Origin: a virus
DNA: 64,000 nt
Strand: one strand, 5' to 3'
Virus record (IMG/VR): IMGVR_UViG_3300044701_001468
The notes under the pieces: generated by a model
The model's database searches: none
Told to the model about the DNA's origin: nothing
The model's input: only the letters and a program-made list of their open reading frames with translations
In this document: positions 1-64,000 of the stretch, one piece after another
Position numbering within the stretch: position 1 is the first letter of the stretch
How the letters are laid out: every line of letters starts with the position of its first letter
Translations under genes and position numbers: made by a program

Positions 1-344
1 GAAATAGTATATGGTGATCCATCAAATTTTTCAGCAAATACTAAAGTACCTGTGCTAGCAAGGACAACATAATAACCATAAACATTACCAGCAGAACCAG
101 TAAATGTCCAGGTCTGTTGTGGATATGTAATAGTATTAGATGAAATAGTCCACGATGAACCAGTCAAAGTTTTCTCTGCATACCCACCTCCACTAACTTC
201 AGTGAACTGAGCAACAACAGAAGAAACTTCTGGTGTATAGTTATTACTATACAACTTCAAAGTCAGATCTTCTACTGTAGTATCTTTACCAACCAAATAC
301 GACAGAGCCTGTTGTCTTGCCGTATCTGTTATTATCATTGCCAT
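1..344 (-). CDS. Partial phage structural-type protein (runs off window start)
   Basis: Manual translation MAMIITDTARQQALSYLVGKDTTVEDLTLKLYSNNYTP..., open to the window edge; AGAGG RBS upstream; not in ORF track. Confidence 0.65.
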   Translation of the reverse strand, partial: MAMIITDTARQQALSYLVGKDTTVEDLTLKLYSNNYTPEVSSVVAQFTEVSGGGYAEKTLTGSSWTISSNTITYPQQTWTFTGSAGNVYGYYVVLASTGTLVFAEKFDGSPYTI

Positions 345-346
345 GT

Positions 347-601
347 TTACCTCTTCTTCTTAGATTCTTTTGGTTGAACTCCCCATAACTTTGGATTCAC
401 TCTGCCTTCGGATTGTTTCCAACCCTTTAAACCTTCGCGGTATTTATCCCAGTAGACATCAAAGATCTCCATTTGTTTATCTGGAATAACTATATCATAT
501 GCGATTGCTCCATCGATTTCATATGTTACAAGGTATGCTGTGTAAGGCAAACTTCTATCGTTTGCTAATTCAGGATCACAATTTTGATGGAGAATCTTCA
601 T
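347..601 (-). CDS. Conserved cyanophage hypothetical protein
   Basis: 84 aa ORF tightly packed in the rnh operon. Confidence 0.7.
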   Translation of the reverse strand: MKILHQNCDPELANDRSLPYTAYLVTYEIDGAIAYDIVIPDKQMEIFDVYWDKYREGLKGWKQSEGRVNPKLWGVQPKESKKKR

Positions 602-1050
602 TAACTACGACCTCCCCATTTGATTTGGGGGAAGGTCTCTTCAATAAGAGCTCGTGAGATACGAGTAAACTTCTTTTGAAGATTCTTATCCTTAACAAGA
701 ATCAAAACTTCTGCTTCATCGGGATGCAGTGATTCAATCATACCCAAGAAGATTTGCTCACGCTTGGATTGTGAGATGGTAGAAGCACCTTTAATAAAGT
801 AAAAGAACTTCTTACCTTCATTCTCTAAACGAATATGATCAGTGCCTTCTGGTGCTGGATTCTTAGTAAAAGGTACATCACCATCAGGAAGAGCAGAAGA
901 TACACTCTCATCAAAGTTCCAAATAAACAAACTACGAAGAGTCTGACTATTGTACTTGAGAAGCAGTTCAGATTTTTCTGCTTTGGTTTTAGCGTTGTTG
1001 ACCTTGCGAAGAACTTCCGAAATTAAAGGTCTATAAGTATCAGTTGCCAT
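601..1050 (-). CDS. Conserved T4-like phage hypothetical protein
   Basis: 149 aa; LHPDEAEVLILVKDK motif typical of the gene following rnh. Confidence 0.75.
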   Translation of the reverse strand: MATDTYRPLISEVLRKVNNAKTKAEKSELLLKYNSQTLRSLFIWNFDESVSSALPDGDVPFTKNPAPEGTDHIRLENEGKKFFYFIKGASTISQSKREQIFLGMIESLHPDEAEVLILVKDKNLQKKFTRISRALIEETFPQIKWGGRS

Positions 1051-1051
1051 A

Positions 1052-1954
1052 TCAGTTCACGTTAAAATGTGGTTGTGTGTTACGAAATACAAAGTCCTCC
1101 ATCAACTTAGTAAGTTGATGCTGTTGAAAGTATTCTAATGGAACTTTCTTTTCAGAATTATTTAGTGCTTTGTAATAATTTACGATTTCCGTAGCAAGTT
1201 GTTCAGGAACACAGGAAAGATCGATTAATTTCCGATTACGCATGTAATTTTCTTTTGCTTCAGCAGTATTACAGAAATCCAATGGATCTAGTTTAACCCA
1301 TCTTTCTAAGTTTTTCTTACTTATAGGTTTCTGTCTCTTGCCTACAACAAATGTATCGTCATCAGATAGGAAGTTAGGTATGCCATCTGACTTATCTCCC
1401 TTAATGATATGTTCGAGAATATATTCCCTTGGGTTGTCATGTTTAATCTCTTTCTTTAGAATAGGATTATACTGCTTAACAAAAGGATACTTTTGTAGTT
1501 GAATGAAATCTTTATCTCCAGAAAGAATCAAAACTTTCTCTGGTTGTTTACCTTCTTTCTCTAGTTTAATATTTTTGTATGCTTGAAGAGTAGTGAGAGT
1601 GCTGATAACATCGTCTGCCTCAGCACCATACACTTCAACTACTTTGTAAGGAAAGAAGTTTTTAATCTCGTCTCTAATCTTATTCAAGACTTCGAAGATA
1701 GCATTCCAATCAAGCTCGGATGCTTCTCGGTCTTTCTTTCTATTCTGTTTGTAATAAGGGAATGCTTCCTTACGCCAATAGTGTTTGGAATCATATGCCA
1801 ATACAACTTCACCATAGGTAGGAGAGTATTGTTTTTCAAATGCTCGCAATGCTGTGAGCACCATATGCCTAACAAGATTTTCGTTAAGAGCATCACCTTT
1901 CAACTGCATCATCAGATTACTAATCATAATCTGATTCATATCAATTAGAATCAT
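1052..1954 (-). CDS. rnh: RNase H / 5'-3' exonuclease (T4 type)
   Basis: LIDMNQ, GAEADD, SGDKDF, GDKSDGIPN motifs. Confidence 0.95.
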   Translation of the reverse strand: MILIDMNQIMISNLMMQLKGDALNENLVRHMVLTALRAFEKQYSPTYGEVVLAYDSKHYWRKEAFPYYKQNRKKDREASELDWNAIFEVLNKIRDEIKNFFPYKVVEVYGAEADDVISTLTTLQAYKNIKLEKEGKQPEKVLILSGDKDFIQLQKYPFVKQYNPILKKEIKHDNPREYILEHIIKGDKSDGIPNFLSDDDTFVVGKRQKPISKKNLERWVKLDPLDFCNTAEAKENYMRNRKLIDLSCVPEQLATEIVNYYKALNNSEKKVPLEYFQQHQLTKLMEDFVFRNTQPHFNVN

Positions 1955-2224
1955 TTAATCCTCGTCGTCATACTCCTCAAAATCTTCAGAATTTTCAAAG
2001 CGAACCGCCACAATCTCATCGGGAATCAGTTGACCATTCTCATCAAACATTTCAGGATGCATTGGAACAATCCTGTTTTTATTGAGAAAGGCATAGACGA
2101 TATCGTTTCCGAACCATCCAATCATTAAACCGATCATAAAAGATCCTACGATTCCTATTCCAGAAAAGAACAGGATGTATGGTGTTGCTGACTCCATCTT
2201 ACTACTCCCTTGTTGGTTTGTCAA
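1955..2224 (-). CDS. Conserved cyanophage membrane protein
   Basis: N-terminal TM helix then HPEMFDENG motif. Confidence 0.7.
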   Translation of the reverse strand: MTNQQGSSKMESATPYILFFSGIGIVGSFMIGLMIGWFGNDIVYAFLNKNRIVPMHPEMFDENGQLIPDEIVAVRFENSEDFEEYDDED

Positions 2225-2432
2225 CCGCCCAGGAGAACTCCAAATTAAAATGGAATGTTCTGCGTAGGAGGTTGAATGTTTTATTCAGTTTAAATCCATG
2301 TCTAGGTTTGACTTTATCAACCCTCCTACGCAGCATGAATTCTATACCTCTATTTATTCGCAGCTGGTTGTGGTTTGTTTTTACTGCCTGGTTTTCTTCC
2401 TCTTCGTTTTGATTTCTCATACTTTTTCGCAT
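2202..2432 (-). CDS. Hypothetical protein (start uncertain)
   Basis: ORF fills the gap in a minus-strand operon. Confidence 0.45.
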   Translation of the reverse strand: MRKSMRNQNEEEENQAVKTNHNQLRINRGIEFMLRRRVDKVKPRHGFKLNKTFNLLRRTFHFNLEFSWAVDKPTRE

Positions 2433-2730
2433 CCTCTAACATAGAATTTAAATATTCTTTCACTTTTCTAGCACGAGGTTTACCCATCCAATTATAGGAT
2501 TCTCTAACATCAGCAACCTCAGGACCACCACCAAGATACATATCTATTTCTTCTACTTGATCTCTAATGGCAGTGCAAACATTAGATTCTAAAAAAATAG
2601 TTATATCTTGTTTTGTGAAATTTTCACCTTGCAGATATGTATAAAAATTTAAATTATATTTCTGCTCCTTAAAAGCAAAATCAATCGCTTCGTTGACAAT
2701 ATAATACATATCTTCAATAGATGCCATCAC
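2350..2730 (-). CDS. Conserved cyanophage hypothetical protein
   Basis: 126 aa with basic C-terminal tail RRGRKPGSKNK. Confidence 0.7.
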   Translation of the reverse strand: MMASIEDMYYIVNEAIDFAFKEQKYNLNFYTYLQGENFTKQDITIFLESNVCTAIRDQVEEIDMYLGGGPEVADVRESYNWMGKPRARKVKEYLNSMLEDAKKYEKSKRRGRKPGSKNKPQPAANK

Positions 2731-2981
2731 TAACTCCTCGTAGAACTAATCAAACCTTCGGAAAGAAAAAGTTTTATAACCTCAACCAACCCACCAACTG
2801 CTTTATCATCAATAACAACAAAAGGAAATACCTTGATCATTGGATATTTGTTGTTAAAATCTTCCGTTGTCATATCATTGGTTACTGATACTTCAGCGTA
2901 ATCTACATTTGCCCTTTTAAAAAGTTCTTTTAGATGTCCACAATGAGAACAACCTGGCAATGTATAAGCAGTAATTTCCAT
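2730..2981 (-). CDS. Glutaredoxin
   Basis: CSHC active site; FPFVVID..VGG; likely start MEITAY at 2981. Confidence 0.85.
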   Translation of the reverse strand: MEITAYTLPGCSHCGHLKELFKRANVDYAEVSVTNDMTTEDFNNKYPMIKVFPFVVIDDKAVGGLVEVIKLFLSEGLISSTRS

Positions 2982-3334
2982 TAGATACCTCGTTTCAACA
3001 TAATGATTTTTGGTTGTTTGCATTCTAATGCAGTTACCATATATTCGCAAGCCTTATCTGGCATGGTATGATCTCCACAAGTGAAGATATCTACCGCAGC
3101 ATATCCTTTTTCTGGCCATGTATGAATGCTGATGTGACTTTCTGATAATAAACACACCGCAGTAATCCCCTGAGGAGTAAATTCGTATTTAACTTCTTCG
3201 ATTAAAGTAGCATTTGCATGTTCCACTGCCTGTCTAAGGGAAGTGCTAATATGTTCAGAATTGTTTAAAAGATCAGCGTTACATTCACATAATTCTGCGA
3301 TGTGATGCACACCCAGCACTTCATCTACCATCAA
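2981..3334 (-). CDS. speD: S-adenosylmethionine decarboxylase-family proenzyme
   Basis: LSESHISIHTWPE...DIFTCG signature with the E|S pyruvoyl cleavage site. Confidence 0.9.
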   Translation of the reverse strand: MMVDEVLGVHHIAELCECNADLLNNSEHISTSLRQAVEHANATLIEEVKYEFTPQGITAVCLLSESHISIHTWPEKGYAAVDIFTCGDHTMPDKACEYMVTALECKQPKIIMLKRGI

Positions 3335-3359
3335 TGTATCTCCAGTTATCGTTCAGTAT

Positions 3360-3569
3360 TTAGAATCCTTTTGGATTAGTTTTTTTCTTTTTATCCAATA
3401 CTTCTATGTGACTCAAGAATTGATTGGGAGTTTGGAACCATGTTGCCTGCACATCCATATAATTATCAAAGACTTTTGATGTATTGTTGGCGAAGATTAG
3501 TTTATAGTCATGTCTATCATATGGTTTATAGCAGGTCTGCTCGAAAGTTTCCATAAAAAAGGAGGGCAT
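3360..3569 (-). CDS. Conserved cyanophage hypothetical protein
   Basis: 69 aa ORF between psbA and speD. Confidence 0.65.
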   Translation of the reverse strand: MPSFFMETFEQTCYKPYDRHDYKLIFANNTSKVFDNYMDVQATWFQTPNQFLSHIEVLDKKKKTNPKGF

Positions 3570-3578
3570 TGCCCTCCC
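3555..3578 (-). terminator. Intrinsic terminator after psbA
   Basis: Minus strand GGGAGGGCAATGCCCTCCTTTTTT. Confidence 0.8.
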
Positions 3579-3603
3579 AGTGTATCAGGTTTTACCTAGT
3601 ATG

Positions 3604-4686
3604 TCAACCGATTGCAGGTGCAGTGAGAGCAACAGGAGTCATATCAGCAGCGGCAAGGTCAAGAGGGAAGTTGTGAGCGTTACGCTCATGCATTACTTCC
3701 ATGCCTAGACCACCACGATTGAGGATGTCTGCCCAAGTAGGAATCACATGACCTTGACTATCTTGAATCGACTGGTTGAAGTTGAAACCATTCAAGTTGA
3801 ATGCCATTGTGCTGACTCCGAGAGCAGTAAACCAAATACCAACAACAGGCCAAGCAGCCAAAAAGAAATGTAGGCTACGACTGTTGTTAAAGGAAGCGTA
3901 TTGGAAGATGAGTCGTCCAAAGTATCCGTGTGCTGCAACGATGTTGTAGGTTTCTTCTTCTTGTCCGAACTTGTATCCATAGTTTTGAGATTCGTTTTCA
4001 GTAGTCTCACGAACGAGTGAACTTGTGACCAGAGATCCATGCATAGCAGAGAAAAGAGAACCGCCAAATACACCAGCCACCCCAAGCATATGGAAGGGGT
4101 GCATGAGGATGTTATGCTCCGCCTGAAAAACAAGCATGTAGTTAAATGTTCCACTAATGCCGAGCGGCATGGCATCAGAGAAGGAACCTTGTCCAAAGGG
4201 ATACACGAGGAAAACTGCAGAAGCAGCAGCAACGGGTGCGCTGTAGGCAACACAAATCCAAGGACGCATACCCAATCGGTAAGAGAGTTCCCATTCACGA
4301 CCCATGTAGGCATAGATACCAATCAGAAAGTGGAAGACGACCAGTTGAAATGGTCCACCATTATATAGCCATTCATCGAGTGAAGCAGCTTCCCAGATAG
4401 GATAGAAGTGCAGTCCGATGGCGTTGGAACTAGGAACAACAGCACCAGAGATGATGTTGTTTCCGTACATGAGTGAACCAGCAACGGGTTCACGAATGCC
4501 GTCGATATCGACAGGAGGAGCAGCGATGAAAGCAACAATGAAACAAATAGTAGCAGCAAGAAGGGTAGGAATCATTAGAGTTCCAAACCAACCGACGTAA
4601 AGACGATTATCGGTAGAAGTTACCCACTCGCAGAATTGTTCCCAAGTGTTACTTCCACTACGCTGTTGAGCGATAGTAGCAGTCAT
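3604..4686 (-). CDS. psbA: Photosystem II D1 protein, uninterrupted
   Basis: 360 aa; [23 protein letters not shown]; no intron. Confidence 0.99.
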
Positions 4687-4747
4687 AGTTTTAAAAGAAC
4701 GTTAAGTTTACATGAATTGTTAAGGAATGTTTCGGTTCCTTAACATT

Positions 4748-4781
4748 TATTTATAGTAGCACGGGATCCCGTACCTGTCAA
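4748..4781 (-). promoter_or_regulatory. Overlapping sigma70 and late promoters of psbA
   Basis: TTGACA(4781-4776)-17 nt-TACTAT(4758-4753) overlapping TATAAATA(4755-4748). Confidence 0.85.
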
Positions 4782-4788
4782 GCCCCCT

Positions 4789-4796
4789 TATAAATA
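4789..4796 (+). promoter_or_regulatory. T4-type late promoter for the tail-fibre gene
   Basis: Exact TATAAATA 30 nt before the ATG at 4826. Confidence 0.8.
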
Positions 4797-4825
4797 AATC
4801 TAAATAGGGCATCTCAGGTTGTGTA

Positions 4826-7800
4826 ATGGCAAATCGCTTTCCTTTAATAGTTAATCCGACATCAAAAAAGATTGAAGAATTATCAGCAACCGATAATTTA
4901 GATCTGACCAATAGTGGGATAGTTGCAAATAATACTAGCGGCACTAATGGTCAATATCTAAAGACAAATGGATCTACTGTTGTATGGGACAATCCAGGTG
5001 ATGTTTACTTAACTACTTCCCAAACAATAACAAACAAGACTTTCAATGATTGTGTGTTATCTGGATCCACTAATACATTCTCAGCAATACCAAATAATTC
5101 TTTAGTCAATAATAAGATAACAGTTAATAGTGTAGATATTCCGTTGGGAGGATCTGTAACCACTCCCGACAATAACACAACTTATGCTATATCTGCCCAA
5201 GATGGCGGCACATCAACCGAAAAAATTATAAGATTAACGTCTGGCGGAAACGCTGGTGCTGGAATAAATGATGACGTTACTTTGGTAGCAGGAAGCAACG
5301 TTACATTATCAAGAACTGGTGATGCCATTACAATCAACTCAAGTTATATTGATACCAACACTATTACTCGTCTGCAATCATCAACTGGTGGAACTTTAGT
5401 ATCTGGGGACATCACAATTGCAGCGGGCGGTTCATCAACAGTTTCACAAGCAGGAAACACAATTACAATTTCTTCCTCGTATGTCGATACTATAACCAGA
5501 CTGCGTGGAACTGCTTCTGGAACATACACATCAGGAGATCTGACTCTTCTATCTGATGGAGCAACAACAGTAACGCAGAGTGGTTCTAACTACACAATTA
5601 GTTCTGTTAATACAATTACTCGTCTACAATCATCAATTGGAGGAACTCTAACATCTGGTGATATATCGATTGCTGGATCTGGAGCAACCAGCGTTTCGCA
5701 ATCAGGATCAACCATAACAATCAATAGTACAGATACAAATACGATTACTCGTCTACAATCAGCAACTGCAGGAACTTTAACATCTGGTGATATCACAATT
5801 GCAGCTGGTGGTGCATCGGTAGTTTCTCAATCTGGTGGTACTATTACAATAACAAGTACCGATACAAACACCACTTACTCAGTTTCTTCCACGGGAGGAT
5901 TAGCAGAAACTTCCACCGTATTTTCTTTAAAAAATGTAGTCAATCTTACTGACTCTAGATTATTAAAATGGGATAACTCTAATAAACAATTAGTCAATAG
6001 CATCATTTCAGACAACGGAAGTGTTGTCACTATTAATGGAGCTTTAACAGTAACAGGTAGCGTTACCACAATAGATACTACAACTTTAGTTGTTGCTGAT
6101 AACGAAATAGAACTAAGAAAAGGAAATAATCTAGTAGGCACTGATTCTGGTATTAAAATCAACAGAACAACTAACGCATCTGGATTAGTTCAAACATATA
6201 ACATTCTCCAATGGTTTGAATCTGGTGGATACTGGAGAAGTTATGACGGATCAGTTGCCAACAGATTTGTAACTGAAACAGAAACTCAAACTCTCACAAA
6301 CAAAACACTCACCAACCCAACACTCACAACACCAACTCTTGGTGCTGCCACTGCTACAACAATCAATGGTTTAGCAATTACTCAAGTTTCTAACGGAACT
6401 TTGACAATTGCTAACAGCAAAACTCTAACATGTAACAACACCTTAACATTCAGCGGAACTGATTCTTCTACTATTGGTTTCGGTACTGGTGGAACTGTTG
6501 TTTACACGACTAACAACCTATCAGTATTTGCTTCAACAACTTCAGCACAACTTCGTGGTGTTCTGAGTGATGAAACTGGTGTTGGTGTTGCAGTGTTTGG
6601 AACATCTCCAACAATCACAACCAGTATTCTCACTGGTAGTACTACGTTCGCGGTCTTTAACACCACAGCAACAACGATTAATGCTTTTGGTGCTGCTACT
6701 GCTGTCAATATCGGTGCAACAACTGGCACAACAACCATAAGAAATAGTTTAAGTGTAAACGGAACAACAAATCTAGGTGACGTTGTTGGCGATGCAATCA
6801 ACTTAAATGGAACAGTAGATTTTGTTAACGCTGACTTCACTATTCGCGGTGGCACTGCAAACCCAATCGCTATTGGTAGAGGTGGTAACGCAATTGCCAC
6901 TAACACCAGAATGGGGTACAACTGCCTAAACTCAAACACTTCTGGTAGTCAAAACACAGCAATTGGTTTTGAAGCTGCGAAGACAATCAACTCTGGTGCT
7001 TCGATTGTTGCTATCGGTTATCAAGCACTAACCAACGCAAGCACAGGTCAGCATAACATTGCTATTGGTAGATCAGCATTGACTGCTATTCTAGGTGGAG
7101 AAAGAAACGTTGGCGTTGGTTCCAATACTCTAGAAGGTAACACGACTGGTAATAACAACGTTGCGATTGGTTACTATGCTGGCGGTGGAGCTACTGGTAG
7201 CGGCAACGTATTGATTGGTCCTGCTCCAGATGGTAACAGCACCAACGTAACTTATACACCACCAACACCATCAGGTGATAACCAGTTAGTTATTGGTTCT
7301 GGCACTGCTACATGGGTTCGTGGTGATTCTAACTTTGACGTTACTCTACCACAAAACGCAAACGTTGGTGGCAACTTGACAGTCAGTGGTAACTTGGTTG
7401 TCAATGGCACAACAACAAGTATTAATACTAACATTTTAAGTGTTGATGATAAACTGATTGATCTTGCTGATATTTCTGCCAGAACATTTACAGCAAGTAT
7501 CGTAAGTAATAGTGCTAACATCACTGCTATTACACCTGTTACAGGATTGATTCCTGGTATGGTAGTTAGTATTTCCACCGCTGGTTTAAGTGTCCCAGCA
7601 GGAACTACAATTGTTTCTATCACAAACAATACTGCTACACTATCAAATACAGTTACTGGTTCTTCTGGCACTGCTACGTTTGTATCAACTGGTGCTACAG
7701 ATACCACAGCTGATGGTGGAGGTTTCCGTGTTAAGGGAACCACTGATAAGTCTATCACTTATGTGAACGCTACAACAGCATTTACATCCACAGAACACTT

Positions 7801-8656
7801 CGACCTTGCTACTGGTAAGCAATACAGAATTGGTAACGTTCAGGTTGCAAACGGATTAACAACTACACTCGGTCCTACTACTGGTTCTTGGAGTATTGGT
7901 GCTGGTGTTACTACTTCAAGTTTGACACAGGTTGGAACTCTCTCATCACTCACAGTAAGTGGAAACCTCACAGTTGATACCAACACATTATTTGTTGATG
8001 CTACAAACAATAGAGTTGGTATTTTAAATACATCTCCCCAAGATGCTTTACATGTTCAAGGTATTTTTAGAATTGATAGGCAACTAACAGCACAAGATCA
8101 ATCATATATGAGATTTACCAGACAAGGCACTGGTAAAATTAGAATGGGTCTCAAAACAGATGATGCTTTCTTCATTAATGCCGATGATAGTGATGGATCA
8201 AATCATTTCTTAGTTTCTTCAACTGAAGTTTACAGCTCAAATAATTTTAGATTTGCTGCTGGTAAAGGTATCGACTTCTCTGCTAATGCCAATAATGCTG
8301 GCATGACTTCTGAGTTGTTGAGTGATTATGAAGAGGGAACTTGGACACCCAATCAAGGTGGAGGTCTCACTGTTACTGGAACGTTTAGCTCTTCTGGGAC
8401 TTACACAAAAATTGGTAGACAAGTTTTCATAACATTTACGTTATCGGGATCTACTAGTATTGCAATAGGCGGTGCTGGGGGAACAATAACTAGCAATCTT
8501 CCTTTTGCTGCACCAAGCTATTTTGGCGTAATTTACGTTGGTACATCTAATGTAGGTTTTGGTATAGCGGGAGGTAACAGTTCAACCGTTTATTCTGGAG
8601 GCAGCGTAACTGGCAACAGCACAATAACTTTTTCAGCAACATATTACACTACCTAA
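4826..8656 (+). CDS. Tail fibre / virion adhesin-like protein
   Basis: 1276 aa, Thr/Gly/Ser rich; TITRL repeats; NxAIG beta-roll repeats; C-terminal SDYEEGTWTP module; late promoter. Confidence 0.8.
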   Translation: MANRFPLIVNPTSKKIEELSATDNLDLTNSGIVANNTSGTNGQYLKTNGSTVVWDNPGDVYLTTSQTITNKTFNDCVLSGSTNTFSAIPNNSLVNNKITVNSVDIPLGGSVTTPDNNTTYAISAQDGGTSTEKIIRLTSGGNAGAGINDDVTLVAGSNVTLSRTGDAITINSSYIDTNTITRLQSSTGGTLVSGDITIAAGGSSTVSQAGNTITISSSYVDTITRLRGTASGTYTSGDLTLLSDGATTVTQSGSNYTISSVNTITRLQSSIGGTLTSGDISIAGSGATSVSQSGSTITINSTDTNTITRLQSATAGTLTSGDITIAAGGASVVSQSGGTITITSTDTNTTYSVSSTGGLAETSTVFSLKNVVNLTDSRLLKWDNSNKQLVNSIISDNGSVVTINGALTVTGSVTTIDTTTLVVADNEIELRKGNNLVGTDSGIKINRTTNASGLVQTYNILQWFESGGYWRSYDGSVANRFVTETETQTLTNKTLTNPTLTTPTLGAATATTINGLAITQVSNGTLTIANSKTLTCNNTLTFSGTDSSTIGFGTGGTVVYTTNNLSVFASTTSAQLRGVLSDETGVGVAVFGTSPTITTSILTGSTTFAVFNTTATTINAFGAATAVNIGATTGTTTIRNSLSVNGTTNLGDVVGDAINLNGTVDFVNADFTIRGGTANPIAIGRGGNAIATNTRMGYNCLNSNTSGSQNTAIGFEAAKTINSGASIVAIGYQALTNASTGQHNIAIGRSALTAILGGERNVGVGSNTLEGNTTGNNNVAIGYYAGGGATGSGNVLIGPAPDGNSTNVTYTPPTPSGDNQLVIGSGTATWVRGDSNFDVTLPQNANVGGNLTVSGNLVVNGTTTSINTNILSVDDKLIDLADISARTFTASIVSNSANITAITPVTGLIPGMVVSISTAGLSVPAGTTIVSITNNTATLSNTVTGSSGTATFVSTGATDTTADGGGFRVKGTTDKSITYVNATTAFTSTEHFDLATGKQYRIGNVQVANGLTTTLGPTTGSWSIGAGVTTSSLTQVGTLSSLTVSGNLTVDTNTLFVDATNNRVGILNTSPQDALHVQGIFRIDRQLTAQDQSYMRFTRQGTGKIRMGLKTDDAFFINADDSDGSNHFLVSSTEVYSSNNFRFAAGKGIDFSANANNAGMTSELLSDYEEGTWTPNQGGGLTVTGTFSSSGTYTKIGRQVFITFTLSGSTSIAIGGAGGTITSNLPFAAPSYFGVIYVGTSNVGFGIAGGNSSTVYSGGSVTGNSTITFSATYYTT
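5353..5870 (+). repeat. Four tandem ~41-43 aa repeats in the fibre protein
   Basis: TITRLQSSTGGTLVSGDITIAAGG / TITRLRGTASGTYTSGDLTL / TITRLQSSIGGTLTSGDISI / TITRLQSATAGTLTSGDITIAAGG. Confidence 0.85.
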
Positions 8657-8700
8657 TAAATAACTCTGCCTAAACCTGTCTTGTTCGGAGAATAACCCTA

Positions 8701-8946
8701 ATGGCATTAGAAGAAGTTTCAGTAGTAGATAAGATCGAAGTTCTACTCAACGGATCTATCCAAGTAAGAAGAAGAGATCAAATCCTCAAAGATGGCACAG
8801 AAGTTGCTGCCAGTTTTCATCGCCATGTAATCAACCCAGGCGATGATGTTTCAAACGAAGACCCAAGAGTTGCTGCTATCGCTGCTGCTACATGGACGGA
8901 AGAAGTTGTTGCTGCTTACCAGGCATCGCTACCACAAGCAGAATGA
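8701..8946 (+). CDS. Small fibre-associated protein (possible chaperone)
   Basis: VDKIEV...IQVR...FHRHVI motif that typically follows YEEGTWTP fibre genes in cyanophages. Confidence 0.7.
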   Translation: MALEEVSVVDKIEVLLNGSIQVRRRDQILKDGTEVAASFHRHVINPGDDVSNEDPRVAAIAAATWTEEVVAAYQASLPQAE

Positions 8947-10352
8947 AATTTTGATATCCACATATAGTGGTCAATTGTTCTAGATGCAGGACTCAAAACC
9001 TCAAATGGTTTCTCAGAATTCCATTTGAGGTTTTTTGCTGACATGGTGTGATAAAACATCATCATATCCATCCATGGAGTTTTTGCTAATCCACCAGCAG
9101 TTGAATCCAATTCTGTTCCTAAGTTATCAACAATACCTTGATAGAAATCATAGTGAACATTTTTATGATCTATCCAGAAGTCAGTATCATTTCTATAACA
9201 AGTTTTATATTGAGCAAGAATAAAACATGCCCACCATTTATAACTCTCAGATAGATAATCATTCAAATCTACTATAGATTTACCTCGTTCAAATATATCT
9301 TCCAGACCAAATAATATGTAAGATGTTAATGCAAGTCCAGGAGCATCTAATGGTTCCAAGAATCCATTTGCCATACCAGCAGAACAACTATTCTTTCTGT
9401 AAGTAACTTTATTATATTTGGGTTTGAAGTCAACCACGTTAGGCACTATAGTTTCATCACCTATATCTTTGACAAATTCATCTACTGCTTGGTCTATACT
9501 GATATGCCTAGAACTAAAAGCATATCCAGTTCCCACACGAGACCACGTTGGTGTAATCCAACGCCACCCATATTTCATTGTTTTAGCTATAGTATATGGA
9601 TGAAATTGTTTTTTCTTATTTTCATATTTCAAAGGATAAAATAGTGCTTTATCTGTCAATAGAACATCAGACAAATCAGTATATTCTTGTCTAAAAATTC
9701 TGTTTGTTTTCTCGGTAGCACCACTAGTATTGATGTAGTAGTCTGCTTTGATTCTTCTACCAGATTCAGAAATAATTTCTTGTATAACATCACCATCAAA
9801 TACACAATCAACTATTGTGTCTTCAACAAACACTACGTTGTCATTTTTTAATGCAAGTTTCTTTAAATACTTTATATACTTCCCAGCATCAAAGTGCCAA
9901 GAGTTAGGATACTCTAAAAACTGAGATGGTTTAGTTCCTATTCCGTTTAGAATATGATTGTTTGTTGTTGCTTGAAATAAAAACTTGCCTATGAGATCAT
10001 GAATGTAAACGTTTCCTTTGCTTCCTAATCGTTTACCATATTCATGAATGTTTATATCATACTTTCTAAAATGATCAGTGCATTTTAAATGATGTAACCA
10101 ATTACGTTCTGACCAATTCTTATAGTAGACTCCATACTTTACTGCTGCATCAGTCTCTCGTATAAAATCTGATAGATCATCACCTATTTTATCATGGAGT
10201 TCGCAGAAATCTATAGTTGTGGATTCACCCACACCTATAGAAGGAATATGGGGAGATCCCACTATGGTTATTTTTTTCACATATGATTTATTTTTAAATA
10301 AATTACATGCCTGCCACCCAGCAGCGCCCGATCCTATTATACAAATATGCAT
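8916..10352 (-). CDS. Tryptophan halogenase-like flavoprotein
   Basis: GSGAAG, IGVGEST, AVKYG (catalytic Lys position), WRWITP, GFLEPL. Confidence 0.85.
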   Translation of the reverse strand: MHICIIGSGAAGWQACNLFKNKSYVKKITIVGSPHIPSIGVGESTTIDFCELHDKIGDDLSDFIRETDAAVKYGVYYKNWSERNWLHHLKCTDHFRKYDINIHEYGKRLGSKGNVYIHDLIGKFLFQATTNNHILNGIGTKPSQFLEYPNSWHFDAGKYIKYLKKLALKNDNVVFVEDTIVDCVFDGDVIQEIISESGRRIKADYYINTSGATEKTNRIFRQEYTDLSDVLLTDKALFYPLKYENKKKQFHPYTIAKTMKYGWRWITPTWSRVGTGYAFSSRHISIDQAVDEFVKDIGDETIVPNVVDFKPKYNKVTYRKNSCSAGMANGFLEPLDAPGLALTSYILFGLEDIFERGKSIVDLNDYLSESYKWWACFILAQYKTCYRNDTDFWIDHKNVHYDFYQGIVDNLGTELDSTAGGLAKTPWMDMMMFYHTMSAKNLKWNSEKPFEVLSPASRTIDHYMWISKFHSACGSDAW

Positions 10353-10363
10353 ATCAAATTAAT

Positions 10364-10386
10364 AAAAAAGGAGGGGTATACCCTCC
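10364..10386 (-). terminator. Intrinsic terminator after the hli/petF operon
   Basis: GGAGGG-TATAC-CCCTCC followed by TTTTTT. Confidence 0.75.
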
Positions 10387-10405
10387 GATTATTTATTAAT
10401 ACCAA

Positions 10406-10525
10406 TCAAAAAACGCCTGGGACAATCTGACCAGTTGTGACATAGGTTCCGACTGCGATTACGAAACCAAGCATTGCGAGACGAGCGTTAAGAATCTCAG
10501 CCTCAGGGGTCCATCCGAATTTCAT
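10406..10525 (-). CDS. hli: High-light-inducible protein (39 aa, missed by ORF track)
   Basis: [39 protein letters not shown]: AE.lN.RlAMLGF and TGQI.PG motifs. Confidence 0.95.
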   Translation of the reverse strand: MKFGWTPEAEILNARLAMLGFVIAVGTYVTTGQIVPGVF

Positions 10526-10713
10526 TTTGTTTCTCCTCTTTTAGTAGTGTTTTGGATTACAATAAATTTGTCTTTTTTTAGGGTGCCTGCAACACAGACT
10601 TTAAGTTGATCATCTCTATCCCAAGCACCACTTTCAACCAGTTCAGTGAGAGCAAGGGCAAATTGCCCAAGCATGTCACCAGTATTATAAATCATATCAA
10701 TTCCTGTATTCAA
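10522..10713 (-). CDS. Conserved cyanophage hypothetical protein
   Basis: 63 aa, overlaps both neighbours by 4 nt. Confidence 0.65.
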
Positions 10714-11000
10714 AGGTTTTCTTCTTGTTCAGTAAGAATTACACAATCAGATTTGGGATAAGCAACACAAGTGAGCACCCAACCATCTGCTAGCTGATCA
10801 TCATCGAGGAACGATTGCTCCTCATTATCAACTTCACCTTCAATCAGTTTACCAGCGCAAGCAGAGCAGGCACCAGCTTTACATGACGAAGGAAGGTCTA
10901 CGCCTGCTTCTTCTGCTGCTTCGAGAATGTATTGATCCTCAGCACACTGAATAGTTTGCTCGGTGCCGTCAGGGGAACGAAGGGTAATGTTATATGCCAT
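10710..11000 (-). CDS. petF: Plant-type 2Fe-2S ferredoxin
   Basis: CKAGACSAC...VLTC cysteine pattern. Confidence 0.97.
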
Positions 11001-11086
11001 TAGTAAGTTTCACAAAGTTTTTCTACGGATGCTGCCAGTAATACGAAGAAGGCAACACTAGTAATTGTAAATGTAAGTTCTGCCAT
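11000..11086 (-). CDS. 28 aa single-TM peptide
   Basis: [28 protein letters not shown]; its stop overlaps the petF ATG. Confidence 0.6.
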
Positions 11087-11099
11087 TGTCAAACGATTG

Positions 11100-11309
11100 T
11101 CAGAAGATGAAGAAAAAGAGTTTGCCAGTGGCAACGTAGGACACGATGCCAGCAACGAATCCTAGCATAGCCCAGCGCCCGTTGGCAAGCTCTGCACGTT
11201 CGTTGTGAGTCATCATGCCATACTTGATGGCATCCTCATCGGAGATGTACATCGCAGGTTCCTTGGCAAACATATTTTGTTGCCCATACTCATTGGTGGT
11301 AACGGTCAT
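11100..11309 (-). CDS. hli: High-light-inducible protein
   Basis: AELANGRWAMLGF motif. Confidence 0.95.
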   Translation of the reverse strand: MTVTTNEYGQQNMFAKEPAMYISDEDAIKYGMMTHNERAELANGRWAMLGFVAGIVSYVATGKLFFFIF

Positions 11310-11333
11310 GTGTTTTGTAACGAATCTTTACAT

Positions 11334-11362
11334 AGTATATAGCATCTCATCTCCCATGTCAA
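11334..11362 (-). promoter_or_regulatory. Sigma70-type early promoter of the hli-petF-hli operon
   Basis: TTGACA-17 nt-TATACT. Confidence 0.85.
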
Positions 11363-11434
11363 GCCCCCTCTTTTGTCAGCAAATCCTAATGAGTATTTTG
11401 ACGCATCTAAATACGATAAAGACATCGTGAAGAA

Positions 11435-11566
11435 ATGCGGCGAATCAGTATTTGTCTGCTAAAATGGGATGGGACAACTGAATGGCGAATTATTCCTTGG
11501 GGTAAACGTCATTTAGATTACCACAGAAAAGATGGAGACATCATCATGTATTACGAGGTATTCTAA
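11435..11566 (+). CDS. 43 aa hypothetical protein
   Basis: MRRISICLLKWDGTTEWRIIPWGKRHLDYHRKDGDIIMYYEVF; TAATG coupling to next ORF; CTAAATA at 11407. Confidence 0.5.
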   Translation: MRRISICLLKWDGTTEWRIIPWGKRHLDYHRKDGDIIMYYEVF

Positions 11567-11778
11567 TGTATAACCTATCAAGCAGAGATGTTAATCGCAT
11601 CATCACAGCATGTAAACATTATGCCTACCACGAAACTGGTAGTGACTGGATGCATGATGAATATATCAAAATCATTCAAAAACTTTGCGTTTACTTGGAT
11701 CAAAACTTTGATTCTGAAACTCAGAAGCCAATTGAATGCTATATCAATGTAAAGAAAAATGACTCATCTGATAGTTAA
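11566..11778 (+). CDS. Hypothetical protein
   Basis: 70 aa ORF in plus-strand cluster. Confidence 0.65.
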   Translation: MYNLSSRDVNRIITACKHYAYHETGSDWMHDEYIKIIQKLCVYLDQNFDSETQKPIECYINVKKNDSSDS

Positions 11779-11899
11779 AATCTTAAATAATCCCATCAGT
11801 TTGGGCATCCTTTGCTTTGCCCTAGTAATGTTTCCCATTATAGGAATCGCTAAAATCCATGACACAAGTAACCAAAGAAGAAGTTCAGGAGATGATTGA
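11759..11899 (+). CDS. 46 aa membrane peptide
   Basis: MTHLIVKILNNPISLGILCFALVMFPIIGIAKIHD... Confidence 0.5.
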   Translation: MTHLIVKILNNPISLGILCFALVMFPIIGIAKIHDTSNQRRSSGDD

Positions 11900-12047
11900 T
11901 GATGCAATACGACAACATAATCGTAATGCTTCGATTATCTCAATGTGTGTTGGCTGGGTTGTTTTGTCTCTTTTTGCTGAAGGTTTGCTTCGACTCATTG
12001 GAGTAATCCCACCACTACTACCATGGCTCAACATTACCCTGAAATAA
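11859..12047 (+). CDS. Conserved cyanophage membrane protein
   Basis: EMIDDAIRQHNRNASIIS then TM helix. Confidence 0.7.
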   Translation: MTQVTKEEVQEMIDDAIRQHNRNASIISMCVGWVVLSLFAEGLLRLIGVIPPLLPWLNITLK

Positions 12048-12202
12048 TAGGCATTGTATTGCTATTAGTATTTGCTGCCACCATGTTCTATCAAGGAACA
12101 TGTATCATGAGAGGGCAGCGTGGTTATTCATGCAGAGATTACATGAAACAGGATAGCACAAACATGCGTAAAAGAATAGAAGAAATACTTAAGGACAAAT
12201 GA
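12023..12202 (+). CDS. 59 aa membrane peptide
   Basis: MAQHYPEIIGIVLLLVFAATMFYQG...; ATGA overlap with next ORF. Confidence 0.55.
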   Translation: MAQHYPEIIGIVLLLVFAATMFYQGTCIMRGQRGYSCRDYMKQDSTNMRKRIEEILKDK

Positions 12203-12309
12203 TAACTCTAACAGAAAAAGATTTGCAAGAACTACAAGAAATAGTTTTCCAACAAAAAATGGATGAGTTATTTGAAGAACCATCCACATACGAAGACGAA
12301 GATGAATAA
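12199..12309 (+). CDS. 36 aa acidic peptide
   Basis: MITLTEKDLQELQEIVFQQKMDELFEEPSTYEDEDE. Confidence 0.55.
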   Translation: MITLTEKDLQELQEIVFQQKMDELFEEPSTYEDEDE

Positions 12310-12430
12310 CTTACCTTGGGGAGTGTTTATTATTCTTGGAGTTGGATTGGCAGGCACTGCATACGTTATCTATTACATTTTAAAATTAGCATACGAGGAA
12401 ATGAAAGATGAACCACCTAGTTCTCACTAG
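12302..12430 (+). CDS. 42 aa single-TM peptide
   Basis: MNNLPWGVFIILGVGLAGTAYVIYYILKLAYEEMKDEPPSSH. Confidence 0.55.
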   Translation: MNNLPWGVFIILGVGLAGTAYVIYYILKLAYEEMKDEPPSSH

Positions 12431-12497
12431 TATTTGTTTGTTTGGTTCGATAAGTTTATTCATATATTGGGGATTGACTAACGCATACCCACACTAA
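12408..12497 (+). CDS. 29 aa single-TM peptide
   Basis: MNHLVLTSICLFGSISLFIYWGLTNAYPH. Confidence 0.55.
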   Translation: MNHLVLTSICLFGSISLFIYWGLTNAYPH

Positions 12498-12522
12498 ATA
12501 TAGTATTATTGCTATACATAAT

Positions 12523-12849
12523 ATGCTTTCCACGCAATATCGACTGAGATTACAATCAATCTGTGACAAAATTATAAGTGGGGAGTCAGTAGATTTGAAC
12601 GATATGATTTGGGCAGAGAAGCTTGCCAAAGCAAATCGTTCTGCTGCAACCATGCTACGTCAAGCAAGACGCACTGCCGCCAACCCTGATATGGTGGAAG
12701 GTGATATGGATGATTTTTTAAACCAACTTGATATCGGTGGCATTGGAAACGATGCCAAAGGTATCAGAAGATTCGAAAGTGTTGATGACATCGTAGATTT
12801 CTTCAGCGAAGGTAGAGACAAACCCGACGACTGGAGGCAACGCGACTAA
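12523..12849 (+). CDS. Conserved cyanophage hypothetical protein
   Basis: MLSTQYRLRL...MIWAEKLAKAN; CTAAATA at 12494. Confidence 0.75.
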   Translation: MLSTQYRLRLQSICDKIISGESVDLNDMIWAEKLAKANRSAATMLRQARRTAANPDMVEGDMDDFLNQLDIGGIGNDAKGIRRFESVDDIVDFFSEGRDKPDDWRQRD

Positions 12850-13085
12850 TGGAATCACTTATACTTACCTGCTTACAAGCACAACTTTTAGCTGGAAGAG
12901 TATACGCACAGGAAAATATTGCTCCCAAAGATAAGAATGATTTAGTGTGGGAAATAAAACAAATAGCTCCAAAGGAATGTAAACTCTATGACAAACGCAC
13001 AGAGAGCAGCAATCAATCTGTTACTGGAAGACTTACATACAGTTCACCCAGAAATTCGTATGCAAGCAAAGAACGAGGGTTGTGA
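12849..13085 (+). CDS. Hypothetical protein
   Basis: 78 aa; TAATG coupling. Confidence 0.55.
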   Translation: MESLILTCLQAQLLAGRVYAQENIAPKDKNDLVWEIKQIAPKECKLYDKRTESSNQSVTGRLTYSSPRNSYASKERGL

Positions 13086-13167
13086 ACGAGAGCTAGATGA
13101 ATACAAAAGAGAAGTTCTACTTTACCTTATCAAAAAAGTATCTGTTGATACAGAATTACCAAACTAA
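12988..13167 (+). CDS. 59 aa hypothetical protein
   Basis: MTNAQRAAINLLLEDLHTVHPEIRMQAKNEGCERELDEYKREVL... Confidence 0.5.
   Translation: MTNAQRAAINLLLEDLHTVHPEIRMQAKNEGCERELDEYKREVLLYLIKKVSVDTELPN
13138..13151. promoter_or_regulatory. NtcA-type binding box
   Basis: GTATC-TGTT-GATAC = GTA-N8-TAC with an extended palindrome, 25 nt upstream of the riboswitch. Confidence 0.6.
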
Positions 13168-13174
13168 ATAATCC

Positions 13175-13219
13175 AACGTTCACCTGTATAGGCGGAAGTA
13201 GGGAAACCGAAGGAACGCA
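13175..13219 (+). promoter_or_regulatory. Glutamine riboswitch (glnA / class I)
   Basis: P1 CGTTC/GAACG, P2 CCT-GTAT-AGG, CGGAAGTA, P3 GG-GAAA-CC, GAAG: glnA-motif architecture. Confidence 0.9.
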
Positions 13220-13246
13220 CTTTACACAAGTAAAGGAGCAAATCCA

Positions 13247-13405
13247 ATGTCACAAGCAACTTATCGTGGTTGCCAGTATAACACTGACACCCCTAAAGAA
13301 GAATATCGTAAGTGGTATTCACAAACTCATGCACCAGCACATCCACAGAATACATATCGTGGTGTTGCCTACCGCCCATGTAAGAATGAGGAGGTAGCAC
13401 AATGA
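13247..13405 (+). CDS. DUF4278-like peptide (52 aa)
   Basis: MSQATYRGCQY...NTYRGVAY, two YRG motifs; AAGGAG RBS; directly downstream of the riboswitch. Confidence 0.8.
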   Translation: MSQATYRGCQYNTDTPKEEYRKWYSQTHAPAHPQNTYRGVAYRPCKNEEVAQ

Positions 13406-13485
13406 GTTGGTTAGAAGTTATTCGTAGACGAATCGAAAAAGAAAAACGCTTGAAACAAGCACAACTTGCGATGGCAATGAAATAA
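13402..13485 (+). CDS. 27 aa basic helical peptide
   Basis: MSWLEVIRRRIEKEKRLKQAQLAMAMK; GGAGG RBS; ATGA overlap. Confidence 0.6.
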   Translation: MSWLEVIRRRIEKEKRLKQAQLAMAMK

Positions 13486-13489
13486 AACT

Positions 13490-13511
13490 AAGACCCTTCG
13501 GGGTCTTTTTT
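13490..13511 (+). terminator. Intrinsic terminator
   Basis: AGACCC-TTCG-GGGTCT followed by a T-run. Confidence 0.9.
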
Positions 13512-13513
13512 AA

Positions 13514-13586
13514 TGGAAACAACTGGACTTGAACCAGTGGTCTTTCGATTATCAGTCGAATGCTTTACCAACTAAGCTATGTTTCC
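13514..13586 (-). tRNA. tRNA-Ile(GAT)
   Basis: Cloverleaf; anticodon arm TTCGA-CTGATAA-TCGAA. Confidence 0.95.
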
Positions 13587-13590
13587 TTAA

Positions 13591-13672
13591 TGGGTAGGGA
13601 GGGATTCGAACCCCCGAAGGCGGAGCCGACGGATTTACAGTCCGTTTCCATTAACCACTCGGACACCTACCC
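13591..13672 (-). tRNA. tRNA-Tyr(GTA)
   Basis: ACGGA-CTGTAAA-TCCGT, long variable arm. Confidence 0.95.
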
Positions 13673-13675
13673 AAA

Positions 13676-13747
13676 CTCCCCCACCTCGATTCGAACGAGG
13701 AACCTTAGAGTTAACAGCTCTCTGCTCTGCCGTTGAGCTATAGGGGA
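13676..13747 (-). tRNA. tRNA-Asn(GTT)
   Basis: AGAG-CTGTTAA-CTCT; TTCGAAT T-loop. Confidence 0.93.
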
Positions 13748-13753
13748 ATGAAA

Positions 13754-13924
13754 TCAGGATTGCTGAGAATCCATCATGTATTCTACTGTGTTTGCAATGT
13801 CATTCATAGCATCACGTAGATGTGGTCGTTGACCACTTTCTTGTCTAACAATAGGTCTATGATCATCAGTAAGAGACCAACGCCATTGTTTCATTTCAAC
13901 ACAATACCACAAATTAATTTTCAT
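13754..13924 (-). CDS. Conserved cyanophage hypothetical protein
   Basis: MKINLWYCVEMKQWRWSLT; likely start 13924. Confidence 0.7.
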   Translation of the reverse strand: MKINLWYCVEMKQWRWSLTDDHRPIVRQESGQRPHLRDAMNDIANTVEYMMDSQQS

Positions 13925-14126
13925 GTTTGAAATATTCCAGTCGAATCCAGTTGAGGAGAGCGTTGAGTTCAAAGAGTTCTGATTGATATTCAGAGTACTC
14001 TGGATAGTTTTCATCATTTGTTAATCCTCCATCTTCAATAAATTTAATTTCACTGGAAAGATAATCTCTATAGTGCTCCATAGCAGCTATAGTCATGGTT
14101 CTGTCTTTTTGCGATAATAGTGACAT
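13914..14126 (-). CDS. Hypothetical protein
   Basis: MSLLSQKDR...LNALLNWIRLE; GAGG upstream. Confidence 0.65.
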   Translation of the reverse strand: MSLLSQKDRTMTIAAMEHYRDYLSSEIKFIEDGGLTNDENYPEYSEYQSELFELNALLNWIRLEYFKHEN

Positions 14127-14148
14127 GGTATTTATCCTCAAGGATAAG

Positions 14149-14220
14149 AGCGGGGTATCGGAATCGAACCGACGACATCTAACTTGGAAGGATAGCGTTC
14201 TACCGCTGAACTAACCCCGC
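14149..14220 (-). tRNA. tRNA-Gly(TCC)
   Basis: GCGGGGT/ACCCCGC acceptor; CTTCCAA loop. Confidence 0.95.
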
Positions 14221-14455
14221 AAATGCTCTCGACTACACTATGTATCTGCTACGATACTATGTAGTTTTGAGCAAACCCAACATATTGGGATGCAATCTCC
14301 AGTTTTTCATGCTTTTGATTGCGGGATGATAGAGGCTTGATTACGAAAGGCAATCTGTTTGAGCATATCATAACGACCGTGCCAATCTCGGACTAGGCTA
14401 ACTTATACTATCTGGCCAGATAGTTGAAACCATCGGATATTTCCAATAGTTTCAA
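14221..14455 (-). ncRNA. Candidate structured RNA between tRNA-Leu and tRNA-Gly
   Basis: At least four hairpins, including the 18-bp palindrome ACTATCTGGCCAGATAGT; no convincing ORF. Confidence 0.4.
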
Positions 14456-14537
14456 TGTCGGTAAGAGGACTTGAACCTCCACGAATTACTTCACTGGAAC
14501 CTAAACCCAGCGCGTCTACCAATTCCGCCATACCGAC
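14456..14537 (-). tRNA. tRNA-Leu(TAG)
   Basis: CTGGG-TTTAGGT-TCCAG, variable arm. Confidence 0.95.
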
Positions 14538-14538
14538 G

Positions 14539-14613
14539 TGGGAGCGGGGGTTGGAATTGAACCAACTGCCTGGAGCTTATGAGACTCCTGTGCGACCACT
14601 ACACCTCCCCGCT
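14539..14613 (-). tRNA. Atypical tRNA with CAT anticodon (Met/Ile2)
   Basis: AGCGGGG/CCCCGCT acceptor, GGAGT-CTCATAA-GCTCC, encoded CCA; A8 and C73 are non-canonical. Confidence 0.75.
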
Positions 14614-14624
14614 TCAACCCCTCT

Positions 14625-14654
14625 ATTATATATGAGAGGGGTGGGGGTTGTCAA
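14625..14654 (-). promoter_or_regulatory. Sigma70-type promoter for the tRNA run
   Basis: TTGACA-18 nt-TATAAT. Confidence 0.7.
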
Positions 14655-14660
14655 TCCCCC

Positions 14661-14850
14661 CGTGCTCGGCTCGCCACTTGCCCTTTGACTGGAGGCAAGA
14701 AACCAGGCGGGAGAGAGTCCCATCCGCACCACCAATTTTTTAGAGAAATTGGAAACTCATCGAGGGGGTTCCCGACCAGGGTTGTTAACGTGTCTCCATC
14801 ACGGGCATAATAGGGTCAAATTTGACTCCACCAGGGCGCTTTTAATGTCA
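14661..14850 (-). ncRNA. manA-like structured RNA
   Basis: Two tandem GTTTC-stem-loop-(G)TGG pseudoknot units; ~190 nt GC-rich non-coding stretch next to tRNAs. Confidence 0.65.
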
Positions 14851-15462
14851 TCCCGAGACACTAGGAGTAGAACCTGTTATATTATTAAACCACGTTACTA
14901 CTGAATATTTAGTACCAGATTTTACAGGTGCTGCTTTATGAGGGTATAACCACGTTGAAGGAAATAATATGACATCTCCCTGCTTTGGTTTGTGTATCAT
15001 GAATGGAAACTCAAGTTCACCGCCCTCGTAATCATCATTCAAGTATAGCACAATAGATAGCACTCTGTCAATATCTCGGTTCTGAGTCAGGTCAACATGA
15101 AAATCATAGAACTGGTCTGTCTCATACTTATTAATTTGATATCCAGAGTCCACAATATTTCTAAATTGAGTATTCCAAACTTGCCTCATATAAGGATCAA
15201 TTGCTGATAACCATAACTGATATGATTCAGCAACTTTGTTATATAAAAAAGTATCTAATGGTGTTTGAGGTATAACATAACATTGTGTATTATTTCTACC
15301 ATCAATTATAGCAGGTTTATAATCTCCCTGATCAACATCACCTACCAAAGATCTATAAAAATCAGTAACATGTGAATTGTTTTCAGCACAATGCATAACG
15401 TAATCACATTCAACATCTGTCATTACGTTAAACACTTTAATATAGTCTGTTACATCAACCAT
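14848..15462 (-). CDS. 2OG-Fe(II) oxygenase (prolyl-4-hydroxylase-like)
   Basis: FHVD, SIVLYLNDDYEGGEL, YPHKA..VKSGTKYS. Confidence 0.9.
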   Translation of the reverse strand: MVDVTDYIKVFNVMTDVECDYVMHCAENNSHVTDFYRSLVGDVDQGDYKPAIIDGRNNTQCYVIPQTPLDTFLYNKVAESYQLWLSAIDPYMRQVWNTQFRNIVDSGYQINKYETDQFYDFHVDLTQNRDIDRVLSIVLYLNDDYEGGELEFPFMIHKPKQGDVILFPSTWLYPHKAAPVKSGTKYSVVTWFNNITGSTPSVSG

Positions 15463-16171
15463 TGTTTTTATATAAAAATGCAAATGGGCATTTAGATTCT
15501 TCTTGATATTTAAATATATGTTTCTTTGATAAATTACGAATGAAATTTTTTATAGAAGTTCTTTTCATTACTTGTTTTATCATTTCTCTGGTTGGTTCTT
15601 TCTTAATGAACACCACTCTATCATTTAGGTTCTTTGTATAGAAACAAATTTGGTACAAAGGATCTCCTCTCTTGATCACAATAGGTTTTGTTTTATCAAC
15701 AACATCCATAGCAAAACTAGCAGGTCTAGACCAAGCAGAAAGATTCCACCAACCACCCAAAGAAACGAAATTATTTTTAACAGAAGTTAATGGATGTGGT
15801 CTAAATTCAATCCAAACATTTTTGTGATCAGTCCAAAAAAGATATCTCGGTATATTGAATTGAATAGTATCTGTATTTGAATTGTGGCAGATATAATCTT
15901 GCAGCAATTGTTGAGGAAGAGTTCTAGAAGCAATTTTATTATCCACCACTTCCAGATTGATATCTACAGGGCAATTTATATTGTAGAGTCTGGATGCTTT
16001 ATGAGACCACGCAGGGCAGTCATAATAAATCATTCCTTGTGGATGAGATTGTTTTTCTATGCCGATAACACTTTCTGGTGGCATACACATTTCATCCAAA
16101 TCAAACGGACAATTTGGATTATCATACCACTCTCCAACATATTGATGATAGTATATTTTAATTAAACTCAT
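15455..16171 (-). CDS. Hypothetical protein in tailoring cassette (possible dUTPase-like fold)
   Basis: 238 aa; IKRGDPLYQI segment. Confidence 0.6.
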   Translation of the reverse strand: MSLIKIYYHQYVGEWYDNPNCPFDLDEMCMPPESVIGIEKQSHPQGMIYYDCPAWSHKASRLYNINCPVDINLEVVDNKIASRTLPQQLLQDYICHNSNTDTIQFNIPRYLFWTDHKNVWIEFRPHPLTSVKNNFVSLGGWWNLSAWSRPASFAMDVVDKTKPIVIKRGDPLYQICFYTKNLNDRVVFIKKEPTREMIKQVMKRTSIKNFIRNLSKKHIFKYQEESKCPFAFLYKNNG

Positions 16172-17409
16172 GTTATGTAATAGTAATTTTCTTGAGTGCC
16201 TTGTTTAGTATAGTTATACCCAAAAGCTTCATCAATAAAATAGATTGATTGTGGATCAAACACTCCCATCTTCAAAGTTTCTCTTTCCTGAGGAGACATT
16301 AGATACATAAACAAATTATTGTTGGATGCAGTTCTATATTCTCTAAGTCTATCAAAAAGATTTTCCATATTTTTAACAGAACTGACATAACGTGAGCATT
16401 TTACCGATGCCATTTTCCAAAATTCAGTATTAAATATTGATCCACCATGATAATGGAAAGCAATAGTTGCCTCGGTAGTTTCTATAATCTGCCTGTAAAA
16501 TAATTCTGCTCTTTCTTCTGTTTCCCTTCCCTGCACATATTCAACACATGCTAAATTCACTGCGTCATAGATTCCAAAAGATAATGCTTGTAAAGGTTCC
16601 ATGAAAGAAATGCGATTACCATTTTTGATAATACGTCCATCTATCATCTTATTGGAAAAGAATGGTTTCCAACTATATTCTCTGATATTTAATTGATCTT
16701 TCGGTGTTTTAAAATGTTCTGATAACCAATCGATACCTTCTTCTTTTGTTGATATCGTATCATTATATAAGTATCCCCATCCTTGTCTAGTAGACAAAGG
16801 AATTCCAAACATCCAACCATTGGGATGGGCATAATGATATGTCCAATCCCAATCGCCTGGTTTATCTATAACATTTATTAAAGCATGATTTACTGGAACA
16901 ACATTGCTTTCTTGACAATCCTCATAATTATCTGGAAACCCTCGACAATCAACTACGTAGTCGAATTCATGAACTACATTGTCTACAATAACATCAACTC
17001 CTTTATCGGTATTAATTAAGTCTTCCACATTTCCTGTAATAGAAGAGAATCTATCCTTCCACAATTTAGGCAATCTAGATAGAACAAAATCCTTTAGGTT
17101 AAATGTATTGAAATGTATTCCATAAGTATTTGATGCAAACGTATGAAATATATCTTCCTTTCTCCAGTTAACAAATTTTACTCCTTGTTTTATGGTAGCA
17201 TCCAATTCATGCTTGTCGGTCGCATAATGAAATCTGGTGCCAGCAAATAACATGAATGGAAATCTAGGAAGAGTGCTTTCTCCAATACCAACAATTGGAG
17301 TTGATGGATCATGTACGGATATCACTTCCCAATATGATGGGAGGTATGTCAACAAATGACACAACGATAAACATCCAGCAGTACCAACTCCAATTACAGC
17401 GATTTTCAC
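16168..17409 (-). CDS. Tryptophan halogenase-like flavoprotein
   Basis: GVGTAG, VGIGEST, ATIKQG, GWMFGIP, SFMEPL. Confidence 0.85.
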   Translation of the reverse strand: MKIAVIGVGTAGCLSLCHLLTYLPSYWEVISVHDPSTPIVGIGESTLPRFPFMLFAGTRFHYATDKHELDATIKQGVKFVNWRKEDIFHTFASNTYGIHFNTFNLKDFVLSRLPKLWKDRFSSITGNVEDLINTDKGVDVIVDNVVHEFDYVVDCRGFPDNYEDCQESNVVPVNHALINVIDKPGDWDWTYHYAHPNGWMFGIPLSTRQGWGYLYNDTISTKEEGIDWLSEHFKTPKDQLNIREYSWKPFFSNKMIDGRIIKNGNRISFMEPLQALSFGIYDAVNLACVEYVQGRETEERAELFYRQIIETTEATIAFHYHGGSIFNTEFWKMASVKCSRYVSSVKNMENLFDRLREYRTASNNNLFMYLMSPQERETLKMGVFDPQSIYFIDEAFGYNYTKQGTQENYYYIT

Positions 17410-17693
17410 GAAGAAATACCATAGTAGCGATAGGGCATTTCATCCGCTCCAGAATTAATTGTGATATTATAATCGGGATCGTAACCACTCATGGTAAATT
17501 TAATAGAATCATCAATAGTTTCTTTAGAAATGTTATACTTATACCTAGAAGAGGTTTGCCAACCTTCGATGGTATTAATAGTTTCTACGATATTACGAAG
17601 CAGATAAGCATCTTCAACCGATGCACCAAGTTTTACTGCCGTGCGTAGAGCATCAACTGCTCTTTCTAATTGATATTTAACTGAGTCATTCAT
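17406..17693 (-). CDS. Conserved hypothetical protein
   Basis: MNDSVKYQLERAVDALR; start reassigned to 17693. Confidence 0.65.
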   Translation of the reverse strand: MNDSVKYQLERAVDALRTAVKLGASVEDAYLLRNIVETINTIEGWQTSSRYKYNISKETIDDSIKFTMSGYDPDYNITINSGADEMPYRYYGISS

Positions 17694-17949
17694 CGTCATC
17701 TTCTCCTTTAATGTAACATGGAACTGTATCTGGATCAAGCCATTTCGTATACTCAAAATCTTCAATAGCAGTCATGAACTGCATCTCATTATCACACAGA
17801 TACATATCACGATATCGACCTGTGTAAGAATCTACTTTTTGAATACGGCAATCAGGTTTGCCATTGATTTCTAAGGTGCCTACTTGAACGTAACGATATG
17901 GGAAACGATCAAGAATGGTCTTCACGCGGCTTTGGTTTGTTACACTCAT
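17686..17949 (-). CDS. Conserved cyanophage hypothetical protein
   Basis: RFPYRYVQVG...NGKPDCRIQK...YLCDNEMQ. Confidence 0.75.
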   Translation of the reverse strand: MSVTNQSRVKTILDRFPYRYVQVGTLEINGKPDCRIQKVDSYTGRYRDMYLCDNEMQFMTAIEDFEYTKWLDPDTVPCYIKGEDDDE

Positions 17950-18041
17950 TGCAGTAGTAAGAGAATCCTGTACGAAAGTATTTTACCACTTGGTAGTGGT
18001 CCTTGTCAAGGGGATATTGAGTATTACATTTAGAGCATACT

Positions 18042-18689
18042 CTAGTTTTGTATTCTGAATCCATATTTACCACTAGTAATATAATTTGGAATAAAATTCA
18101 TAGAAAGACTCATTCTATTATCTGCGGGATTAATATTATAACCATGACTCAAGTGAGATTCCCAAAGAATTAGTTTGCCAGATTCTGGAAGTACAACCGA
18201 ATCACTATTATATTTTGTTGGAATATTTTTCTCAAGTTGAATTACTGGTTGATTACCAGACTCAATTGATTTTGGATTTCTAAACAATAACGGAGAATGT
18301 ACATTCTCTTCAAAGTTTATATAATAAGTTCCAGAAATAAAAGAATTTGCATGATAATGTGGGTATTGAAACCCTCCACTTTCACAACAATTTATCCAAC
18401 TATCAGTCACTATTATATCATCTAATATCTTATATCCCAAAATATCAATCACATATTCTTTTGCACACGAGACACACCATTCCATAAAAGGTAAAAATTC
18501 CTCTCTGTATAAAATGGATTCTCCAATATCATTCCCATAATGTTTTAAATTATTGGAATGAATATTTTTTGTTTCATTAAGTTTAGTAGTAACATCAAAA
18601 GATATTCGTTTCACTTCTTCATGAAAATCACATTCAAAAAAAGCTATTGGGTTTGGAAGAATGTCAATTATATTAGTTAACATAATCAA
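18042..18689 (-). CDS. 2OG-Fe(II) oxygenase (TIGR02466-like)
   Basis: SWIN...HYHANSFISGTYY...WESHLSH...RMSLSMN. Confidence 0.85.
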   Translation of the reverse strand: MIMLTNIIDILPNPIAFFECDFHEEVKRISFDVTTKLNETKNIHSNNLKHYGNDIGESILYREEFLPFMEWCVSCAKEYVIDILGYKILDDIIVTDSWINCCESGGFQYPHYHANSFISGTYYINFEENVHSPLLFRNPKSIESGNQPVIQLEKNIPTKYNSDSVVLPESGKLILWESHLSHGYNINPADNRMSLSMNFIPNYITSGKYGFRIQN

Positions 18690-19461
18690 ATATATCGTTA
18701 AATTGTTTATAATAATTTATAGATTTGGTTGTCAAATAATCCTCTGGATTTTTATAATCCCGTTTTAATGTAGATCTTATGCTATGTAAATTTTTTATTT
18801 CCCAATATTTATCATTATCATTAGTATCACTTTTTATATGATTAACGTCATGTGTATAGAATGATTCTGAAAGATAATCATATATTTTAGTCATCGTTTC
18901 TTCAGGTTGGTCAATTAAATTATTATAAGAAATATACAAAATATTTTTTTTATCTATAGATGTTTTAAACATTTCATATGATTCTCCTACTACTCCTTCT
19001 TTCCATAAAAATTTAGATCTATTTTCATTCGTGACTGGTATTTTTCTTTTGAATAATTCTTGGTCAACAAAATTATTTTTATCTTTTTCCAACAAGTATA
19101 AAAAAGAAGTTATTATTTCTTCGACTGGTCTGTATGTACAAATAATTTTAGGAGAAGGATTTATAACTTCTTTGATTTGAGGAATATTTGATATCCATCC
19201 TCGCCATTTATCTATAATAATTGGGCGATCAATATGATTATAATAAGATTCTACAACCGATTTGAAAATATTTTTTAATTGAGCACCATCAATAGTTTTA
19301 TATCTTTGAGATATTTCTCCATAAACATAATCTACTCCAGATAAAAAATCCAACAATCCACTAGTAGATGTACAATGTATTTGGGGATTTTGATTTAGAA
19401 GTGACGACAATAAAGTAGTTCCTGTTCTCGGTAACCCAGATAAAAAATAAAGTTTACTCAT
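18673..19461 (-). CDS. Sulfotransferase-family protein
   Basis: GLPRTGTTLL PAPS-binding loop, IIDK, YRPVEEIITS. Confidence 0.85.
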   Translation of the reverse strand: MSKLYFLSGLPRTGTTLLSSLLNQNPQIHCTSTSGLLDFLSGVDYVYGEISQRYKTIDGAQLKNIFKSVVESYYNHIDRPIIIDKWRGWISNIPQIKEVINPSPKIICTYRPVEEIITSFLYLLEKDKNNFVDQELFKRKIPVTNENRSKFLWKEGVVGESYEMFKTSIDKKNILYISYNNLIDQPEETMTKIYDYLSESFYTHDVNHIKSDTNDNDKYWEIKNLHSIRSTLKRDYKNPEDYLTTKSINYYKQFNDIFDYVN

Positions 19462-20042
19462 CAATCCCACCACCAACAAAGGTTTGTAAGCGTGTTGAGA
19501 AACTGTTCGTGATAGACCGTGCGACTCGGATTAGGTTTACCATCTTTCATGTCTTGGAGATACTGAATTATACCACGAACCACTGGAGTGTCTTGGAAGT
19601 ATTCGTGCATTCGATAACAATCAAACTTCTCAATGTATTCTACGAAATCATGCATGGGATCCATGTTGCGACGATACCCATAGATGAATACATCTTCATC
19701 TTTGATACCTTCTTTGTTGATGATGTCAAGCTTATAAAACTTTTCACCGTCTTCATTTACTTCTTCTTTTTCTCTGTCAAACTTAAAGTGAAGACCATCG
19801 TAATACTTATCATGTAACTCTTCATCTGGTGCTACACGAACCCTCTCATTCTCTCTCATAATGTATTCCATGCGACCTTTGGCATCCTCGTTATTCAAAC
19901 GAAATACGATGTTGCCGACATAGTAATGTACAGGACCACCATAGAGTTGTGAAGATTCTTTTCTCCTGAATGACAGATGAGTAATCTCAAATCCAGGATC
20001 TTCATATTCAGTTTCAACTAGTCCTTGTGTCAACATAATCAA
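19461..20042 (-). CDS. Conserved phage hypothetical protein
   Basis: 193 aa ORF coupled to the sulfotransferase. Confidence 0.7.
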   Translation of the reverse strand: MIMLTQGLVETEYEDPGFEITHLSFRRKESSQLYGGPVHYYVGNIVFRLNNEDAKGRMEYIMRENERVRVAPDEELHDKYYDGLHFKFDREKEEVNEDGEKFYKLDIINKEGIKDEDVFIYGYRRNMDPMHDFVEYIEKFDCYRMHEYFQDTPVVRGIIQYLQDMKDGKPNPSRTVYHEQFLNTLTNLCWWWD

Positions 20043-20254
20043 TACCTCTCAGGAATCTGGTCATAATCTAACAGATGGTCTTGCTTCTTTTCTTGCTTGC
20101 GAAACTTTTTAAGGTCTTCAAATAATACTTTGATTTTTTTGTATGCTTCATTAGCATCTTCTTTGCCTGCCATTTCAGCAGCAATAATATATTCCACCTT
20201 TTTACCAAAGTCAAATAAGTGATACTCAAAATCTGTTTGATGTTGATAAGACAT
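20039..20254 (-). CDS. Conserved cyanophage hypothetical protein
   Basis: MSYQHQTDFE..; AGGAGG RBS. Confidence 0.7.
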   Translation of the reverse strand: MSYQHQTDFEYHLFDFGKKVEYIIAAEMAGKEDANEAYKKIKVLFEDLKKFRKQEKKQDHLLDYDQIPERY

Positions 20255-20278
20255 TTGACCTCCTTTGTTTATTTTATA

Positions 20279-20349
20279 TAGGGATACTGGGAATTGAACC
20301 CAGACCAACCCGTTATAAGCAGGCCGCTCTACCATTAAGCTATACCCCC
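20279..20349 (-). tRNA. tRNA-Ile(TAT)
   Basis: GCCTG-CTTATAA-CGGGT anticodon arm; CTGGG-TTCAATT-CCCAG T-arm. Confidence 0.85.
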
Positions 20350-20353
20350 TAGG

Positions 20354-20426
20354 TGCTGGTTGCGAGGATCGAACTCGCCTCCCATCGATTATGAGTCGAT
20401 TGCATTCGCCAGATTGCTAAACCAGC
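20354..20426 (-). tRNA. tRNA-Met/Ile2(CAT)
   Basis: ATCGA-CTCATAA-TCGAT; GCTGGTT/AACCAGC acceptor. Confidence 0.9.
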
Positions 20427-20436
20427 ATGTATTAAA

Positions 20437-20509
20437 TGGAGAATAGGAGACTCGAACTCCTGACCTCCTGCGTGCAAAGCAGGCGCTCTACCAACTAAGC
20501 TAATTCCCC
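20437..20509 (-). tRNA. tRNA-Ala(TGC)
   Basis: CCTGC-TTTGCAC-GCAGG; G3:U70 pair. Confidence 0.95.
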
Positions 20510-20656
20510 TTGTATTCGTCCATAGTTTTCGTATGGCATCAGAAGAATATCACCACCATCAGAAGTAGTAATAATAAAACTTTCTTTGTTTAGCATCACA
20601 TTTTCCATGATTTCATCAAAGTCGTGGCAAAAAGTTTCTTCTGTAATAGTTTTCAT
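20495..20656 (-). CDS. Phd/YefM-like antitoxin
   Basis: MKTITEETFCHDFDEIMENV...FIITTSDGGDILLMPYENY follows the YefM pattern. Confidence 0.7.
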   Translation of the reverse strand: MKTITEETFCHDFDEIMENVMLNKESFIITTSDGGDILLMPYENYGRIQGELA

Positions 20657-20925
20657 ACCATACACTCCATGTCTTTTTCTTCTTGTAGACAACCAATGCT
20701 GGTTAGATATTCAATGGTTTCGGTGCATCCACCCATCAGTTGACCATCAAGTGTAACACGAGGGAAAGTAGAACCTTCACCAAACTCATTATAGAACTGA
20801 CTGCGATCAAAGTCAACATCTAGTTTATACTGAATGTACTTCACATCAAAACTATCAAGAATAACCTTGAGTTTACGACAATATTGACATTGATCTTTGG
20901 TGTAAATAACAAGTTGTGAAATCAT
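20653..20925 (-). CDS. Glutaredoxin (NrdC-like)
   Basis: CQYC, TFPRV, MGGCTET. Confidence 0.9.
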   Translation of the reverse strand: MISQLVIYTKDQCQYCRKLKVILDSFDVKYIQYKLDVDFDRSQFYNEFGEGSTFPRVTLDGQLMGGCTETIEYLTSIGCLQEEKDMECMV

Positions 20926-20945
20926 TAATATCTCCTAAAGAAGAA

Positions 20946-21019
20946 TCGGAATGACAGGATTCGAACCTGCGACATCTCGCTCCCAAAGCGAGTGCTCTAC
21001 CAAACTGAGCTACATTCCG
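20946..21019 (-). tRNA. tRNA-Pro(TGG)
   Basis: CTCGC-TTTGGGA-GCGAG. Confidence 0.95.
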
Positions 21020-21208
21020 TGATGGAGTAAGCGTAATATACCTCAAGGATATAACAGAGGCTTACCCTCTATCTTTGTGGGGATGGTCGGACTTCACCCA
21101 GAAGGCAAAATCCTTAAGACCCTGCCAAACCATCCCCATACGACGCTACGGAAGATACCCGTAGTAGAAGTTGGTCTCCTTCTAGGCTATCTGCCTAACG
21201 AGTACCAA
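21020..21208 (-). ncRNA. Candidate structured RNA(s) between tRNA-Ser and tRNA-Pro
   Basis: 10-bp closing stem TGGGGATGGT/ACCATCCCCA with internal hairpins, plus flanking hairpins; no ORF. Confidence 0.45.
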
Positions 21209-21293
21209 CGGAAGTGGTAGGATTCGAACCCACGATGGCTTTCACCATGCTTGTTTTCAAGACAAGTTCCTTCAACCACTCGGACACACTTCC
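21209..21293 (-). tRNA. tRNA-Ser(TGA)
   Basis: CTTGT-CTTGAAA-ACAAG, long variable arm. Confidence 0.95.
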
Positions 21294-21309
21294 ATTTGTT
21301 GACCTCCAT

Positions 21310-21338
21310 ATTATATAGGAGGTCGGGGGATTTGTCAA
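21310..21338 (-). promoter_or_regulatory. Consensus sigma70 promoter for the tRNA operon
   Basis: TTGACA-17 nt-TATAAT. Confidence 0.9.
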
Positions 21339-21341
21339 CCC

Positions 21342-22382
21342 CTAGAACACTAGAGTCAGTGCTCCGTATCCAACCAATGCAGCAATCAGCATACCAAGAA
21401 CTTTATAGTAAGTTTTGATAGGAGTGCCAAAGTATTGCTGACCAATCAGCAGACACTTGTGCATTGGAGAGATGATGTACCCAGCATACTCCACACAGAG
21501 GAACCATGTCAAGTATCCAGGACCGAATGCCTTAGCAAGAAGAGCAACGATACCAGCATACTTGCTAGAGGATCCCATAGCAAACGCAGCAAGGAAACCA
21601 ACCACAGAGATAATGCCAAGAGCAGCGGAACCTTGAGCTGCAGTCAGTTTCAAATACTCCATGACTGGTTCTTTCAGTTCTCCCATGATGGCAGCAAGAG
21701 CAAGCACCAGAGCAGCAAAACCAGCAAACTTCCACTTGATATAACGACCCCACTTCCAATCATTGCAGATGAATGAATAGTAAGCAGCAAGACCTGTGAA
21801 CCAAACAGAGAAGAGATATGGCATGTCTGGATCACCATAGCATACCAGGAACCACATCGTAGCAACAATAGGCCCCCAACCTTTCAGCAGACGATTCCAA
21901 CTGAAGGTGCGAGTTTCCTCCACAATCTCAACATCAGTCTCCTTGACATACTTGAAGATGAATACACCTGCGAATGCCAAAACGATTGCAAGAGGAACAA
22001 TGGTATAACTCATATAAGTTGTATATGACATACCGAGTGCTGCCATAGGAAGCACAACAGTCTTTTCTAGTGGTGACCACCAGTAATAGTGGTGAGTAGA
22101 AAGATAATCTACGATACCAAACTTAGAACGAGATTGTGCTTTGTCTGAAGCGATGGAATCCAGAAGGGGTGCCGACATAACGACACGCCCTTCAATGGGT
22201 AGAACACCACCAGCTAAAGCAGTAGCAGCAACTACAAGTCTATTTGACTTGAAGATTTTGCGAAGTGCTACGAATACTTCGTTAAGCACTCCGTATTGTT
22301 TTACGAGACCACCGACAATCATGATGCCGATGATGTAGGGGAGAAAAAGTTCTTTCTCCCAAATACCCATTAGTAGATCCAT
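21342..22382 (-). CDS. Polytopic membrane protein, DUF401 / IT-superfamily transporter-like
   Basis: About 9-10 hydrophobic segments; HHYYWWSPL and ISPMHKCL motifs. Confidence 0.7.
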   Translation of the reverse strand: MDLLMGIWEKELFLPYIIGIMIVGGLVKQYGVLNEVFVALRKIFKSNRLVVAATALAGGVLPIEGRVVMSAPLLDSIASDKAQSRSKFGIVDYLSTHHYYWWSPLEKTVVLPMAALGMSYTTYMSYTIVPLAIVLAFAGVFIFKYVKETDVEIVEETRTFSWNRLLKGWGPIVATMWFLVCYGDPDMPYLFSVWFTGLAAYYSFICNDWKWGRYIKWKFAGFAALVLALAAIMGELKEPVMEYLKLTAAQGSAALGIISVVGFLAAFAMGSSSKYAGIVALLAKAFGPGYLTWFLCVEYAGYIISPMHKCLLIGQQYFGTPIKTYYKVLGMLIAALVGYGALTLVF

Positions 22383-22388
22383 ATGTTA

Positions 22389-23891
22389 TCAGAAAGTGAA
22401 TTTAGTTTGGATTACACCACCATAGTTATCCGAAGCGTTCTTGAATCCTTGGTTGTTGGAAACATAGAAGATCGAAGGAGTGATGCTGATATTGTCGCTA
22501 ACCTTGTAACGATAGAAGGTTTCCCACATGATAGCTTTCTGATTATCAGCAAGAGAAGCAGCATTGCCAGGGGCGCCAATAGCGAAACCAGCAGCGTTAC
22601 CCTTGGCGAATACATCGCTCCACTGAAGACCAGCAAACCATGTCTGCGAGTTGGTAGCACCAGTAGGAGTGGTACGACCTAGAGCATTCTTACTCACATC
22701 GGTCCAACCATAAGCACCAGAGATCGAAGGTACGATACCAGACTTCTTAGGTTGCCAGTAAGCATTGATAGCATAGCTGTTAGAGGTTTGACCAGCAGCA
22801 AGAGCACCAGAACCACCATTGATAGCATTGAAGGTACGAACACGAGTGCCTTCAGTGCCATAACGATAACCGAATGCAACGCCATACTGAGGAGCACGAT
22901 AACCGATTTGTGCCAGAGTATTCAGAGCACCAGTCTCATCGAACTGACCCTTGGAACTATCACTACCATTCTGAGCAACATAGTTCACACCAGCAACGAA
23001 ACCACCCTTACCTTTTTTGGTAGGTTGTGCCCATTGAGCACCGAAACCAGAACCAGTTGCTTTGTTATAAACGCCAGGAGCACCAGCAACTTGGAAGAAG
23101 TCAAGAATGTCAGACTTATAAGCAGAAGGAACCCATGCCATCTCTGTGTTACGAACCAGAGCACCAGCAGTCAGGGTCATACCTTTGGTAAGACCAGGGA
23201 AGCTGTAGTACAAACGATCAAGTTGTACGGCGTTTGCATAAGTTTCTGCTTTGTCCAGTTTGAACAGAGACGAAGAAGAACCGAATGGTTGACTGGAGAA
23301 GTTACCAGTACGCAGACGAGTACGAAGCAGATCTTTACCAGTAAACGAAGTGTCAAAGTTCAGACGAAGATCGTAGTTAAATGCAGTATTACCAACATTA
23401 GTATTGTTAGCAAGACGAGCACCTTCTACACCACCAAGAATGAAGTTAACTTCGCCCTTGAGTTTAGTTGTGGTAGAGAACTGAGTTGCTTGGAGTTGAC
23501 CAACTTGAGTTTCCAGTTTGGCAACACGACCACGAATGACAAGAAGTTCATCCGCAAACTCTTTTGAAAGACGTTGGAGTTCGTCAGTCACTTCAGTTAC
23601 ACGATCAAGGCAAGCATTCAGAAGTGCGGCTGCCTCATAACGAGTCATTGCCTTACCACCACCATAAGTGCCGTTAGGATAACCAGCTACGCAACCATAA
23701 CGATCTACGAGATTGGTAAGTGCCTGGTATGCCCAATCCGAAGGTCGGACATCAGACAATTGAGTGACGCTTGTAACCTGCTCAGAAGTTGCATACTGAT
23801 TAACAGCAGCAATATTCAGATCAGCAGCCACAGCAGGAGCAGTGGCGCTGATAGCAGCAGTGGCAAGCATCAAATGCTTAAATGTTTTCAT
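22389..23891 (-). CDS. Cyanobacterial SLH-domain outer-membrane porin (Som / OprB / iron-uptake porin type)
   Basis: Signal peptide; SDVRPSDWAYQAL..RYGCVAGYP..TRYEAAALLNACL SLH; coiled coil; FSTTTKL barrel start; C-terminal Phe. Confidence 0.93.
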   Translation of the reverse strand: MKTFKHLMLATAAISATAPAVAADLNIAAVNQYATSEQVTSVTQLSDVRPSDWAYQALTNLVDRYGCVAGYPNGTYGGGKAMTRYEAAALLNACLDRVTEVTDELQRLSKEFADELLVIRGRVAKLETQVGQLQATQFSTTTKLKGEVNFILGGVEGARLANNTNVGNTAFNYDLRLNFDTSFTGKDLLRTRLRTGNFSSQPFGSSSSLFKLDKAETYANAVQLDRLYYSFPGLTKGMTLTAGALVRNTEMAWVPSAYKSDILDFFQVAGAPGVYNKATGSGFGAQWAQPTKKGKGGFVAGVNYVAQNGSDSSKGQFDETGALNTLAQIGYRAPQYGVAFGYRYGTEGTRVRTFNAINGGSGALAAGQTSNSYAINAYWQPKKSGIVPSISGAYGWTDVSKNALGRTTPTGATNSQTWFAGLQWSDVFAKGNAAGFAIGAPGNAASLADNQKAIMWETFYRYKVSDNISITPSIFYVSNNQGFKNASDNYGGVIQTKFTF

Positions 23892-23938
23892 AAGGTTTTC
23901 TTAAGATTTAACAAAATGTCATGCCCACTTAAGGGCAA

Positions 23939-24026
23939 CGGAAGATGATGGATTCGAACCATCGGAAGGGTTGACCCCTTCGGCGGTTTAGCAAACCGCT
24001 GCTTTAGACCTCTCAGCCAATCTTCC
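23939..24026 (-). tRNA. tRNA-Ser(GCT)
   Basis: GCGGT-TTGCTAA-ACCGC, long variable arm. Confidence 0.95.
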
Positions 24027-24283
24027 TAGCGAATTTCAAACTCCATTTTTCTTGGAATGCGCTTAGTATACTCCATCGGTGTGGGGTTGTCAAGCTTTTT
24101 TTCTTTAGGTTTGCTGACACCATCAATTCCTACGATTAATGATAGGTCATTACCAGTAATTACTGGCATTCCATTCCTATCCAAACGCAAGAATGTTTGA
24201 TTATCACATCCACATGCTTTACTTTTATTTGCTTGGTATACTTCTAACTCAGTTCCACAAGCGTTACATCTGATCTTTGCCAT
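24026..24283 (-). CDS. Zn-ribbon-like hypothetical protein
   Basis: CNAC...CGC motifs. Confidence 0.7.
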   Translation of the reverse strand: MAKIRCNACGTELEVYQANKSKACGCDNQTFLRLDRNGMPVITGNDLSLIVGIDGVSKPKEKKLDNPTPMEYTKRIPRKMEFEIR

Positions 24284-24494
24284 TTTTTTCTTTTAACCAC
24301 TCTGCCATTTCTTTTTGCATTTTCTTTGCTTCTTTATCAAGTTGTCTCTTCATATTTTTTGCCATTCTCCACCGAATAAAGTTAATATGAAGAAGTTTTA
24401 TTCTGAGGTTGATATATTCTGGCACATTTGGATCTTGCCAGATAATATATATCGTCGCACAGAGCACTATTAAAGAGATATAGTATGTATTCAT
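24264..24494 (-). CDS. Small membrane-anchored hypothetical protein
   Basis: MNTYYISLIVLCATIYIIWQD; start reassigned. Confidence 0.6.
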   Translation of the reverse strand: MNTYYISLIVLCATIYIIWQDPNVPEYINLRIKLLHINFIRWRMAKNMKRQLDKEAKKMQKEMAEWLKEKNGKDQM

Positions 24495-24503
24495 AATCTT
24501 ATA

Positions 24504-24575
24504 TGGGAAATGTCGGATTCGAACCAACGACCGTCTGCGTGTAAAGCAGCTGCGCTACCACTGCGCCAATCTCCC
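24504..24575 (-). tRNA. tRNA-Val(TAC)
   Basis: CTGC-TTTACAC-GCAG. Confidence 0.93.
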
Positions 24576-24578
24576 GAG

Positions 24579-24652
24579 CGTCTTGGGAGGGACTCGAACC
24601 CCCGACCAACTCATTAGAAGTGAGTGGCTCTATCCATCTGAGCTACCAAGAC
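24579..24652 (-). tRNA. tRNA-Arg(TCT)
   Basis: ACTCA-CTTCTAA-TGAGT. Confidence 0.95.
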
Positions 24653-24710
24653 AGGTGAAGGGTAGGAATTACACAGAGTTTGGACCCCTGTTACCCGTGC
24701 CTTCCATAGT

Positions 24711-24739
24711 ATTATATCACTCTTTAGGGCAGGTGTCAA
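24711..24739 (-). promoter_or_regulatory. Consensus sigma70 promoter (tRNA-Arg...porin operon)
   Basis: TTGACA-17 nt-TATAAT. Confidence 0.9.
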
Positions 24740-25124
24740 GCCATGGAGCACACAACCTCATGGGTGGGGCGAGTGCCTTGCACTCATCACTATAACATAA
24801 TGTTTCGTCGTTCTTCTCTTCTATATAGCGAGGTTTTGATACCTCTGCTTTTGATAATCCTGTTTGTTTCCAGTAATCATCTATTGCTCTGTCAACATCT
24901 CTTGTTATTCTTCTGTTTAGTTTCTCAGGATCTTTAAGTATAAACTCATTAAGTATAGTTTGTGGGAAATATTTTCTTTGAATCTCGTCCAGTAAATCCC
25001 AAAGTCCATTTTCAGATACTCCTGTACATTGTGAGAGTGCTGCAATAATAGAAGATAATACGATACCGATTATCGCGTATTGTTTTATATCTGGTTTCTT
25101 TTTGCCAAAATTAAAGTTAATCAT
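24717..25124 (-). CDS. Conserved cyanophage membrane-anchored protein
   Basis: TM helix, C-terminal CY..EC..L.PPMRLC motif. Confidence 0.7.
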   Translation of the reverse strand: MINFNFGKKKPDIKQYAIIGIVLSSIIAALSQCTGVSENGLWDLLDEIQRKYFPQTILNEFILKDPEKLNRRITRDVDRAIDDYWKQTGLSKAEVSKPRYIEEKNDETLCYSDECKALAPPMRLCAPWLDTCPKE

Positions 25125-25633
25125 TCTCCCCAAATCTGTATGGTAATTCTAAAAGAAGGGGAAGAAGAAGATACTGGAGTAACCAAATGTAATTGTCTTT
25201 CGTCGTTAACTACTAATGTTTTTCCCTGGGGTATCAATCCCAAACAATTACCATGTTCCAGATCTTGCATAGTTTCATACCACAAAAAAATGCCTCCCCA
25301 GTTAACATGCCAAGAATTATTTAAATATAAAGTTGCGCCAAATTTATATGTATGATCGTCATGTAATGATATTCCAGAATTATACTGCCAAACATAAAAT
25401 TGAAGTATTAAATTCTGATGTTCTGGTAGGTATTGTTTTATCTGATGTTCTATTTGTTTTGATAAATCAGCACTAACATCACATGATATACAACTACCTA
25501 CAATATTACTTCTAACAACTTCTGGCCACCCAATACTACTAGATGTCCACACTCTTTTTTGAGAATTTTGTTTTATCTCTTGTATACATTCTTGCTGTAA
25601 ATTATCACTTATTGCATTATTAAAAATTTTCAT
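25121..25633 (-). CDS. 2OG-Fe(II) oxygenase
   Basis: LHDD, ATLYLNNSWHVNWGG, HLVTPV..RITIQ. Confidence 0.85.
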   Translation of the reverse strand: MKIFNNAISDNLQQECIQEIKQNSQKRVWTSSSIGWPEVVRSNIVGSCISCDVSADLSKQIEHQIKQYLPEHQNLILQFYVWQYNSGISLHDDHTYKFGATLYLNNSWHVNWGGIFLWYETMQDLEHGNCLGLIPQGKTLVVNDERQLHLVTPVSSSSPSFRITIQIWGE

Positions 25634-25672
25634 AATGTAAGGGGGGATTATCCCCCCTATTTATTCAGTTTT

Positions 25673-26302
25673 TTAAACTTCTACCGTAATCAGTTTGTTG
25701 GCATATTCATAGGCATAATGTGTACGGGCACCATGAATACCCCAACCAATCCAACTGTACGCATAGTTCATGTAACGATCAATAGACTTACCAGGAGTTT
25801 TCATTCTGTCTTCGATTCGTTTCCATTGAACTTCATTCGTAAGATAACGAAGTTGCGTTGGAAGTGTTGATGGTGAACCACCAAACTTCTTAGCGAAATC
25901 ACCCAATCCATAATAACGATCGGCAGATGTCCATTGGATCAGACCATAACCACGACCGCAGTGATGGTACTGAGTCCTACTACCACCTTCACAAATATTA
26001 GGCACGAACATAGATTCCTGCTTAATGTTGCCCAGGATAGTAGCAAGGGCGTTTCTGTCTTTAATTCCTTGCTCTTGGAAATAATCCACAGCAAGTTGTT
26101 CATGTTCTGAACACCCTTTACAAATTAGCCTTTTCTCTTTTGGCTTTTCGGGAGCAACCTCTCGGGTCGCTGTCGTTTCAAACTCCTTAATAACAGAAAA
26201 CGGCGCTGGAGGCGTCGTCAAGGGAGGAAAGATCGGCAGTGTTGCCACATTGGTTGTAACCGATGCCAGAAGGGGCAGGGCTACAGTAAAGAATTGTTGC
26301 AT
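25673..26302 (-). CDS. Cell-wall hydrolase, phage tail-lysozyme (Phage_lysozyme2)-like
   Basis: Signal-like N-terminus; ATILGNIKQES, GYGLIQWT, TQLRY. Confidence 0.85.
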   Translation of the reverse strand: MQQFFTVALPLLASVTTNVATLPIFPPLTTPPAPFSVIKEFETTATREVAPEKPKEKRLICKGCSEHEQLAVDYFQEQGIKDRNALATILGNIKQESMFVPNICEGGSRTQYHHCGRGYGLIQWTSADRYYGLGDFAKKFGGSPSTLPTQLRYLTNEVQWKRIEDRMKTPGKSIDRYMNYAYSWIGWGIHGARTHYAYEYANKLITVEV

Positions 26303-26402
26303 TAATTTTAATAGAACTCTACATCCGTATAGAAGGGGGGTACACCCACCTCTCGGTGGGCACCTTCCACGGCTCTAATGTCACTCACGTTCTCATAACG
26401 AA
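26303..26402 (-). promoter_or_regulatory. Structured 5' leader of the cell-wall hydrolase gene
   Basis: Nested stems CCGT/ACGG, GAAGG/CCTTC, CCCACC-GAGA-GGTGGG. Confidence 0.55.
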
Positions 26403-26408
26403 CAGCAT

Positions 26409-26437
26409 AATATAGCACTTATTTATCAAATTGTCAA
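26409..26437 (-). promoter_or_regulatory. Sigma70-type promoter with embedded late-like GATAAATA
   Basis: TTGACA-17 nt-TATATT. Confidence 0.75.
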
Positions 26438-26440
26438 GGA

Positions 26441-28771
26441 TCAAAATCTGAACTTAACTTTGGCGGCAACGGAATTGCTTGTCAAACCATCAGTAACAGA
26501 ATGAGTTCCCTCTACATATAGTGCTTGTTTGTAATCAATAGAAGCAGTGGCACTATATGAGTTGTCTGTAGAATAGGCACCTTCAACACTCACGCCAATT
26601 ACATCTTTCTTCTTACCACCAAAGCGAGTTTCTAGTTTCAAACCAGCTTCACCAACATGTGTGGTCTGGTTGAACGCTTCGACACTTCTTGCTGATTCTG
26701 GAGAACCAGTTTCAGTATAAGCATTTCTTCGAATGTTAGAAATAGTATAACCTAAGAATGGTTTGATCCAACCAGAGTTATTCAGATATAGTCTGTTATG
26801 AACCCACCATTGTGTTCCTTCTACATTTGCCCAGTTACCAAACATATATTCAACGGTTCTAGCAACATCATATTTGTCTCTAGAAGCACCAGCATTTGTA
26901 ACAAGTGCTACATCTCTGCCATGGAAGCTATTGAATATACCAACATGCTGTCTCTTGAGGTGTGAGATGCTATCCACACCTATCATTTCAGTATAGAGAT
27001 CATTGTATTGTGCTCCAGCAGTCCATCCTTTGGTGATGTCATATTCAAATCCACCACCAAATACTGTAGATTTTGCTTGATAACCATCAGCATTATATGA
27101 ATGCATGAAGCGATTGTTTTCGAATACTCTAAATCTCTTCTTATGATTGGTGATTGGTTCATGATCTAACAGACCATTGATAGCACTGCTGATATTATCA
27201 AGAACTTCTAGTTGATCTATACGACCAAAGTAATCCTTGTAAGTATGGACGACATCTACACTTTCAGAAGACACATAAGTTACAACTGGTGTTCCTTCAG
27301 TTGTAGTTGTAGTTCCATCAGCATATACAATCGTAGTTACTGGAGTTGCGGTTACAGTGGTAACTAATGGAGTTGTGATTTCAGTTGCTACATGAACATT
27401 TACTTTTTGTTTTCCACCATTCTCAGATGAAGCAAACGCATAATCATTTTTATATGTTTGTGGTAACGTAGTTGATTGTGCTGTGCTATATCCTATAGAA
27501 GGAGTAGTGGTTGAAGTAGAATTAAGAACTGTTGCAGTTACTTGTGATGTAGAAGATCCGTTTGATGTTGTTGTGGTTACTACTGGCGTTCCGTTTGAGG
27601 TGGTTGTAGAACCATCAGAATATGTGGTCGTTGTAACTGGAGTTGTAGTTGTAGTTGTTGTAGTAACTGGAGTTGTAGTTTCTATAGTATCAGTATAGTT
27701 CTGAACTACTCCATATCCATTATTGTCAAGATTGCTTACATTATAAGTAACCTGAGCTGTTACTACAACATTTGAAGTTGACGAAGATGTTGATACCTGA
27801 TCTGTCGTAGATGTTCCAGTTACTGTTGGGGCAGGTGGTGGTGTTGGAGTTGGAGGTGTTGGTGGTGTTGGATTTATTGTAGGAGCATTTGGATTGTTGG
27901 GAGCAACAGCACCAAATGGTTGTCCATTTGCTAATGTGGTTCCTGGTTGACTATCAACTAAAAGAACTGGTGATAGTGCAGTATCTCCAAGATTAAATAC
28001 TGCAAATCCTAATAGATAAGCACCAGTTACATCAACTTGATATGTTGAATTCTGCCATCCAGTTGAACCATAAGTTCCTGTAGAGTAATCTCCCGTACCT
28101 GGGTTAGTGAATCCAAGTAACGCATAGTTCTGAACATAGTTGTTGACATTTACAACTGGAGTAGAACCAGTTCCCTGATAAACAAGAGATGTAATAGAAC
28201 CATCGTTGAATGGAACATAATCAGTTCCAATGTAGTTCCATGACATCGTATAAACTTTTCCAGCATCAAGATTTACGCTTTGAGTTAACCATGCGGCATT
28301 AGTTGGATTGGGATTTCCTAGACCTGATGCCTGTTGGTCTTGCTGAAGTTTTGTTTTGATTGCTTGATTTTCTGCAGATGTAAGACCTAATGCAGAAGTT
28401 GCTGCATCGAATGTTGTTGAACCTGTTGGTTGTAATGCAGCACCAGCAGTTCCATATGGAGAGAATGTCCAAGTTGTTGGTGTTGTTGCTGGGGCATGGT
28501 ATGGATTTGGTGATCCATCTGGGAGTGTGGGACTACCCACCGCGCCATGAGAAGGCGCACTAAATGTTACCGATCCGTTGATTGCAGTAACACCAGTTCC
28601 ATTACCAGTGATTGTTCCGTTGGTTAGATTTCCTGGTTGAGATCCCGTATTCCATCCAGATAGAGATCCCCCCTCGAAATCAGTTCCAGTTATTGTATCA
28701 GACAATGCTGCTGTTGGCACTCCAAAAAGAAGCACAGACGCTGCAGCCAGCGCCTTCTGTGTAGTAGACAT
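26441..28771 (-). CDS. Autotransporter-like outer-membrane protein
   Basis: Signal peptide; beta-rich passenger; Pro-rich and Thr-rich linker; C-terminal barrel ending VKFRF. Confidence 0.75.
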   Translation of the reverse strand: MSTTQKALAAASVLLFGVPTAALSDTITGTDFEGGSLSGWNTGSQPGNLTNGTITGNGTGVTAINGSVTFSAPSHGAVGSPTLPDGSPNPYHAPATTPTTWTFSPYGTAGAALQPTGSTTFDAATSALGLTSAENQAIKTKLQQDQQASGLGNPNPTNAAWLTQSVNLDAGKVYTMSWNYIGTDYVPFNDGSITSLVYQGTGSTPVVNVNNYVQNYALLGFTNPGTGDYSTGTYGSTGWQNSTYQVDVTGAYLLGFAVFNLGDTALSPVLLVDSQPGTTLANGQPFGAVAPNNPNAPTINPTPPTPPTPTPPPAPTVTGTSTTDQVSTSSSTSNVVVTAQVTYNVSNLDNNGYGVVQNYTDTIETTTPVTTTTTTTTPVTTTTYSDGSTTTSNGTPVVTTTTSNGSSTSQVTATVLNSTSTTTPSIGYSTAQSTTLPQTYKNDYAFASSENGGKQKVNVHVATEITTPLVTTVTATPVTTIVYADGTTTTTEGTPVVTYVSSESVDVVHTYKDYFGRIDQLEVLDNISSAINGLLDHEPITNHKKRFRVFENNRFMHSYNADGYQAKSTVFGGGFEYDITKGWTAGAQYNDLYTEMIGVDSISHLKRQHVGIFNSFHGRDVALVTNAGASRDKYDVARTVEYMFGNWANVEGTQWWVHNRLYLNNSGWIKPFLGYTISNIRRNAYTETGSPESARSVEAFNQTTHVGEAGLKLETRFGGKKKDVIGVSVEGAYSTDNSYSATASIDYKQALYVEGTHSVTDGLTSNSVAAKVKFRF

Positions 28772-28913
28772 AGAAAATCCGTGATTAGATGAGGACTAAC
28801 AAAAACAGACCGAAGTATGTTTTAGAAGTAAAATACTCACCGAGTCACGGAGACTGGAGATATAGATTCAGACCAGTGAAGCAATATCATTTGCAGTTAC
28901 CACTATTTAGGTT

Positions 28914-29423
28914 ATGTTATTTTTTTTACTAAATACATTTGGTTATTCAAGCCAAAGAACAATGAAAAGATTACTTCTAATCTCTTCGTTATTCTTTATT
29001 ACTCCTGTAAGTGCTGCTGAAATTACATCTAGAATTACTGATTCCGTTCAACTAAATGTCCAGGGTGCTGCGGTACAATCAACTCGAATTGGGGCGTCGT
29101 ATTCTGCTTCGGGTACAAATATTCAATCAACCTCATTTGGTGGGGTAAATGGTGCTGGAAGCTACGACGTTAATACAGCAGGTCAAGCGTTCAGTTTCTC
29201 AGAAACTTTCAATGCTGCTGATACACCAGTCACCACTCAGTCGGTCAGTGGTGGAGTTATTGCTTCTCCCAACCTTTATGGGGATAGTGTTACTCAGTTA
29301 GCAGGGGACAAGGGTTCTCTCGCTGGTACATTATCACCTACTGGTGTTCCTACTGTAACTGCTGGTGGTGCTGGAACTACAGCAACAGGACAACGTAGCG
29401 TTGAACTGAGCGTATTTAAATGA
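28914..29423 (+). CDS. Secreted Gly/Ser/Thr-rich protein
   Basis: Signal peptide (..TPVSA|AEIT); true start probably MKRLL; CTAAATA at 28929. Confidence 0.7.
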   Translation: MLFFLLNTFGYSSQRTMKRLLLISSLFFITPVSAAEITSRITDSVQLNVQGAAVQSTRIGASYSASGTNIQSTSFGGVNGAGSYDVNTAGQAFSFSETFNAADTPVTTQSVSGGVIASPNLYGDSVTQLAGDKGSLAGTLSPTGVPTVTAGGAGTTATGQRSVELSVFK

Positions 29424-29779
29424 GATATATCCTAGCGGGGTTGTTCCTGCTAGGGTTTTCTCAATCTGCCCTAGCGGAAGCAGTGGTCCCTAATTTTACT
29501 AGGGGTACTATTACTGCGACAACAGAAACAACTACAAAGATTGTAGAAACTATACGTCAAGTTGAATATACAACTGGCACATCATATACTGTGACTGGAA
29601 CTAATATTAACATTCCTGGCACTCCACAACAAGGAGCAAATTACACTATCCAAACTCAAGGTGCTCCCTTCCAGTTCAGTGAAACTTATCTCGGACCTGG
29701 AGTGGCAAAAGAAACATGGATAGACAGAACAACAGAACAACAATCTACCACAAACTCGGTATCTGTCTTTACGCAGTAG
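29420..29779 (+). CDS. Secreted protein
   Basis: Signal peptide (SQSALA|EAVVPNFT). Confidence 0.75.
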   Translation: MRYILAGLFLLGFSQSALAEAVVPNFTRGTITATTETTTKIVETIRQVEYTTGTSYTVTGTNINIPGTPQQGANYTIQTQGAPFQFSETYLGPGVAKETWIDRTTEQQSTTNSVSVFTQ

Positions 29780-30309
29780 GATTGTATGTATCGCCTGTGC
29801 TGGCTCAAACAGCTCCTAGTAATACTAATATTGCTGGCCCTAGTGCTAGTGCTACTGGAAACGTTACAAACCAAGCGGTCCAAGTTTTACAAGGGCCGTA
29901 TGCTCTTAATACATACGGAGCGGGGGTTAGTTGTCAGGGGCCCACTATGAGTGTTGCCCCATTCATATTAGGTAACCTGAATGGCAGTAAAGATCCACAA
30001 ACATTTCAATCATACACTGGTAATGGTGGAGTTAGTATGGGATTTAATTTTCCATTAGATGGAGGATTAACTGAATTATGTAAAGAAAGAGCAAGAGTAG
30101 AAATCAAAAGGCAGAACGCAGAAGCAGATAAAGCACGTTTAGATTTTGAATTAGTTAGATTACTTAAATGTGGTGAAGCAATTAAATCTGGTGTAACATT
30201 TCACAACGATTCTCCTTACGCTAGGATATGTTCGGATGTAGTTGTGCGGTATCCACAGATAAATACTACGTTAACTGCGCCACAAAATAATGGCCAAGTC
30301 AAAAAATAA
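29716..30309 (+). CDS. Secreted protein
   Basis: SPVLA|QT; GVSCQGPT, ELCK, LLKCG motifs. Confidence 0.7.
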   Translation: MDRQNNRTTIYHKLGICLYAVGLYVSPVLAQTAPSNTNIAGPSASATGNVTNQAVQVLQGPYALNTYGAGVSCQGPTMSVAPFILGNLNGSKDPQTFQSYTGNGGVSMGFNFPLDGGLTELCKERARVEIKRQNAEADKARLDFELVRLLKCGEAIKSGVTFHNDSPYARICSDVVVRYPQINTTLTAPQNNGQVKK

Positions 30310-30397
30310 AGGCAGTAATAAAGCAGCCAAGAAACCTAAACAGAATCAAGGTAATGCCACTGCTAAAAAAGCAAAGAATGGTGGTAAGAAAAAGTGA
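30290..30397 (+). CDS. 35 aa Lys-rich basic peptide
   Basis: MAKSKNKGSNKAAKKPKQNQGNATAKKAKNGGKKK. Confidence 0.6.
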   Translation: MAKSKNKGSNKAAKKPKQNQGNATAKKAKNGGKKK

Positions 30398-30403
30398 GGT
30401 ATT

Positions 30404-30604
30404 ATGCCAAGAGAATGGAATACTCCTATTCGGGAACCTTGGAATCCTGTAATTAAAAAGTGCCTTGATGCTGTTGATGAACACATCAGGCAACACATTA
30501 AAACAGGAGATGACTGGCATTTATCACAAGCAGAAACATTAAGAAAATATGTAAAAGATTTGAAAGTTTGGATACATAAAGAAGAAGGATGGTGGAACGA
30601 ATGA
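30404..30604 (+). CDS. Conserved cyanophage hypothetical protein
   Basis: MPREWNTPIREPWN; GAGG RBS. Confidence 0.75.
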   Translation: MPREWNTPIREPWNPVIKKCLDAVDEHIRQHIKTGDDWHLSQAETLRKYVKDLKVWIHKEEGWWNE

Positions 30605-30795
30605 AATACATAGCATCAAGAGAAGTATTTGGTAGTGATTGTTTATACTTCCAAGACAACGAAAACGATTCTCCTAAGTGGACTGGAGATATTTCAAAGG
30701 CAATGAGATTTGATACGGCAGAAGATGCCGTAACAAAATCAGATCGTACTGGCGTGTATGTAGACGCTATCACAGCAATGCAGGTATCAGAATGA
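30589..30795 (+). CDS. Hypothetical protein
   Basis: 68 aa in plus-strand operon. Confidence 0.55.
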   Translation: MVERMKYIASREVFGSDCLYFQDNENDSPKWTGDISKAMRFDTAEDAVTKSDRTGVYVDAITAMQVSE

Positions 30796-31004
30796 AATAC
30801 TTAACATTAGCATTATCAGTTACAAGTTTAGCAATCAGTGCTGCTATTGGTGTCGGTGCTTACATGACATATCAAAAAGCACAAAAGATTCTAGATAATC
30901 CAGAAGCATTTGTCGGTGCTGTTGTAGAGAAGCAAGTAACAAAAGCATTTGAAAAACTACCTATTCCCAAACTAAATACAGAGAAGTTTAAACTCCCATT
31001 CTAA
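30792..31004 (+). CDS. Membrane-anchored hypothetical protein
   Basis: N-terminal TM helix. Confidence 0.65.
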   Translation: MKYLTLALSVTSLAISAAIGVGAYMTYQKAQKILDNPEAFVGAVVEKQVTKAFEKLPIPKLNTEKFKLPF

Positions 31005-31417
31005 TGGCTGACAAAGATCCTTACGTCTATAGAATACGTTCAGTACACAAGGTAGTAGATGGCGACACTATTGATGCTGACATTGATCTTGGTTTTGATA
31101 TCTCCCTTACTAAGCGAATTCGTCTTGCTGGTATCGATACCCCAGAGAGCAGGACAACTGATGCGTATGAAAAGAAACTTGGTCTTGAGGTTAAAGAATG
31201 GCTCAAGGAAAGATTGAAGTTTGCTAAAGATATTCTAATCAAGACCGAACTTCCAGATAGCACAGAGAAGTATGGTCGTATCATCGGTCATCTGTATATC
31301 AATGGTGAAGAAGTTTCCGTCAACAATCAAATGATTGCTGACGGATATGCTTGGGAATATGATGGTGGCACTAAGAAAAAAGATTTCGCTTTACTTGAAT
31401 CTAAGAGAAAGAAATAA
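31004..31417 (+). CDS. Thermonuclease (SNase-like) family nuclease
   Basis: KVVDGDT, IRLAGIDTPE, KYGRIIG. Confidence 0.9.
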   Translation: MADKDPYVYRIRSVHKVVDGDTIDADIDLGFDISLTKRIRLAGIDTPESRTTDAYEKKLGLEVKEWLKERLKFAKDILIKTELPDSTEKYGRIIGHLYINGEEVSVNNQMIADGYAWEYDGGTKKKDFALLESKRKK

Positions 31418-32173
31418 TTATTTTTTCTTTGCTTCTTTATACTGACGTTGCTTCTCAACTTTAAATTCTTTCTTAAGTTTTTTAGCAACTGCTTTCATTT
31501 CTTTTTCTTTTTCAAAAGCAAAGAATAGTTGTAACTCATAATCAGTTAAATCTTTGGATAGAAGTTTCTTGCCACGAATCCAAATTTGATTAGCAATTGG
31601 TTTGAAGAACTTCAACAGAAATTCCACGGCAGACTTGCCTAGGAGCGCCGCTGCGGTCGCTGCCATCGCTGTGGTGCCTGCGAGTGCTACTTCCTTGTTT
31701 GTGGGGATTGGAACCGCTCCTAAGATAGGCACCTGTATCTCCGCTGTTACAGGTTTGTCTATAGTAGGTTGGTCAGTAGTTAACTCTGATTTATCTTGTG
31801 GTTGAACAGCATTAATTGCTGGCATTACTGGTGGTGGAGAATCAGGAAGTTTTCTTTCTTTCTCTTCCTTCTCTTGCTGTTCTTTTTGTTTCTCTGCTCG
31901 TACAGCCGCATCAAACTCTTCCTGTGTTGGTACATTAATCACAGGATATTTAATAGAAGGGTTTGGCGCCTCAAATACAGGAAGCGCCAAACCATTGGTA
32001 ACAGGAACCTGAGTTTTAGCTGGCGGTAGTTGCTCTACTATAGTCGGGAGAATCCCCTGCACCGCATTCTGGGCAACCTTCGGTTGCTGTAGCGGCGATA
32101 GTTGGCTCGACTGGAGCTGGGGTATCGACGACGAATTCAGGTTCTGGATTCCTTCCAGCGGGTTTATCGGCAT
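31418..32173 (-). CDS. Pro-rich membrane-associated hypothetical protein
   Basis: 251 aa with hydrophobic segment VALAGTTAMAATAAALLG. Confidence 0.65.
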   Translation of the reverse strand: MPINPLEGIQNLNSSSIPQLQSSQLSPLQQPKVAQNAVQGILPTIVEQLPPAKTQVPVTNGLALPVFEAPNPSIKYPVINVPTQEEFDAAVRAEKQKEQQEKEEKERKLPDSPPPVMPAINAVQPQDKSELTTDQPTIDKPVTAEIQVPILGAVPIPTNKEVALAGTTAMAATAAALLGKSAVEFLLKFFKPIANQIWIRGKKLLSKDLTDYELQLFFAFEKEKEMKAVAKKLKKEFKVEKQRQYKEAKKK

Positions 32174-32369
32174 CTTCTTTATCCTCTCCCTTCTTCAAAG
32201 TATCAACTCCAAAGGTTGCTGCAGCAGCAGTGAATACTGTAGCAATAAATGTAGGGTCCATCTTAGCAAGAAGACCAGCATAACTAGCAGTGAGAAGAGC
32301 AGCACTCCAACTCAAAACACTAATCCTAATAATTGTGCTCATACATTTTTCTCTTTTGTTGTTTTCCAT
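32016..32369 (-). CDS. Two-TM holin-like protein
   Basis: Two hydrophobic helices; directly downstream of the lysozyme gene. Confidence 0.5.
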   Translation of the reverse strand: MENNKREKCMSTIIRISVLSWSAALLTASYAGLLAKMDPTFIATVFTAAAATFGVDTLKKGEDKEDADKPAGRNPEPEFVVDTPAPVEPTIAATATEGCPECGAGDSPDYSRATTAS

Positions 32370-32385
32370 TTGTCCTTATGCGAGG

Positions 32386-33057
32386 TTAACCTTTTTTCCA
32401 AGCTTCACCTTCTGCTTTTCTCCTACGTGCTAGTCCTGCTTCTACATTTGAACCAGGATTTCTGTAGAGGTAAAGCGCATCGGGCACCTTATCCCATTCT
32501 TTATTTTTTAGAACACGAGTGATAGTATTAAAATTATCACCACCATAAAAACCAGCGCCAAGATTATAAGCAAAAGAAAGTAGGGCACCTCTTTTGCCAT
32601 CAGACATCTCATTCCAGTGAGGAATTTTACGAAGTGCTGGAAGAAAGTGATGCTTTGCTTCTTCAATTAATAGTTCATCTGCTTCTGCTTGAGTAATACT
32701 ATCTCCCATGTGGAATGGTTTGCCATTCTTATCTCTGGTCGAACCCCATCCAATCGTGATTGGTAAACCACCAGATAGTGGATCTGGATATGCATTTAAT
32801 CTGCATCCCTCAAATTCCTTAACTAATTTAATGCCCATTTGTGGAACATCATCGCCACCAACTACAGGAGCGGCAGCAGATGATGCTGATACTGGTGCCG
32901 CATTACCCTTTTTTCCTCTATAGATCTCCGCCCAATCAATATTATCTTCTAGATATTTGACAGGTAAGTTATCTTCTAACCACTGAACTGCTTTCACATG
33001 GTTAGCATTCTTCTCATCATAGAATTTGAAGAAGTTGTGTAAATCGATTCTTGCCAT
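32386..33057 (-). CDS. GH24 lysozyme / endolysin
   Basis: KEFEGCRLNAYPD, TIGWG, ALLSFAYNLG, GLARRRKAE. Confidence 0.93.
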   Translation of the reverse strand: MARIDLHNFFKFYDEKNANHVKAVQWLEDNLPVKYLEDNIDWAEIYRGKKGNAAPVSASSAAAPVVGGDDVPQMGIKLVKEFEGCRLNAYPDPLSGGLPITIGWGSTRDKNGKPFHMGDSITQAEADELLIEEAKHHFLPALRKIPHWNEMSDGKRGALLSFAYNLGAGFYGGDNFNTITRVLKNKEWDKVPDALYLYRNPGSNVEAGLARRRKAEGEAWKKG

Positions 33058-33075
33058 TATTGTTCTCCGTTAGTA

Positions 33076-33747
33076 TCAATCAAAAATACGACCCCAACCA
33101 TCGTTGCCACCTGGGCACCAGCGATGCTTGAGAACTGCTTTGGTATAAATGGTCTTCTTACCATTTGTTACTGGACCAGTATAGTTATCGTTGAGTGAAC
33201 CATATGGGTCATTAACATAATATCCTTTGCCATCTGGTGTCTTACCAATGACTACACACATGTGACCACCAGTAGGAGCAGATAAAGAACCCCTATGGAG
33301 GATACCAATAACAACAGGTTTCCCAGCATCAAGGCTACGATCAATGTCAGCAAAAGAAAGATTATAACTAAAGTGAGACTTAACGCCATAACCTGCGAGA
33401 ACTTTCGTCTGTACCGCATGGTCAGTCGTGTCGCCAATCGCAAATACTTTTTTGACATACTCATCATCACCTTTGATGCTTCCTGGTTTGAGGAATGCAA
33501 GACACATAGCACATGACGAAGAGTTGCAAGTTCTATGTGCATCTCTATAGTTATCTACTTGATTAAAATATGGAACAGCAAGAACTGCAGGAGTTGGTGG
33601 TTTGGTCCTGAACATCCCAATCCATTCTGTTTCCGAGTCGTCTAAAAATTGAGCAGGTAGGTTATCCTCTAACCATTGAACTGCTGCTATATGATTATCA
33701 TTATTCTCATCATAAAATTTAAAAAAGTTATGAAGGTCTAGCGTCAT
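33076..33747 (-). CDS. C39-like cysteine peptidase
   Basis: VPYFNQ..CNSSSCAM, GGHMCVVIG, VNDPYG. Confidence 0.88.
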   Translation of the reverse strand: MTLDLHNFFKFYDENNDNHIAAVQWLEDNLPAQFLDDSETEWIGMFRTKPPTPAVLAVPYFNQVDNYRDAHRTCNSSSCAMCLAFLKPGSIKGDDEYVKKVFAIGDTTDHAVQTKVLAGYGVKSHFSYNLSFADIDRSLDAGKPVVIGILHRGSLSAPTGGHMCVVIGKTPDGKGYYVNDPYGSLNDNYTGPVTNGKKTIYTKAVLKHRWCPGGNDGWGRIFD

Positions 33748-34081
33748 TTTTGTCTCCGAATAAACGTATGAAGTACTCTGCGTCAACCACTGCTAGCGGT
33801 TTTTTTCCATTCTTTTTAATAACAACGAGAGGTTCATAGTCACCCGAGTTGGCAGATGCTTGCTCATAAGCATCCCATATATTTAGCTTCTCCACGTTTT
33901 TACATTCAATGCTGTGAGGGAACTTTAACCTAGCAGCACGAGCCATTATGAGATCCTCACCACCCGCTCCCATGCTACGGGATTCGATATCTTCTGGATG
34001 AACTTCAAGCATCTCAATAAGTTTATCTCTCACCCACTGTTGCAGACGGCGACCTTTCGCTTTCGCTGAACTTGGATTCAT
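33728..34081 (-). CDS. Putative Holliday-junction-resolvase-like nuclease
   Basis: SAKAKGR..QQWV, GEDL, IECKN. Confidence 0.75.
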   Translation of the reverse strand: MNPSSAKAKGRRLQQWVRDKLIEMLEVHPEDIESRSMGAGGEDLIMARAARLKFPHSIECKNVEKLNIWDAYEQASANSGDYEPLVVIKKNGKKPLAVVDAEYFIRLFGDKNDARPS

Positions 34082-34084
34082 AAT

Positions 34085-34113
34085 AAAAAACCTCCATGAT
34101 GGAGGTATTTATC
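34085..34113 (-). terminator. Terminator after nrdB overlapped by a late-like promoter
   Basis: GATAAATA immediately followed by ACCTCC-ATCAT-GGAGGT-TTTTT. Confidence 0.7.
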
Positions 34114-34246
34114 TATTCAGTTGAACCAGGGGTCTGGAATTTTTCCATTAGAATCTTTAGTATCCACCTTTGTTGGTGGTTTAGATTCTCTATGTTTTGC
34201 TCCTGCTCCCTGAGTTTCTTTTGTATCTTTTCTATTTTTTTCTTTT

Positions 34247-35431
34247 TCAAAGTTTAAAACCAGCGAAAGTATCTTTCGTAACGTCTTGTTTAATACCGCC
34301 AATGACATAACTCTCAACCTCTGTTTCTTGTGGGGCAACTTGTAGACCCTTAGATGATAACCAGTGCTGAGTCCAAGGCAGTGGATTGTTTGACATAGGA
34401 GTATCAAACACAGGCTTCAAACCAATCGCTCGCATACGACGATTGGCAATATACTCAACATAAGAGTTGAGAAGTTTATCATTCAATCCAATGATGCTAC
34501 CATCTTTGAATAGATACTGCGCCCACGCTTTCTCTTCATCTACCGTCTTTTTAAATTGCTCAATAACCCACTGCTCTTCTTCTTTAGCGATTGTAACGAT
34601 GTCTGGGTCATCTCCATCATGCCACTTATTGATAATGTTTTGCGTAAGGACAAGATGTTGGCTTTCGTCTCTGGCGATGAGAGAGATAATTTTAGCGGAT
34701 CCCTCCATAAGTTTAAGTTCACCAAAAGCGAATGAACATGCGAACGAAACATAGAACCTAATCCCCTCTAAGATGTTTACATTAATAACAGCACGATAGA
34801 GCTTGCGCTTCAGTTCATAGAGAGTTTCTTTAGCAGCATCGACTCCTTCAAGTTGATGTTGCCACTGGTTACCAGATGAATACTCTTGTGCAGCACGGAT
34901 GAAATCATCGTATGCTTCTGTTACACTCTTTGCTCGCTCTAGGATATTCTGGTCATCAAGGATAGTATCAAATACTTCCGATGGATCAGAATAGATATTC
35001 TTAATAATATATGTATACGAACGAGAGTGAATCATCTCCATTGTCTGCCAAATAGACATACATGCTTCTAGTTCGGGTAGAGAGCAGTAAGGAGAAAATG
35101 CCATACCAGGAGCACGACCTTGCACAGAGTCAAGCATAATCTGATACTTCAGATTAGCAGTATAGATATGTTTTTGCTCTGGGCGAAGAGTCATATAATC
35201 CCCTCTATCTTTGGAGAGGGAGACCTCTTCAGGTCTCCAGAAGTATCCTAGTTGCTGCTGAGTTAGCTTATCAAAGATAGGATACTTGTAGGTATCATAT
35301 CTCTGCACACCAAGAGGAGCACCAAAAAACATTGGTTGTTTTTTGAGATCAACATGTTCCGAATTAAAAACGGTCATACCTTCAATCTCAGTTGATGGCA
35401 ATTCGTTGAGTTTAAATTTTGCAACTGTCAC
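34247..35431 (-). CDS. nrdB: Ribonucleotide reductase class Ia beta subunit
   Basis: FWRPEEV, EMIHSRSY, EGIRFY, RDESQH, PQETE. Confidence 0.98.
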   Translation of the reverse strand: MTVAKFKLNELPSTEIEGMTVFNSEHVDLKKQPMFFGAPLGVQRYDTYKYPIFDKLTQQQLGYFWRPEEVSLSKDRGDYMTLRPEQKHIYTANLKYQIMLDSVQGRAPGMAFSPYCSLPELEACMSIWQTMEMIHSRSYTYIIKNIYSDPSEVFDTILDDQNILERAKSVTEAYDDFIRAAQEYSSGNQWQHQLEGVDAAKETLYELKRKLYRAVINVNILEGIRFYVSFACSFAFGELKLMEGSAKIISLIARDESQHLVLTQNIINKWHDGDDPDIVTIAKEEEQWVIEQFKKTVDEEKAWAQYLFKDGSIIGLNDKLLNSYVEYIANRRMRAIGLKPVFDTPMSNNPLPWTQHWLSSKGLQVAPQETEVESYVIGGIKQDVTKDTFAGFKL

Positions 35432-37724
35432 AATCTTCTTCCTCCTGTACGTTTTCTAAAATTGAATTGAGTAAATTTTCTACTTCTTTTTTCTTCTCAT
35501 CGTCATCAGCATCTTTCTTAGCATCATATGTATTTTGATAATAAGATGTCTTCCAACCAAGTTTATAAGTAGTAAGAAGATCTTGTGCCATTACTGAAAC
35601 AGGAACTTCATTATTCTCGTAATGCTCTGGATTATATGACCAGTTTCCAGAAATCGCTTGATCGAAGAATTTTTGCATAACAGCAACAATATTAATATAA
35701 CCAGTATTCCCAGACATATCCCAAAGCAACGTATAGTTGTTTTTAAGAGTTGTATACTGGGGAACAATCTGTTTGAGAACTCCCTTCTTCGATTTCTTAA
35801 CGGACAAGTAAGCTCTAGGTGGTTCAATTCCATTTGTTTCATTTGACACAACGGAACTGCTCTCCGATGGCATCTGTGCGGACAATGTTGAGTTCCTAAG
35901 TCCGTTTTCCAAGATAGATACCCTAAGAGATTCCCAGTCATAGTTAAGGTTATTAGGTACGATTTGATCTACATCTTTTTTATAAGTATCGATAGGAAGA
36001 ATACCTTCAGCATACTTAGTGCGATCAAAGTAACCACACTTTCCTTTCTCTTTTGCTAGTTGGTTAGATGATTTCAGTAGATAATATTGGAATGCTTCGG
36101 TGAGATCATGAACCAGTTTCCATGCCATAGGATCATCGTAGTGCTCGCCATGGCGAGCAAGATAGTGTGCAAGACCGATATAACCAATACCAAGCGAACG
36201 ACGATTCTGAGTAGAGATTCGTGCTGCCTCAATTGGATAACCCTGATAGTCAATCAGTTCATCCAAAGCACGAACAGAAAGATCACAAAGTTCTTCCATT
36301 TCTTCTAGGTGCTTGATCTTACCTACATTAACAGCAGAAAGAATACACAGAGCAATCTCACCATTAGGGTCATCGATATGCTGAAGTGGTTTAGTGGGAA
36401 GTGTAATCTCTTGGCATAGGTTACTCATCCAAACCTTATCTTTAAAGGAAGAGTGCTCATTGCAGTGGTCAATATTCATGATGTAGATACGACCAGTCTC
36501 TGCTCTCTCTTTTAGGAGTGAAAGAAATAGTTCTTGAGCGCCAATAGTTTTTCTTGGAATAGAAGCATCTCGTTCGTAAACGCCATACAACTCGTCAAAA
36601 CCAGGAAGCCCAAAAGCATCTGAAAGACCAGGCACGTCATGTGGCGAGAAGAGAGAGATGGTGGTGTTGTTAATGAATCGTTCATAGAACAATTTACTGA
36701 TTTGAATGCTGTAGTCTAACTTACGAACTCGATTATCCTCAGTTCCTTTGTTATTTTTTAATACTAGAATGTCTTCGATTTCTCGGTGCCAGATTGGGAA
36801 GTGTACTGTCGCGGATCCACCTCGTATGCCATTTTGCGTACAACATCTGACAGTCGCTTCAAACTTCTTGAGAAACGGTATAACGCCAGTGTGTGCAACT
36901 TCTCCCCCTCTAATTTTGCTGTTGAGAGCACGGATGCGACCTGCGTTGATGCCGATTCCTGCGCGTTGAGCAACATAGCGACCAATAGCCATGTCACTGC
37001 TAAAGATGCTATCGAGGGTGTCATCACTATCAACAAGAACACAGCTCGCAAATTGTCGAAGTGGAGTTCTAACCCCCGCCAGGATAGGTGTGGGAACGTT
37101 GATTTTGTGTTTGCTGATTGCGTCATAATACCTCTTTACATATGACAGACGAGTTGCCTTAGGATACTCAGCAAAGATGGTTGCTGAAACTAACATGTAA
37201 GCGTATTGTGGAGTTTCAAAAACACTACCACTGCTTCTATCTTGTACCAGATACTTGTCAACTACTTGTCTAAGACCAGCATAAGTAAACAAGTAGTCAC
37301 GCCCATGATCAACCCAAGAACTAATCTTATTCCATTCTTCATCGGAATATTTAGAAGGCAGTTCTTGGTCGTAGATACCTTTGGTAACACCTTCACACAA
37401 ATGTGCTGCTACCGATGGAAAGCCGTTCTTCCAACTATCTCCAAAGACTTGCTTATATAGAGAGAACAGAAGGAGACGAGCAGCAACAAACTGATAGTTT
37501 GGAGACTCCAAATCAATAAGGTCACTAGCTGACCTAATAAGGATTTCTTGGATTTCTTGTGTTGTGATGCCATCGTAAAATTGAATACCCGATTGGATTT
37601 CTACTTGCGATGGTGACACACCAGAAAGACCATCACACGCACATTCTACCATCAGATGAATCTTGTCAAGGTTAAGAGATTCCAAAGATCCATCACGCTT
37701 TTTAACTTTGGTGCCGTTACTCAT
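35412..37724 (-). CDS. nrdA: Ribonucleotide reductase class Ia alpha subunit
   Basis: ATP cone, PTPILAG, SNLCQEI, TSYYQ; no intron or intein. Confidence 0.98.
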   Translation of the reverse strand: MSNGTKVKKRDGSLESLNLDKIHLMVECACDGLSGVSPSQVEIQSGIQFYDGITTQEIQEILIRSASDLIDLESPNYQFVAARLLLFSLYKQVFGDSWKNGFPSVAAHLCEGVTKGIYDQELPSKYSDEEWNKISSWVDHGRDYLFTYAGLRQVVDKYLVQDRSSGSVFETPQYAYMLVSATIFAEYPKATRLSYVKRYYDAISKHKINVPTPILAGVRTPLRQFASCVLVDSDDTLDSIFSSDMAIGRYVAQRAGIGINAGRIRALNSKIRGGEVAHTGVIPFLKKFEATVRCCTQNGIRGGSATVHFPIWHREIEDILVLKNNKGTEDNRVRKLDYSIQISKLFYERFINNTTISLFSPHDVPGLSDAFGLPGFDELYGVYERDASIPRKTIGAQELFLSLLKERAETGRIYIMNIDHCNEHSSFKDKVWMSNLCQEITLPTKPLQHIDDPNGEIALCILSAVNVGKIKHLEEMEELCDLSVRALDELIDYQGYPIEAARISTQNRRSLGIGYIGLAHYLARHGEHYDDPMAWKLVHDLTEAFQYYLLKSSNQLAKEKGKCGYFDRTKYAEGILPIDTYKKDVDQIVPNNLNYDWESLRVSILENGLRNSTLSAQMPSESSSVVSNETNGIEPPRAYLSVKKSKKGVLKQIVPQYTTLKNNYTLLWDMSGNTGYINIVAVMQKFFDQAISGNWSYNPEHYENNEVPVSVMAQDLLTTYKLGWKTSYYQNTYDAKKDADDDEKKKEVENLLNSILENVQEEEDCDSCKI

Positions 37725-38707
37725 ATTTTTTTCCAGTCGTTAAGTTTAACTTTTGCTTCTAAACCATTGTAGGTGTTACATTCTACCATACTTTGAACTT
37801 CATGTCCAGCGAGAATCATATCATTGATATCCTTTTCTCTTACTGATGATGGCCAAATGACAACACTTTCTCCCTGGGCGATACACTTTTCATATCGCTG
37901 AACAATTTGTTTGTTTCTGGGTTCGTTGTCGTAAACAAATGTACGAGTAGGGTAATGTACCCTGTCAAGTACAACATCAGCACCACACATTGCCAGTCCG
38001 TTAGACAAGAAAAGAGAGTCGAACGGACCCTCTGTGATGTAAATATTTTCATTAACATCTATACGATCAAGTCCAAATAGTTTAGGATATTCCTTATCCA
38101 GGATGGTAGTGATATAACGTAAGCTTGAATTTTTATTAAGGGATCGCCCTTGATACCCAAACACTTTCCCATCAGATGATACAAGTGGGAGGATGATTCT
38201 TCCTTCTTTAATTTGATTGTCGTTCTTTTCCCAAGCATTGAAATGATCTGCGTAATAGAAGGTTGAGAAATATTTCTCTGGTATCTTGCGGGCGAGCAGA
38301 TATTGCTTTGCTGGATGTGTATTATTTAGCGATTCGATAGTTGGCAGTTCACTAAAAATGTTCTTCTTGAACACTGGTTTGGTGACAAATGGTTTGAGAT
38401 CAGGAGTCTTCACCTGATAGTTCTTACCAGTCATGCCTTCCTTATAACGCTCCATGACATACTCATCATGAAGGTTAATGTTTTGATCTTTTAGAAACTG
38501 CGAGAAATTTCTAGTTACACCACAATTATGGCACTTGAAAACAAAACTATCTCTCATAGAAAAGAGATAGCCCCGTGCTTTATTCTGCTTCTTCTCAGAG
38601 TCACCACAATAAGGGCAACGAAAGTTGTAAGTTCCTTTCTTTTTCTGGGTGAATTTGAGAAGTTGTGTAGAGACCAAACCAATATATTTGGTATCAATAT
38701 AACTCAT
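37721..38707 (-). CDS. DNA primase (gp61)
   Basis: CPYCGDS Zn finger, EGPFDSLF, YDNEPRN. Confidence 0.95.
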   Translation of the reverse strand: MSYIDTKYIGLVSTQLLKFTQKKKGTYNFRCPYCGDSEKKQNKARGYLFSMRDSFVFKCHNCGVTRNFSQFLKDQNINLHDEYVMERYKEGMTGKNYQVKTPDLKPFVTKPVFKKNIFSELPTIESLNNTHPAKQYLLARKIPEKYFSTFYYADHFNAWEKNDNQIKEGRIILPLVSSDGKVFGYQGRSLNKNSSLRYITTILDKEYPKLFGLDRIDVNENIYITEGPFDSLFLSNGLAMCGADVVLDRVHYPTRTFVYDNEPRNKQIVQRYEKCIAQGESVVIWPSSVREKDINDMILAGHEVQSMVECNTYNGLEAKVKLNDWKKI

Positions 38708-39105
38708 TTTGTAAGGGGGGTCGCTGCTCCTCCTAGATTAGCACCACTGACGCCAGTTGTCAACAGGTTTCCAAAAAATGCCGCTGATCCTATGACTAGG
38801 GTGGCAGCGCCAACGACACCCATTGTAGCCCATCTAAACTTCGAAAGTTCTTCTACTTTCTTTTCAAGCGTAGTTAATTTTTCTTTAACATCTTTAATCA
38901 ACTCTAACAAAGCATAATGAGCTTTGTCAGTCTGTTCTATTTTATTTTCATGCCTTTCAAGAATGAGAGCAACGTTTTGGTTGCTCTCACTAATCTTGTC
39001 AACTGCCCTTTCAAGTTTGTCAAGCATCTCTTTCGAGAGATCTTCATAGATAGAAAATTTTGCTTCTAAAACTGATAGTTCAGTTTTACCAAATCCGAAA
39101 GCCAT
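38704..39105 (-). CDS. Coiled-coil protein with C-terminal TM
   Basis: 133 aa; conserved position upstream of gp61. Confidence 0.7.
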   Translation of the reverse strand: MAFGFGKTELSVLEAKFSIYEDLSKEMLDKLERAVDKISESNQNVALILERHENKIEQTDKAHYALLELIKDVKEKLTTLEKKVEELSKFRWATMGVVGAATLVIGSAAFFGNLLTTGVSGANLGGAATPLTK

Positions 39106-39117
39106 GATTCCTCGCTA

Positions 39118-39933
39118 TCAGTATGAGCCAGGAATATTACGAATAGCAAAGTCAAGTGCCTTTTGATATGAACTATTGCTCATGTTTAGCATCACACGGA
39201 ACTTGTCTCTGTTCTCTGCGGATAGATTTTCGTATGTAGCAAGGATTCTCTTGGCATCAAATACACCAATTCTTCCTGCCGTACCATCATTGAAAACTAA
39301 ATTTGCAAATGATGTTTCTGGATCTCTACCATATGCCGAACCTTCTTCAGCAACTTTCATGGCAGTGGTAAATACATCAACGCCACCAGCAGAACCACCA
39401 CGAGGAATTGCACCAGTCACAGGACTTTTATTCCAATCCATAGTATCCATCTCCGAAATTACATTACCCTGTGGGTCATATGAGTTTTTATGAACTTGCT
39501 TATCTGCTTTTTGTTGCTTTTCTGCTGCTTTCTTTTTGAAATCAGACATACGAGCACGAAGCAGAGTGTTCATTTCGTCTGATTTGTCAGACATTTTTCT
39601 TTTTGCTTCGCTGCGCTTTGCTTGAAGATCGCGCTTTGCTCTCATTTCCTTAGAAGCTTTAATCTGCTTCTGTGCCTTTTCAGTATCAGATACTGCCTCA
39701 GCAATAATCTCTCTGTTGTCTTCAACCATTTTAGTTTTCCTCCTGGACATTACACGTTGGATTAATTTTCTAGCACCTTTTTTGCGACCATCAATTTTAT
39801 CTGGTTTGTCGCCTTTCCATTTTGATTTTTTCTTTTTGTTTGTATTAACAAATACAAAGGCAGGAGGAAGTGCTAGTGAAGATCCATCACCTGCCATCAT
39901 TTCATTCATAGTAGTTTTAGAAGTTTCAGACAT
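39118..39933 (-). CDS. Conserved cyanophage hypothetical protein
   Basis: 271 aa; DGRKKGAR motif. Confidence 0.7.
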   Translation of the reverse strand: MSETSKTTMNEMMAGDGSSLALPPAFVFVNTNKKKKSKWKGDKPDKIDGRKKGARKLIQRVMSRRKTKMVEDNREIIAEAVSDTEKAQKQIKASKEMRAKRDLQAKRSEAKRKMSDKSDEMNTLLRARMSDFKKKAAEKQQKADKQVHKNSYDPQGNVISEMDTMDWNKSPVTGAIPRGGSAGGVDVFTTAMKVAEEGSAYGRDPETSFANLVFNDGTAGRIGVFDAKRILATYENLSAENRDKFRVMLNMSNSSYQKALDFAIRNIPGSY

Positions 39934-40265
39934 GATTCGTCTACATCTTTTGTATCTACATCTTCTGGCAATCGATCAAGGAATACCATAAATGCTTTTA
40001 AGATTGACCAGTATTGCGATTCTATTTTATAGAATAGAAGCAGCGTTGCTGCGTCATTGAATACATTATATAGTGTAATAATATGATTGAGAATTAAGTG
40101 GTGTTTCAATTCACCAGTAGTTTCATAACGACGAAGTAATCTTTTGATATATTTGAACTTTTGTAAGTCCTCTTCGAAGTCATCATATGTAACAGACAAC
40201 GGGTTGTCATAGTTTTTAATAGCAAATAACAACCAGTTGTCTGGTGTCAACTCATGAAAAATCAT
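39906..40265 (-). CDS. Conserved T4-like hypothetical protein
   Basis: NWLLFAIKNYDNP..FKYIKRL..LILNHII. Confidence 0.8.
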   Translation of the reverse strand: MIFHELTPDNWLLFAIKNYDNPLSVTYDDFEEDLQKFKYIKRLLRRYETTGELKHHLILNHIITLYNVFNDAATLLLFYKIESQYWSILKAFMVFLDRLPEDVDTKDVDESCLKLLKLL

Positions 40266-40271
40266 ATATTA

Positions 40272-40934
40272 TCAAGCGTAGGTAATCGAAGCAGAGTTCG
40301 AAGTTACTGTTGTAGCGCCACCAGTAGAGCTGATTCTTACACGGAACTTGTAACCATCGTAGGTTGCCTTAGCAGCAGCAGTGAGTGTAAGAGTTGCACC
40401 TGTTGTTCCACTAAATGGTGCTGTATCAGTAAGATTAGTCCACTTGGTTGTCTGCGAAGCAGTTTGATACTGCCACTGATACTGAAGTGTTGCTTGACCA
40501 GCAGCAGTAACCGCAAAGGTTCCAGTGTAAGGTGTAGCAGCACCAGTAACATCAGCAGGTTGTGCTGAGATAGTGATGGCAGTTATTGTTGGTGGATCAC
40601 CCGCAAAAGCATCATCGTTAACTGATGCGCCACCAGAATAACGAGCATATGTACCATCGCCAGCATTTGCTTGAGTTTCATGTAGAACTACAAGGCACTC
40701 TGTCTTATAACGCTTAGTACCATCTGGCATTTCGATTGTGTAATACGACCACCAACCAGGAGTATCAAACCCACGTTTGATATTTTCCTCCATTTGTGCT
40801 TCTTCGATAGAAACAAATAGGACTTGTCTACCAGGAACGGTAGGTGCATTTGTTTCGAGCGAATCCATTGCGTGGTATCTATCGAACCACTTAGGCACCG
40901 AACCCGCTGCGTCTGTCTTGCCCCATAGAGCCAT
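40272..40934 (-). CDS. Virion structural protein with C-terminal Ig-like domain
   Basis: MALWGKTD; ITISAQP..YQWQ..YRVRI; exact TATAAATA at 40973-40980. Confidence 0.75.
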   Translation of the reverse strand: MALWGKTDAAGSVPKWFDRYHAMDSLETNAPTVPGRQVLFVSIEEAQMEENIKRGFDTPGWWSYYTIEMPDGTKRYKTECLVVLHETQANAGDGTYARYSGGASVNDDAFAGDPPTITAITISAQPADVTGAATPYTGTFAVTAAGQATLQYQWQYQTASQTTKWTNLTDTAPFSGTTGATLTLTAAAKATYDGYKFRVRISSTGGATTVTSNSASITYA

Positions 40935-40972
40935 AACTGTTCTCCCCTTAAAGGTTTCTTTTATCTAAAAGA

Positions 40973-41004
40973 TATTTATAAAAAAAGGGGATGCGAACAT
41001 CCCC
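40973..41004 (-). terminator. Terminator followed by a late promoter
   Basis: GGGGATG-TTCG-CATCCCC, T-run, then TATAAATA. Confidence 0.85.
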
Positions 41005-41025
41005 AGTGTATATTTAGATTTGATA

Positions 41026-41205
41026 TCAAGGGGTAAGATCTTTGCCACCCTTTGCTTTTAGTTGTCCTTGAACTTGTAAAAGAATGAGTGAAAGAATACC
41101 ATTTGATTTGACTTTTGGGTTTGCTCCAAGTGCCTCGGAAACTGCAAAAAGTACAGTTGCGATGAGTGCTTGGTTAGCAATTGCCCATGCGATTACAGCG
41201 GACAT
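41026..41205 (-). CDS. 59 aa hydrophobic, holin-like peptide
   Basis: MSAVIAWAIANQALIATVLFAVSEALGANPKVKSNGILSLILLQ...; not in ORF track. Confidence 0.65.
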   Translation of the reverse strand: MSAVIAWAIANQALIATVLFAVSEALGANPKVKSNGILSLILLQVQGQLKAKGGKDLTP

Positions 41206-41233
41206 GATAACTTCTGCTATAGGTCGCCTCTAT

Positions 41234-41848
41234 TTATGCTGCCTTCTTTGCCATTGAAGTAGCAGTTCCATACATCACTTCTTTTGCTTTATCGCCATAC
41301 TTTGATTTAAAAGAACCAAACTTCTTCTTCATTCCTTTAACAAACTTTTCTTTCTTGGCTGTCTCTGCTTTTGAAAGTTTCTTTTCTTCTAATTCAACGT
41401 GCTCGTTTGCTTGCTTTTTCTTTTCCTTCTTCTTCAAATCGTCCTGACTCTTAGGTGGTTCTGGATCGTTTGGAGTATCAACATTAGGCATGACTTCAAT
41501 TTCTACCTTCTTTCCTTCAGCAACTTCTGCTGCCTTCTCCCACATTTCCTTAACCGACTTCTTACCTTTTCTGGCACGAAGTAAAGCAAAGTCATGAGCA
41601 TCTACTTTACCATTTTTGTTGGCATCAATCTTTTCTTGATTGCCAGGCATGTCTTTTCTTTCTTCGATGTGCTCAATCTCTTCAGACTTCACACACTTGT
41701 CTTTACCATTCTCAGTGCCAGCATACTTGTAACCTTTCCAGCAAGCTTTGCCATCGGCACCTTGCTCTTTGCCTTCTTTGTTTTTGCCTTCATCCAATTT
41801 GGCAACTGCTCGTTCAATGAGATGTTTAGAAAATTCGTCAATTGTCAT
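41234..41848 (-). CDS. Late protein with EF-hand-like motif
   Basis: IDANKNGKVDAHDF; TATAAATA at 41870-41877. Confidence 0.7.
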   Translation of the reverse strand: MTIDEFSKHLIERAVAKLDEGKNKEGKEQGADGKACWKGYKYAGTENGKDKCVKSEEIEHIEERKDMPGNQEKIDANKNGKVDAHDFALLRARKGKKSVKEMWEKAAEVAEGKKVEIEVMPNVDTPNDPEPPKSQDDLKKKEKKKQANEHVELEEKKLSKAETAKKEKFVKGMKKKFGSFKSKYGDKAKEVMYGTATSMAKKAA

Positions 41849-42128
41849 TGGTCTTTTTTCTTTTATTTTTATTTATAAAAGTCTTGATGGTATCCTTGGC
41901 AGTTGTTTTTTTGGGGGTTTCGCATCCACAATGTTCTTTGATATCCTTCACCCATGCACGAAACATTTTGCCTTCATTAGTTACAGCAATCACATAGTTA
42001 ACACCACGTCTATGAATCTTTCCCACTTCACCTAGATTATTTTCTACCCAATCACCCTCAGCAAATACATTGCCGAGCATGTAGGATTTTTGTTTTGATT
42101 GTGCCAGTAGTTCTTTAAGTGATTTCAT
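41838..42128 (-). CDS. Conserved hypothetical protein
   Basis: GKIHRRGVNYVI..FRAWVKDI. Confidence 0.75.
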   Translation of the reverse strand: MKSLKELLAQSKQKSYMLGNVFAEGDWVENNLGEVGKIHRRGVNYVIAVTNEGKMFRAWVKDIKEHCGCETPKKTTAKDTIKTFINKNKRKKTNDN

Positions 42129-43891
42129 ACTCCCATCCCTAGTGCGTCTTGCATATTGTTTGCATAATTTTTACTTCGCAATTCAATCCATTGTTTGTAT
42201 TGCGAGAAATTTTTGGTGCTAATAAAATCATATTTGAGTCTAGCTTCTCCACCAATAGTATCTTCACTGGTCACAGAATAAACCACGCTTTCTTTTGCCA
42301 ACACTTGCTCATAAAATAATTTATAAAAGTTAAATTGAGAAGATCCAGATTGTTGTGAAGTTTTCACCAAAACTCTTTCGCAAAGCAAAGCGACATTATT
42401 TAAAGCAAATGGATATTTTCTATTGGGACTTTTCTTTTCTGCTTCTGCTACAGACGCAGATATTAATTGTTTTAATATTTTTGTTTTAGTAGAATTACCT
42501 TTGAATAAATTATCTGCTATGAAATTTTTTGCCTTTGTTAATAACTCGGTATCAATAATTATATCATCTATTGGAGCATAATTTTTAGAAACACTTGTTA
42601 TTTTATTATCAAGTAATGTGATAAATTTTATCCACTCTTCTGGTTTCATGGAAGATGTATCTAACGTAGAATTAAAATCCTTCTTTACTTCAGATTTTTT
42701 AGAACCAGCAAATAATTTTCTCAGTGCTCTTATAGGATACAAAGTTCCTTTCTTAGAATACTTGTTGTATTCCATAGCAGACGAAGCAATCATTCGTTGA
42801 CCTATTTGATTTGCTCTTGCTGTAGATATAATACTTTTAAACCATTTATGAACTTCTGCCTCATTAGAGAAAGCAGTTGTAAATTTAACTGTGGCAGTAG
42901 AAGAACCCCTAACCTTAGACTTAACACTAATCTTAAGTGGAGTAGTTTTATTCCCATTGACTGCTATTTTATAATCAATCAATGCTTCATTGGCAGCTTC
43001 TGGTAAATATATTTCCACGCTACTAATTGATTCTCCTTCAGGCCATCCTATTATGTGTTTTATATTTGCATTGTTATTCATCAGCAACTTAGATAATTTA
43101 AGAACTGAAAGAATTTCAAAAAATTCAGATGATAAGTCAGGGGCAATACCCAACCTATCATCTAAACCAGTATTTCTATACGAATCTGTAATAGCATCAA
43201 CATAATCTTTTCTAAGAATTATATTACTAGATGGAAAATCTGTGCTATTAATAAAAGAAATTACATTGTTATAAAACTCTTGAGGTGTCAACCACGTATC
43301 TGTAATCTTTGGTTTTACATCTTTTGGTTTTAATGATTCTAATTTTTTGCTGCCAGTTGAACTACCAGCATATTTCATGGAAAAATTAAAATTTAAATTT
43401 GTGCTTTTTGGTGCTACTCTTCCTTTTGCATCTAATTCCTTATACGAATAAACAGATTTAATTTGGAGAGTTGGATTTTTACCACCTGATAAAGTATGCA
43501 ACTTTATTTCTCTGATATGAAGTTTATTCTTAATTTGTCTTGAGTTAATAAACTCCATCATGTTTTCAATAAAAGTTGCTCTAGGTATTCTCAAATTCAA
43601 ATCACCATACTTTTCATTTCCATTATCACAGGTCATCTTGTAAGTATGAACTATGCTGGATTTACTTTTGATGACTGCCTCAATTTCCATAAGGCTTCCA
43701 TCTTCTTCAATCTCGTTACTCCCACCCTCTAACTGAAAATCAAATCCATTCACTTCACCATATTGTTTATTGAAAGCATACCCAGCAGCAACGTGAACCA
43801 GCCTCAGCATTCTTCTGATTCTGGTTGCTGGAATATCAATATCAATATATTCATCAATGGTTCTTTGTTCTCTTCTTAAATCAAATGTCAT
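42125..43891 (-). CDS. AT-rich hypothetical protein, possible PD-(D/E)XK nuclease
   Basis: 588 aa; NEALIDY..ISVKSK motif. Confidence 0.55.
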   Translation of the reverse strand: MTFDLRREQRTIDEYIDIDIPATRIRRMLRLVHVAAGYAFNKQYGEVNGFDFQLEGGSNEIEEDGSLMEIEAVIKSKSSIVHTYKMTCDNGNEKYGDLNLRIPRATFIENMMEFINSRQIKNKLHIREIKLHTLSGGKNPTLQIKSVYSYKELDAKGRVAPKSTNLNFNFSMKYAGSSTGSKKLESLKPKDVKPKITDTWLTPQEFYNNVISFINSTDFPSSNIILRKDYVDAITDSYRNTGLDDRLGIAPDLSSEFFEILSVLKLSKLLMNNNANIKHIIGWPEGESISSVEIYLPEAANEALIDYKIAVNGNKTTPLKISVKSKVRGSSTATVKFTTAFSNEAEVHKWFKSIISTARANQIGQRMIASSAMEYNKYSKKGTLYPIRALRKLFAGSKKSEVKKDFNSTLDTSSMKPEEWIKFITLLDNKITSVSKNYAPIDDIIIDTELLTKAKNFIADNLFKGNSTKTKILKQLISASVAEAEKKSPNRKYPFALNNVALLCERVLVKTSQQSGSSQFNFYKLFYEQVLAKESVVYSVTSEDTIGGEARLKYDFISTKNFSQYKQWIELRSKNYANNMQDALGMGV

Positions 43892-45666
43892 TATGACATC
43901 CCCGATAAGACTGCTTGAATATACATCTTTTTAAAGCTGGCATCATTCTTCACTGAGTTAGGTAAAGCACTAGCAACAACATCAAAGTCTCCCTCAACAA
44001 TTGCTTTTCTCACTTTACTTGCAGACATACCAGATACATCATCTGCATCAGGGTCACGCTCACCAGCACTTCTAATCTCAACAGTATTCATATTGTAATC
44101 TTTACCATTATATTGTTTGATGAATTGGAATGCTGGAACACGATCAGAACCAACAACAAAGATGGCATCCGTATATCCTTTATCTTCCAACCACTTCAAT
44201 GCCTTAATAGCATCCCTAACATCAGCATCAAAAATAACGGAATCCTTGTGAGAAGGAAACATCATTTTCATCAACGTAACTTTTTGCTCTGCAGTCAAAG
44301 GATTCTTCCCCTTCTTGTCAGTAGTATGACTAGGAAAAACAAAGTAGTCGTTGCCAGCGGCAAACTCCTTAACCTTATTTATCAGCAGCTCATGCCCCGT
44401 CGTAGGGGGATTGAAGCGCCCGAAAGTAAACGCAGCAACCTTAGCACCCTCAGTGGTAGGAGGGCGCCACGACTTCTCTAGCGTGAAGTTGGCACGGGAG
44501 AACTCCAAGCGGTCAACAATCTTTACTGCCTTACCATCAACGATAGCAACGAAACCCTCAGGCTTCGTCACAACAAAGTTATCACCGCTACGCAGGAATA
44601 CTTTGGTATCGCTTAGACCAGCAAGTTTATTGTTGATTAGATTCTTAGCGTTGGTAAAAGAATTATAGATAACAATGAATGCCTTGAATGCTCGCTTGTT
44701 ATCTTCAAGGAACTGAAGACCAGATGCTAACTTATCGCGGTATTCGTTCTTAGACTTCTCCGACTTCAGACTCTCAACCTTTTCAACCAGAGACTTTTTG
44801 AATGCTGCTTCAAACTTGGTGATGAAAATATTGACATTGTTAATTTTCTGCCCTTCCTTCACATAGCTGTTAGTAAAACGCTTCATCGTATAACCAAGCG
44901 TGAACTGCTTGGTTGCTTCGTGTGCCACCATTTCAATAAAAGGTTTAGCAGCAGAAGCATTGCGTTCTGCTACAGCAATCACCGATTTGAGAGTGCGTTC
45001 TTCAACATTAGTTAAACCAGACTTAGAGCTGATATTATCCATCGTCGCAGATGCCAAAAAGACATTGCGAGTAGATTTCAAATTGAATTGACTGACACCA
45101 AAACCAGCGTTGAGAGTATTGATAGGACCAGTGCCGCTGTAGTAAGTGTGAAATACAGCGCCAATCTTAGCAGTGTTTACTGCCTTACCTAAGTCGCTAT
45201 CAGCAGGCCAAGCATACGTCAACGTATTAGGAGTTGCCGTATAGTAATGCTCGCCATCAATAGTCTTAGTTACTACATCTTCATCAGTGAAAAGAAGATC
45301 TCCCTGAATGATTCCTTTGATATTCAACTCAGCAAAATACTTCAGACAATACTTAAGTTTTTTTGCGAGGTCAGGAATTTCACCATGATTCTTATCAATA
45401 TCTTCTTCAGTGAAATTGACCTTAGGTTCTTTCTTATTAAATACCGATTTAGTGCCGACGAAAAATTGCTTGCTCTCTGGGTCGATGCCACAAACCACAG
45501 CAGGAGCGCCATCCCACTTCGTCGTAACCGTTACATTACCAGTAGGACGACCGCCAAGCTCGTCAAGAAAATTCTGAATGAGGTCTTTAGAAGCGACGTA
45601 TCCACCATAACCATAATTGATTAACTCGTCTTCTAAGTGCTCAAGGTGTTTGTTCTGGGATGCCAT
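43891..45666 (-). CDS. Cytidylyltransferase-like protein fused to a conserved N-terminal domain
   Basis: NKHLEHLED, KWDGAPA; C-terminal FGRFNPPTTGH (HIGH-like), VGSDR, GMSASK. Confidence 0.85.
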   Translation of the reverse strand: MASQNKHLEHLEDELINYGYGGYVASKDLIQNFLDELGGRPTGNVTVTTKWDGAPAVVCGIDPESKQFFVGTKSVFNKKEPKVNFTEEDIDKNHGEIPDLAKKLKYCLKYFAELNIKGIIQGDLLFTDEDVVTKTIDGEHYYTATPNTLTYAWPADSDLGKAVNTAKIGAVFHTYYSGTGPINTLNAGFGVSQFNLKSTRNVFLASATMDNISSKSGLTNVEERTLKSVIAVAERNASAAKPFIEMVAHEATKQFTLGYTMKRFTNSYVKEGQKINNVNIFITKFEAAFKKSLVEKVESLKSEKSKNEYRDKLASGLQFLEDNKRAFKAFIVIYNSFTNAKNLINNKLAGLSDTKVFLRSGDNFVVTKPEGFVAIVDGKAVKIVDRLEFSRANFTLEKSWRPPTTEGAKVAAFTFGRFNPPTTGHELLINKVKEFAAGNDYFVFPSHTTDKKGKNPLTAEQKVTLMKMMFPSHKDSVIFDADVRDAIKALKWLEDKGYTDAIFVVGSDRVPAFQFIKQYNGKDYNMNTVEIRSAGERDPDADDVSGMSASKVRKAIVEGDFDVVASALPNSVKNDASFKKMYIQAVLSGMS

Positions 45667-45718
45667 CTATGGGAAAGGGGGTCCACCCTTATTTAGGTGT
45701 CCCCCCCATCATAGCACA

Positions 45719-46123
45719 TCATACGTCGTTGGCAACTCGTTTTTCGCTTCGCTCAATACTGAAGGTTCCTTCTGGATATCGAGCAGTCAGTTTCTCGAAG
45801 TTCATCTGAGCAATCTCTTCAAACGAAATATCAAGAGCAATACATGCCTGAGCAATATACCACATGATATCTCCAAGTTCACGTTTCATATGGAAAACGT
45901 TATCTTCGTTATAAGGTTTACCTTGGAAGGCAATCTTCTTCACAATCTCAGTAAACTCACCACCCTCAGCAGTGATGCCACAAGCAGCAGTCATCAGACG
46001 TTGAATATCAACACCCTGATTTTTTAGTTCGAGAATACGTTCAACAAACTCACTGGTGTCGCGTGACGCTGGACTGGTAACAGAACCAACGAATTCAACA
46101 TACTTATTAAAATCAATTGTCAT
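45719..46123 (-). CDS. mazG: MazG-like NTP pyrophosphohydrolase
   Basis: EGGEFTEIVKK..KRELGDIMWY..N.EKL..RY. Confidence 0.9.
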   Translation of the reverse strand: MTIDFNKYVEFVGSVTSPASRDTSEFVERILELKNQGVDIQRLMTAACGITAEGGEFTEIVKKIAFQGKPYNEDNVFHMKRELGDIMWYIAQACIALDISFEEIAQMNFEKLTARYPEGTFSIERSEKRVANDV

Positions 46124-47505
46124 AAAATAAAACTGGTAAATTTGCTTTTAGTATCTTTGCTTTGTTTCGCTGCCATCTCTTCGAAGTCATACTCCTCTTC
46201 TTTATCAGAGGATAGGTCAACAGCGTTATCAACATTATAGAGCTTCATTCTTGCTCTGTCAACCCCAACCAAGAATCTCTTATACATGGTGGGATCATTG
46301 TATCTGTTCTTTAATTGTTTGACCATAATTTTACCATCCTTCTCCAAATCTTCTGTCGATATAAGAGCAAACATGAAATCAGCAGTAGCAGGTAAACCAA
46401 AGGATTCCGAAGTATCAGTAAGATCCACGTCACTATTGCCAAAACCACTACGGGTTGTTTGCGTTGCTGAGACAACAGGAACATTGTGTTCGACAGCAAG
46501 GCCGCGTAATTCCTCAGCAATCGCTTTAACATAGGTATAAGAATTGACGATAGCGCCTTTATACCTTGCACTAGCACAGATGTTAAGGTAGTCGATAAAG
46601 ATGATATCTGGTTTAAATGTCTTTTTGAGAGATAGTTCATTTAGTAATGATTTGAAATGACCAACGTGTGCAGCAGCAGTTGGATACTCTTTAATAATAA
46701 GACGACCTTGTGTTTTACGTTTCAGTTCATTGATACGATTAGTAAAGATTGATTCTGGCAAATCAATAAGGTCTTTGATATTAACATTAAACAAGTTAGC
46801 ATCAATACGTTCGGCAATCTTTTCCTCTGCCATCTCCATGGTAATGTAAAGAACATTCCGACCAAGTGATAGACAATGAGCAGCATAGTCACACATAAAG
46901 AGTGACTTGCCAACACCTGTGCCAGCAAGTGCTACATTCAATGTCTTGTTAGGTAGACCACCTTTGGTAATCTTATTAAAGTATTCGAGATGGAATGGAA
47001 TCTTATCCTCAGTGAGATGATAGAACGCATAACGCTCAGCACCATTCTCTAAGTAATCGTGACCTACGTGTTCATCGAACGATACTGCCAGGGCCTCTTG
47101 TAGGATTGCTGGGATAGCGTCTGGCGATACTTTTTGATTGCCTCCGTCCGCGATCTTGATTGACTCAAGGAGGGCGAGATAGATTGCTCTGTCTTTACAC
47201 CACTTCTCTGTGGTGTCGAGCAACCAGTTGTATTCGACTGGGGCATTAGTAAGTCCCTGAATCGTTTTAACTGCGTTTTGATATACTTCCTCATTTAAAT
47301 CTTTCCTACCTTCCAAGTTAATAATGAGAACTTCTGCTGTTGGTAGCATTTCATAGTTGCTAGCGAAGTTCCACACTTCTTCATAGATAACCTTTTCATG
47401 GGTTTCATTGAAGTAATCTGGTTTCACAAAAGGCACAACCTTTCTGTAATAGGGTTCATTACAGAGAAGGTTACGCAAAATTGTTGTTTCAATTCTTTCA
47501 CTCAT
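46120..47505 (-). CDS. Replicative DNA helicase (gp41)
   Basis: [26 protein letters not shown]. Confidence 0.97.
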
Positions 47506-48511
47506 CCGCTACTCCATACAAGAATTCTTTCTTAGCACACTCATCTAGGGCTTGCATTATTTCGGGGGTGAAGTATTTGTCAGGGTCTTTATAGATGACC
47601 GAAGGATACACACTCCCAGAATCAAGTTTAATGCGGTTACCCACCCGCTCGAAGACTCCATACTTCTCACCCAATTCCAGTAATCCGTAATACTTGTCAA
47701 GACCTCTGGCGTCATAGAATAACCTCGTTTCGATGTCTGAGTTTTCTTTAGTAAAGCGAGACTTCTGTGCCTTCACTTTAATGATGTTACCAACCACCTC
47801 AGTGCCATCTTTCTCTTTCTTTTTAGAAAGGAAAAGAATACTAGAAGCAGAATACTTCAGACCACTACCACCACCCATTTCTTTAGTGGGCACATAAGCA
47901 CCAACCACATCGTATGTATGGTTAGTAACAATCATAGGAATCTCTGCTTGACCTAGCTTGAGTGAAAGAATACGGAAGATGGATTTGATAACCTGAGCAC
48001 GAGTCATGTCACGAGTTTCCTTGCCAGCAGTCGCATCCTCAACCTCTTTCGTGGTCGAGAGCATTCCCAAAGAGTCTAGCACAAAAAGCAGAGGAGGTCT
48101 AGCATCCTTCTTAAGTTTCATGTATTCGTCAACAACCTTAATACTTTGTGTACGAAACTCTTGCACAGTAGTTACAGGCACCAAACCAACACGCTTGATA
48201 TCAATGCCACGCTCAGCAAGCATATCTTTTTCGATAGCTGATTCAGATTCAAAATAGATTACTTGTGCTTCTAGGTTGCTGTCAAGGAAGTGCTTGCAGA
48301 TTGAGAGGGCAAAGAAGGTTTTACCTGTGCTGGATTCTCCTGCAAGTGCAGTGATTTTATTTGATGGGAGACCACCAAATATGCTCCCGCTGATAAGAGC
48401 ATTGAGTATGTAAGAACCAGTATCCACAAACGTTTTACACATGATGGAATCGTCAACGACGTTCGCATATTCATTATCTAACTCCTTAATAACAGATTGT
48501 AAGAAACTCAT
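47498..48511 (-). CDS. uvsX: RecA-like recombinase
   Basis: [23 protein letters not shown]. Confidence 0.97.
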
Positions 48512-48517
48512 AATACC

Positions 48518-51010
48518 TCAACTAAAAAAACTTGTAAGTGAACCACGGCGTTCATACTGCCAGTCAATACATTCTAGCACATTTTTCAGTGGTTCGAAGA
48601 ACGACTTTTCAAACTGAGTGGTATAGTCAACATACTTCTCAAGGTTAAGTTCCTTAGGAAGCTGTTGAAAGAAGGCGATTACATTCTCGCCAATGGTGTT
48701 GGGAGTCTTAAGATACATGAACTTAATCTTCTCTCCCTCCTGAATCAAAGGATATTTGTGTTCGAGATTATTCTTTTTTACATAGTAGTTATACAGCAAC
48801 GCCCCACGCACTTGAATAGGGCAACCCTTAGCATAGATATCAGCACTGCTACGATACTTCTTCAGACCATTACAACCACGAGGGAATGCAATGTTGAGAT
48901 AGTTCTGCTTCTTGGTGTCTTCTTTAATCTCATTGATAAACTCAAGAATATCTTCATTTGTTTTGGTAACAATGATACGATATGCTTGCTCTAGTTTGTC
49001 ACGGAAGTAAGCAGGAGTTGATGAGCGAGCAGTCTCCATACCACAGATTTTCATCTTAGGTTTGGCATAACGCACACCTTCACTATCCCAGACGTTGAGA
49101 ACATAGCGTTTCTTGGCGGTCCAGAAACCACGCTCAGCAATGTTCTCACGCTTCATCTTCATCATCTGGGCGTAGGCGTTGAGGTAGTCTGCCAGTTCTT
49201 GGTAAGAACTTTCAATATACTTTTCAAGTTCCACCGCACAGACCTTATCAAGGAACGTAACAATGCTTTCACTAGTTTTCTCTCTGCCAGCGAATATCTT
49301 GTCCACCAACGGACCCAGATTAAGATACATAGAATCGGTATCACAAGCAATAACATAATCAGCACCTGTTGTTTTTAGAATCTTATTCAGATAAGCATTC
49401 ATCTTATTCTGAATCCAACGAATAGAAAGTTGACCAGAAAGAGTGATTGCCTCAGCGATTTCAAGTTTGTAGTAACGGAAGTGCTCATTACCGATAGCAC
49501 CATAGGCAGAGTTCAGTTGAATCTTACGTGCCATCTGAATGTTATTGCAGCGAGAAATCTCTTTCTTCAACTCAATCGTTGGAGTCTTCTCATACTGCTG
49601 CTTGGCGGCAAGCATCTTCTTTTTGTAGATGGTTCGATCTTCATAGATCTTCTCCATCAGCTTGGGTAGGAACCCCTGCTGCTTGGTGGTGTAGTGCGTC
49701 CCATTGGCGCACAGGGTCTCCCCTACGAGGTCGCTGGTATCGAATGCCTTGTCCAGCAGCATGTCCACGTTGACGCTGCTACGGCGCGGCAGGAGCGTCT
49801 CTGGCGACAGGTTGTACTGCATGATCAGGTGTGGGTACAGGGAGTTCAAGTCGAACGACACCACCCAGTCATACATGCCAGGCACAGGTTCTTTCACATA
49901 AGCACCAGCATACTTATCATTCTTCACACTATCTTTCTTTGGGGGAATGACAATGCCCATCTTCGCCAGATAGATGTAGATGATGTTATCCCACATGCGA
50001 ACCTGAGAATAAACATCCTCATAGTTTACCTTAGCATCGTATGCCATAGTAAACGCAAGTTCCAGCAACTTCATCTTGTCTTCCAATTGGTCAACAAGGC
50101 GAACGTCGATGATGTTATACTTAACAAACTTATCCCAATCTTTAGTGTAGAACTCTTTGAAAGTATCAAACTCAGAGTGATCGAGTTTCTTGGCATCAAG
50201 TTCTACAGATGCGATATGGTCAAGGCGATAAGATTCTTGGTTGGTGTAAGTGAACTTCTTGTAAAGTTCAAGGTAATCCAAACAAGCAACACCAGTGATA
50301 TCATATGCAAAGTTTTTACGACCTTTGATATAAATCTCACGACCAGAAACTAGTTTCCAAGGCGAGAGCAGTTTAGTATGCTCCTCGCCAAGAATACGAT
50401 TCATGCGGTTGCAAATGTATGGAATATCAAATAGTTGGATGTTCCAACCAGTTACTACATCGGGGGTATTTTCCTGCCACCATTTGAGGAAGCACGAAAG
50501 GAGTTTCGTCTCATCGTTACAATGGATGTAATCAACCTGTCGGTCTTCATTCTTGAAACTCTTTGATCCCCAGACAATGATCCTGTTTGTAAAAGAATCA
50601 CGGATAGAAATAAGCAGAATCTCTTGGTCTGCTGATTCAATATCAGGGAAACCATTCTCGGCTCCAGTTTCAATATCCAAAGTAAATGTACGAATGAGAG
50701 AAGAGTCGAAGCGAATTTCGTCATCGGGATATGCTTCGTTGATGTACTGATACAAGTATCTAGTATTCCCGTGAATTTCAAATCCCTCCACACCCTCGTA
50801 TTGATTGATAAATTGCCTACAATCATTAATAGAGCCTGGACGGACTTCCTTAAGGAAACGCCCATCCAGACTCTTATGATCAGTCTGCTTGTTAGCAAGA
50901 ACAAACAGACTAGGATTGTAGTTTACACGATACTGAACTCTATCACCATTTTCATAACCACGAACGAGGATGCGATTCCCCGCCTGTTCAATGTTCGTAT
51001 AAAACCTCAT
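48518..51010 (-). CDS. Family B DNA polymerase (gp43)
   Basis: DIET exonuclease motif, FDLNSLYP, KIQLNSAYG, CDTDS, KKRY. Confidence 0.98.
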   Translation of the reverse strand: MRFYTNIEQAGNRILVRGYENGDRVQYRVNYNPSLFVLANKQTDHKSLDGRFLKEVRPGSINDCRQFINQYEGVEGFEIHGNTRYLYQYINEAYPDDEIRFDSSLIRTFTLDIETGAENGFPDIESADQEILLISIRDSFTNRIIVWGSKSFKNEDRQVDYIHCNDETKLLSCFLKWWQENTPDVVTGWNIQLFDIPYICNRMNRILGEEHTKLLSPWKLVSGREIYIKGRKNFAYDITGVACLDYLELYKKFTYTNQESYRLDHIASVELDAKKLDHSEFDTFKEFYTKDWDKFVKYNIIDVRLVDQLEDKMKLLELAFTMAYDAKVNYEDVYSQVRMWDNIIYIYLAKMGIVIPPKKDSVKNDKYAGAYVKEPVPGMYDWVVSFDLNSLYPHLIMQYNLSPETLLPRRSSVNVDMLLDKAFDTSDLVGETLCANGTHYTTKQQGFLPKLMEKIYEDRTIYKKKMLAAKQQYEKTPTIELKKEISRCNNIQMARKIQLNSAYGAIGNEHFRYYKLEIAEAITLSGQLSIRWIQNKMNAYLNKILKTTGADYVIACDTDSMYLNLGPLVDKIFAGREKTSESIVTFLDKVCAVELEKYIESSYQELADYLNAYAQMMKMKRENIAERGFWTAKKRYVLNVWDSEGVRYAKPKMKICGMETARSSTPAYFRDKLEQAYRIIVTKTNEDILEFINEIKEDTKKQNYLNIAFPRGCNGLKKYRSSADIYAKGCPIQVRGALLYNYYVKKNNLEHKYPLIQEGEKIKFMYLKTPNTIGENVIAFFQQLPKELNLEKYVDYTTQFEKSFFEPLKNVLECIDWQYERRGSLTSFFS

Positions 51011-51013
51011 GCG

Positions 51014-51403
51014 TCAACCCACGGTCTTCTGGTAGTATTCTAGCACAGAATACGACGGATCGCAAATGGTCAGAATGTCATCTGCTCGCACGTAGATTTG
51101 AGTTTGGTTAGTATACTTGGGAAACTTTTGCAACAGAATATAATCTGATTGAATAACTGTCACTTCATTACCATCTTTGTCGATTTCTTTTTCTTCGCTT
51201 TCCTCAATGAAAAGAGCATCAGGATTACGAACGTTTTTATAATCAACGTTAGAATGATCCCAGTAAGTTAAATCAGTTATTCTATAAGGATTAGTTAAGA
51301 GGCATTCAGGACTCTCCTCCCTCTCCTCGATCTCCGCTATCAAATAATCCCGATCCTTCAGAACTATCACTTGAATCACTTTGTCCTGCGAGTTTAACGT
51401 CAT
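51014..51403 (-). CDS. Conserved hypothetical protein
   Basis: 129 aa, pattern similar to its upstream neighbour. Confidence 0.65.
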   Translation of the reverse strand: MTLNSQDKVIQVIVLKDRDYLIAEIEEREESPECLLTNPYRITDLTYWDHSNVDYKNVRNPDALFIEESEEKEIDKDGNEVTVIQSDYILLQKFPKYTNQTQIYVRADDILTICDPSYSVLEYYQKTVG

Positions 51404-51725
51404 CTAATCTATCTCCAAATTTTTCAATGTAAATATCAAGAATGTTTTGTTCTGGTTCACCCAATGCTATGACTTGATAGATGGGAATTTTAAATTGATC
51501 GTCAGAAGAATATGGCATCCATTTCGTAAAATTTACATTAAATTGAGATGGAGATCCATCTGGCGACACATCACCATATGGTGTCATAGACAACACATAT
51601 GGACATTTCATTAGTAATCCTGGGGGGAATCCATTTCCCTTTTGATTTTCTTCATCAAAAAGTTCTGCATGACCAGCAATAACTTGTTGACCAGTAACTA
51701 AATGAAAAATACGAACTGGTAACAT
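51306..51725 (-). CDS. Conserved hypothetical protein
   Basis: 139 aa; TTGACA-16 nt-TATAAT at 51752-51779. Confidence 0.7.
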   Translation of the reverse strand: MLPVRIFHLVTGQQVIAGHAELFDEENQKGNGFPPGLLMKCPYVLSMTPYGDVSPDGSPSQFNVNFTKWMPYSSDDQFKIPIYQVIALGEPEQNILDIYIEKFGDRLDDVKLAGQSDSSDSSEGSGLFDSGDRGEGGES

Positions 51726-51858
51726 ACAAAATATCTCCTATTTTATTTTTAATTATATCACATTTTTAATTTTTGTCAACCCAAGAAAAAGGGAGCCAAC
51801 CCTGATAGTTGCCAGGGAGGCTCCAGCGGCGACGATATTTGGGTTGCCCCTCAACTAT

Positions 51859-52302
51859 TTATCCTTCGTTCAATAATTGTTTGACATGCGTACCAATATT
51901 ATACGTCGTTTTCTTTTGGTGTTCTGGAATGATTTTCTCTAGTGAGATTGTTAGTAAACCATCCGCAAAATTTACAGAGGATACTCTGACATCATCTGCG
52001 AGTTGCCACGAATTTGTGAAGGAACGTCTTGATAGACCTTTGTGAACATACACTCTTTCAGGATCTCGTTTCTCAACTTTTGAGGTAACTCTGAGAATGT
52101 TCTGTTCTGTAGAGACTTCAATCTCGTCTGACTTAAATCCAGCCAGAGCGATTTCAATTTCGTAGTTAGCGCCATCGTTTTTGATGATGTTGTAGGGAGG
52201 ATAGTTTGTATTATGACCAGACATCGCATCTAGTCGGTTAAAAATGCTTTCCAATCCTACGTTGAAGGGAGTATAAACATCCCAAGTATATGTGTTTGTC
52301 AT
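51859..52302 (-). CDS. hsp20: Small heat-shock protein
   Basis: YPPYNI, EIALAGF, HKGLSRRSF, DGLLTI. Confidence 0.96.
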   Translation of the reverse strand: MTNTYTWDVYTPFNVGLESIFNRLDAMSGHNTNYPPYNIIKNDGANYEIEIALAGFKSDEIEVSTEQNILRVTSKVEKRDPERVYVHKGLSRRSFTNSWQLADDVRVSSVNFADGLLTISLEKIIPEHQKKTTYNIGTHVKQLLNEG

Positions 52303-52356
52303 TTTAGTTCTCCTTGAATAAGCGAGAGTTTGATTAAGACCCCGAAGGCGTCTTCA
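52303..52356 (-). promoter_or_regulatory. ROSE-like RNA thermometer in the hsp20 leader
   Basis: UCUC-G-CUU pairs with AAGGAGA (SD) with a bulged G; upstream cUUCGg hairpin; TATAAT at 52359-52364. Confidence 0.65.
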
Positions 52357-52378
52357 TTATTATATATCAGAAAGCAAT

Positions 52379-52403
52379 AAAAAAAGGGAGTGTTGAACTC
52401 CCT
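52379..52403 (-). terminator. Terminator after regA
   Basis: GGGAGT-TCAAC-ACTCCC followed by TTTTTT. Confidence 0.8.
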
Positions 52404-52409
52404 ACAAAA

Positions 52410-52838
52410 TTATTCGGTTACTTCGGTCTTTTTACGACCAATGTTATATTTACTTTCCAGGGTCCATTCATCTTTCTCTTTGAAAGCAAGAACTTTAATT
52501 TGATTCAGGGGAGCAACATCAGCAATCGCTTCTACTTTAACAACAGAAATCAATCCCCAATCGGATAACAGCTGAATAATTCTGTTTCTACGCTGAACAT
52601 CATTCACTGAAAGATTAGTATTCTTTCCATCAAGAGCAAACAACTCCTTGAAGTGAACAATATAATACTTACCTTGCTTATGAAGGATATGACAAGATTG
52701 GTAAATCTTTTTTTCTTTGCGTGAAGCAACACCAATGCGTGTTAGTGTTTCACGAACTTTAAGGAAGTCATCAGGTTCATTGAGAGTCACCTCAACCATA
52801 TCAGCTTGCTTCCATTCTACTTCAATATCAGGAGTCAT
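52410..52838 (-). CDS. regA: Translational repressor
   Basis: FLKVRETLTRIGVAS..QSCHILHKQG.YYIVHFKEL; TATAAATA at 53014-53021. Confidence 0.97.
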   Translation of the reverse strand: MTPDIEVEWKQADMVEVTLNEPDDFLKVRETLTRIGVASRKEKKIYQSCHILHKQGKYYIVHFKELFALDGKNTNLSVNDVQRRNRIIQLLSDWGLISVVKVEAIADVAPLNQIKVLAFKEKDEWTLESKYNIGRKKTEVTE

Positions 52839-53221
52839 TTCTTTCCACCTTTGTCTACAAATTGTTTAATGTGTTCAAGTTGATCTTTAGATAAAATTCT
52901 CAATGCCTGTAAAGCCTTATCGTCATTATAACCATAATACTCTTTGATTGCATCAAGGTAGTCTATAGATGCTTTTTTCGCCCAAGGTGAAAACCTTTTG
53001 CGAGGGTTGATACTATTTATAAAAAAGTCATATTGCATCTTCTTATCCAAATGAGGATACATGTTCATCTCATTGGCAAAGAGAACTGTATCATGGAATG
53101 CAGCAAGACACTTGTTGACAATAAAAGGTGGATATGCTTTCTCAGTCTCCTCGTCAATAACTAGGGACTTCTTGCTTTGATTGATGGAGGTCAGATAGTC
53201 TGACAAACTTGGTTTCGTCAT
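52835..53221 (-). CDS. Clamp loader small subunit (gp62)
   Basis: YPPFIVNK..ANEMN..QYDFF..YYGY..KA. Confidence 0.93.
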   Translation of the reverse strand: MTKPSLSDYLTSINQSKKSLVIDEETEKAYPPFIVNKCLAAFHDTVLFANEMNMYPHLDKKMQYDFFINSINPRKRFSPWAKKASIDYLDAIKEYYGYNDDKALQALRILSKDQLEHIKQFVDKGGKK

Positions 53222-54047
53222 AATTAGTAATCAAAAGTTCAGCACGATCTTTTTGCTCATTCATGTAGTCTCCCACTGAACGCATAGTATAAGTCAAATC
53301 CCATTTGGTTTGATAGTAACCATCATACCACTCCATAAGAGTTGGGTTGGTATTGTATGTAATCATCCATCGGTCTTTTACATTCCCCTGAGTAATCCAA
53401 GCATGAAACTCTTCATGGTTAAATCCTTTGTGCAGTTCTCCTTTCTTACCATAGAGATTATCTTTAATGTCATAAGGAGGATCAAAGAACCAAAACGTTC
53501 CAATAGGAGCAGATGTCATCATCATGTCCCAGTAAGGACCAGTAGTAATCTTCCAATTCTGAATCAGTTTTGAATACTCTAAGAGTTTGTCAATACCATT
53601 CATTGAGAAGTTTGATACACTTGCTTGGGGAGAGAAAGAAGATGCTTCAGTCAATCCACTGAAAGAACATTTATTGATGATATAAAAGGCAACAGCACGA
53701 TAGAAATCTTCTGCCTCTTTGTGATTCAGTTGAATCTTCATCTCATTGAAAAGTTTGCGAGCAAGGTCAGGTGTGTTGTAATCTTCTTTATATCCTTTGA
53801 TACAACGATGTAGTTCTTCTGCATCATCACGCAAAGCAAACCAGAAGTTTGTCAGTGGTTCATACAGGTCATTCACCCACACAGGAATGTCTGGATTTTC
53901 TTTTGTGAATGCGATTGCTACGCTACCGCCACCAAGGAAAGGTTCGCGGTATTCAGTAATATCCTTAGGCATCTTAGGAAGAAGATACTTAGTGGCACGA
54001 GATTTACCACCAGGATAACGAAGAGGGGTTTTCAAAGATTTCATCAT
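53154..54047 (-). CDS. Dam-like (D12 class) N6-adenine DNA methyltransferase
   Basis: LRYPGGKS, EPFLGGG, NDL, DPPY. Confidence 0.92.
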   Translation of the reverse strand: MMKSLKTPLRYPGGKSRATKYLLPKMPKDITEYREPFLGGGSVAIAFTKENPDIPVWVNDLYEPLTNFWFALRDDAEELHRCIKGYKEDYNTPDLARKLFNEMKIQLNHKEAEDFYRAVAFYIINKCSFSGLTEASSFSPQASVSNFSMNGIDKLLEYSKLIQNWKITTGPYWDMMMTSAPIGTFWFFDPPYDIKDNLYGKKGELHKGFNHEEFHAWITQGNVKDRWMITYNTNPTLMEWYDGYYQTKWDLTYTMRSVGDYMNEQKDRAELLITNYDETKFVRLSDLHQSKQEVPSY

Positions 54048-54556
54048 ACATGTTCCTCAATAAGTTTACGAAGTTTGATACCAAAGTCATCTTTCTGCTT
54101 TGGTTTAACAAAGAACTCAATCATATGTAAGTCATCATAGTTAACAAAAGATGTGATAACAGCATCTTTAATAACTACATTTTTAGCAACTGCTTCCCAT
54201 GTTGCCCAACCAACAGACATATTTTTTGTGTCTTTGAGAATAATATAATCAAAAGTTTTTACAAACTCTGTTTGATTGCCTTGGAAGTTTTTTAAAATAA
54301 AAACTTTTGTTCGGTCAATAGTTTTACAGAACATTCCTTCCTGTGCTTTATCTTCTACTGATAAACCATTACAATCAGTGTAATCTTTTCCATCTTCTTT
54401 GTCACCAACATAAGTAAGTTGATTACCACTATATTTGGAAGTAGCAATCTCTTGTATTTCTGTTCTTAATGCTCGGGTTTGTTTCCGTTTGAGACCTGCA
54501 GTGGATTCAACCGCCCCAAAAATTTCTTCCCAATCAAAGAGTTTCCAGTCAATCAT
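54044..54556 (-). CDS. Putative restriction-endonuclease-like protein
   Basis: GKDY..VEDK (PD-(D/E)XK-like); coupled to the MTase. Confidence 0.45.
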   Translation of the reverse strand: MIDWKLFDWEEIFGAVESTAGLKRKQTRALRTEIQEIATSKYSGNQLTYVGDKEDGKDYTDCNGLSVEDKAQEGMFCKTIDRTKVFILKNFQGNQTEFVKTFDYIILKDTKNMSVGWATWEAVAKNVVIKDAVITSFVNYDDLHMIEFFVKPKQKDDFGIKLRKLIEEHV

Positions 54557-55497
54557 TTAAATTTACACTCCACCATGATTTCAGTTAGACAAGCGAGAAG
54601 ATTAATCTCTTGATCCGCTACAAAAGCAATTTGATATTGATACTTAGCAAGCACCAAAACTGCTGGGGGAATAGAAGAACCTTCGAGACATTCACTCAAG
54701 GAATTGTAGATTTTACGAATGATGGTATTGGGATCACTATCCATATTATCAACAACCCACTGACGCACAACATTATATTCTTTGTTCTTCATCGCTCGCA
54801 TGAGATGGTCAATATTGACATCTGCAATATCACAGAGAACAGCAGTGTCAAGTGAACCACCAGCAGAGTGGCGCTGCGCTTCGTTCAGCAGACGGCGCCA
54901 GTCGGGGTAGTAACGCTGAATCAGTTTGACCAGCACCTTGTCCTCATACGCCACGCCAGAGGCGTCTAGGATGCCCTTCAAGCGGTCGAAGAACTGCGCT
55001 TGGAGTCGTTGCTGCTCCCCCGTCTTAATACGGAAATCAACGACCGTACAGCGAGAGTGAAGTGGTTCAGCAATCTTGTTAATGAAATTACAAGTAAAGA
55101 TGAACCTACAATTTGAATGAAACTCTTCAATAAATGTACGAAGAGATAGTTGTACGTCAGAAGTTGTATTGTCTGCTTCGTCAATAATAACAACTTTGTG
55201 TTTGCCACCGCCAACCAAAGATTTAGTAGTAGCAAATTGTTTTACACGAGTGCGAATAGTATCAAGAAATCGACCTTCATCAGAACCATTGATAACAATA
55301 TAACTAAGATCAAGTTCTTCGCACAATGCTTTGGCAACGGTAGTCTTACCAACGCCAGGAGGACCAGACAGAAGAAGATTAGAAATCTCACCCTGTTCAA
55401 TGAATCCAGTAAACACTTTCTTTAACGAATTAGGGAGGATACAATCTTCAATCGTATGAGGACGATATTCCTCCACCCACAGAAAATTTTTCATCAA
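54553..55497 (-). CDS. Clamp loader large subunit (gp44)
   Basis: WVEEYRP, GPPGVGKT, IDEAD, HSRC. Confidence 0.97.
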   Translation of the reverse strand: MMKNFLWVEEYRPHTIEDCILPNSLKKVFTGFIEQGEISNLLLSGPPGVGKTTVAKALCEELDLSYIVINGSDEGRFLDTIRTRVKQFATTKSLVGGGKHKVVIIDEADNTTSDVQLSLRTFIEEFHSNCRFIFTCNFINKIAEPLHSRCTVVDFRIKTGEQQRLQAQFFDRLKGILDASGVAYEDKVLVKLIQRYYPDWRRLLNEAQRHSAGGSLDTAVLCDIADVNIDHLMRAMKNKEYNVVRQWVVDNMDSDPNTIIRKIYNSLSECLEGSSIPPAVLVLAKYQYQIAFVADQEINLLACLTEIMVECKFK

Positions 55498-56156
55498 GGT
55501 TCAAGAGCAATGTAATAGGTTAAATCGAGGTTAAGATTTTTCCACTCAGTAATATAATGTTTAGAAACACCAACCGAGTAATCTCCTTGAAGAAGACGAA
55601 TGTTTTCAACCTTGAGAGTAAGGGAATGTTCACCTTCAAATGTTCCAGGAACAATCAAATCATAAGTGTTTGATGTCGAACTTTCATTGTCTTTAACAGA
55701 AAGAACAATTTCATCAGTAGTAATAATATTCAAATCAGGAATATCATAGATTCCTTTTGCTTTCTGAATACCAGAAATATCAGAAGCAGAAAGAGTAAAT
55801 TGAATATCAGAACCAGGATAGTTTACTTTCTTATCTGGTGCAGTTTTCAAAGTAATCTCAGGATCACTGAAGTAATACTTGGTGCGACTACGACCACCCT
55901 GAATAGTAACATAATCATCATTGTCAAATACCAGAACAGGATTATCGAACAATGACATACCAGAAAGAAACTGGTTTAAGTCGTAAATAGCAAAGGTGCG
56001 AGGGAAAGTTTCTTCCACGGCGGCGGTAGCTAGAATGTTCTCAGCATTGCTGATAGTCTTCAAAACATTACCTTTGTTAATAACGATGGACGTATTAATC
56101 GTCGCAAAGTTTTTTAGAATCTGAAGTGTAGATGGGGAAAGTGCTACTGTACTCAT
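55494..56156 (-). CDS. Sliding clamp (gp45)
   Basis: LKNFATIN.SI, FAIYDLNQFL, YYIALE. Confidence 0.95.
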   Translation of the reverse strand: MSTVALSPSTLQILKNFATINTSIVINKGNVLKTISNAENILATAAVEETFPRTFAIYDLNQFLSGMSLFDNPVLVFDNDDYVTIQGGRSRTKYYFSDPEITLKTAPDKKVNYPGSDIQFTLSASDISGIQKAKGIYDIPDLNIITTDEIVLSVKDNESSTSNTYDLIVPGTFEGEHSLTLKVENIRLLQGDYSVGVSKHYITEWKNLNLDLTYYIALEP

Positions 56157-56440
56157 CGGTGGTAATCTTCACGGGTTGCATTTTTATCATTAAAATTCAT
56201 GAGAAGAACTGCGTAATGCAGCACCTTCATAATATCCATACGGGCGCTACCTTTTTTATCGTAACGAGAAGCATACTTGAGGATATTACTGCGACAGAAT
56301 GCTTCTCCATCACCACATGCTTCGATCAAATCAAGGGTTTGAATTTTATCATCACCAGCAGAATAATGCTGCTGATAGGTTTTGGCGATGTAATCTCGCA
56401 GTTCATTGAGGATTTGCTCCTCGTTGTATTTCCATTGCAT
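56153..56440 (-). CDS. DUF3310-like conserved protein
   Basis: QHYS..QTLDLI..FCRSNILKYASRYDKK. Confidence 0.8.
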   Translation of the reverse strand: MQWKYNEEQILNELRDYIAKTYQQHYSAGDDKIQTLDLIEACGDGEAFCRSNILKYASRYDKKGSARMDIMKVLHYAVLLMNFNDKNATREDYHR

Positions 56441-56442
56441 AG

Positions 56443-56643
56443 TTAAGCGTCCTCCAAGACACATTCAATATCAGTAATATAGCATGTTGCGGGTTCATAG
56501 TCAACCCCATTGCCAGAATAAAGATGACCAATGTAACACGGGCAATTTTTGCCACCAAGCCATTGGTAAATTTTACATTTGATTAAAAAAAGACCCCCAT
56601 CCATTTTGCGAATGAGGGTGTGACGAGGGAGATTATCAAACAT
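56443..56643 (-). CDS. Hypothetical protein
   Basis: 66 aa ORF coupled to cobS. Confidence 0.55.
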   Translation of the reverse strand: MFDNLPRHTLIRKMDGGLFLIKCKIYQWLGGKNCPCYIGHLYSGNGVDYEPATCYITDIECVLEDA

Positions 56644-57725
56644 CAGAAGGTTGCAGGTTCAGTGGTTTCAGTAGGAGCATCGATAGAAGCATCAATCTTA
56701 GTGTAGAGTTCCATGAAGGATTGCTTAGTCTCATCATCAAAACGAGCAATACACACTTCGATTGCTTTCTTGCGCTTGCCGAAGATGCTGAAGGCACGAA
56801 TAACGTGAACCAGACGACGGGTGGAAATGATTTCGTCAACACCACCATCGTAGAAGGTCTTACGAATAATCTCTGCCCATGCAACCAAGCGACTCACAAA
56901 CTCCTCATCATAGCAGTTGAGTGCCTCAGAAGCTTTCTTAAGGATTGCAGTTTCAACCTTAGGAGTAGGATATGCCTGCTCAAAGGTTACAGGGAAACGC
57001 TCAAGGAATGCTTCGTTGAGAACGTTAGTGCCGATGAAACGACCATCATCACTGCCCTTACCTTTGGTGTTGGCAGTAGCAACAACGTTGAAACCATCAG
57101 CGGGTTTGACATACTTACCGATCTTCTTAAGGAAGACGCCCTTACCCTCAAGCACAGATTGCAGGCAGAGGATTTTGTTAGAGGCAAGGTCAATCTCGTC
57201 AAGCAGAAGAATAGCACCGCGATTCAGTGCTTGAACCACGGGACCATCGTGCCACACGGTTTCACCATTGACAAGACGGAAACCACCAATCAGGTCATCC
57301 TCATCAGTCTCAATCGTGATGTTGACACGAATCAGTTCACGCTTCAGTTGAGCACAAGCTTGCTCCACACTGAAAGTTTTACCGTTACCAGAGAGACCAG
57401 TGATGAAGATAGGATAATACTGACGAGAAGAAACAATCTTCTTAATATCACTAAAGTTACCAAAGCTGACGAAGGAAGCATCTTTCGCAGGAATAAAGTT
57501 TTCAGGGGTTTCTGCCACAGGTTCAACGGCGGGTTGATTATAAGTTTGCTCCAGTTGTTCAATAGCAGTCAGATGCCACATGCCACGATGCACCTTAAAC
57601 TGATCCAGTTTTTTGGTGAGAGTTTGGTAGGACATACCAATCTCGTCGGCATAGGTGCGAAGGTCAGCGGCAGTCACAACAGAACCAAAGCGGTCAATCA
57701 GTGGGGCGACTTCAAAGTTTTTCAT
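56643..57725 (-). CDS. cobS: MoxR-type AAA+ ATPase (annotated cobS in cyanophages)
   Basis: GLSGNGKT, LLDEID, ATANTKG, LNEAFLERF; start reassigned to MKNF; promoter TTGTGC-17-TATAAT at 57751-57779. Confidence 0.9.
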   Translation of the reverse strand: MKNFEVAPLIDRFGSVVTAADLRTYADEIGMSYQTLTKKLDQFKVHRGMWHLTAIEQLEQTYNQPAVEPVAETPENFIPAKDASFVSFGNFSDIKKIVSSRQYYPIFITGLSGNGKTFSVEQACAQLKRELIRVNITIETDEDDLIGGFRLVNGETVWHDGPVVQALNRGAILLLDEIDLASNKILCLQSVLEGKGVFLKKIGKYVKPADGFNVVATANTKGKGSDDGRFIGTNVLNEAFLERFPVTFEQAYPTPKVETAILKKASEALNCYDEEFVSRLVAWAEIIRKTFYDGGVDEIISTRRLVHVIRAFSIFGKRKKAIEVCIARFDDETKQSFMELYTKIDASIDAPTETTEPATF

Positions 57726-57795
57726 GGTGTGGGTCGTTTGGTATGTAGATATTATAGGGCAAAAGAGGTGGGGGCACAAGCCCCCATTGATTAGG

Positions 57796-59940
57796 TTAAC
57801 TAATGAGTGAGGCAAAGGAGGTCAGCATCTTCTTATTAACACCTTTCTTAGCGAGTGCTTTAGTAAATGCCTTGCCAATTTCTTTCTCGGAAGCATCATC
57901 CTCAACCTCAAATTCGCTATTCGCAGATAGCGAATCGGTGCCCATCAGATAGAGTGCCTGGTAACCCAGATGCTCAACAAGTTCAGCGGACTTGTTTTTC
58001 TTCCACTGCTTCTGAACTTCATCCCAAGAAGTTTTACATTCTTCAGCACTGTAAGTGCTATTCAGACCACGACCATTCACCAGACGAATACCAATCAGGT
58101 TTACATCGGGAAAGCGATCACGAACATTTTGAAGAAACACTTTGGTGATTTTATCAGAGTTACCATAGTAACCACCATCATCAAAGCGAGCATACACACG
58201 ACCAGTTTTACGATCACGCAAAACACAATCATTGGTTACATGATTCGTGCCCATACGACTACCATACTTCTGATCAGTGTAGTAGTTGATGCTAGCAGAT
58301 TCGCCGTCAGTCAGAATAATAACATTAGTCTTTTGAACTTTGTTACGTTTTTGAAAGGCAGGAATAAGTGCGGTAAGAGAAATAGCAGCTTCATGAAGAG
58401 GAGTGCCAGACAGACTATATCCAGCAGGCATAGAGTAACCAGAGTAACTACCATTGCCAACAACAAGACGCCAGAAGTTTTTGAGTTGTGCTTCAAGGTC
58501 TTTGCCATTACGACCATTACCACTGACAAGATTCAGCAGACGAAAGTGTTCGCAAAGTTTGACTTGACCTGCTTTAGCTTTCTGTAGATGTTGGGGTTTG
58601 GTGCGAACACCAGAAGAATAGTCGTAGGATTTGTTATACCAATAGTCATTGGTGAAAGCATAGATGTCAAAAGGAATCTGCACTTTTTTACAGAACCATG
58701 CGAGGTTCAGCAGTTGCTTAGCAGTATCTTGCAATATACCACCCATAGAACCAGACCAGTCAAGGATAAAAATCAGACCATGATTCTTACCATCGGGCAC
58801 AACATTGATTTTCTTGAACACATCTTCATTCCACTTGTAGGTATGAAGCATAGCAGTATCAAGAACTCCAGTCTTGGCAGTGCTAGCACGAGCATACTGG
58901 TCTGCAGACTTACGCATCTCAAACTCTTTCACAAGATAGTTAACCTCGCGTTGAGCTTCAGCACGAAACTTCAGATACTGATTGTCAACTTCTTTGAAGA
59001 GAACTTGCGCCTGCTCATTGAAACTAGTGTTACAATCATCTTGCACTTCTTTGTTGCTGATGACAAAAGAATCTACATTAAGGTCAGGAAGCTCAATGTA
59101 GTTGAGGTGCTGAGAGCGAGGATACTGACTAATGAGTTGTTTCTGATTCTCAGTGAATGCCTTGTCAGTTTCAGACTCAAGCGTATTAGTTTGACCACCG
59201 CCATTGGTAGCACCTTCACCCTGACCATCAGGTTGATCGGAATCAGCACCCTTAGTTTGGTTGCCGTCGCCAGAAGTTTGCTGAGGTTGATCACCTTCAC
59301 CATCGGTAGGATCACCCCCACCTTGAGTGGAATCACCCCCACCTTGAGTAGATTGCTGGATGTCTGCCTGTGCTTCTACGACCTGCTGTTGTTCCTGTTG
59401 CTCAGTGTATGCGAGAATCTTGCGAGCAACATCCACAACTTGTTCAAAGGTTTCAGCATCAGCAAGTTCATCTACAATATCTTTCTCTTCAGCATTCCAA
59501 GAGAACACTTCGCCAGCATGAATACCAACCTTAAAGTAAAGATTGATGCGATCAATCAGAGCATAACTATCCAGTTCACGTTCACCGATACAGAAGAAAT
59601 CCTGATCTTGAAGTTCTTTGTAACCAGAATAGAAGTTACGAGCAAGACCAGGAAACTTACGCTTCATCAGTTTCTCAATGCGAGCATCCTCACACACGTT
59701 GAGATAAGACTGAGGAATGCCATAGTCATCACCCCATTTATCAGGAGTGTAGATAGCATGACCCACTTCATGACCCACCAGCATATCGTATACGTTGGCA
59801 GATGCCCGCTCCCACATAGGAAGAGTCAGGATACGATCTTTCACGTTAAACATCGCCGTTTCTACAGGGCGGTGCTCTACAATAAGGTTCTCGGTGGCGA
59901 GCAGGCGAGCGAGGTTGCCCTTGACTTCGACGTTTAACAT
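57796..59940 (-). CDS. CobT-like VWA / HEXXH-domain protein
   Basis: HEVGH, EDARIE, LDWSGSM (MIDAS), LTDGE; promoter TTGCTT-17-TATAGT at 59964-59992. Confidence 0.85.
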   Translation of the reverse strand: MLNVEVKGNLARLLATENLIVEHRPVETAMFNVKDRILTLPMWERASANVYDMLVGHEVGHAIYTPDKWGDDYGIPQSYLNVCEDARIEKLMKRKFPGLARNFYSGYKELQDQDFFCIGERELDSYALIDRINLYFKVGIHAGEVFSWNAEEKDIVDELADAETFEQVVDVARKILAYTEQQEQQQVVEAQADIQQSTQGGGDSTQGGGDPTDGEGDQPQQTSGDGNQTKGADSDQPDGQGEGATNGGGQTNTLESETDKAFTENQKQLISQYPRSQHLNYIELPDLNVDSFVISNKEVQDDCNTSFNEQAQVLFKEVDNQYLKFRAEAQREVNYLVKEFEMRKSADQYARASTAKTGVLDTAMLHTYKWNEDVFKKINVVPDGKNHGLIFILDWSGSMGGILQDTAKQLLNLAWFCKKVQIPFDIYAFTNDYWYNKSYDYSSGVRTKPQHLQKAKAGQVKLCEHFRLLNLVSGNGRNGKDLEAQLKNFWRLVVGNGSYSGYSMPAGYSLSGTPLHEAAISLTALIPAFQKRNKVQKTNVIILTDGESASINYYTDQKYGSRMGTNHVTNDCVLRDRKTGRVYARFDDGGYYGNSDKITKVFLQNVRDRFPDVNLIGIRLVNGRGLNSTYSAEECKTSWDEVQKQWKKNKSAELVEHLGYQALYLMGTDSLSANSEFEVEDDASEKEIGKAFTKALAKKGVNKKMLTSFASLIS
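59311..59349. repeat. 18-bp direct repeat, 21-bp period
   Basis: atcacccccaccttgagt x2 in the low-complexity linker (STQGGGDSTQGGGD). Confidence 0.8.
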
Positions 59941-60003
59941 GGGTCTCTTTCGTTGATGAACCTACTATACGACGAAAGGGGTGCCGAAGCAACCCCTGTT
60001 AAG

Positions 60004-61728
60004 TTAGTCTAATGTGTCTTCAGTAACGTATGAGTAATTTTTATGTTTCTCAAATCGTAGACAACGATCAAACTTATCCGCCATATTGTCGCGGTGAGAA
60101 ATAACAAATACGTTTGTCTTCTCATCAAAAGTTTTAAGAATCCATCCTAAGTCGCTGTTACCATTTTGATCAAGTGACCCGTCAAAGATTTCATCAAGGA
60201 TTAGAAGATTAGTATCCACGCTATTCTTAAGTTTAGCAACGCTACGCCAAGTAAGCAACAGAGCGATATCAATCCTAGCCTTTTCTCCTTCACTAAAAGA
60301 TTCATAACTAAATTCATCTCGGTAACGTGATTTGATTACTTCTTCAAAGTTTTCATCAAGGGTAAAGCTGGAAGCAAACTCCATCTTTTCCAAATACCCA
60401 TTGATGAGTTTATTCATCGTCGGGAGATATTTTTTGATGATCCTCGTTTTGATCCCCGAGTCTTTGAGTAACTGCGCCGCTGTGAGGAGGCAATCTTTTT
60501 CTTCTTTTGTTTCTGAAATCGTTTCTTGGATTCGCTTCCCATCTTCGCTGAGGGATTTAAGTATCGAAAACTGCTCCCGTTGATTGACATCTGAATTCCG
60601 CAGTTTTCTGATGTCGTCGTCCAGTTCTTCAATACGTCGATGAAGTGAGGTAATGTCATTCTTTAGTTGTCGGTTCTTTAGATTGAGTTCGTTTATTTCA
60701 TCAATCAGAAGAACAAAGGTATTCTCTTGACTTTGGAGATTGGAAAGTTGTTGTCCCAAATCAGACATTGCTTTCTCCACCTCAGCAAGTTTATCCGTGA
60801 GAACTTGGATCTTTTCTTGTTTAAAATGTTCCTCAATCGATTGCCCGCATGTCGGGCATGAATCATTCTGTTGAAAGAATACTTTTTCTTTATTATATGA
60901 CTTTTGCTTGGTTGTAATTTTGTTCTTGAGCGAGTCAACCTTAGCGATCGTTGCTTTAACTTTCGACGTGTCTGAAACGGCAGTGGTCTTAACGTTGATT
61001 TCCTTGTCGTTATCGAGAATTTGTGTCTCATAATTTAGAGCTTCAGTTAAAAGAATTTCTTTCTTATTTTCTTTCTCTTGGATGTGTTCTTTGTTTTTCT
61101 TTTCAATGTCAAGCATGAACTGCTTTTGCATGTCGATCTTCTCTTTAATTAAAGAGAATTTATATTCATGGTCTTTCAGTTCATCGTTAATAATTTTAAT
61201 CTTCTCCTTAAGATTGACATTCATGGTTGAGAAGATTTGAATGTCAAGGATGTCTTCGATGATTTCTCTACGAGCTGCCAACGGAAGACGCATAAAAGGC
61301 ACAAAGGTCGATGACCCAAGCACCACAATTTGAGTAAATGATTTGTAATTCATTTTGAGAATGGTCTGCTCAAAATGTTTTTGCTGATCTACAGCAGAAG
61401 CATCTTGATTAAGAAGAGCACCATTCTGATAGATTTCGAACTTCGCTGGTTTGATACCACGAATCACTTGGTATTTATTCTTACCAACATCAAAATTAAG
61501 TTCTACAACACAATCACTTTGATTGATTGAGTTGATCAGTTGGGGTTTATTAATCTTTCTAAAAGGTTTACCAAACAAAGCAAACGTAAGAGCATCCAAA
61601 ATGGTGCTCTTTCCTGCGCCATTAGAACCTACAATGATAGTGCTTTTTTTACTGGTCAGGTCAACCTCAGTGAACTGATTACCAGTTGAAAGAAAGTTCT
61701 TCCATTTAATCGTCTTGAAGATTATCAT
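60004..61728 (-). CDS. SMC-like recombination ATPase (gp46)
   Basis: GSNGAGKST, CPTC hook, FSEGEK, ILDE; start MIIFK. Confidence 0.96.
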   Translation of the reverse strand: MIIFKTIKWKNFLSTGNQFTEVDLTSKKSTIIVGSNGAGKSTILDALTFALFGKPFRKINKPQLINSINQSDCVVELNFDVGKNKYQVIRGIKPAKFEIYQNGALLNQDASAVDQQKHFEQTILKMNYKSFTQIVVLGSSTFVPFMRLPLAARREIIEDILDIQIFSTMNVNLKEKIKIINDELKDHEYKFSLIKEKIDMQKQFMLDIEKKNKEHIQEKENKKEILLTEALNYETQILDNDKEINVKTTAVSDTSKVKATIAKVDSLKNKITTKQKSYNKEKVFFQQNDSCPTCGQSIEEHFKQEKIQVLTDKLAEVEKAMSDLGQQLSNLQSQENTFVLLIDEINELNLKNRQLKNDITSLHRRIEELDDDIRKLRNSDVNQREQFSILKSLSEDGKRIQETISETKEEKDCLLTAAQLLKDSGIKTRIIKKYLPTMNKLINGYLEKMEFASSFTLDENFEEVIKSRYRDEFSYESFSEGEKARIDIALLLTWRSVAKLKNSVDTNLLILDEIFDGSLDQNGNSDLGWILKTFDEKTNVFVISHRDNMADKFDRCLRFEKHKNYSYVTEDTLD

Positions 61729-61993
61729 AATTTGGCGGAGGAATAATAATGTCGTCAGGTTCAACTACAATGTATTTCATTCCTCTCAGTTCACACATAC
61801 CGATGCCTGCTTTAGCATCAACTTCATATGTTCTGAGAGGTGGGAGGTCGCCATCTTTATCGTTAGCTTCCAATAATCCGAGATACCTATCGGCATCGTC
61901 TTCGTCTTCAAAGAAGTATACCACATGATCACCCTCGTCGTCAATGACTGAGTATACGCCATCGGGATGCTCTTTAAGGGTGATGAGGAACAT
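61706..61993 (-). CDS. Conserved hypothetical protein
   Basis: FEDEDDADRY motif, located between gp47 and gp46. Confidence 0.75.
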   Translation of the reverse strand: MFLITLKEHPDGVYSVIDDEGDHVVYFFEDEDDADRYLGLLEANDKDGDLPPLRTYEVDAKAGIGMCELRGMKYIVVEPDDIIIPPPNYDNLQDD

Positions 61994-63042
61994 TATACTA
62001 CCTCACAGCTTTCAATATATAGGGTTTTCATAATATTCTTGAGTTTGTCTTTGTTGACGGATATCTCTACTTCGTCAATGTATTCATTTAGAAGTGATAG
62101 AGTATCTTTGATTTCTACATTCTCTTCTGTGTCTTCAATATCACTAGTAACCAAAGTCTCGATAATTTTAACATCATGCGGTTGAGAAGCAAATACGGAA
62201 TCTACATACTTCTCAAATGCTAGATAATCTTTTTTATCTTCTACGATAATCTTGACAAAAGTATTTGTACACTCAGCGGGAGTGACGCTGAGATGAGAAT
62301 CAGTAGAATCATTATAATAGATTTTCGTGAAAATCTCATAAGGGTTCTTGACCCGCTTGAGTTTATTTGTCTTTGGTTCATATAGATGAAATCCTCGCTC
62401 GTCTTTATAATCGTTCCAGAACATCTGGTAAGGATTGCCAAGATAGGTAATGTTACCTCTAGATGATTTGTGGTGATAGTGACCTGAGAATACTTGTTTG
62501 AACTTAGAGAAGATAGAAGCATCCATGCCATGATCCATCTTCATACCAGGAGTAACTTCAAATCCATTCAACTCCAAGTGACCCATAGCAATTTCGGCAT
62601 TGGTATCATTAATCCATGTCATTGTCTCATCGTAGTTCTGAGAATTAATCCATGGCATCATTAGAATTTTAGTATCCTCAATCATTACTGTTTCTGGTTT
62701 TGAATAGATTTCAATGTTACTAAAATCTTTTAGCAGAAGTTCTGGCGAATTAATTTCGTTGGTGTTCTTATAGTATACACAATGATTACCAAGAATCATG
62801 TGAACATAAACACCCATATCTTCTAGGCGTTGGAAATAATGCCGACGCACACGATTCCAAACATTAAAGTCAATACCTTTGCGATTGTCAAAGGTATCTC
62901 CCAGGTCAATAATTGTTTTGATGTTATGCTTTTCTAGTGTAGGAAAGAACACATCATCATAAAACTTTTTGAAATATTCCCAGAACGCGACGCTACCTTT
63001 TCTTCCGTCAAGGTGTTGGTCAGTAATAAGGGCAATTGTCAT
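61993..63042 (-). CDS. Mre11-like recombination nuclease (gp47)
   Basis: TDQH, DLGDTFD, GNH, SGHYH. Confidence 0.96.
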   Translation of the reverse strand: MTIALITDQHLDGRKGSVAFWEYFKKFYDDVFFPTLEKHNIKTIIDLGDTFDNRKGIDFNVWNRVRRHYFQRLEDMGVYVHMILGNHCVYYKNTNEINSPELLLKDFSNIEIYSKPETVMIEDTKILMMPWINSQNYDETMTWINDTNAEIAMGHLELNGFEVTPGMKMDHGMDASIFSKFKQVFSGHYHHKSSRGNITYLGNPYQMFWNDYKDERGFHLYEPKTNKLKRVKNPYEIFTKIYYNDSTDSHLSVTPAECTNTFVKIIVEDKKDYLAFEKYVDSVFASQPHDVKIIETLVTSDIEDTEENVEIKDTLSLLNEYIDEVEISVNKDKLKNIMKTLYIESCEVV

Positions 63043-63533
63043 CGTTTAGATCTCATTTCAAGGTTTTCTTTGATGCTGTTCATATCAGCACTGCTGCTAT
63101 TATATCCATACATGTCACCGCTGTGACTATCCATATGCAAAACTTCATCAAACCCTGACCTTTCAAGAATCTTGGTTTTGATTTCTAGTTGCTTTTTCTC
63201 TCGTTGAATACGACGCAGAAAAGCATAGTAGATAATTTGAGTAAAGTAAGCGAATGGATTAGTAGATTTTTCTGGATTAAAATTATCAATATACTGAAGG
63301 CAGTTTTCAATACCATCACAAATCATATCTTCCCTAAACATGTAGTTGACAAAGTTTGGTTTGTATGATAGATGTGTAGCAATTTTAAGAAAGCACTCTC
63401 CAATATAGTTGGGAACCATTGGTTTAGGATCACCAGATTCTTTGGCAGCAGCAACCTTCTGCCGATAAACCATAAGGGCATCTAAGAACTCTCGGTTGTT
63501 TACATAATTTTCTTTAGTTGTCCTTTTACCCAT
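63039..63533 (-). CDS. Late sigma factor (gp55)
   Basis: YVNN, YIGECF.KIA, NPFAYFTQI; alternative start 63554; promoter TTTACA-17-TACAAT at 63578-63606. Confidence 0.95.
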   Translation of the reverse strand: MGKRTTKENYVNNREFLDALMVYRQKVAAAKESGDPKPMVPNYIGECFLKIATHLSYKPNFVNYMFREDMICDGIENCLQYIDNFNPEKSTNPFAYFTQIIYYAFLRRIQREKKQLEIKTKILERSGFDEVLHMDSHSGDMYGYNSSSADMNSIKENLEMRSKR

Positions 63534-63611
63534 TGGTTTATCTACTACTAGCATTGGTGGTATCCATTCGTGTTCGTATTGTAACACACCAAATGGATTT
63601 TGTAAAGGGGC

Positions 63612-63640
63612 TTGACAGAGGTTTCAAATCCGTATATAAT
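63612..63640 (+). promoter_or_regulatory. Consensus sigma70 promoter, antisense to the upstream ORF
   Basis: TTGACA-17 nt-TATAAT back-to-back with the gp55 promoter. Confidence 0.7.
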
Positions 63641-63655
63641 AGCAATGTGGCGCTT

Positions 63656-63967
63656 TCAAGATTTGTTATATATCTCTTCTAATAACTTCTTAGCTTCTTT
63701 AATAGACCCTAAGTAACCTTCATGGTTCTTGGGGTTTTGTCTTTTTGAATTTGATTTAGGTTCAGAGGATCTTGATTTTCTATACAGACTTTTATCGTCT
63801 AAATGATCTTCATAGAATCCAGCAATTCTTTTATCGAGTTCGACCATTGTAATAATTTGATTACGAGGAATAATAAACATATCTTCCTCAGTAGCATTTA
63901 TCCAATCATCGAACACGATTCCTTCTACAATCATATTCTTTTTTTTCATTTCAATTTTCTCAACCAC
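63656..63967 (-). CDS. Conserved hypothetical protein upstream of gp55 (may extend beyond window)
   Basis: C-terminal GYLGSIKEAKKLLEEIY motif. Confidence 0.7.
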   Translation of the reverse strand: MVEKIEMKKKNMIVEGIVFDDWINATEEDMFIIPRNQIITMVELDKRIAGFYEDHLDDKSLYRKSRSSEPKSNSKRQNPKNHEGYLGSIKEAKKLLEEIYNKS

Positions 63968-64000
63968 ACGAGGATTGAAAACAATAACAACATCATCATC

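Follow-up and report, generated by a model that had tools for sequence, protein, structure and literature searches.

A candidate nitrogen-sensing cassette of cyanomyoviruses that joins an NtcA-type box, a glutamine riboswitch and two small peptide genes

Introduction

One defining piece of nitrogen control in cyanobacteria combines a DUF4278 gene with an NtcA operator and a glutamine riboswitch. Does a compact locus in a T4-like cyanomyovirus (IMG/VR record IMGVR_UViG_3300044701_001468, of which a stretch of 64,000 nt, hereafter the window, was analysed) carry the same circuit, and at which nitrogen status would its two small peptides be made? An earlier note, made from the letters of the DNA, had proposed that the phage reproduces the logic of the cyanobacterial gene gifB, which is repressed by NtcA and also controlled by a glutamine riboswitch. 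The host side of this parallel is borne out by the literature (PMC6212724, PMC6316151). Glutamine riboswitches of cyanophages, NtcA sites of cyanomyoviruses (PMC3037559) and the host circuit (PMC6212724) have all been published; in full-text literature searches, no paper turned up that treats the phage cassette as one unit, the box at a fixed phase or the two-peptide operon.

Layout of the cassette and its genomic setting

Positions 13138-13513 of the window form a self-contained cassette on the + strand. A sequence check placed every element that the earlier note had listed (a palindromic box, CTAAATA, a compact aptamer, a ribosome-binding site, two peptide ORFs, here called pep1 and pep2, and a terminator) where it had been described. 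The cassette closes a series of small + strand ORFs and is convergent with an array of tRNA genes on the minus strand, which starts at 13514 with a tRNA gene at 13514-13586. The window holds 14 tRNA genes and a wcaG RNA; the latter (RF01761, 99.5 bits; 14663-14760, minus strand) is located within the tRNA cluster. The records nearest to the window are those of Synechococcus phages DSL-LC03 and DSL-LC02, which match parts of an 8-kb probe with ~75-78% DNA identity.

The 3′ end of the cassette is an intrinsic terminator, with a 7-bp stem (13490-13507) that includes four G-C pairs and a T run that extends to 13513. It scores on both strands and faces the convergent tRNA array at 13514, and it may close both transcription units, that of the cassette and that of the tRNA array. 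Equivalent terminators are found 3′ of pep2 in most related loci.

To collect these loci, IMG/VR was scanned with the pep1 peptide. The scan yielded 150 pep1-related phage loci, 80 of which were kept for comparison, with identities of 77-98%. Isolate phages with the cassette are DSL-LC03, S-CREM1 and S-PM2.

A glutamine riboswitch upstream of pep1

The RNA encoded at 13175-13221 (+ strand) is a canonical type-1 glutamine aptamer. What the earlier note had recognised as a glnA-type riboswitch was found by cmscan as a match to RF01739 with 55.2 bits (E = 2e-9), well over the gathering score of 35 and spanning the full model (1-53). Its junction sequences equal the exact consensus, every conserved junction nucleotide being present, and its stems are P1 (13177-13181 with 13213-13217), P1a (13183-13185 with 13190-13192, 3 bp only) and P2 (13201-13202 with 13207-13208), all on the + strand. 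Across 10 distinct single-aptamer variants P1a covaries, with compensatory changes such as CCU/AGG, UCCC/GGGA and UUCGCUAUU/AAUAGCGAA, and the junction core is constant; P1 and P2 are invariant in relatives and are thus uninformative for covariation. RNAalifold runs on MAFFT alignments misaligned P1a, and per-sequence folds were used instead. As a member of this family, the aptamer is expected to bind L-glutamine.

Directly 3′ of the aptamer, ViennaRNA predicts a hairpin (CUUUAC-ACAA-GUAAAG, 13220-13235, + strand) that covers the 5′ half of the Shine-Dalgarno sequence AAGGAG (13233-13238, + strand). Such a Shine-Dalgarno-sequestering hairpin is predicted 3′ of the aptamer in all 45 distinct platform variants, and its helix comes in two covarying sequence types, CUCUUUAA/UUAAGGAG and CUUUAC/GUAAAG. 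For the platform, no consensus came out of RNAalifold on the MAFFT alignment, since the anti-Shine-Dalgarno helix occurs in two registers. In folds without P1, the 3′ strand of P1 (GGA..GC) lengthens the helix by pairing with GC and UCC just 5′ of the AUG; for the window, the extended helix is predicted at -10.0 kcal/mol vs -4.9 kcal/mol for the short one. These thermodynamic folds suggest an ON switch that would act by alternative pairing, which is consistent with the gifB leader of Synechocystis, where the glutamine riboswitch has been measured as an ON switch and the gene is also NtcA-repressed (PMC6212724).

Three leader architectures precede pep1 in the related loci, the single canonical aptamer of the window being one of them. 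In the second (S-CREM1, S-PM2, locus L004 and many others), two variant cores stand in series 70-145 nt 5′ of pep1, in the order CGTTCA-hairpin-CGGAAGTAAGCCGACTCGGAACGGA and then TCGTTCA-hairpin-CGCAAAAGCCGACTGAAGGAACGC, and each core is without part of the canonical junction or P2. At the loci of S-PM2, S-CREM1 and DSL-LC03, nothing scored above the Rfam 15 gathering threshold; an E-value scan of the S-CREM1 and S-PM2 double cores gave sub-threshold values of ~33 and 24-28 bits, with 33.8 and 28.0 bits among them. In the third architecture, the hairpin position of the second core holds a complete ORF of ~45 codons. Enclosed ORFs of this kind occur at 34 related loci, between -192 and -58 relative to the pep1 ATG, and their AUG and UAG are part of the closing stem. 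The enclosed ORF is shown to be an autonomous gene by its homologue in the window (12849-13085, + strand; MESLILTCLQAQ...WEIKQIAPKECK...), which is free-standing. The latter lies ~400 nt 5′ of pep1, where it is flanked by a phrog_507 gene and a phrog_495 gene, and has a longer C-terminus than the enclosed homologues. At the locus of one distant pep1 relative in a phage-like context (P0066, L084), no riboswitch was recognisable by eye in the 173 nt upstream.

An NtcA-type box at a fixed position

The 5′ end of the cassette is the palindrome GTATC-TGTT-GATAC (GTATCTGTTGATAC, 13138-13151), a box of the NtcA type (GTA-N8-TAC) with flanks aGTA...TACA. The pattern GTA-N8-TAC occurs 18 times in the window against 11.9 expected, a count that was reached by 5 of 100 shuffles, and in this chance test within the 64 kb of the window a single box is not significant on its own. 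The significance of the box comes instead from its fixed position across variants. We compared 54 distinct 81-nt upstream variants of the cassette in related phages and found GTA-N8-TAC either 38/39 or 58/59 nt 5′ of the first aptamer CGTTCA in 52 of them, a count to be read with the shared ancestry of the relatives in mind, as the variants are non-independent events. Variants of the 58/59-nt class have a small extra hairpin between box and aptamer. When the variants are anchored on the box, its spacing to a downstream element TAnATA is exactly 13 nt in 51/51 distinct variants; the distance from box to aptamer takes four values, and the spacing to TAnATA stays constant. The N8 core, the spacer and all sequence 5′ of the box are variable, and the half-sites are fixed. 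As to the flanks, the 3′ neighbour is A in 92% of variants, and the 5′ neighbour is T in 53% and G in 40%. Within the window, only one of the 18 GTA-N8-TAC sites shows the cassette geometry, namely the box at 13138-13151. Thus, the offset of the box from the downstream elements, on which the earlier note had made its reading depend, is kept in related phages.

The box lies in the coding tail of an upstream ORF (12988-13167, + strand), which the earlier note had named as a possible source of a chance palindrome. The box covers residues 50-59, the last ten codons of this ORF, beyond its phrog_495 match at residues 5-49, and the S-CREM1 homologue of the ORF ends just 5′ of its own box, which answers the caveat. 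Moreover, the 5′ neighbours of the box differ among relatives: in some, a phrog_507 gene stops there, and others have a different ORF or the end of a tRNA; therefore, the box moves with the cassette and not with the neighbouring gene.

Core promoter and sign of NtcA control

A sigma-70 scan predicted a core promoter at 13145-13172 (+ strand) with 10/12 matches, composed of TTGATA (13145-13150, inside the box), a 16-nt spacer and AATAAT (13167-13172). Overlapping AATAAT is the motif CTAAATA (13164-13170, + strand), which aligns with an invariant (A/C)TAnATA of the relatives: the TA at box +27/28 and the TA at +31/32 are unchanged in 51/51 distinct variants. At this position, relatives have TATAGATA, TATATATA, TATAAATA or TG-n-TATAAT, and also TATAGAT, TATATAT and TATAAT. 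The window sequence ACTAAATA differs by one mismatch from the late motif of cyanomyoviruses, NATAAATA, which is documented for S-PM2 and Syn9 (PMC2984593), and relatives vary at the central position. The CTAAATA of the earlier note is present as described; its designation as late-type is ambiguous, as it occurs in the window about as often as expected (15 seen vs 13 expected) and the relatives differ. The invariant TAnATA ends in A, which makes a poor sigma-70 -10 element, and the late motif NATAAATA is also unmatched in most variants; TAnATA looks as much like the late motif as like a sigma-70 -10.

In the 38/39-nt class, which comprises 41 of 51 variants, a start 6-7 nt 3′ of TAnATA would fall 1-2 nt before P1, and in the 58/59-nt class the extra hairpin would be the 5′ end of the transcript. 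Relative to the start predicted in this way, the box centre is estimated at ~-31 in either distance class, a value that for the window presumes a start just before the aptamer, and the -35-like TTGATA falls within the box. The NtcA sites of gifA, with centres at -30.5 in Synechocystis and -28.5 in Anabaena, are repressing ones (PMC6316151), and the estimated centre is 1-3 bp farther upstream than these gifA sites. The activator geometry, with a centre at -41.5 and 22 nt to TAN3T, was not seen: there is no TAN3T 21-23 nt after the window box, and in the aligned upstream variants of its relatives the activator spacing is likewise absent. Because the centre of ~-31 resembles that of the gifA repressor sites and the activator spacing is absent, we favour, with moderate confidence, repression by NtcA at high 2-oxoglutarate (2-OG) over activation.

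Activation, which we regard as rather unlikely, would assign the box a different task. It would replace a missing -35 element, so that transcription would take place in nitrogen-starved cells and translation would follow once glutamine rises; the cassette would then detect a nitrogen upshift after starvation. Such a role would suit the fact that most relatives are without a recognisable -35 hexamer 16-18 nt from the -10-like element, as activator-dependent promoters are, and centres of ~-31 and, in the 58/59 class, ~-51/-52 would lie on the same helical face as -41.5. NtcA sites have also been proposed by Sullivan et al. to promote cyanophage genes (PMC3037559). However, the canonical spacing (22 nt, TAN3T) is missing both in the window and in the relatives, the NtcA sites known from positions near -30 are repressing (PMC6316151), a TG-extended TATAAT, for which no activator is needed, is found in several relatives, and the host analogues gifA and gifB are both repressed.

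Alternatively, the element downstream of the box could be a T4-type late promoter read by the phage sigma factor gp55, with the palindrome serving as a roadblock or having no role for NtcA, and expression would follow the timing of infection instead of 2-OG. To our knowledge, no promoter of the gp55 type has been found to be under NtcA control. The last six bases of TATAAATA agree with the invariant TAnATA, and four relatives have an exact NATAAATA at this position, a motif documented in S-PM2 and Syn9 (PMC2984593). Nevertheless, we consider this explanation quite unlikely, since CTAAATA is not enriched in the window and since most relatives either have G or T as the central base or show a TATAAT preceded by TG. 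Furthermore, a late promoter requires no upstream element, yet the box stands at one exact distance in 51/51 variants.

The two peptides

The first gene of the cassette, pep1 (13247-13405, + strand), encodes a 52-aa peptide with YRG at residues 6-8 and 37-39 and matches phrog_5049 (E = 4.6e-10). The earlier note had called it DUF4278-like. In the window, its match to Pfam PF14105 (profile positions 2-40) reaches 21.1 bits (E = 4e-4), under the gathering threshold of 25.3, but 31 of 32 pep1 homologues match DUF4278 at E ≤ 0.01, and two distant relatives pass the threshold with 26.2 and 25.4 bits. In addition, hhalign aligned pep1 with a 148-aa DUF4278 protein with a probability of 90% (E = 1.8e-6). 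Judged by these profile matches, pep1 is a borderline member of DUF4278, in agreement with the earlier description.

An AlphaFold model of pep1 (pLDDT 73) has a hairpin-helix-hairpin arrangement with the YRG motifs at turns. Searched with the pep1 profile, the PDB sequences contained no match at E ≤ 10, a Foldseek search of the PDB with the model returned only noise (E > 4), and NCBIfam had no match for pep1 or pep2. An exhaustive profile search retrieved only 43 representatives of pep1, nearly all of 40-80 aa. A scan of contigs from cellular genomes found no close cellular homologue; its single match was in QCLS01000003.1, a 189-kb single-cell contig of Prochlorococcus sp. AG-418-C09, with a phage-type leader. 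Since the representatives are few and short and the lone cellular match has a leader of the phage type, the pep1 subfamily looks phage-specific. In length the contig itself matches a T4-like cyanophage genome, and it may be phage DNA that ended up in a single-cell assembly; its leader is double-core, with an ORF ending in the first core.

The second gene, pep2 (13402-13485, + strand), encodes a basic helical peptide of 27 aa, and its start overlaps the pep1 stop (ATGA). It matches phrog_545 with E = 6.5e-4. Nearly all related loci keep pep2 as a basic helix, with the same -1 ATGA overlap. In some relatives the two peptides are joined: in SCREM1_206 of S-CREM1 (L002:1543-1689), the first 17 residues of pep1 are fused straight to a pep2-like helix, and protein P0056 is a natural fusion of a full pep1-like domain with a pep2-like tail. 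From the conserved overlap and these fusions we infer that pep1 and pep2 act together. The idea that pep2 is a detached effector of the PirA or IF7 type finds no support in the sequence, as hhalign gave probabilities of <1% against the C-termini of the DUF4278-PirA protein described below and of another long DUF4278 protein.

Proposed mechanism and possible targets

On this evidence we find it fairly likely that the two peptides are made only in the nitrogen-replete infected cell, through NtcA repression combined with a glutamine ON switch. In the first layer, as the geometry of the box suggests, a dimer of host NtcA, active at high 2-OG, that is, under nitrogen limitation, would bind the GTA-N8-TAC box; overlapping the -35 region and centred at ~-31, it would block the promoter as it does at the gif promoters. 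The transcript would begin essentially at P1 of the aptamer. In the second layer, without glutamine, the 3′ strand of P1 would lengthen the hairpin that buries the Shine-Dalgarno sequence, and glutamine would steady P1, shorten the hairpin and thereby allow translation, an ON switch like that of the Synechocystis gifB leader. The two peptides would then be made by coupled translation and would probably act jointly on a host nitrogen-signalling protein.

That box and aptamer are instead an inherited relic, kept by recent common descent upstream of peptides with no nitrogen role, is highly improbable: all relatives are homologous and Pfam and structure searches yield no functional anchor for the peptides, but at protein identities of 67-98% flanks and stems change freely and the ligand core and box half-sites stay fixed, P1a and the anti-Shine-Dalgarno helix show compensatory changes, and the cassette is found in several unrelated genomic contexts.

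The obvious candidates for the target of pep1 and pep2 are glutamine synthetase (GS) and PII. None of the elements of the cassette singles out GS, the possible target named in the earlier note. DUF4278 is the N-terminal moiety of IF17, and inactivation of GS needs the C-terminal IF7-like region (PMC6316151, PMC6212724); judged by its length of 52 aa and the DUF4278 profile positions 2-40, pep1 is without such a region. A comparison is offered by a cellular-looking gene (L087:1150-1751) whose neighbours on an ENA metagenome contig encode a HAD hydrolase and GntR. It encodes a 148-aa protein with DUF4278 at residues 1-78 and a PirA domain at residues 102-144 (NF050139, 54.2 bits vs a cut-off of 50), and is preceded by GTAAGCTATGATAC (GTA-N8-TAC), ATAAATA and an RF01739 aptamer of 53.7 bits. 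A fusion of DUF4278 and PirA under the control of an NtcA box and a riboswitch was not found in a search of the DUF4278 literature. PirA binds PII and regulates arginine synthesis (PMC7760959). Because a cellular-looking DUF4278 protein behind the same box and riboswitch type carries PirA, PII seems an equally good guess as GS for the target of the phage peptides. By the same comparison, DUF4278 looks like a module that is combined with various nitrogen-regulatory effectors, with two-layer control of one and the same kind.

A more far-reaching proposal, which we put forward as speculation and consider improbable, is that pep1 and pep2 together are a split, viral counterpart of small host inhibitors of nitrogen regulation, either IF17/IF7, which act on GS, or PirA, which acts on PII, with negative feedback on the cassette. 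If so, ammonium assimilation or PII signalling would be blocked in nitrogen-replete cells, 2-OG would go up and NtcA would be switched on. This would feed the many NtcA-dependent promoters of the phage and shut the cassette off again, and the virus would drive the C/N sensing loop of its host.

Comparison with known systems

The closest parallels of the cassette are the gifB (IF17) and gifA (IF7) loci of Synechocystis sp. PCC 6803. Like these, the window locus has an NtcA site in a repressing position (predicted here), a type-1 riboswitch (RF01739) that lies in the 5′ UTR and is predicted here to control translation, and a DUF4278 protein 3′ of it, and the shared logic would be to make the protein only at high nitrogen status (Klahn et al. 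2018, PMC6212724; Bolay et al. 2018, PMC6316151). The box centre, estimated at ~-31 in the window, is as in gifA, whereas that of gifB is at -7.5 according to a review (PMC6316151). In contrast to gifB and gifA, the unit of the window is phage-borne, its 52-aa product is without the GS-inactivating C-terminal IF7-like region, and a second peptide of 27 aa is predicted to be co-translated. The IF17-like gene of Prochlorococcus MED4 resembles it in encoding a short, DUF4278-only protein and in combining a glutamine riboswitch with an NtcA site at the core promoter; that locus, however, is a cellular gene with an aptamer of type 2 (Downstream-peptide) and the NtcA site over the transcription start (PMC6212724).

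On the phage side, the aptamer belongs to the same RNA family as the glutamine riboswitches of T4-like cyanophages (PMC2864571), including S-CREM1 (PMC9964418) and S-SCSM1 (PMC9602691). These three papers, the first being Weinberg et al. 2010, treat the RNA only, with no NtcA-type box, peptide identity or cassette unit. The S-CREM1 and S-PM2 loci are homologous to the window cassette and have double cores in place of its single canonical aptamer. As for the box, GTA-N8-TAC sites in intergenic regions of cyanomyoviruses were described by Sullivan et al. 2010, who proposed coupling to host 2-OG (PMC3037559). Those sites were proposed to be promoting; the geometry in the window points to repression, and its site is paired with a riboswitch.

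The conservation of a compact and mobile cassette across many cyanomyoviruses suggests that these phages read both 2-OG and glutamine before making the two peptides. The cassette is thus a handle on how phages sense, and perhaps reset, the nitrogen status of the host, and it bears on models of viral lysis under nutrient limitation. It also supplies natural short DUF4278 proteins with which the role of the domain may be found.

The 18 GTA-N8-TAC sites of the window include a single one with activator-like spacing, located at 47680-47720 (+ strand), with 21 nt to TAGAAT.

What the first reader, a model, noticed from the sequence alone, without database searches (positions are those of the whole stretch)
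21342..23891. Phage-encoded porin plus inner-membrane transporter-like gene inside a tRNA operon
A complete cyanobacterial SLH porin (signal peptide, C-terminal Phe) is followed after 6 nt by a 9-10 TM DUF401/IT-like protein. Both lie downstream of a perfect sigma70 promoter (24711-24739) and tRNA genes. Inference: a two-membrane solute import route installed early in infection, or remodelling of the surface receptor for superinfection exclusion.
Basis: partly seen in the sequence, partly recalled or inferred. Interest (0 to 1): 0.75.

Follow-up and report, generated by a model that had tools for sequence, protein, structure and literature searches.

The report
Cyanophage porin plus elevator-type transporter gene
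A freshwater cyanobacterial virus carries an intact outer-membrane porin gene, coupled 6 bases downstream to a gene for an inner-membrane protein with a secondary-transporter fold; relatives of both genes sit in phosphate-uptake settings in other phages, so the pair is probably a nutrient-import cassette, but its substrate is unproven.

Summary
On the minus strand, between tRNA-Ser(GCT) and tRNA-Ser(TGA), lie a complete 500-aa SLH/coiled-coil/16-strand OprB-type porin and, 6 nt later, a 346-aa DUF401-type protein. Its AlphaFold model (pLDDT 91) aligns over 343 of 346 residues with the VcINDY elevator transporter (Z 24.9).

The window is an uncultured freshwater T4-like cyanomyovirus. The porin belongs to one phage clade (330 IMG/VR stretches; S-SRM01 is the only isolate). 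Its sister group is the pstS-linked porins of Cyanobium, at 53-55% identity.

In sister phages the porin is usually followed by pstS or a ferritin/Dps gene. In the pstS type it is preceded by 11-bp-periodic Pho-box-like repeats.

The porin-DUF401 pairing is a minority arrangement, but it recurs. Upstream of nearly identical DUF401 genes, at one conserved junction, sit divergent porins, a small Phage_OMP barrel (the family of P-SSM2 gp247, which sits beside pstS) or an SLH mini-barrel. DUF401 records lacked pstS, and pstS records lacked DUF401.

Best reading (about 0.45): an early-expressed two-membrane uptake cassette, with phosphate or another small ion as the likeliest substrate. The substrate, co-transcription and any benefit to the phage are inferred. 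This window has no Pho box.

This scan has noted porin-pstS and Phage_OMP-DUF401 pairs before on other DNA.

The parts
24711..24739 (-). Distal sigma70-type promoter (TTGACA-17 nt-TATAAT with a TG extension), inside the 3' end of a 138-aa ORF. It heads the run tRNA-Arg, tRNA-Val, two small ORFs, tRNA-Ser, porin, DUF401.
   Evidence: 12 of 12 matches; sequence.
24504..24652 (-). tRNA-Arg(TCT) at 24578-24652 and tRNA-Val(TAC) at 24504-24575.
24026..24527 (-). Two small ORFs: 87 aa (24527..24264) and an 85-aa zinc-ribbon-like protein (24283..24026, phrog_8074). They are syntenic in relatives.
24065..24093 (-). Proximal sigma70-type promoter (TTGACA-17-TATACT), about 40 nt upstream of tRNA-Ser(GCT). 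It is the likely start of a tRNA-porin-DUF401 co-transcript.
   Evidence: 11 of 12 matches. The hexamers are invariant in the window, L003, L094 and L100.
23939..24026 (-). tRNA-Ser(GCT), the left flank of the cassette.
23892..23938 (-). 47-nt porin leader. A short hairpin (GCCCTTAAGTGGGC) directly follows the tRNA and marks the left border of the exchangeable outer-membrane-gene cassette. There is no Pho box, no own promoter and no Shine-Dalgarno sequence.
   Evidence: Relatives are identical up to the hairpin and then diverge.
22389..23891 (-). Porin gene, 500 aa: signal peptide, SLH domain, coiled-coil stalk, 16-strand OprB-type barrel, C-terminal Phe.
22383..22388 (-). 6-nt spacer (TAACAT) between the porin stop and the DUF401 ATG. 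It is part of the junction TTC TGA TAA NNT ATG, which is conserved behind three kinds of outer-membrane genes.
21342..22382 (-). DUF401-type membrane protein, 346 aa (phrog_14035), with the elevator-type IT/DASS transporter fold.
21310..21338 (-). Perfect sigma70-type promoter starting 3 nt after the DUF401 stop. It drives tRNA-Ser(TGA) and downstream genes. No terminator follows DUF401.
   Evidence: 12 of 12 matches.
21208..21294 (-). tRNA-Ser(TGA), the right flank of the cassette.

Best explanation
The window comes from an uncultured freshwater T4-like cyanomyovirus.

Proposed mechanism. Host-type (early) promoters in a tRNA cluster transcribe tRNA-Ser(GCT), a porin gene and a translationally coupled DUF401 gene as one unit. 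tRNA processing would release the mRNA. The porin is exported, tethered to the cell wall through its SLH domain and coiled-coil stalk, and adds ion channels to the host outer membrane. The DUF401 protein inserts into the inner membrane and acts as an elevator-type secondary transporter. Together they raise the flux of a small inorganic solute across both membranes while the phage replicates. Phosphate or another oxyanion is the likeliest substrate; a metal ion is the alternative.

Shown here:
- the identity, completeness and fold of both proteins;
- purifying selection on both genes;
- a single phage clade of porins, sister to the host's pstS-linked porins;
- porin-pstS cassettes behind Pho-box-like repeats in sister phages;
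- exchange of different outer-membrane barrel genes at one junction in front of DUF401.

Inferred: the substrate, co-transcription, localisation in the two membranes, and benefit to the phage.
For: Proteins.
- Porin: NF033921 at 294 bits with full model coverage and a 16-strand barrel. The best fold matches are OprB, OmpM1, OprO and OprP.
- DUF401: AlphaFold pLDDT 91 and pTM 0.88. VcINDY gives Z 24.9 with 343 of 346 residues aligned. NaS1 (sulfate), Pho90 (phosphate), ArsB and the TRAP transporter SiaQM give Z about 22-23.5.
- The nearly invariant residues of DUF401 fall on four elements: the two loops between helix pairs 47-59/67-75 and 252-269/272-286, and the two helix breaks at 102-106 and 304-308. 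By analogy with VcINDY these are the hairpin tips and broken helices that form the substrate site.

Link to phosphate.
- All 40 phage porins in the tree form one clade (support 99). Its sister is L171-L174 of Cyanobium and freshwater Synechococcus.
- In those hosts the porin sits beside pstS and a CHAD-domain gene.
- 25 of 92 phage porin loci have pstS directly downstream.
- The pattern TTAA-N7-TTAA-N7-TTAA occurs 27 times in 705 kb of phage loci. All 27 lie 92-148 nt upstream of a porin ATG, and most are in porin-pstS loci.
- A two-repeat box overlapping the -35 hexamer (CTTAACCT-NNN-CTTAnTTn) is shared with the P-SSM2 g247 promoter. It also precedes the L090 porin-DUF401 cassette.
- g247 and pstS are reported as the only P-SSM2 genes induced under phosphate limitation (preprint 10.1101/2021.07.20.453049). 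gp247 is a Pfam Phage_OMP protein.

Link between the outer-membrane gene and DUF401.
- In 12 of 21 freshwater DUF401 loci, the ORF ending 6 nt upstream is a porin (66-84% identical to the window's), a Phage_OMP barrel or an SLH mini-barrel. All share the same junction.
- The outer-membrane gene type switches between closely related DUF401 genes.
- All four combinations of (porin or Phage_OMP) with (PstS or DUF401) exist.
- No pstS was found in 4 IMG/VR DUF401 records (one of them complete) or in 3 DUF401-bearing cyanophage isolates. No DUF401 was found in 2 pstS records. Positive controls worked.

Expression. There are promoters upstream, and no terminator or promoter between the genes.
Against: - The pairing is a minority state for both genes. 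None of the 80 best porin loci has DUF401. None of 55 marine DUF401 loci has an immediately adjacent outer-membrane gene; their neighbours are mazG or 2OG-Fe(II) oxygenase genes.
- Relatives of DUF401 at about 40% identity lie near neck and tail genes of other T4-like phages, and relatives at 33% occur in Ralstonia jumbo phages. The protein may therefore have a more general role.
- This window has no Pho box and no pstS.
- Pho-box prediction in phages is reported to be unreliable (PMC10976474). The 27 hits are homologous copies, not independent events.
- The conserved His, Cys and Glu residues (H97, H98, H308, C310, E106) would suit a metal as well as an anion. DUF401 lacks the SNT motifs of DASS transporters.
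- The mutual-exclusion sample is small.
- The region is a plastic tRNA island in which neighbours change often.
- Porin sampling was limited to the 80 loci most similar to the window, out of 330.
Confidence: 0.45

Rival explanations
1. The two genes are unrelated auxiliary genes that are neighbours only through locus history. The porin cassette inserted between tRNA-Ser and an older DUF401-grx-Phd block in a recombination-prone tRNA island. The porin serves outer-membrane permeability, whereas DUF401 has a separate, general phage role such as ion or pH homeostasis or control of membrane potential.
For: - DUF401 occurs without any outer-membrane gene in marine cyanophages, next to mazG, 2OG oxygenase, Phd or talC genes. 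It also occurs in other T4-like phages near gp13-15 and in Ralstonia phages.
- The porin occurs without DUF401 in at least 80 loci.
- The cassette borders are sharp: a hairpin after the tRNA, and the stop codon.
- DUF401 is followed by grx and Phd here, as in marine phages.
Against: - Three different outer-membrane barrel types were recruited to exactly the same 6-nt junction before DUF401.
- The pair persists across porin lineages that are only 66-94% identical.
- DUF401 and pstS were never found together.
Confidence: 0.3
2. Surface remodelling or superinfection exclusion. The phage porin replaces or masks a host porin that serves as a phage receptor, or it changes the cell surface together with the phage's autotransporter-like protein. 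Later phages then cannot adsorb.
For: - The phage encodes at least two outer-membrane proteins: the porin and a 776-aa protein with an autotransporter barrel.
- The gaps and most variable columns of the phage-porin alignment fall in segments between the predicted barrel strands.
- The outer-membrane genes are exchanged like cassettes.
- Expression is from early-type promoters.
Against: - No evidence was found that these porins are cyanophage receptors.
- The porin is under purifying selection overall, with dN/dS 0.12-0.30.
- The family's links are with pstS, Pho-box-like repeats and a host phosphate locus.
- This reading gives the transporter-fold partner no role.
Confidence: 0.08
3. Envelope maintenance. 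Like OmpM of diderm Firmicutes, SLH porins tether the outer membrane to the cell wall. The phage copy replaces host porin that turns over after host shut-off and keeps the envelope intact until lysis.
For: - The N-terminal 100 residues match the SLH and stalk region of OmpM1 (8bym; E 4.5e-13).
- The barrel matches OmpM1 by fold.
- The model has the same architecture of SLH domain, long helix and barrel.
Against: - This reading does not explain the pstS or DUF401 partners or the Pho-box-like repeats.
- S-PM2 and S-CREM1 carry only the SLH-stalk part, so the tether and the channel can be separated.
Confidence: 0.07
4. Metal route, for iron or another divalent cation. The porin belongs to the subfamily that NCBI names 'iron uptake porin', and DUF401 imports the metal using its conserved His, Cys and Glu residues. 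The ferritin/Dps gene common in this region stores the metal.
For: - The NF033921 family name is 'iron uptake porin'.
- 17 porin loci have a ferritin/Dps gene directly downstream, and many others have one after pstS. L090 has porin-DUF401-ferritin.
- The near-invariant residues include H97, H98, E106, H308 and C310.
Against: - The family name is a subfamily label, not a test.
- This window has no ferritin gene near the pair.
- All fold neighbours with known substrates carry anions.
- No iron-regulator (Fur) site was looked for.
Confidence: 0.1

Closest known systems
Phage_OMP-pstS(-phoA) phosphate cassettes of marine cyanomyoviruses (P-SSM2 g246/g247-pstS; S-SM2 217/218-pstS-phoA)
   Same: - An outer-membrane beta-barrel gene sits directly upstream of an uptake component in a T4-like cyanophage.
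- A two-repeat Pho-box-like promoter of the same build precedes the L090 porin-DUF401 cassette.
- The same Phage_OMP family precedes DUF401 in L094 and L101.
   Different: Here the barrel is a full 500-aa SLH porin, not a roughly 120-aa barrel. The partner is a membrane transporter-fold protein, not the periplasmic binding protein PstS. This window has no Pho box.
Som / SLH-OprB porins of picocyanobacteria (NCBIfam NF033921 por_somb), especially the pstS-linked porins of freshwater Cyanobium (L171-L174)
   Same: Same domain order and a full-length family match. These host porins are the sister clade of the phage porins.
   Different: - Only 53-55% identical.
- The phage copies are about 30-100 aa shorter.
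- GC3 is 0.35 in the phage gene, against host DNA of about 58-67% GC.
- The gene is phage-resident and forms its own clade.
Synechococcus phage S-SRM01 'porin' (QPX48248.1)
   Same: Same phage porin family at 76% identity, in a syntenic region (lysozyme-like gene, tRNAs, porin, Dps).
   Different: It has no DUF401 and no pstS. The genome paper does not mention the porin.
OmpM1 of Veillonella parvula (PDB 8BYM/8BYS, 'outer membrane attachment porin')
   Same: SLH domain, coiled-coil stalk and 16-strand barrel. It matches by sequence over the SLH and stalk part and by fold over the barrel.
   Different: A distant lineage, about 14% identical in the barrel. It is cellular, not viral.
DASS / IT-superfamily elevator transporters (VcINDY, NaCT, NaS1, Pho90, ArsB, TRAP SiaQM)
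   Same: The whole protein superposes on the transport core: Z 21.8-24.9 with 333-344 residues aligned for the best chain of each of these. Language-model look-alikes are GntP, DctM, CitMHS and DcuC families.
   Different: - About 10-13% identity and no sequence-level match in the PDB.
- It lacks the first roughly 80 residues of VcINDY.
- The conserved loop and helix-break motifs are GxLPIxGR, THHYYxWSPxEK, GSSxKYAG and SPxHKC instead of SNT.
Pfam DUF401 (PF04165) / TIGR00529 membrane proteins; PHROG 14035
   Same: It passes the Pfam threshold (50.7 bits against 24) and matches phrog_14035 end to end (E 2e-127).
   Different: - It is far below the TIGR00529 cut-off (56 bits against 378).
- It is about 50 residues shorter at the N-terminus than the 395-406-aa cellular forms, to which it is 24-28% identical.
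- The nearest relatives are all in phages.
- No member has a known function.

Membership tests
NCBIfam NF033921 por_somb (cyanobacterial SLH-OprB porin) | Whole-protein score above the curated cut-off, with full model coverage | tested here: met
   294 bits against a cut-off of 100; model positions 1-485 of 485.
NCBIfam NF033921 por_somb (cyanobacterial SLH-OprB porin) | N-terminal SLH domain followed by an OprB-type beta barrel | tested here: met
   Pfam SLH at residues 46-88 and OprB at 104-500. The model has a helix at 84-137 and 16 strands. The top fold match is P. putida OprB.
NCBIfam NF033921 por_somb (cyanobacterial SLH-OprB porin) | Export and assembly signals: signal peptide and C-terminal aromatic residue | tested here: met
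   Read directly from the sequence: a hydrophobic N-terminus ending AVA/AD, and a C-terminal ...KFTF. No signal-peptide predictor was available.
NCBIfam NF033921 por_somb (cyanobacterial SLH-OprB porin) | Channel activity or iron uptake, as the family name implies | not testable with these tools
   Needs bilayer or uptake assays.
Pfam DUF401 (PF04165) | Score above the Pfam gathering threshold | tested here: met
   50.7 bits against 24, in two stretches.
TIGR00529 (AF0261 family, hypothetical equivalog) | Score above the curated equivalog cut-off | tested here: not met
   56.5 bits against 378.4. The protein is a distant, shorter, phage-specific branch.
IT superfamily / DASS-type elevator transporter fold | Two-repeat core with two helical hairpins and two broken helices | tested here: met
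   The model has pLDDT 91. VIA Z is 24.9 to VcINDY over 343 of 346 residues, and Foldseek gives E 5e-6 and TM 0.71. That the conserved motifs lie on hairpin tips and helix breaks is my mapping from the secondary structure; it was not measured on coordinates.
IT superfamily / DASS-type elevator transporter fold | SNT substrate and sodium motifs of DASS proteins | tested here: not met
   The conserved motifs are GxLPIxGR and GSSxKYAG instead. The protein shares the fold but is not a DASS family member.
Pho regulon (PhoB-controlled phage genes) | Pho box (8-bp PyTTAAPyPy(T/A) repeats at 11-bp period) at the promoter | tested here: not met
   There is no triple repeat anywhere in the window and none in the 47-nt leader or at either promoter. 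It is present upstream of the porin in 27 related loci and, as a two-repeat form, in L090.
Pho regulon (PhoB-controlled phage genes) | PhoB binding and induction under phosphate limitation | not testable with these tools
   Needs gel-shift assays or infection transcriptomes. PMC10976474 warns that sequence prediction alone is unreliable.
Co-conserved two-gene module (porin + DUF401) | The pair is kept together across relatives | tested here: inconclusive
   The pair is kept in L003-L006 and in 7 IMG/VR loci with divergent porins. It is absent from the 80 best porin loci and from all marine DUF401 loci.

The most novel reading that the evidence does not exclude
The phage-specific short DUF401 proteins (phrog_14035) are a so far unrecognised class of virus-encoded inner-membrane importers for phosphate or a related oxyanion. 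They take the place of PstS. Together with exchangeable outer-membrane barrels (SLH porin, Phage_OMP, SLH mini-barrel) they form a self-contained two-membrane uptake route that needs no ATP and does not depend on the host PstCAB transporter.
Probability: 0.2. Interest if true: 0.8.

Novelty: new variant of a known kind. Interest (0 to 1): 0.6.

Why it matters
Cyanophage nutrient genes such as pstS and phoA are central to how viruses are thought to reshape phosphorus flow in plankton. All of those known so far plug into host transporters.

This work bears on that picture in three ways.
- Hundreds of freshwater cyanophages carry a full host-type outer-membrane porin. The papers I could search do not discuss it.
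- A widespread phage membrane protein of unknown function has a secondary-transporter fold.
- That protein sits in the genomic slot that pstS occupies elsewhere.

If the transporter moves phosphate, or iron, phages would be installing whole uptake routes rather than single parts. That would also give DUF401 its first functional lead.

The exchange of three kinds of outer-membrane genes at one junction is a clean natural example of cassette swapping in phage genomes.

Tried and rejected
- Own genome: none is held for this window.
- Homodimer prediction for the DUF401 protein: after four unanswered tries, the job returned 'no answer' with score 0.00. It counts neither for nor against dimerisation.
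- PDB by sequence with the DUF401 profile: only chance-level hits, E 0.18 and worse.
- Literature:
  - The searches 'cyanophage + porin', 'DUF401', 'S-SRM01', 'S-CREM1' and 'DSL-LC02/03' found no paper that discusses a full-length phage SLH porin or a phage DUF401.
  - The S-SRM01, S-CREM1 and Dishui Lake genome papers do not contain the word porin.
  - The 'DUF401' hits were unrelated, for example DUF4015.
- Triple Pho-box pattern: no hits in the window and none in 425 kb of host loci. The host comparison therefore could not calibrate the motif.
- Idea that the small ORFs before DUF401 in L094 and L101 are porin remnants: rejected. They match the whole Phage_OMP model, E 1e-26 to 1e-28.
- Idea of a recent capture of the porin from the host: rejected. 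The best host match is 55% identical, the phage copies form one clade, and GC3 is phage-like.
- The basal position of the DUF401-linked porins in the porin tree is not interpreted. Only the 80 porin loci most similar to the window were sampled, and S-SRM01 was left out of the tree because my script kept only plus-strand matches.
Full report
WHAT IS THERE

The window has about 39% GC and 14 tRNA genes. Its neighbours include nrdC-type glutaredoxin, Phd, 2OG-Fe(II) oxygenase, a phage lysozyme and nrdB. The nearest DNA matches are the freshwater Synechococcus phages DSL-LC02, DSL-LC03 and S-SRM01. It is therefore a fragment of an uncultured freshwater T4-like cyanomyovirus. No whole genome is held for it.

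The minus strand reads in this order:
- a perfect sigma70-type promoter (24739-24711);
- tRNA-Arg and tRNA-Val;
- two small ORFs;
- a second near-perfect promoter (24093-24065);
- tRNA-Ser(GCT);
- a 47-nt leader;
- the porin gene (23891-22389);
- 6 nt;
- the DUF401 gene (22382-21342);
- 3 nt later, another perfect promoter (21338-21310) in front of tRNA-Ser(TGA).

No promoter-like or terminator-like site separates the two genes, and neither gene has a Shine-Dalgarno sequence.

THE PORIN

It matches Pfam SLH and OprB. It covers the whole NCBIfam por_somb model at 294 bits against a cut-off of 100.

The AlphaFold model, built on 28 sequences, gives a long helix at 84-137 and a confident 16-strand barrel. 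The best structural matches are P. putida OprB, the 'outer membrane attachment porin' OmpM1 of Veillonella, and the phosphate and pyrophosphate porins OprP and OprO. The SLH and stalk part also matches OmpM1 by sequence.

The gene is not a recent capture.
- The best bacterial matches, from Cyanobium and freshwater Synechococcus, are only 53-55% identical.
- Third-position GC is 0.35, against host DNA of about 58-67% GC.
- dN/dS against relatives is 0.12-0.30.

The family is large in metagenomes and almost absent from cultured phages.
- Protein hits at 78-94% identity fill the first 120 places of the protein search.
- IMG/VR holds 330 matching stretches.
- Among 50,697 deposited phage records only S-SRM01 has a full-length copy. 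S-PM2 and S-CREM1 have just the SLH-stalk part.
- PHROGs has no family for it.

In a FastTree of 83 sequences, all 40 phage porins form one clade (support 99). That clade is sister, with support 100, to four host porins, L171-L174. Those host genes lie in phosphate loci: L172 reads CorA, PstS-like, CHAD, porin, PstS, and L173 reads porin, PstS, porin.

WHAT THE PORIN KEEPS COMPANY WITH

I classified the gene just downstream of the porin in 92 phage loci.
- PstS: 25 loci. The match is to TIGR00975 above its cut-off.
- A ferritin/Dps gene: 17 loci.
- Glutaredoxin: 4 loci.
- DUF401: 9 loci. These are the window, its 94% relatives L003-L006, and L090, L100, L103 and L104.
- The rest have other small genes or are cut by the contig end.

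None of the 80 IMG/VR loci found with the porin as query has DUF401.

Upstream of the porin, many loci carry 8-bp repeats at an 11-bp period, for example CTTAATAT-TCT-TTTAAGAA-TTG-GTTAAGTC, followed 3 nt later by CTAAATA. The bare pattern TTAA-N7-TTAA-N7-TTAA occurs 27 times in 705 kb of these loci. All 27 lie 92-148 nt before a porin start, and most are in porin-pstS loci.

A second element, CTTAACCT-NNN-CTTAnTTG-ACA, overlaps the -35 hexamer of a sigma70-type promoter in L008, L025 and L013. The same build precedes P-SSM2 g247 (CTTAACCT-TCT-CTTAGTTT-ACA).

The cyanobacterial Pho-box consensus PyTTAAPyPy(T/A) is quoted in PMC10976474. That paper also warns that predicted phage Pho boxes often fail experimental tests. 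In addition, the 27 copies are homologous to one another. I therefore call these elements Pho-box-like.

The window itself has none of them. Its porin follows tRNA-Ser directly.

THE DUF401 PROTEIN

It passes Pfam DUF401 (50.7 bits against 24) but is far below the TIGR00529 equivalog cut-off. It matches phrog_14035, a family of unknown function, end to end.

An exhaustive HMMER search found 494 representative relatives.
- Forms of about 330-350 aa dominate.
- Cellular forms of 395-406 aa are 24-28% identical and align only from about their residue 60.
- Relatives at about 40% identity lie in other T4-like phages beside gp13, gp14, gp15 and terminase genes.
- Relatives at 33% identity occur in the Ralstonia jumbo phages RP12 and RP31.

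This is therefore a phage-specific short branch of the DUF401 family.

An AlphaFold model built on 77 sequences has pLDDT 91 and pTM 0.88. Foldseek puts VcINDY first, at E 5e-6 and TM 0.71. VIA-align gives Z 24.9 with 343 of 346 residues aligned to VcINDY residues 84-459. NaCT, NaS1 (sulfate), Pho90 (phosphate), ArsB and the TRAP transporter SiaQM follow at Z about 22-24. Language-model look-alikes are the GntP, DctM, CitMHS and DcuC families. There is no sequence-level relative in the PDB.

The near-invariant residues are G59, P62, G65, R66; H97, H98, Y100, W102, S103, P104, E106; G270, S271, S272; and Y302, S305, P306, H308, C310. They fall on the two loops between helix pairs 47-59/67-75 and 252-269/272-286, and on the helix breaks at 102-106 and 304-308. 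From what is established for VcINDY, these four elements form the substrate and ion site. That mapping is my inference; I could not read the model coordinates.

The site is rich in Arg, His and Ser, which fits an oxyanion. It also has His, Cys and Glu, which fits a metal. The DASS SNT motifs are absent. dN/dS is 0.05-0.17.

IS THE PAIR A UNIT?

Against a unit: marine DUF401 genes (about 51-55% identical; 55 loci) are coupled to mazG or 2OG-Fe(II) oxygenase genes, or lie beside glutaredoxin, Phd and talC.

For a unit: consider the 21 freshwater DUF401 loci with readable upstream DNA, where DUF401 is 88-96% identical to the window's.
- In 7 the upstream ORF is an SLH porin, only 66-84% identical to the window's.
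- In 4 it is a 120-125-aa Pfam Phage_OMP barrel (E 1e-26 to 1e-28).
- In 1 it is a 318-aa SLH protein ending in GFKF.
- In 7 DUF401 follows uvsX, gp41 and mazG.
- In 2 it follows the tRNA directly.

All 12 outer-membrane genes end in Phe and share the junction TTC TGA TAA NNT ATG. On the left, the sequences are identical through the tRNA and a short hairpin and then diverge. The whole outer-membrane gene with its leader is therefore exchanged as a cassette.

On a DUF401 DNA tree, a Phage_OMP-linked gene (L101) nests among porin-linked ones with support 100.

Phage_OMP is the family of P-SSM2 gp246 and gp247 and of S-SM2 217 and 218, which sit directly before pstS. A preprint (10.1101/2021.07.20.453049) reports g247 and pstS as the only P-SSM2 genes induced under phosphate limitation and models gp247 as porin-like.

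All four combinations of (porin or Phage_OMP) with (PstS or DUF401) therefore exist. One porin-DUF401 cassette, L090, has the g247-type promoter. In S-PM2d the uvsX-gp41-mazG cluster, which is the other home of DUF401, is induced under phosphate limitation (PMC10976474); this link is weak.

Finally, pstS and DUF401 were never found in the same record.
- pstS was absent from four IMG/VR records with DUF401, one of them complete with terminal repeats, and from S-CAM4, S-H25 and MbCM1.
- DUF401 was absent from two pstS-bearing records, one of them 96% complete.
- Positive controls matched.

The sample is small. If about 45% of cyanomyoviruses carry pstS, which is a figure from my memory, finding zero in four independent genomes has a probability of about 0.09.

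READING

The best-supported explanation is a nutrient-uptake cassette: an outer-membrane ion channel from a lineage tied to phosphate acquisition, plus an inner-membrane elevator-type carrier. In this phage it is expressed from host-type early promoters as part of a tRNA-mRNA transcript, not under Pho control. I put this at about 0.45, with phosphate or another oxyanion ahead of a metal as the substrate.

The main rival, at about 0.3, is that the two genes are independent and are neighbours only because the porin cassette landed in front of an older DUF401-grx-Phd block. Superinfection exclusion (0.08), envelope tethering (0.07) and a metal route (0.1) remain possible. The phage also encodes an autotransporter-like outer-membrane protein, so surface remodelling cannot be dismissed.

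KNOWN OR NEW

Phage pstS and phoA under host PhoBR control, and the small barrel gp247, are known. 'Porin' is annotated in S-SRM01, but none of the genome papers I could read mentions it.

Earlier notes of this scan had already reported porin-pstS cassettes with Pho-box arrays, a Phage_OMP-DUF401 pair between two tRNA-Ser genes, and marine DUF401 genes in the talC operon, all on other DNA. I found the same things independently before reading those notes.

What is added here:
- the single phage clade of porins and its host pstS-locus sister;
- the confident elevator-transporter fold of the phage DUF401;
- the exchangeable outer-membrane-gene slot with its conserved junction;
- the apparent exclusion between DUF401 and pstS.

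I class this as a new variant of a known kind of phage nutrient module.

LIMITS

- There are no expression data.
- The dimer prediction gave no answer.
- Sampling was limited to the 80 loci most similar to the window for each gene.
- The porin tree was made with FastTree only.
- Pho-box calls rest on pattern alone.
- The substrate is unknown.

Noticed in passing
window 26441-28771 (-): A 776-aa protein with a signal-peptide-like N-terminus, Thr/Pro-rich repeats and a Pfam Autotransporter beta-domain (E 8e-11). It is a second outer-membrane protein encoded by this phage. DSL-LC03 has an annotated homologue.
   Followed up: partly
L010-L089 (e.g. L008:4960-4985, L082): A conserved motif TTGTCGTTTAGTAC lies about 25-35 nt before the porin ATG in most phage porin loci, often after a hairpin. 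It is absent from the window, L003 and L100. It may be a leader or processing element.
   Followed up: no
L023 and L040 (IMGVR_UViG_3300044631_000905): One 87.6-kb viral contig carries two porin copies about 15 kb apart, 86% and 84% identical to the window's porin.
   Followed up: no
L239 (Ralstonia phage RP12, 137337-138377) and RP31: Jumbo phages of Ralstonia solanacearum encode a 346-aa DUF401-type protein 33% identical to the window's. It overlaps an upstream 346-aa ORF of unknown function. The family therefore reaches beyond cyanophages.
   Followed up: no
L170; P0145: Phage genes sit in bins labelled as bacteria. An 80%-identical porin fragment is in a 'Gammaproteobacteria' MAG contig of 1.1 kb, and an 84%-identical DUF401 is in a 'Nanopelagicaceae' MAG (20-kb contig). 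Several Cyanobium-type porin contigs are filed under Bifidobacterium, Sphingobacterium or Mesorhizobium MAG names.
   Followed up: no
L173, L175, L176 and other host loci: Freshwater Cyanobium and Synechococcus often carry two SLH porin genes in tandem. In L173 a pstS gene lies between them.
   Followed up: partly
L125:2428-2736: One marine DUF401 locus has a weak Phage_OMP-like hit (28-34% identity, E 1e-5 to 1e-6) about 370 nt upstream of DUF401, with a 70-aa ORF between them.
   Followed up: no
window 18673-19479 (-) and 25121-25633 (-): A sulfotransferase (Pfam Sulfotransfer_3, E 9e-19) and a 2OG-Fe(II) oxygenase flank the tRNA island. Both are syntenic in L003.
   Followed up: no
S-PM2 (123185-123439 of AJ630128.1) and S-CREM1 (159343-159642): These isolates carry only the SLH plus coiled-coil N-terminal part of the porin family, annotated 'putative S-layer protein' and 'iron uptake porin'.
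   Followed up: no
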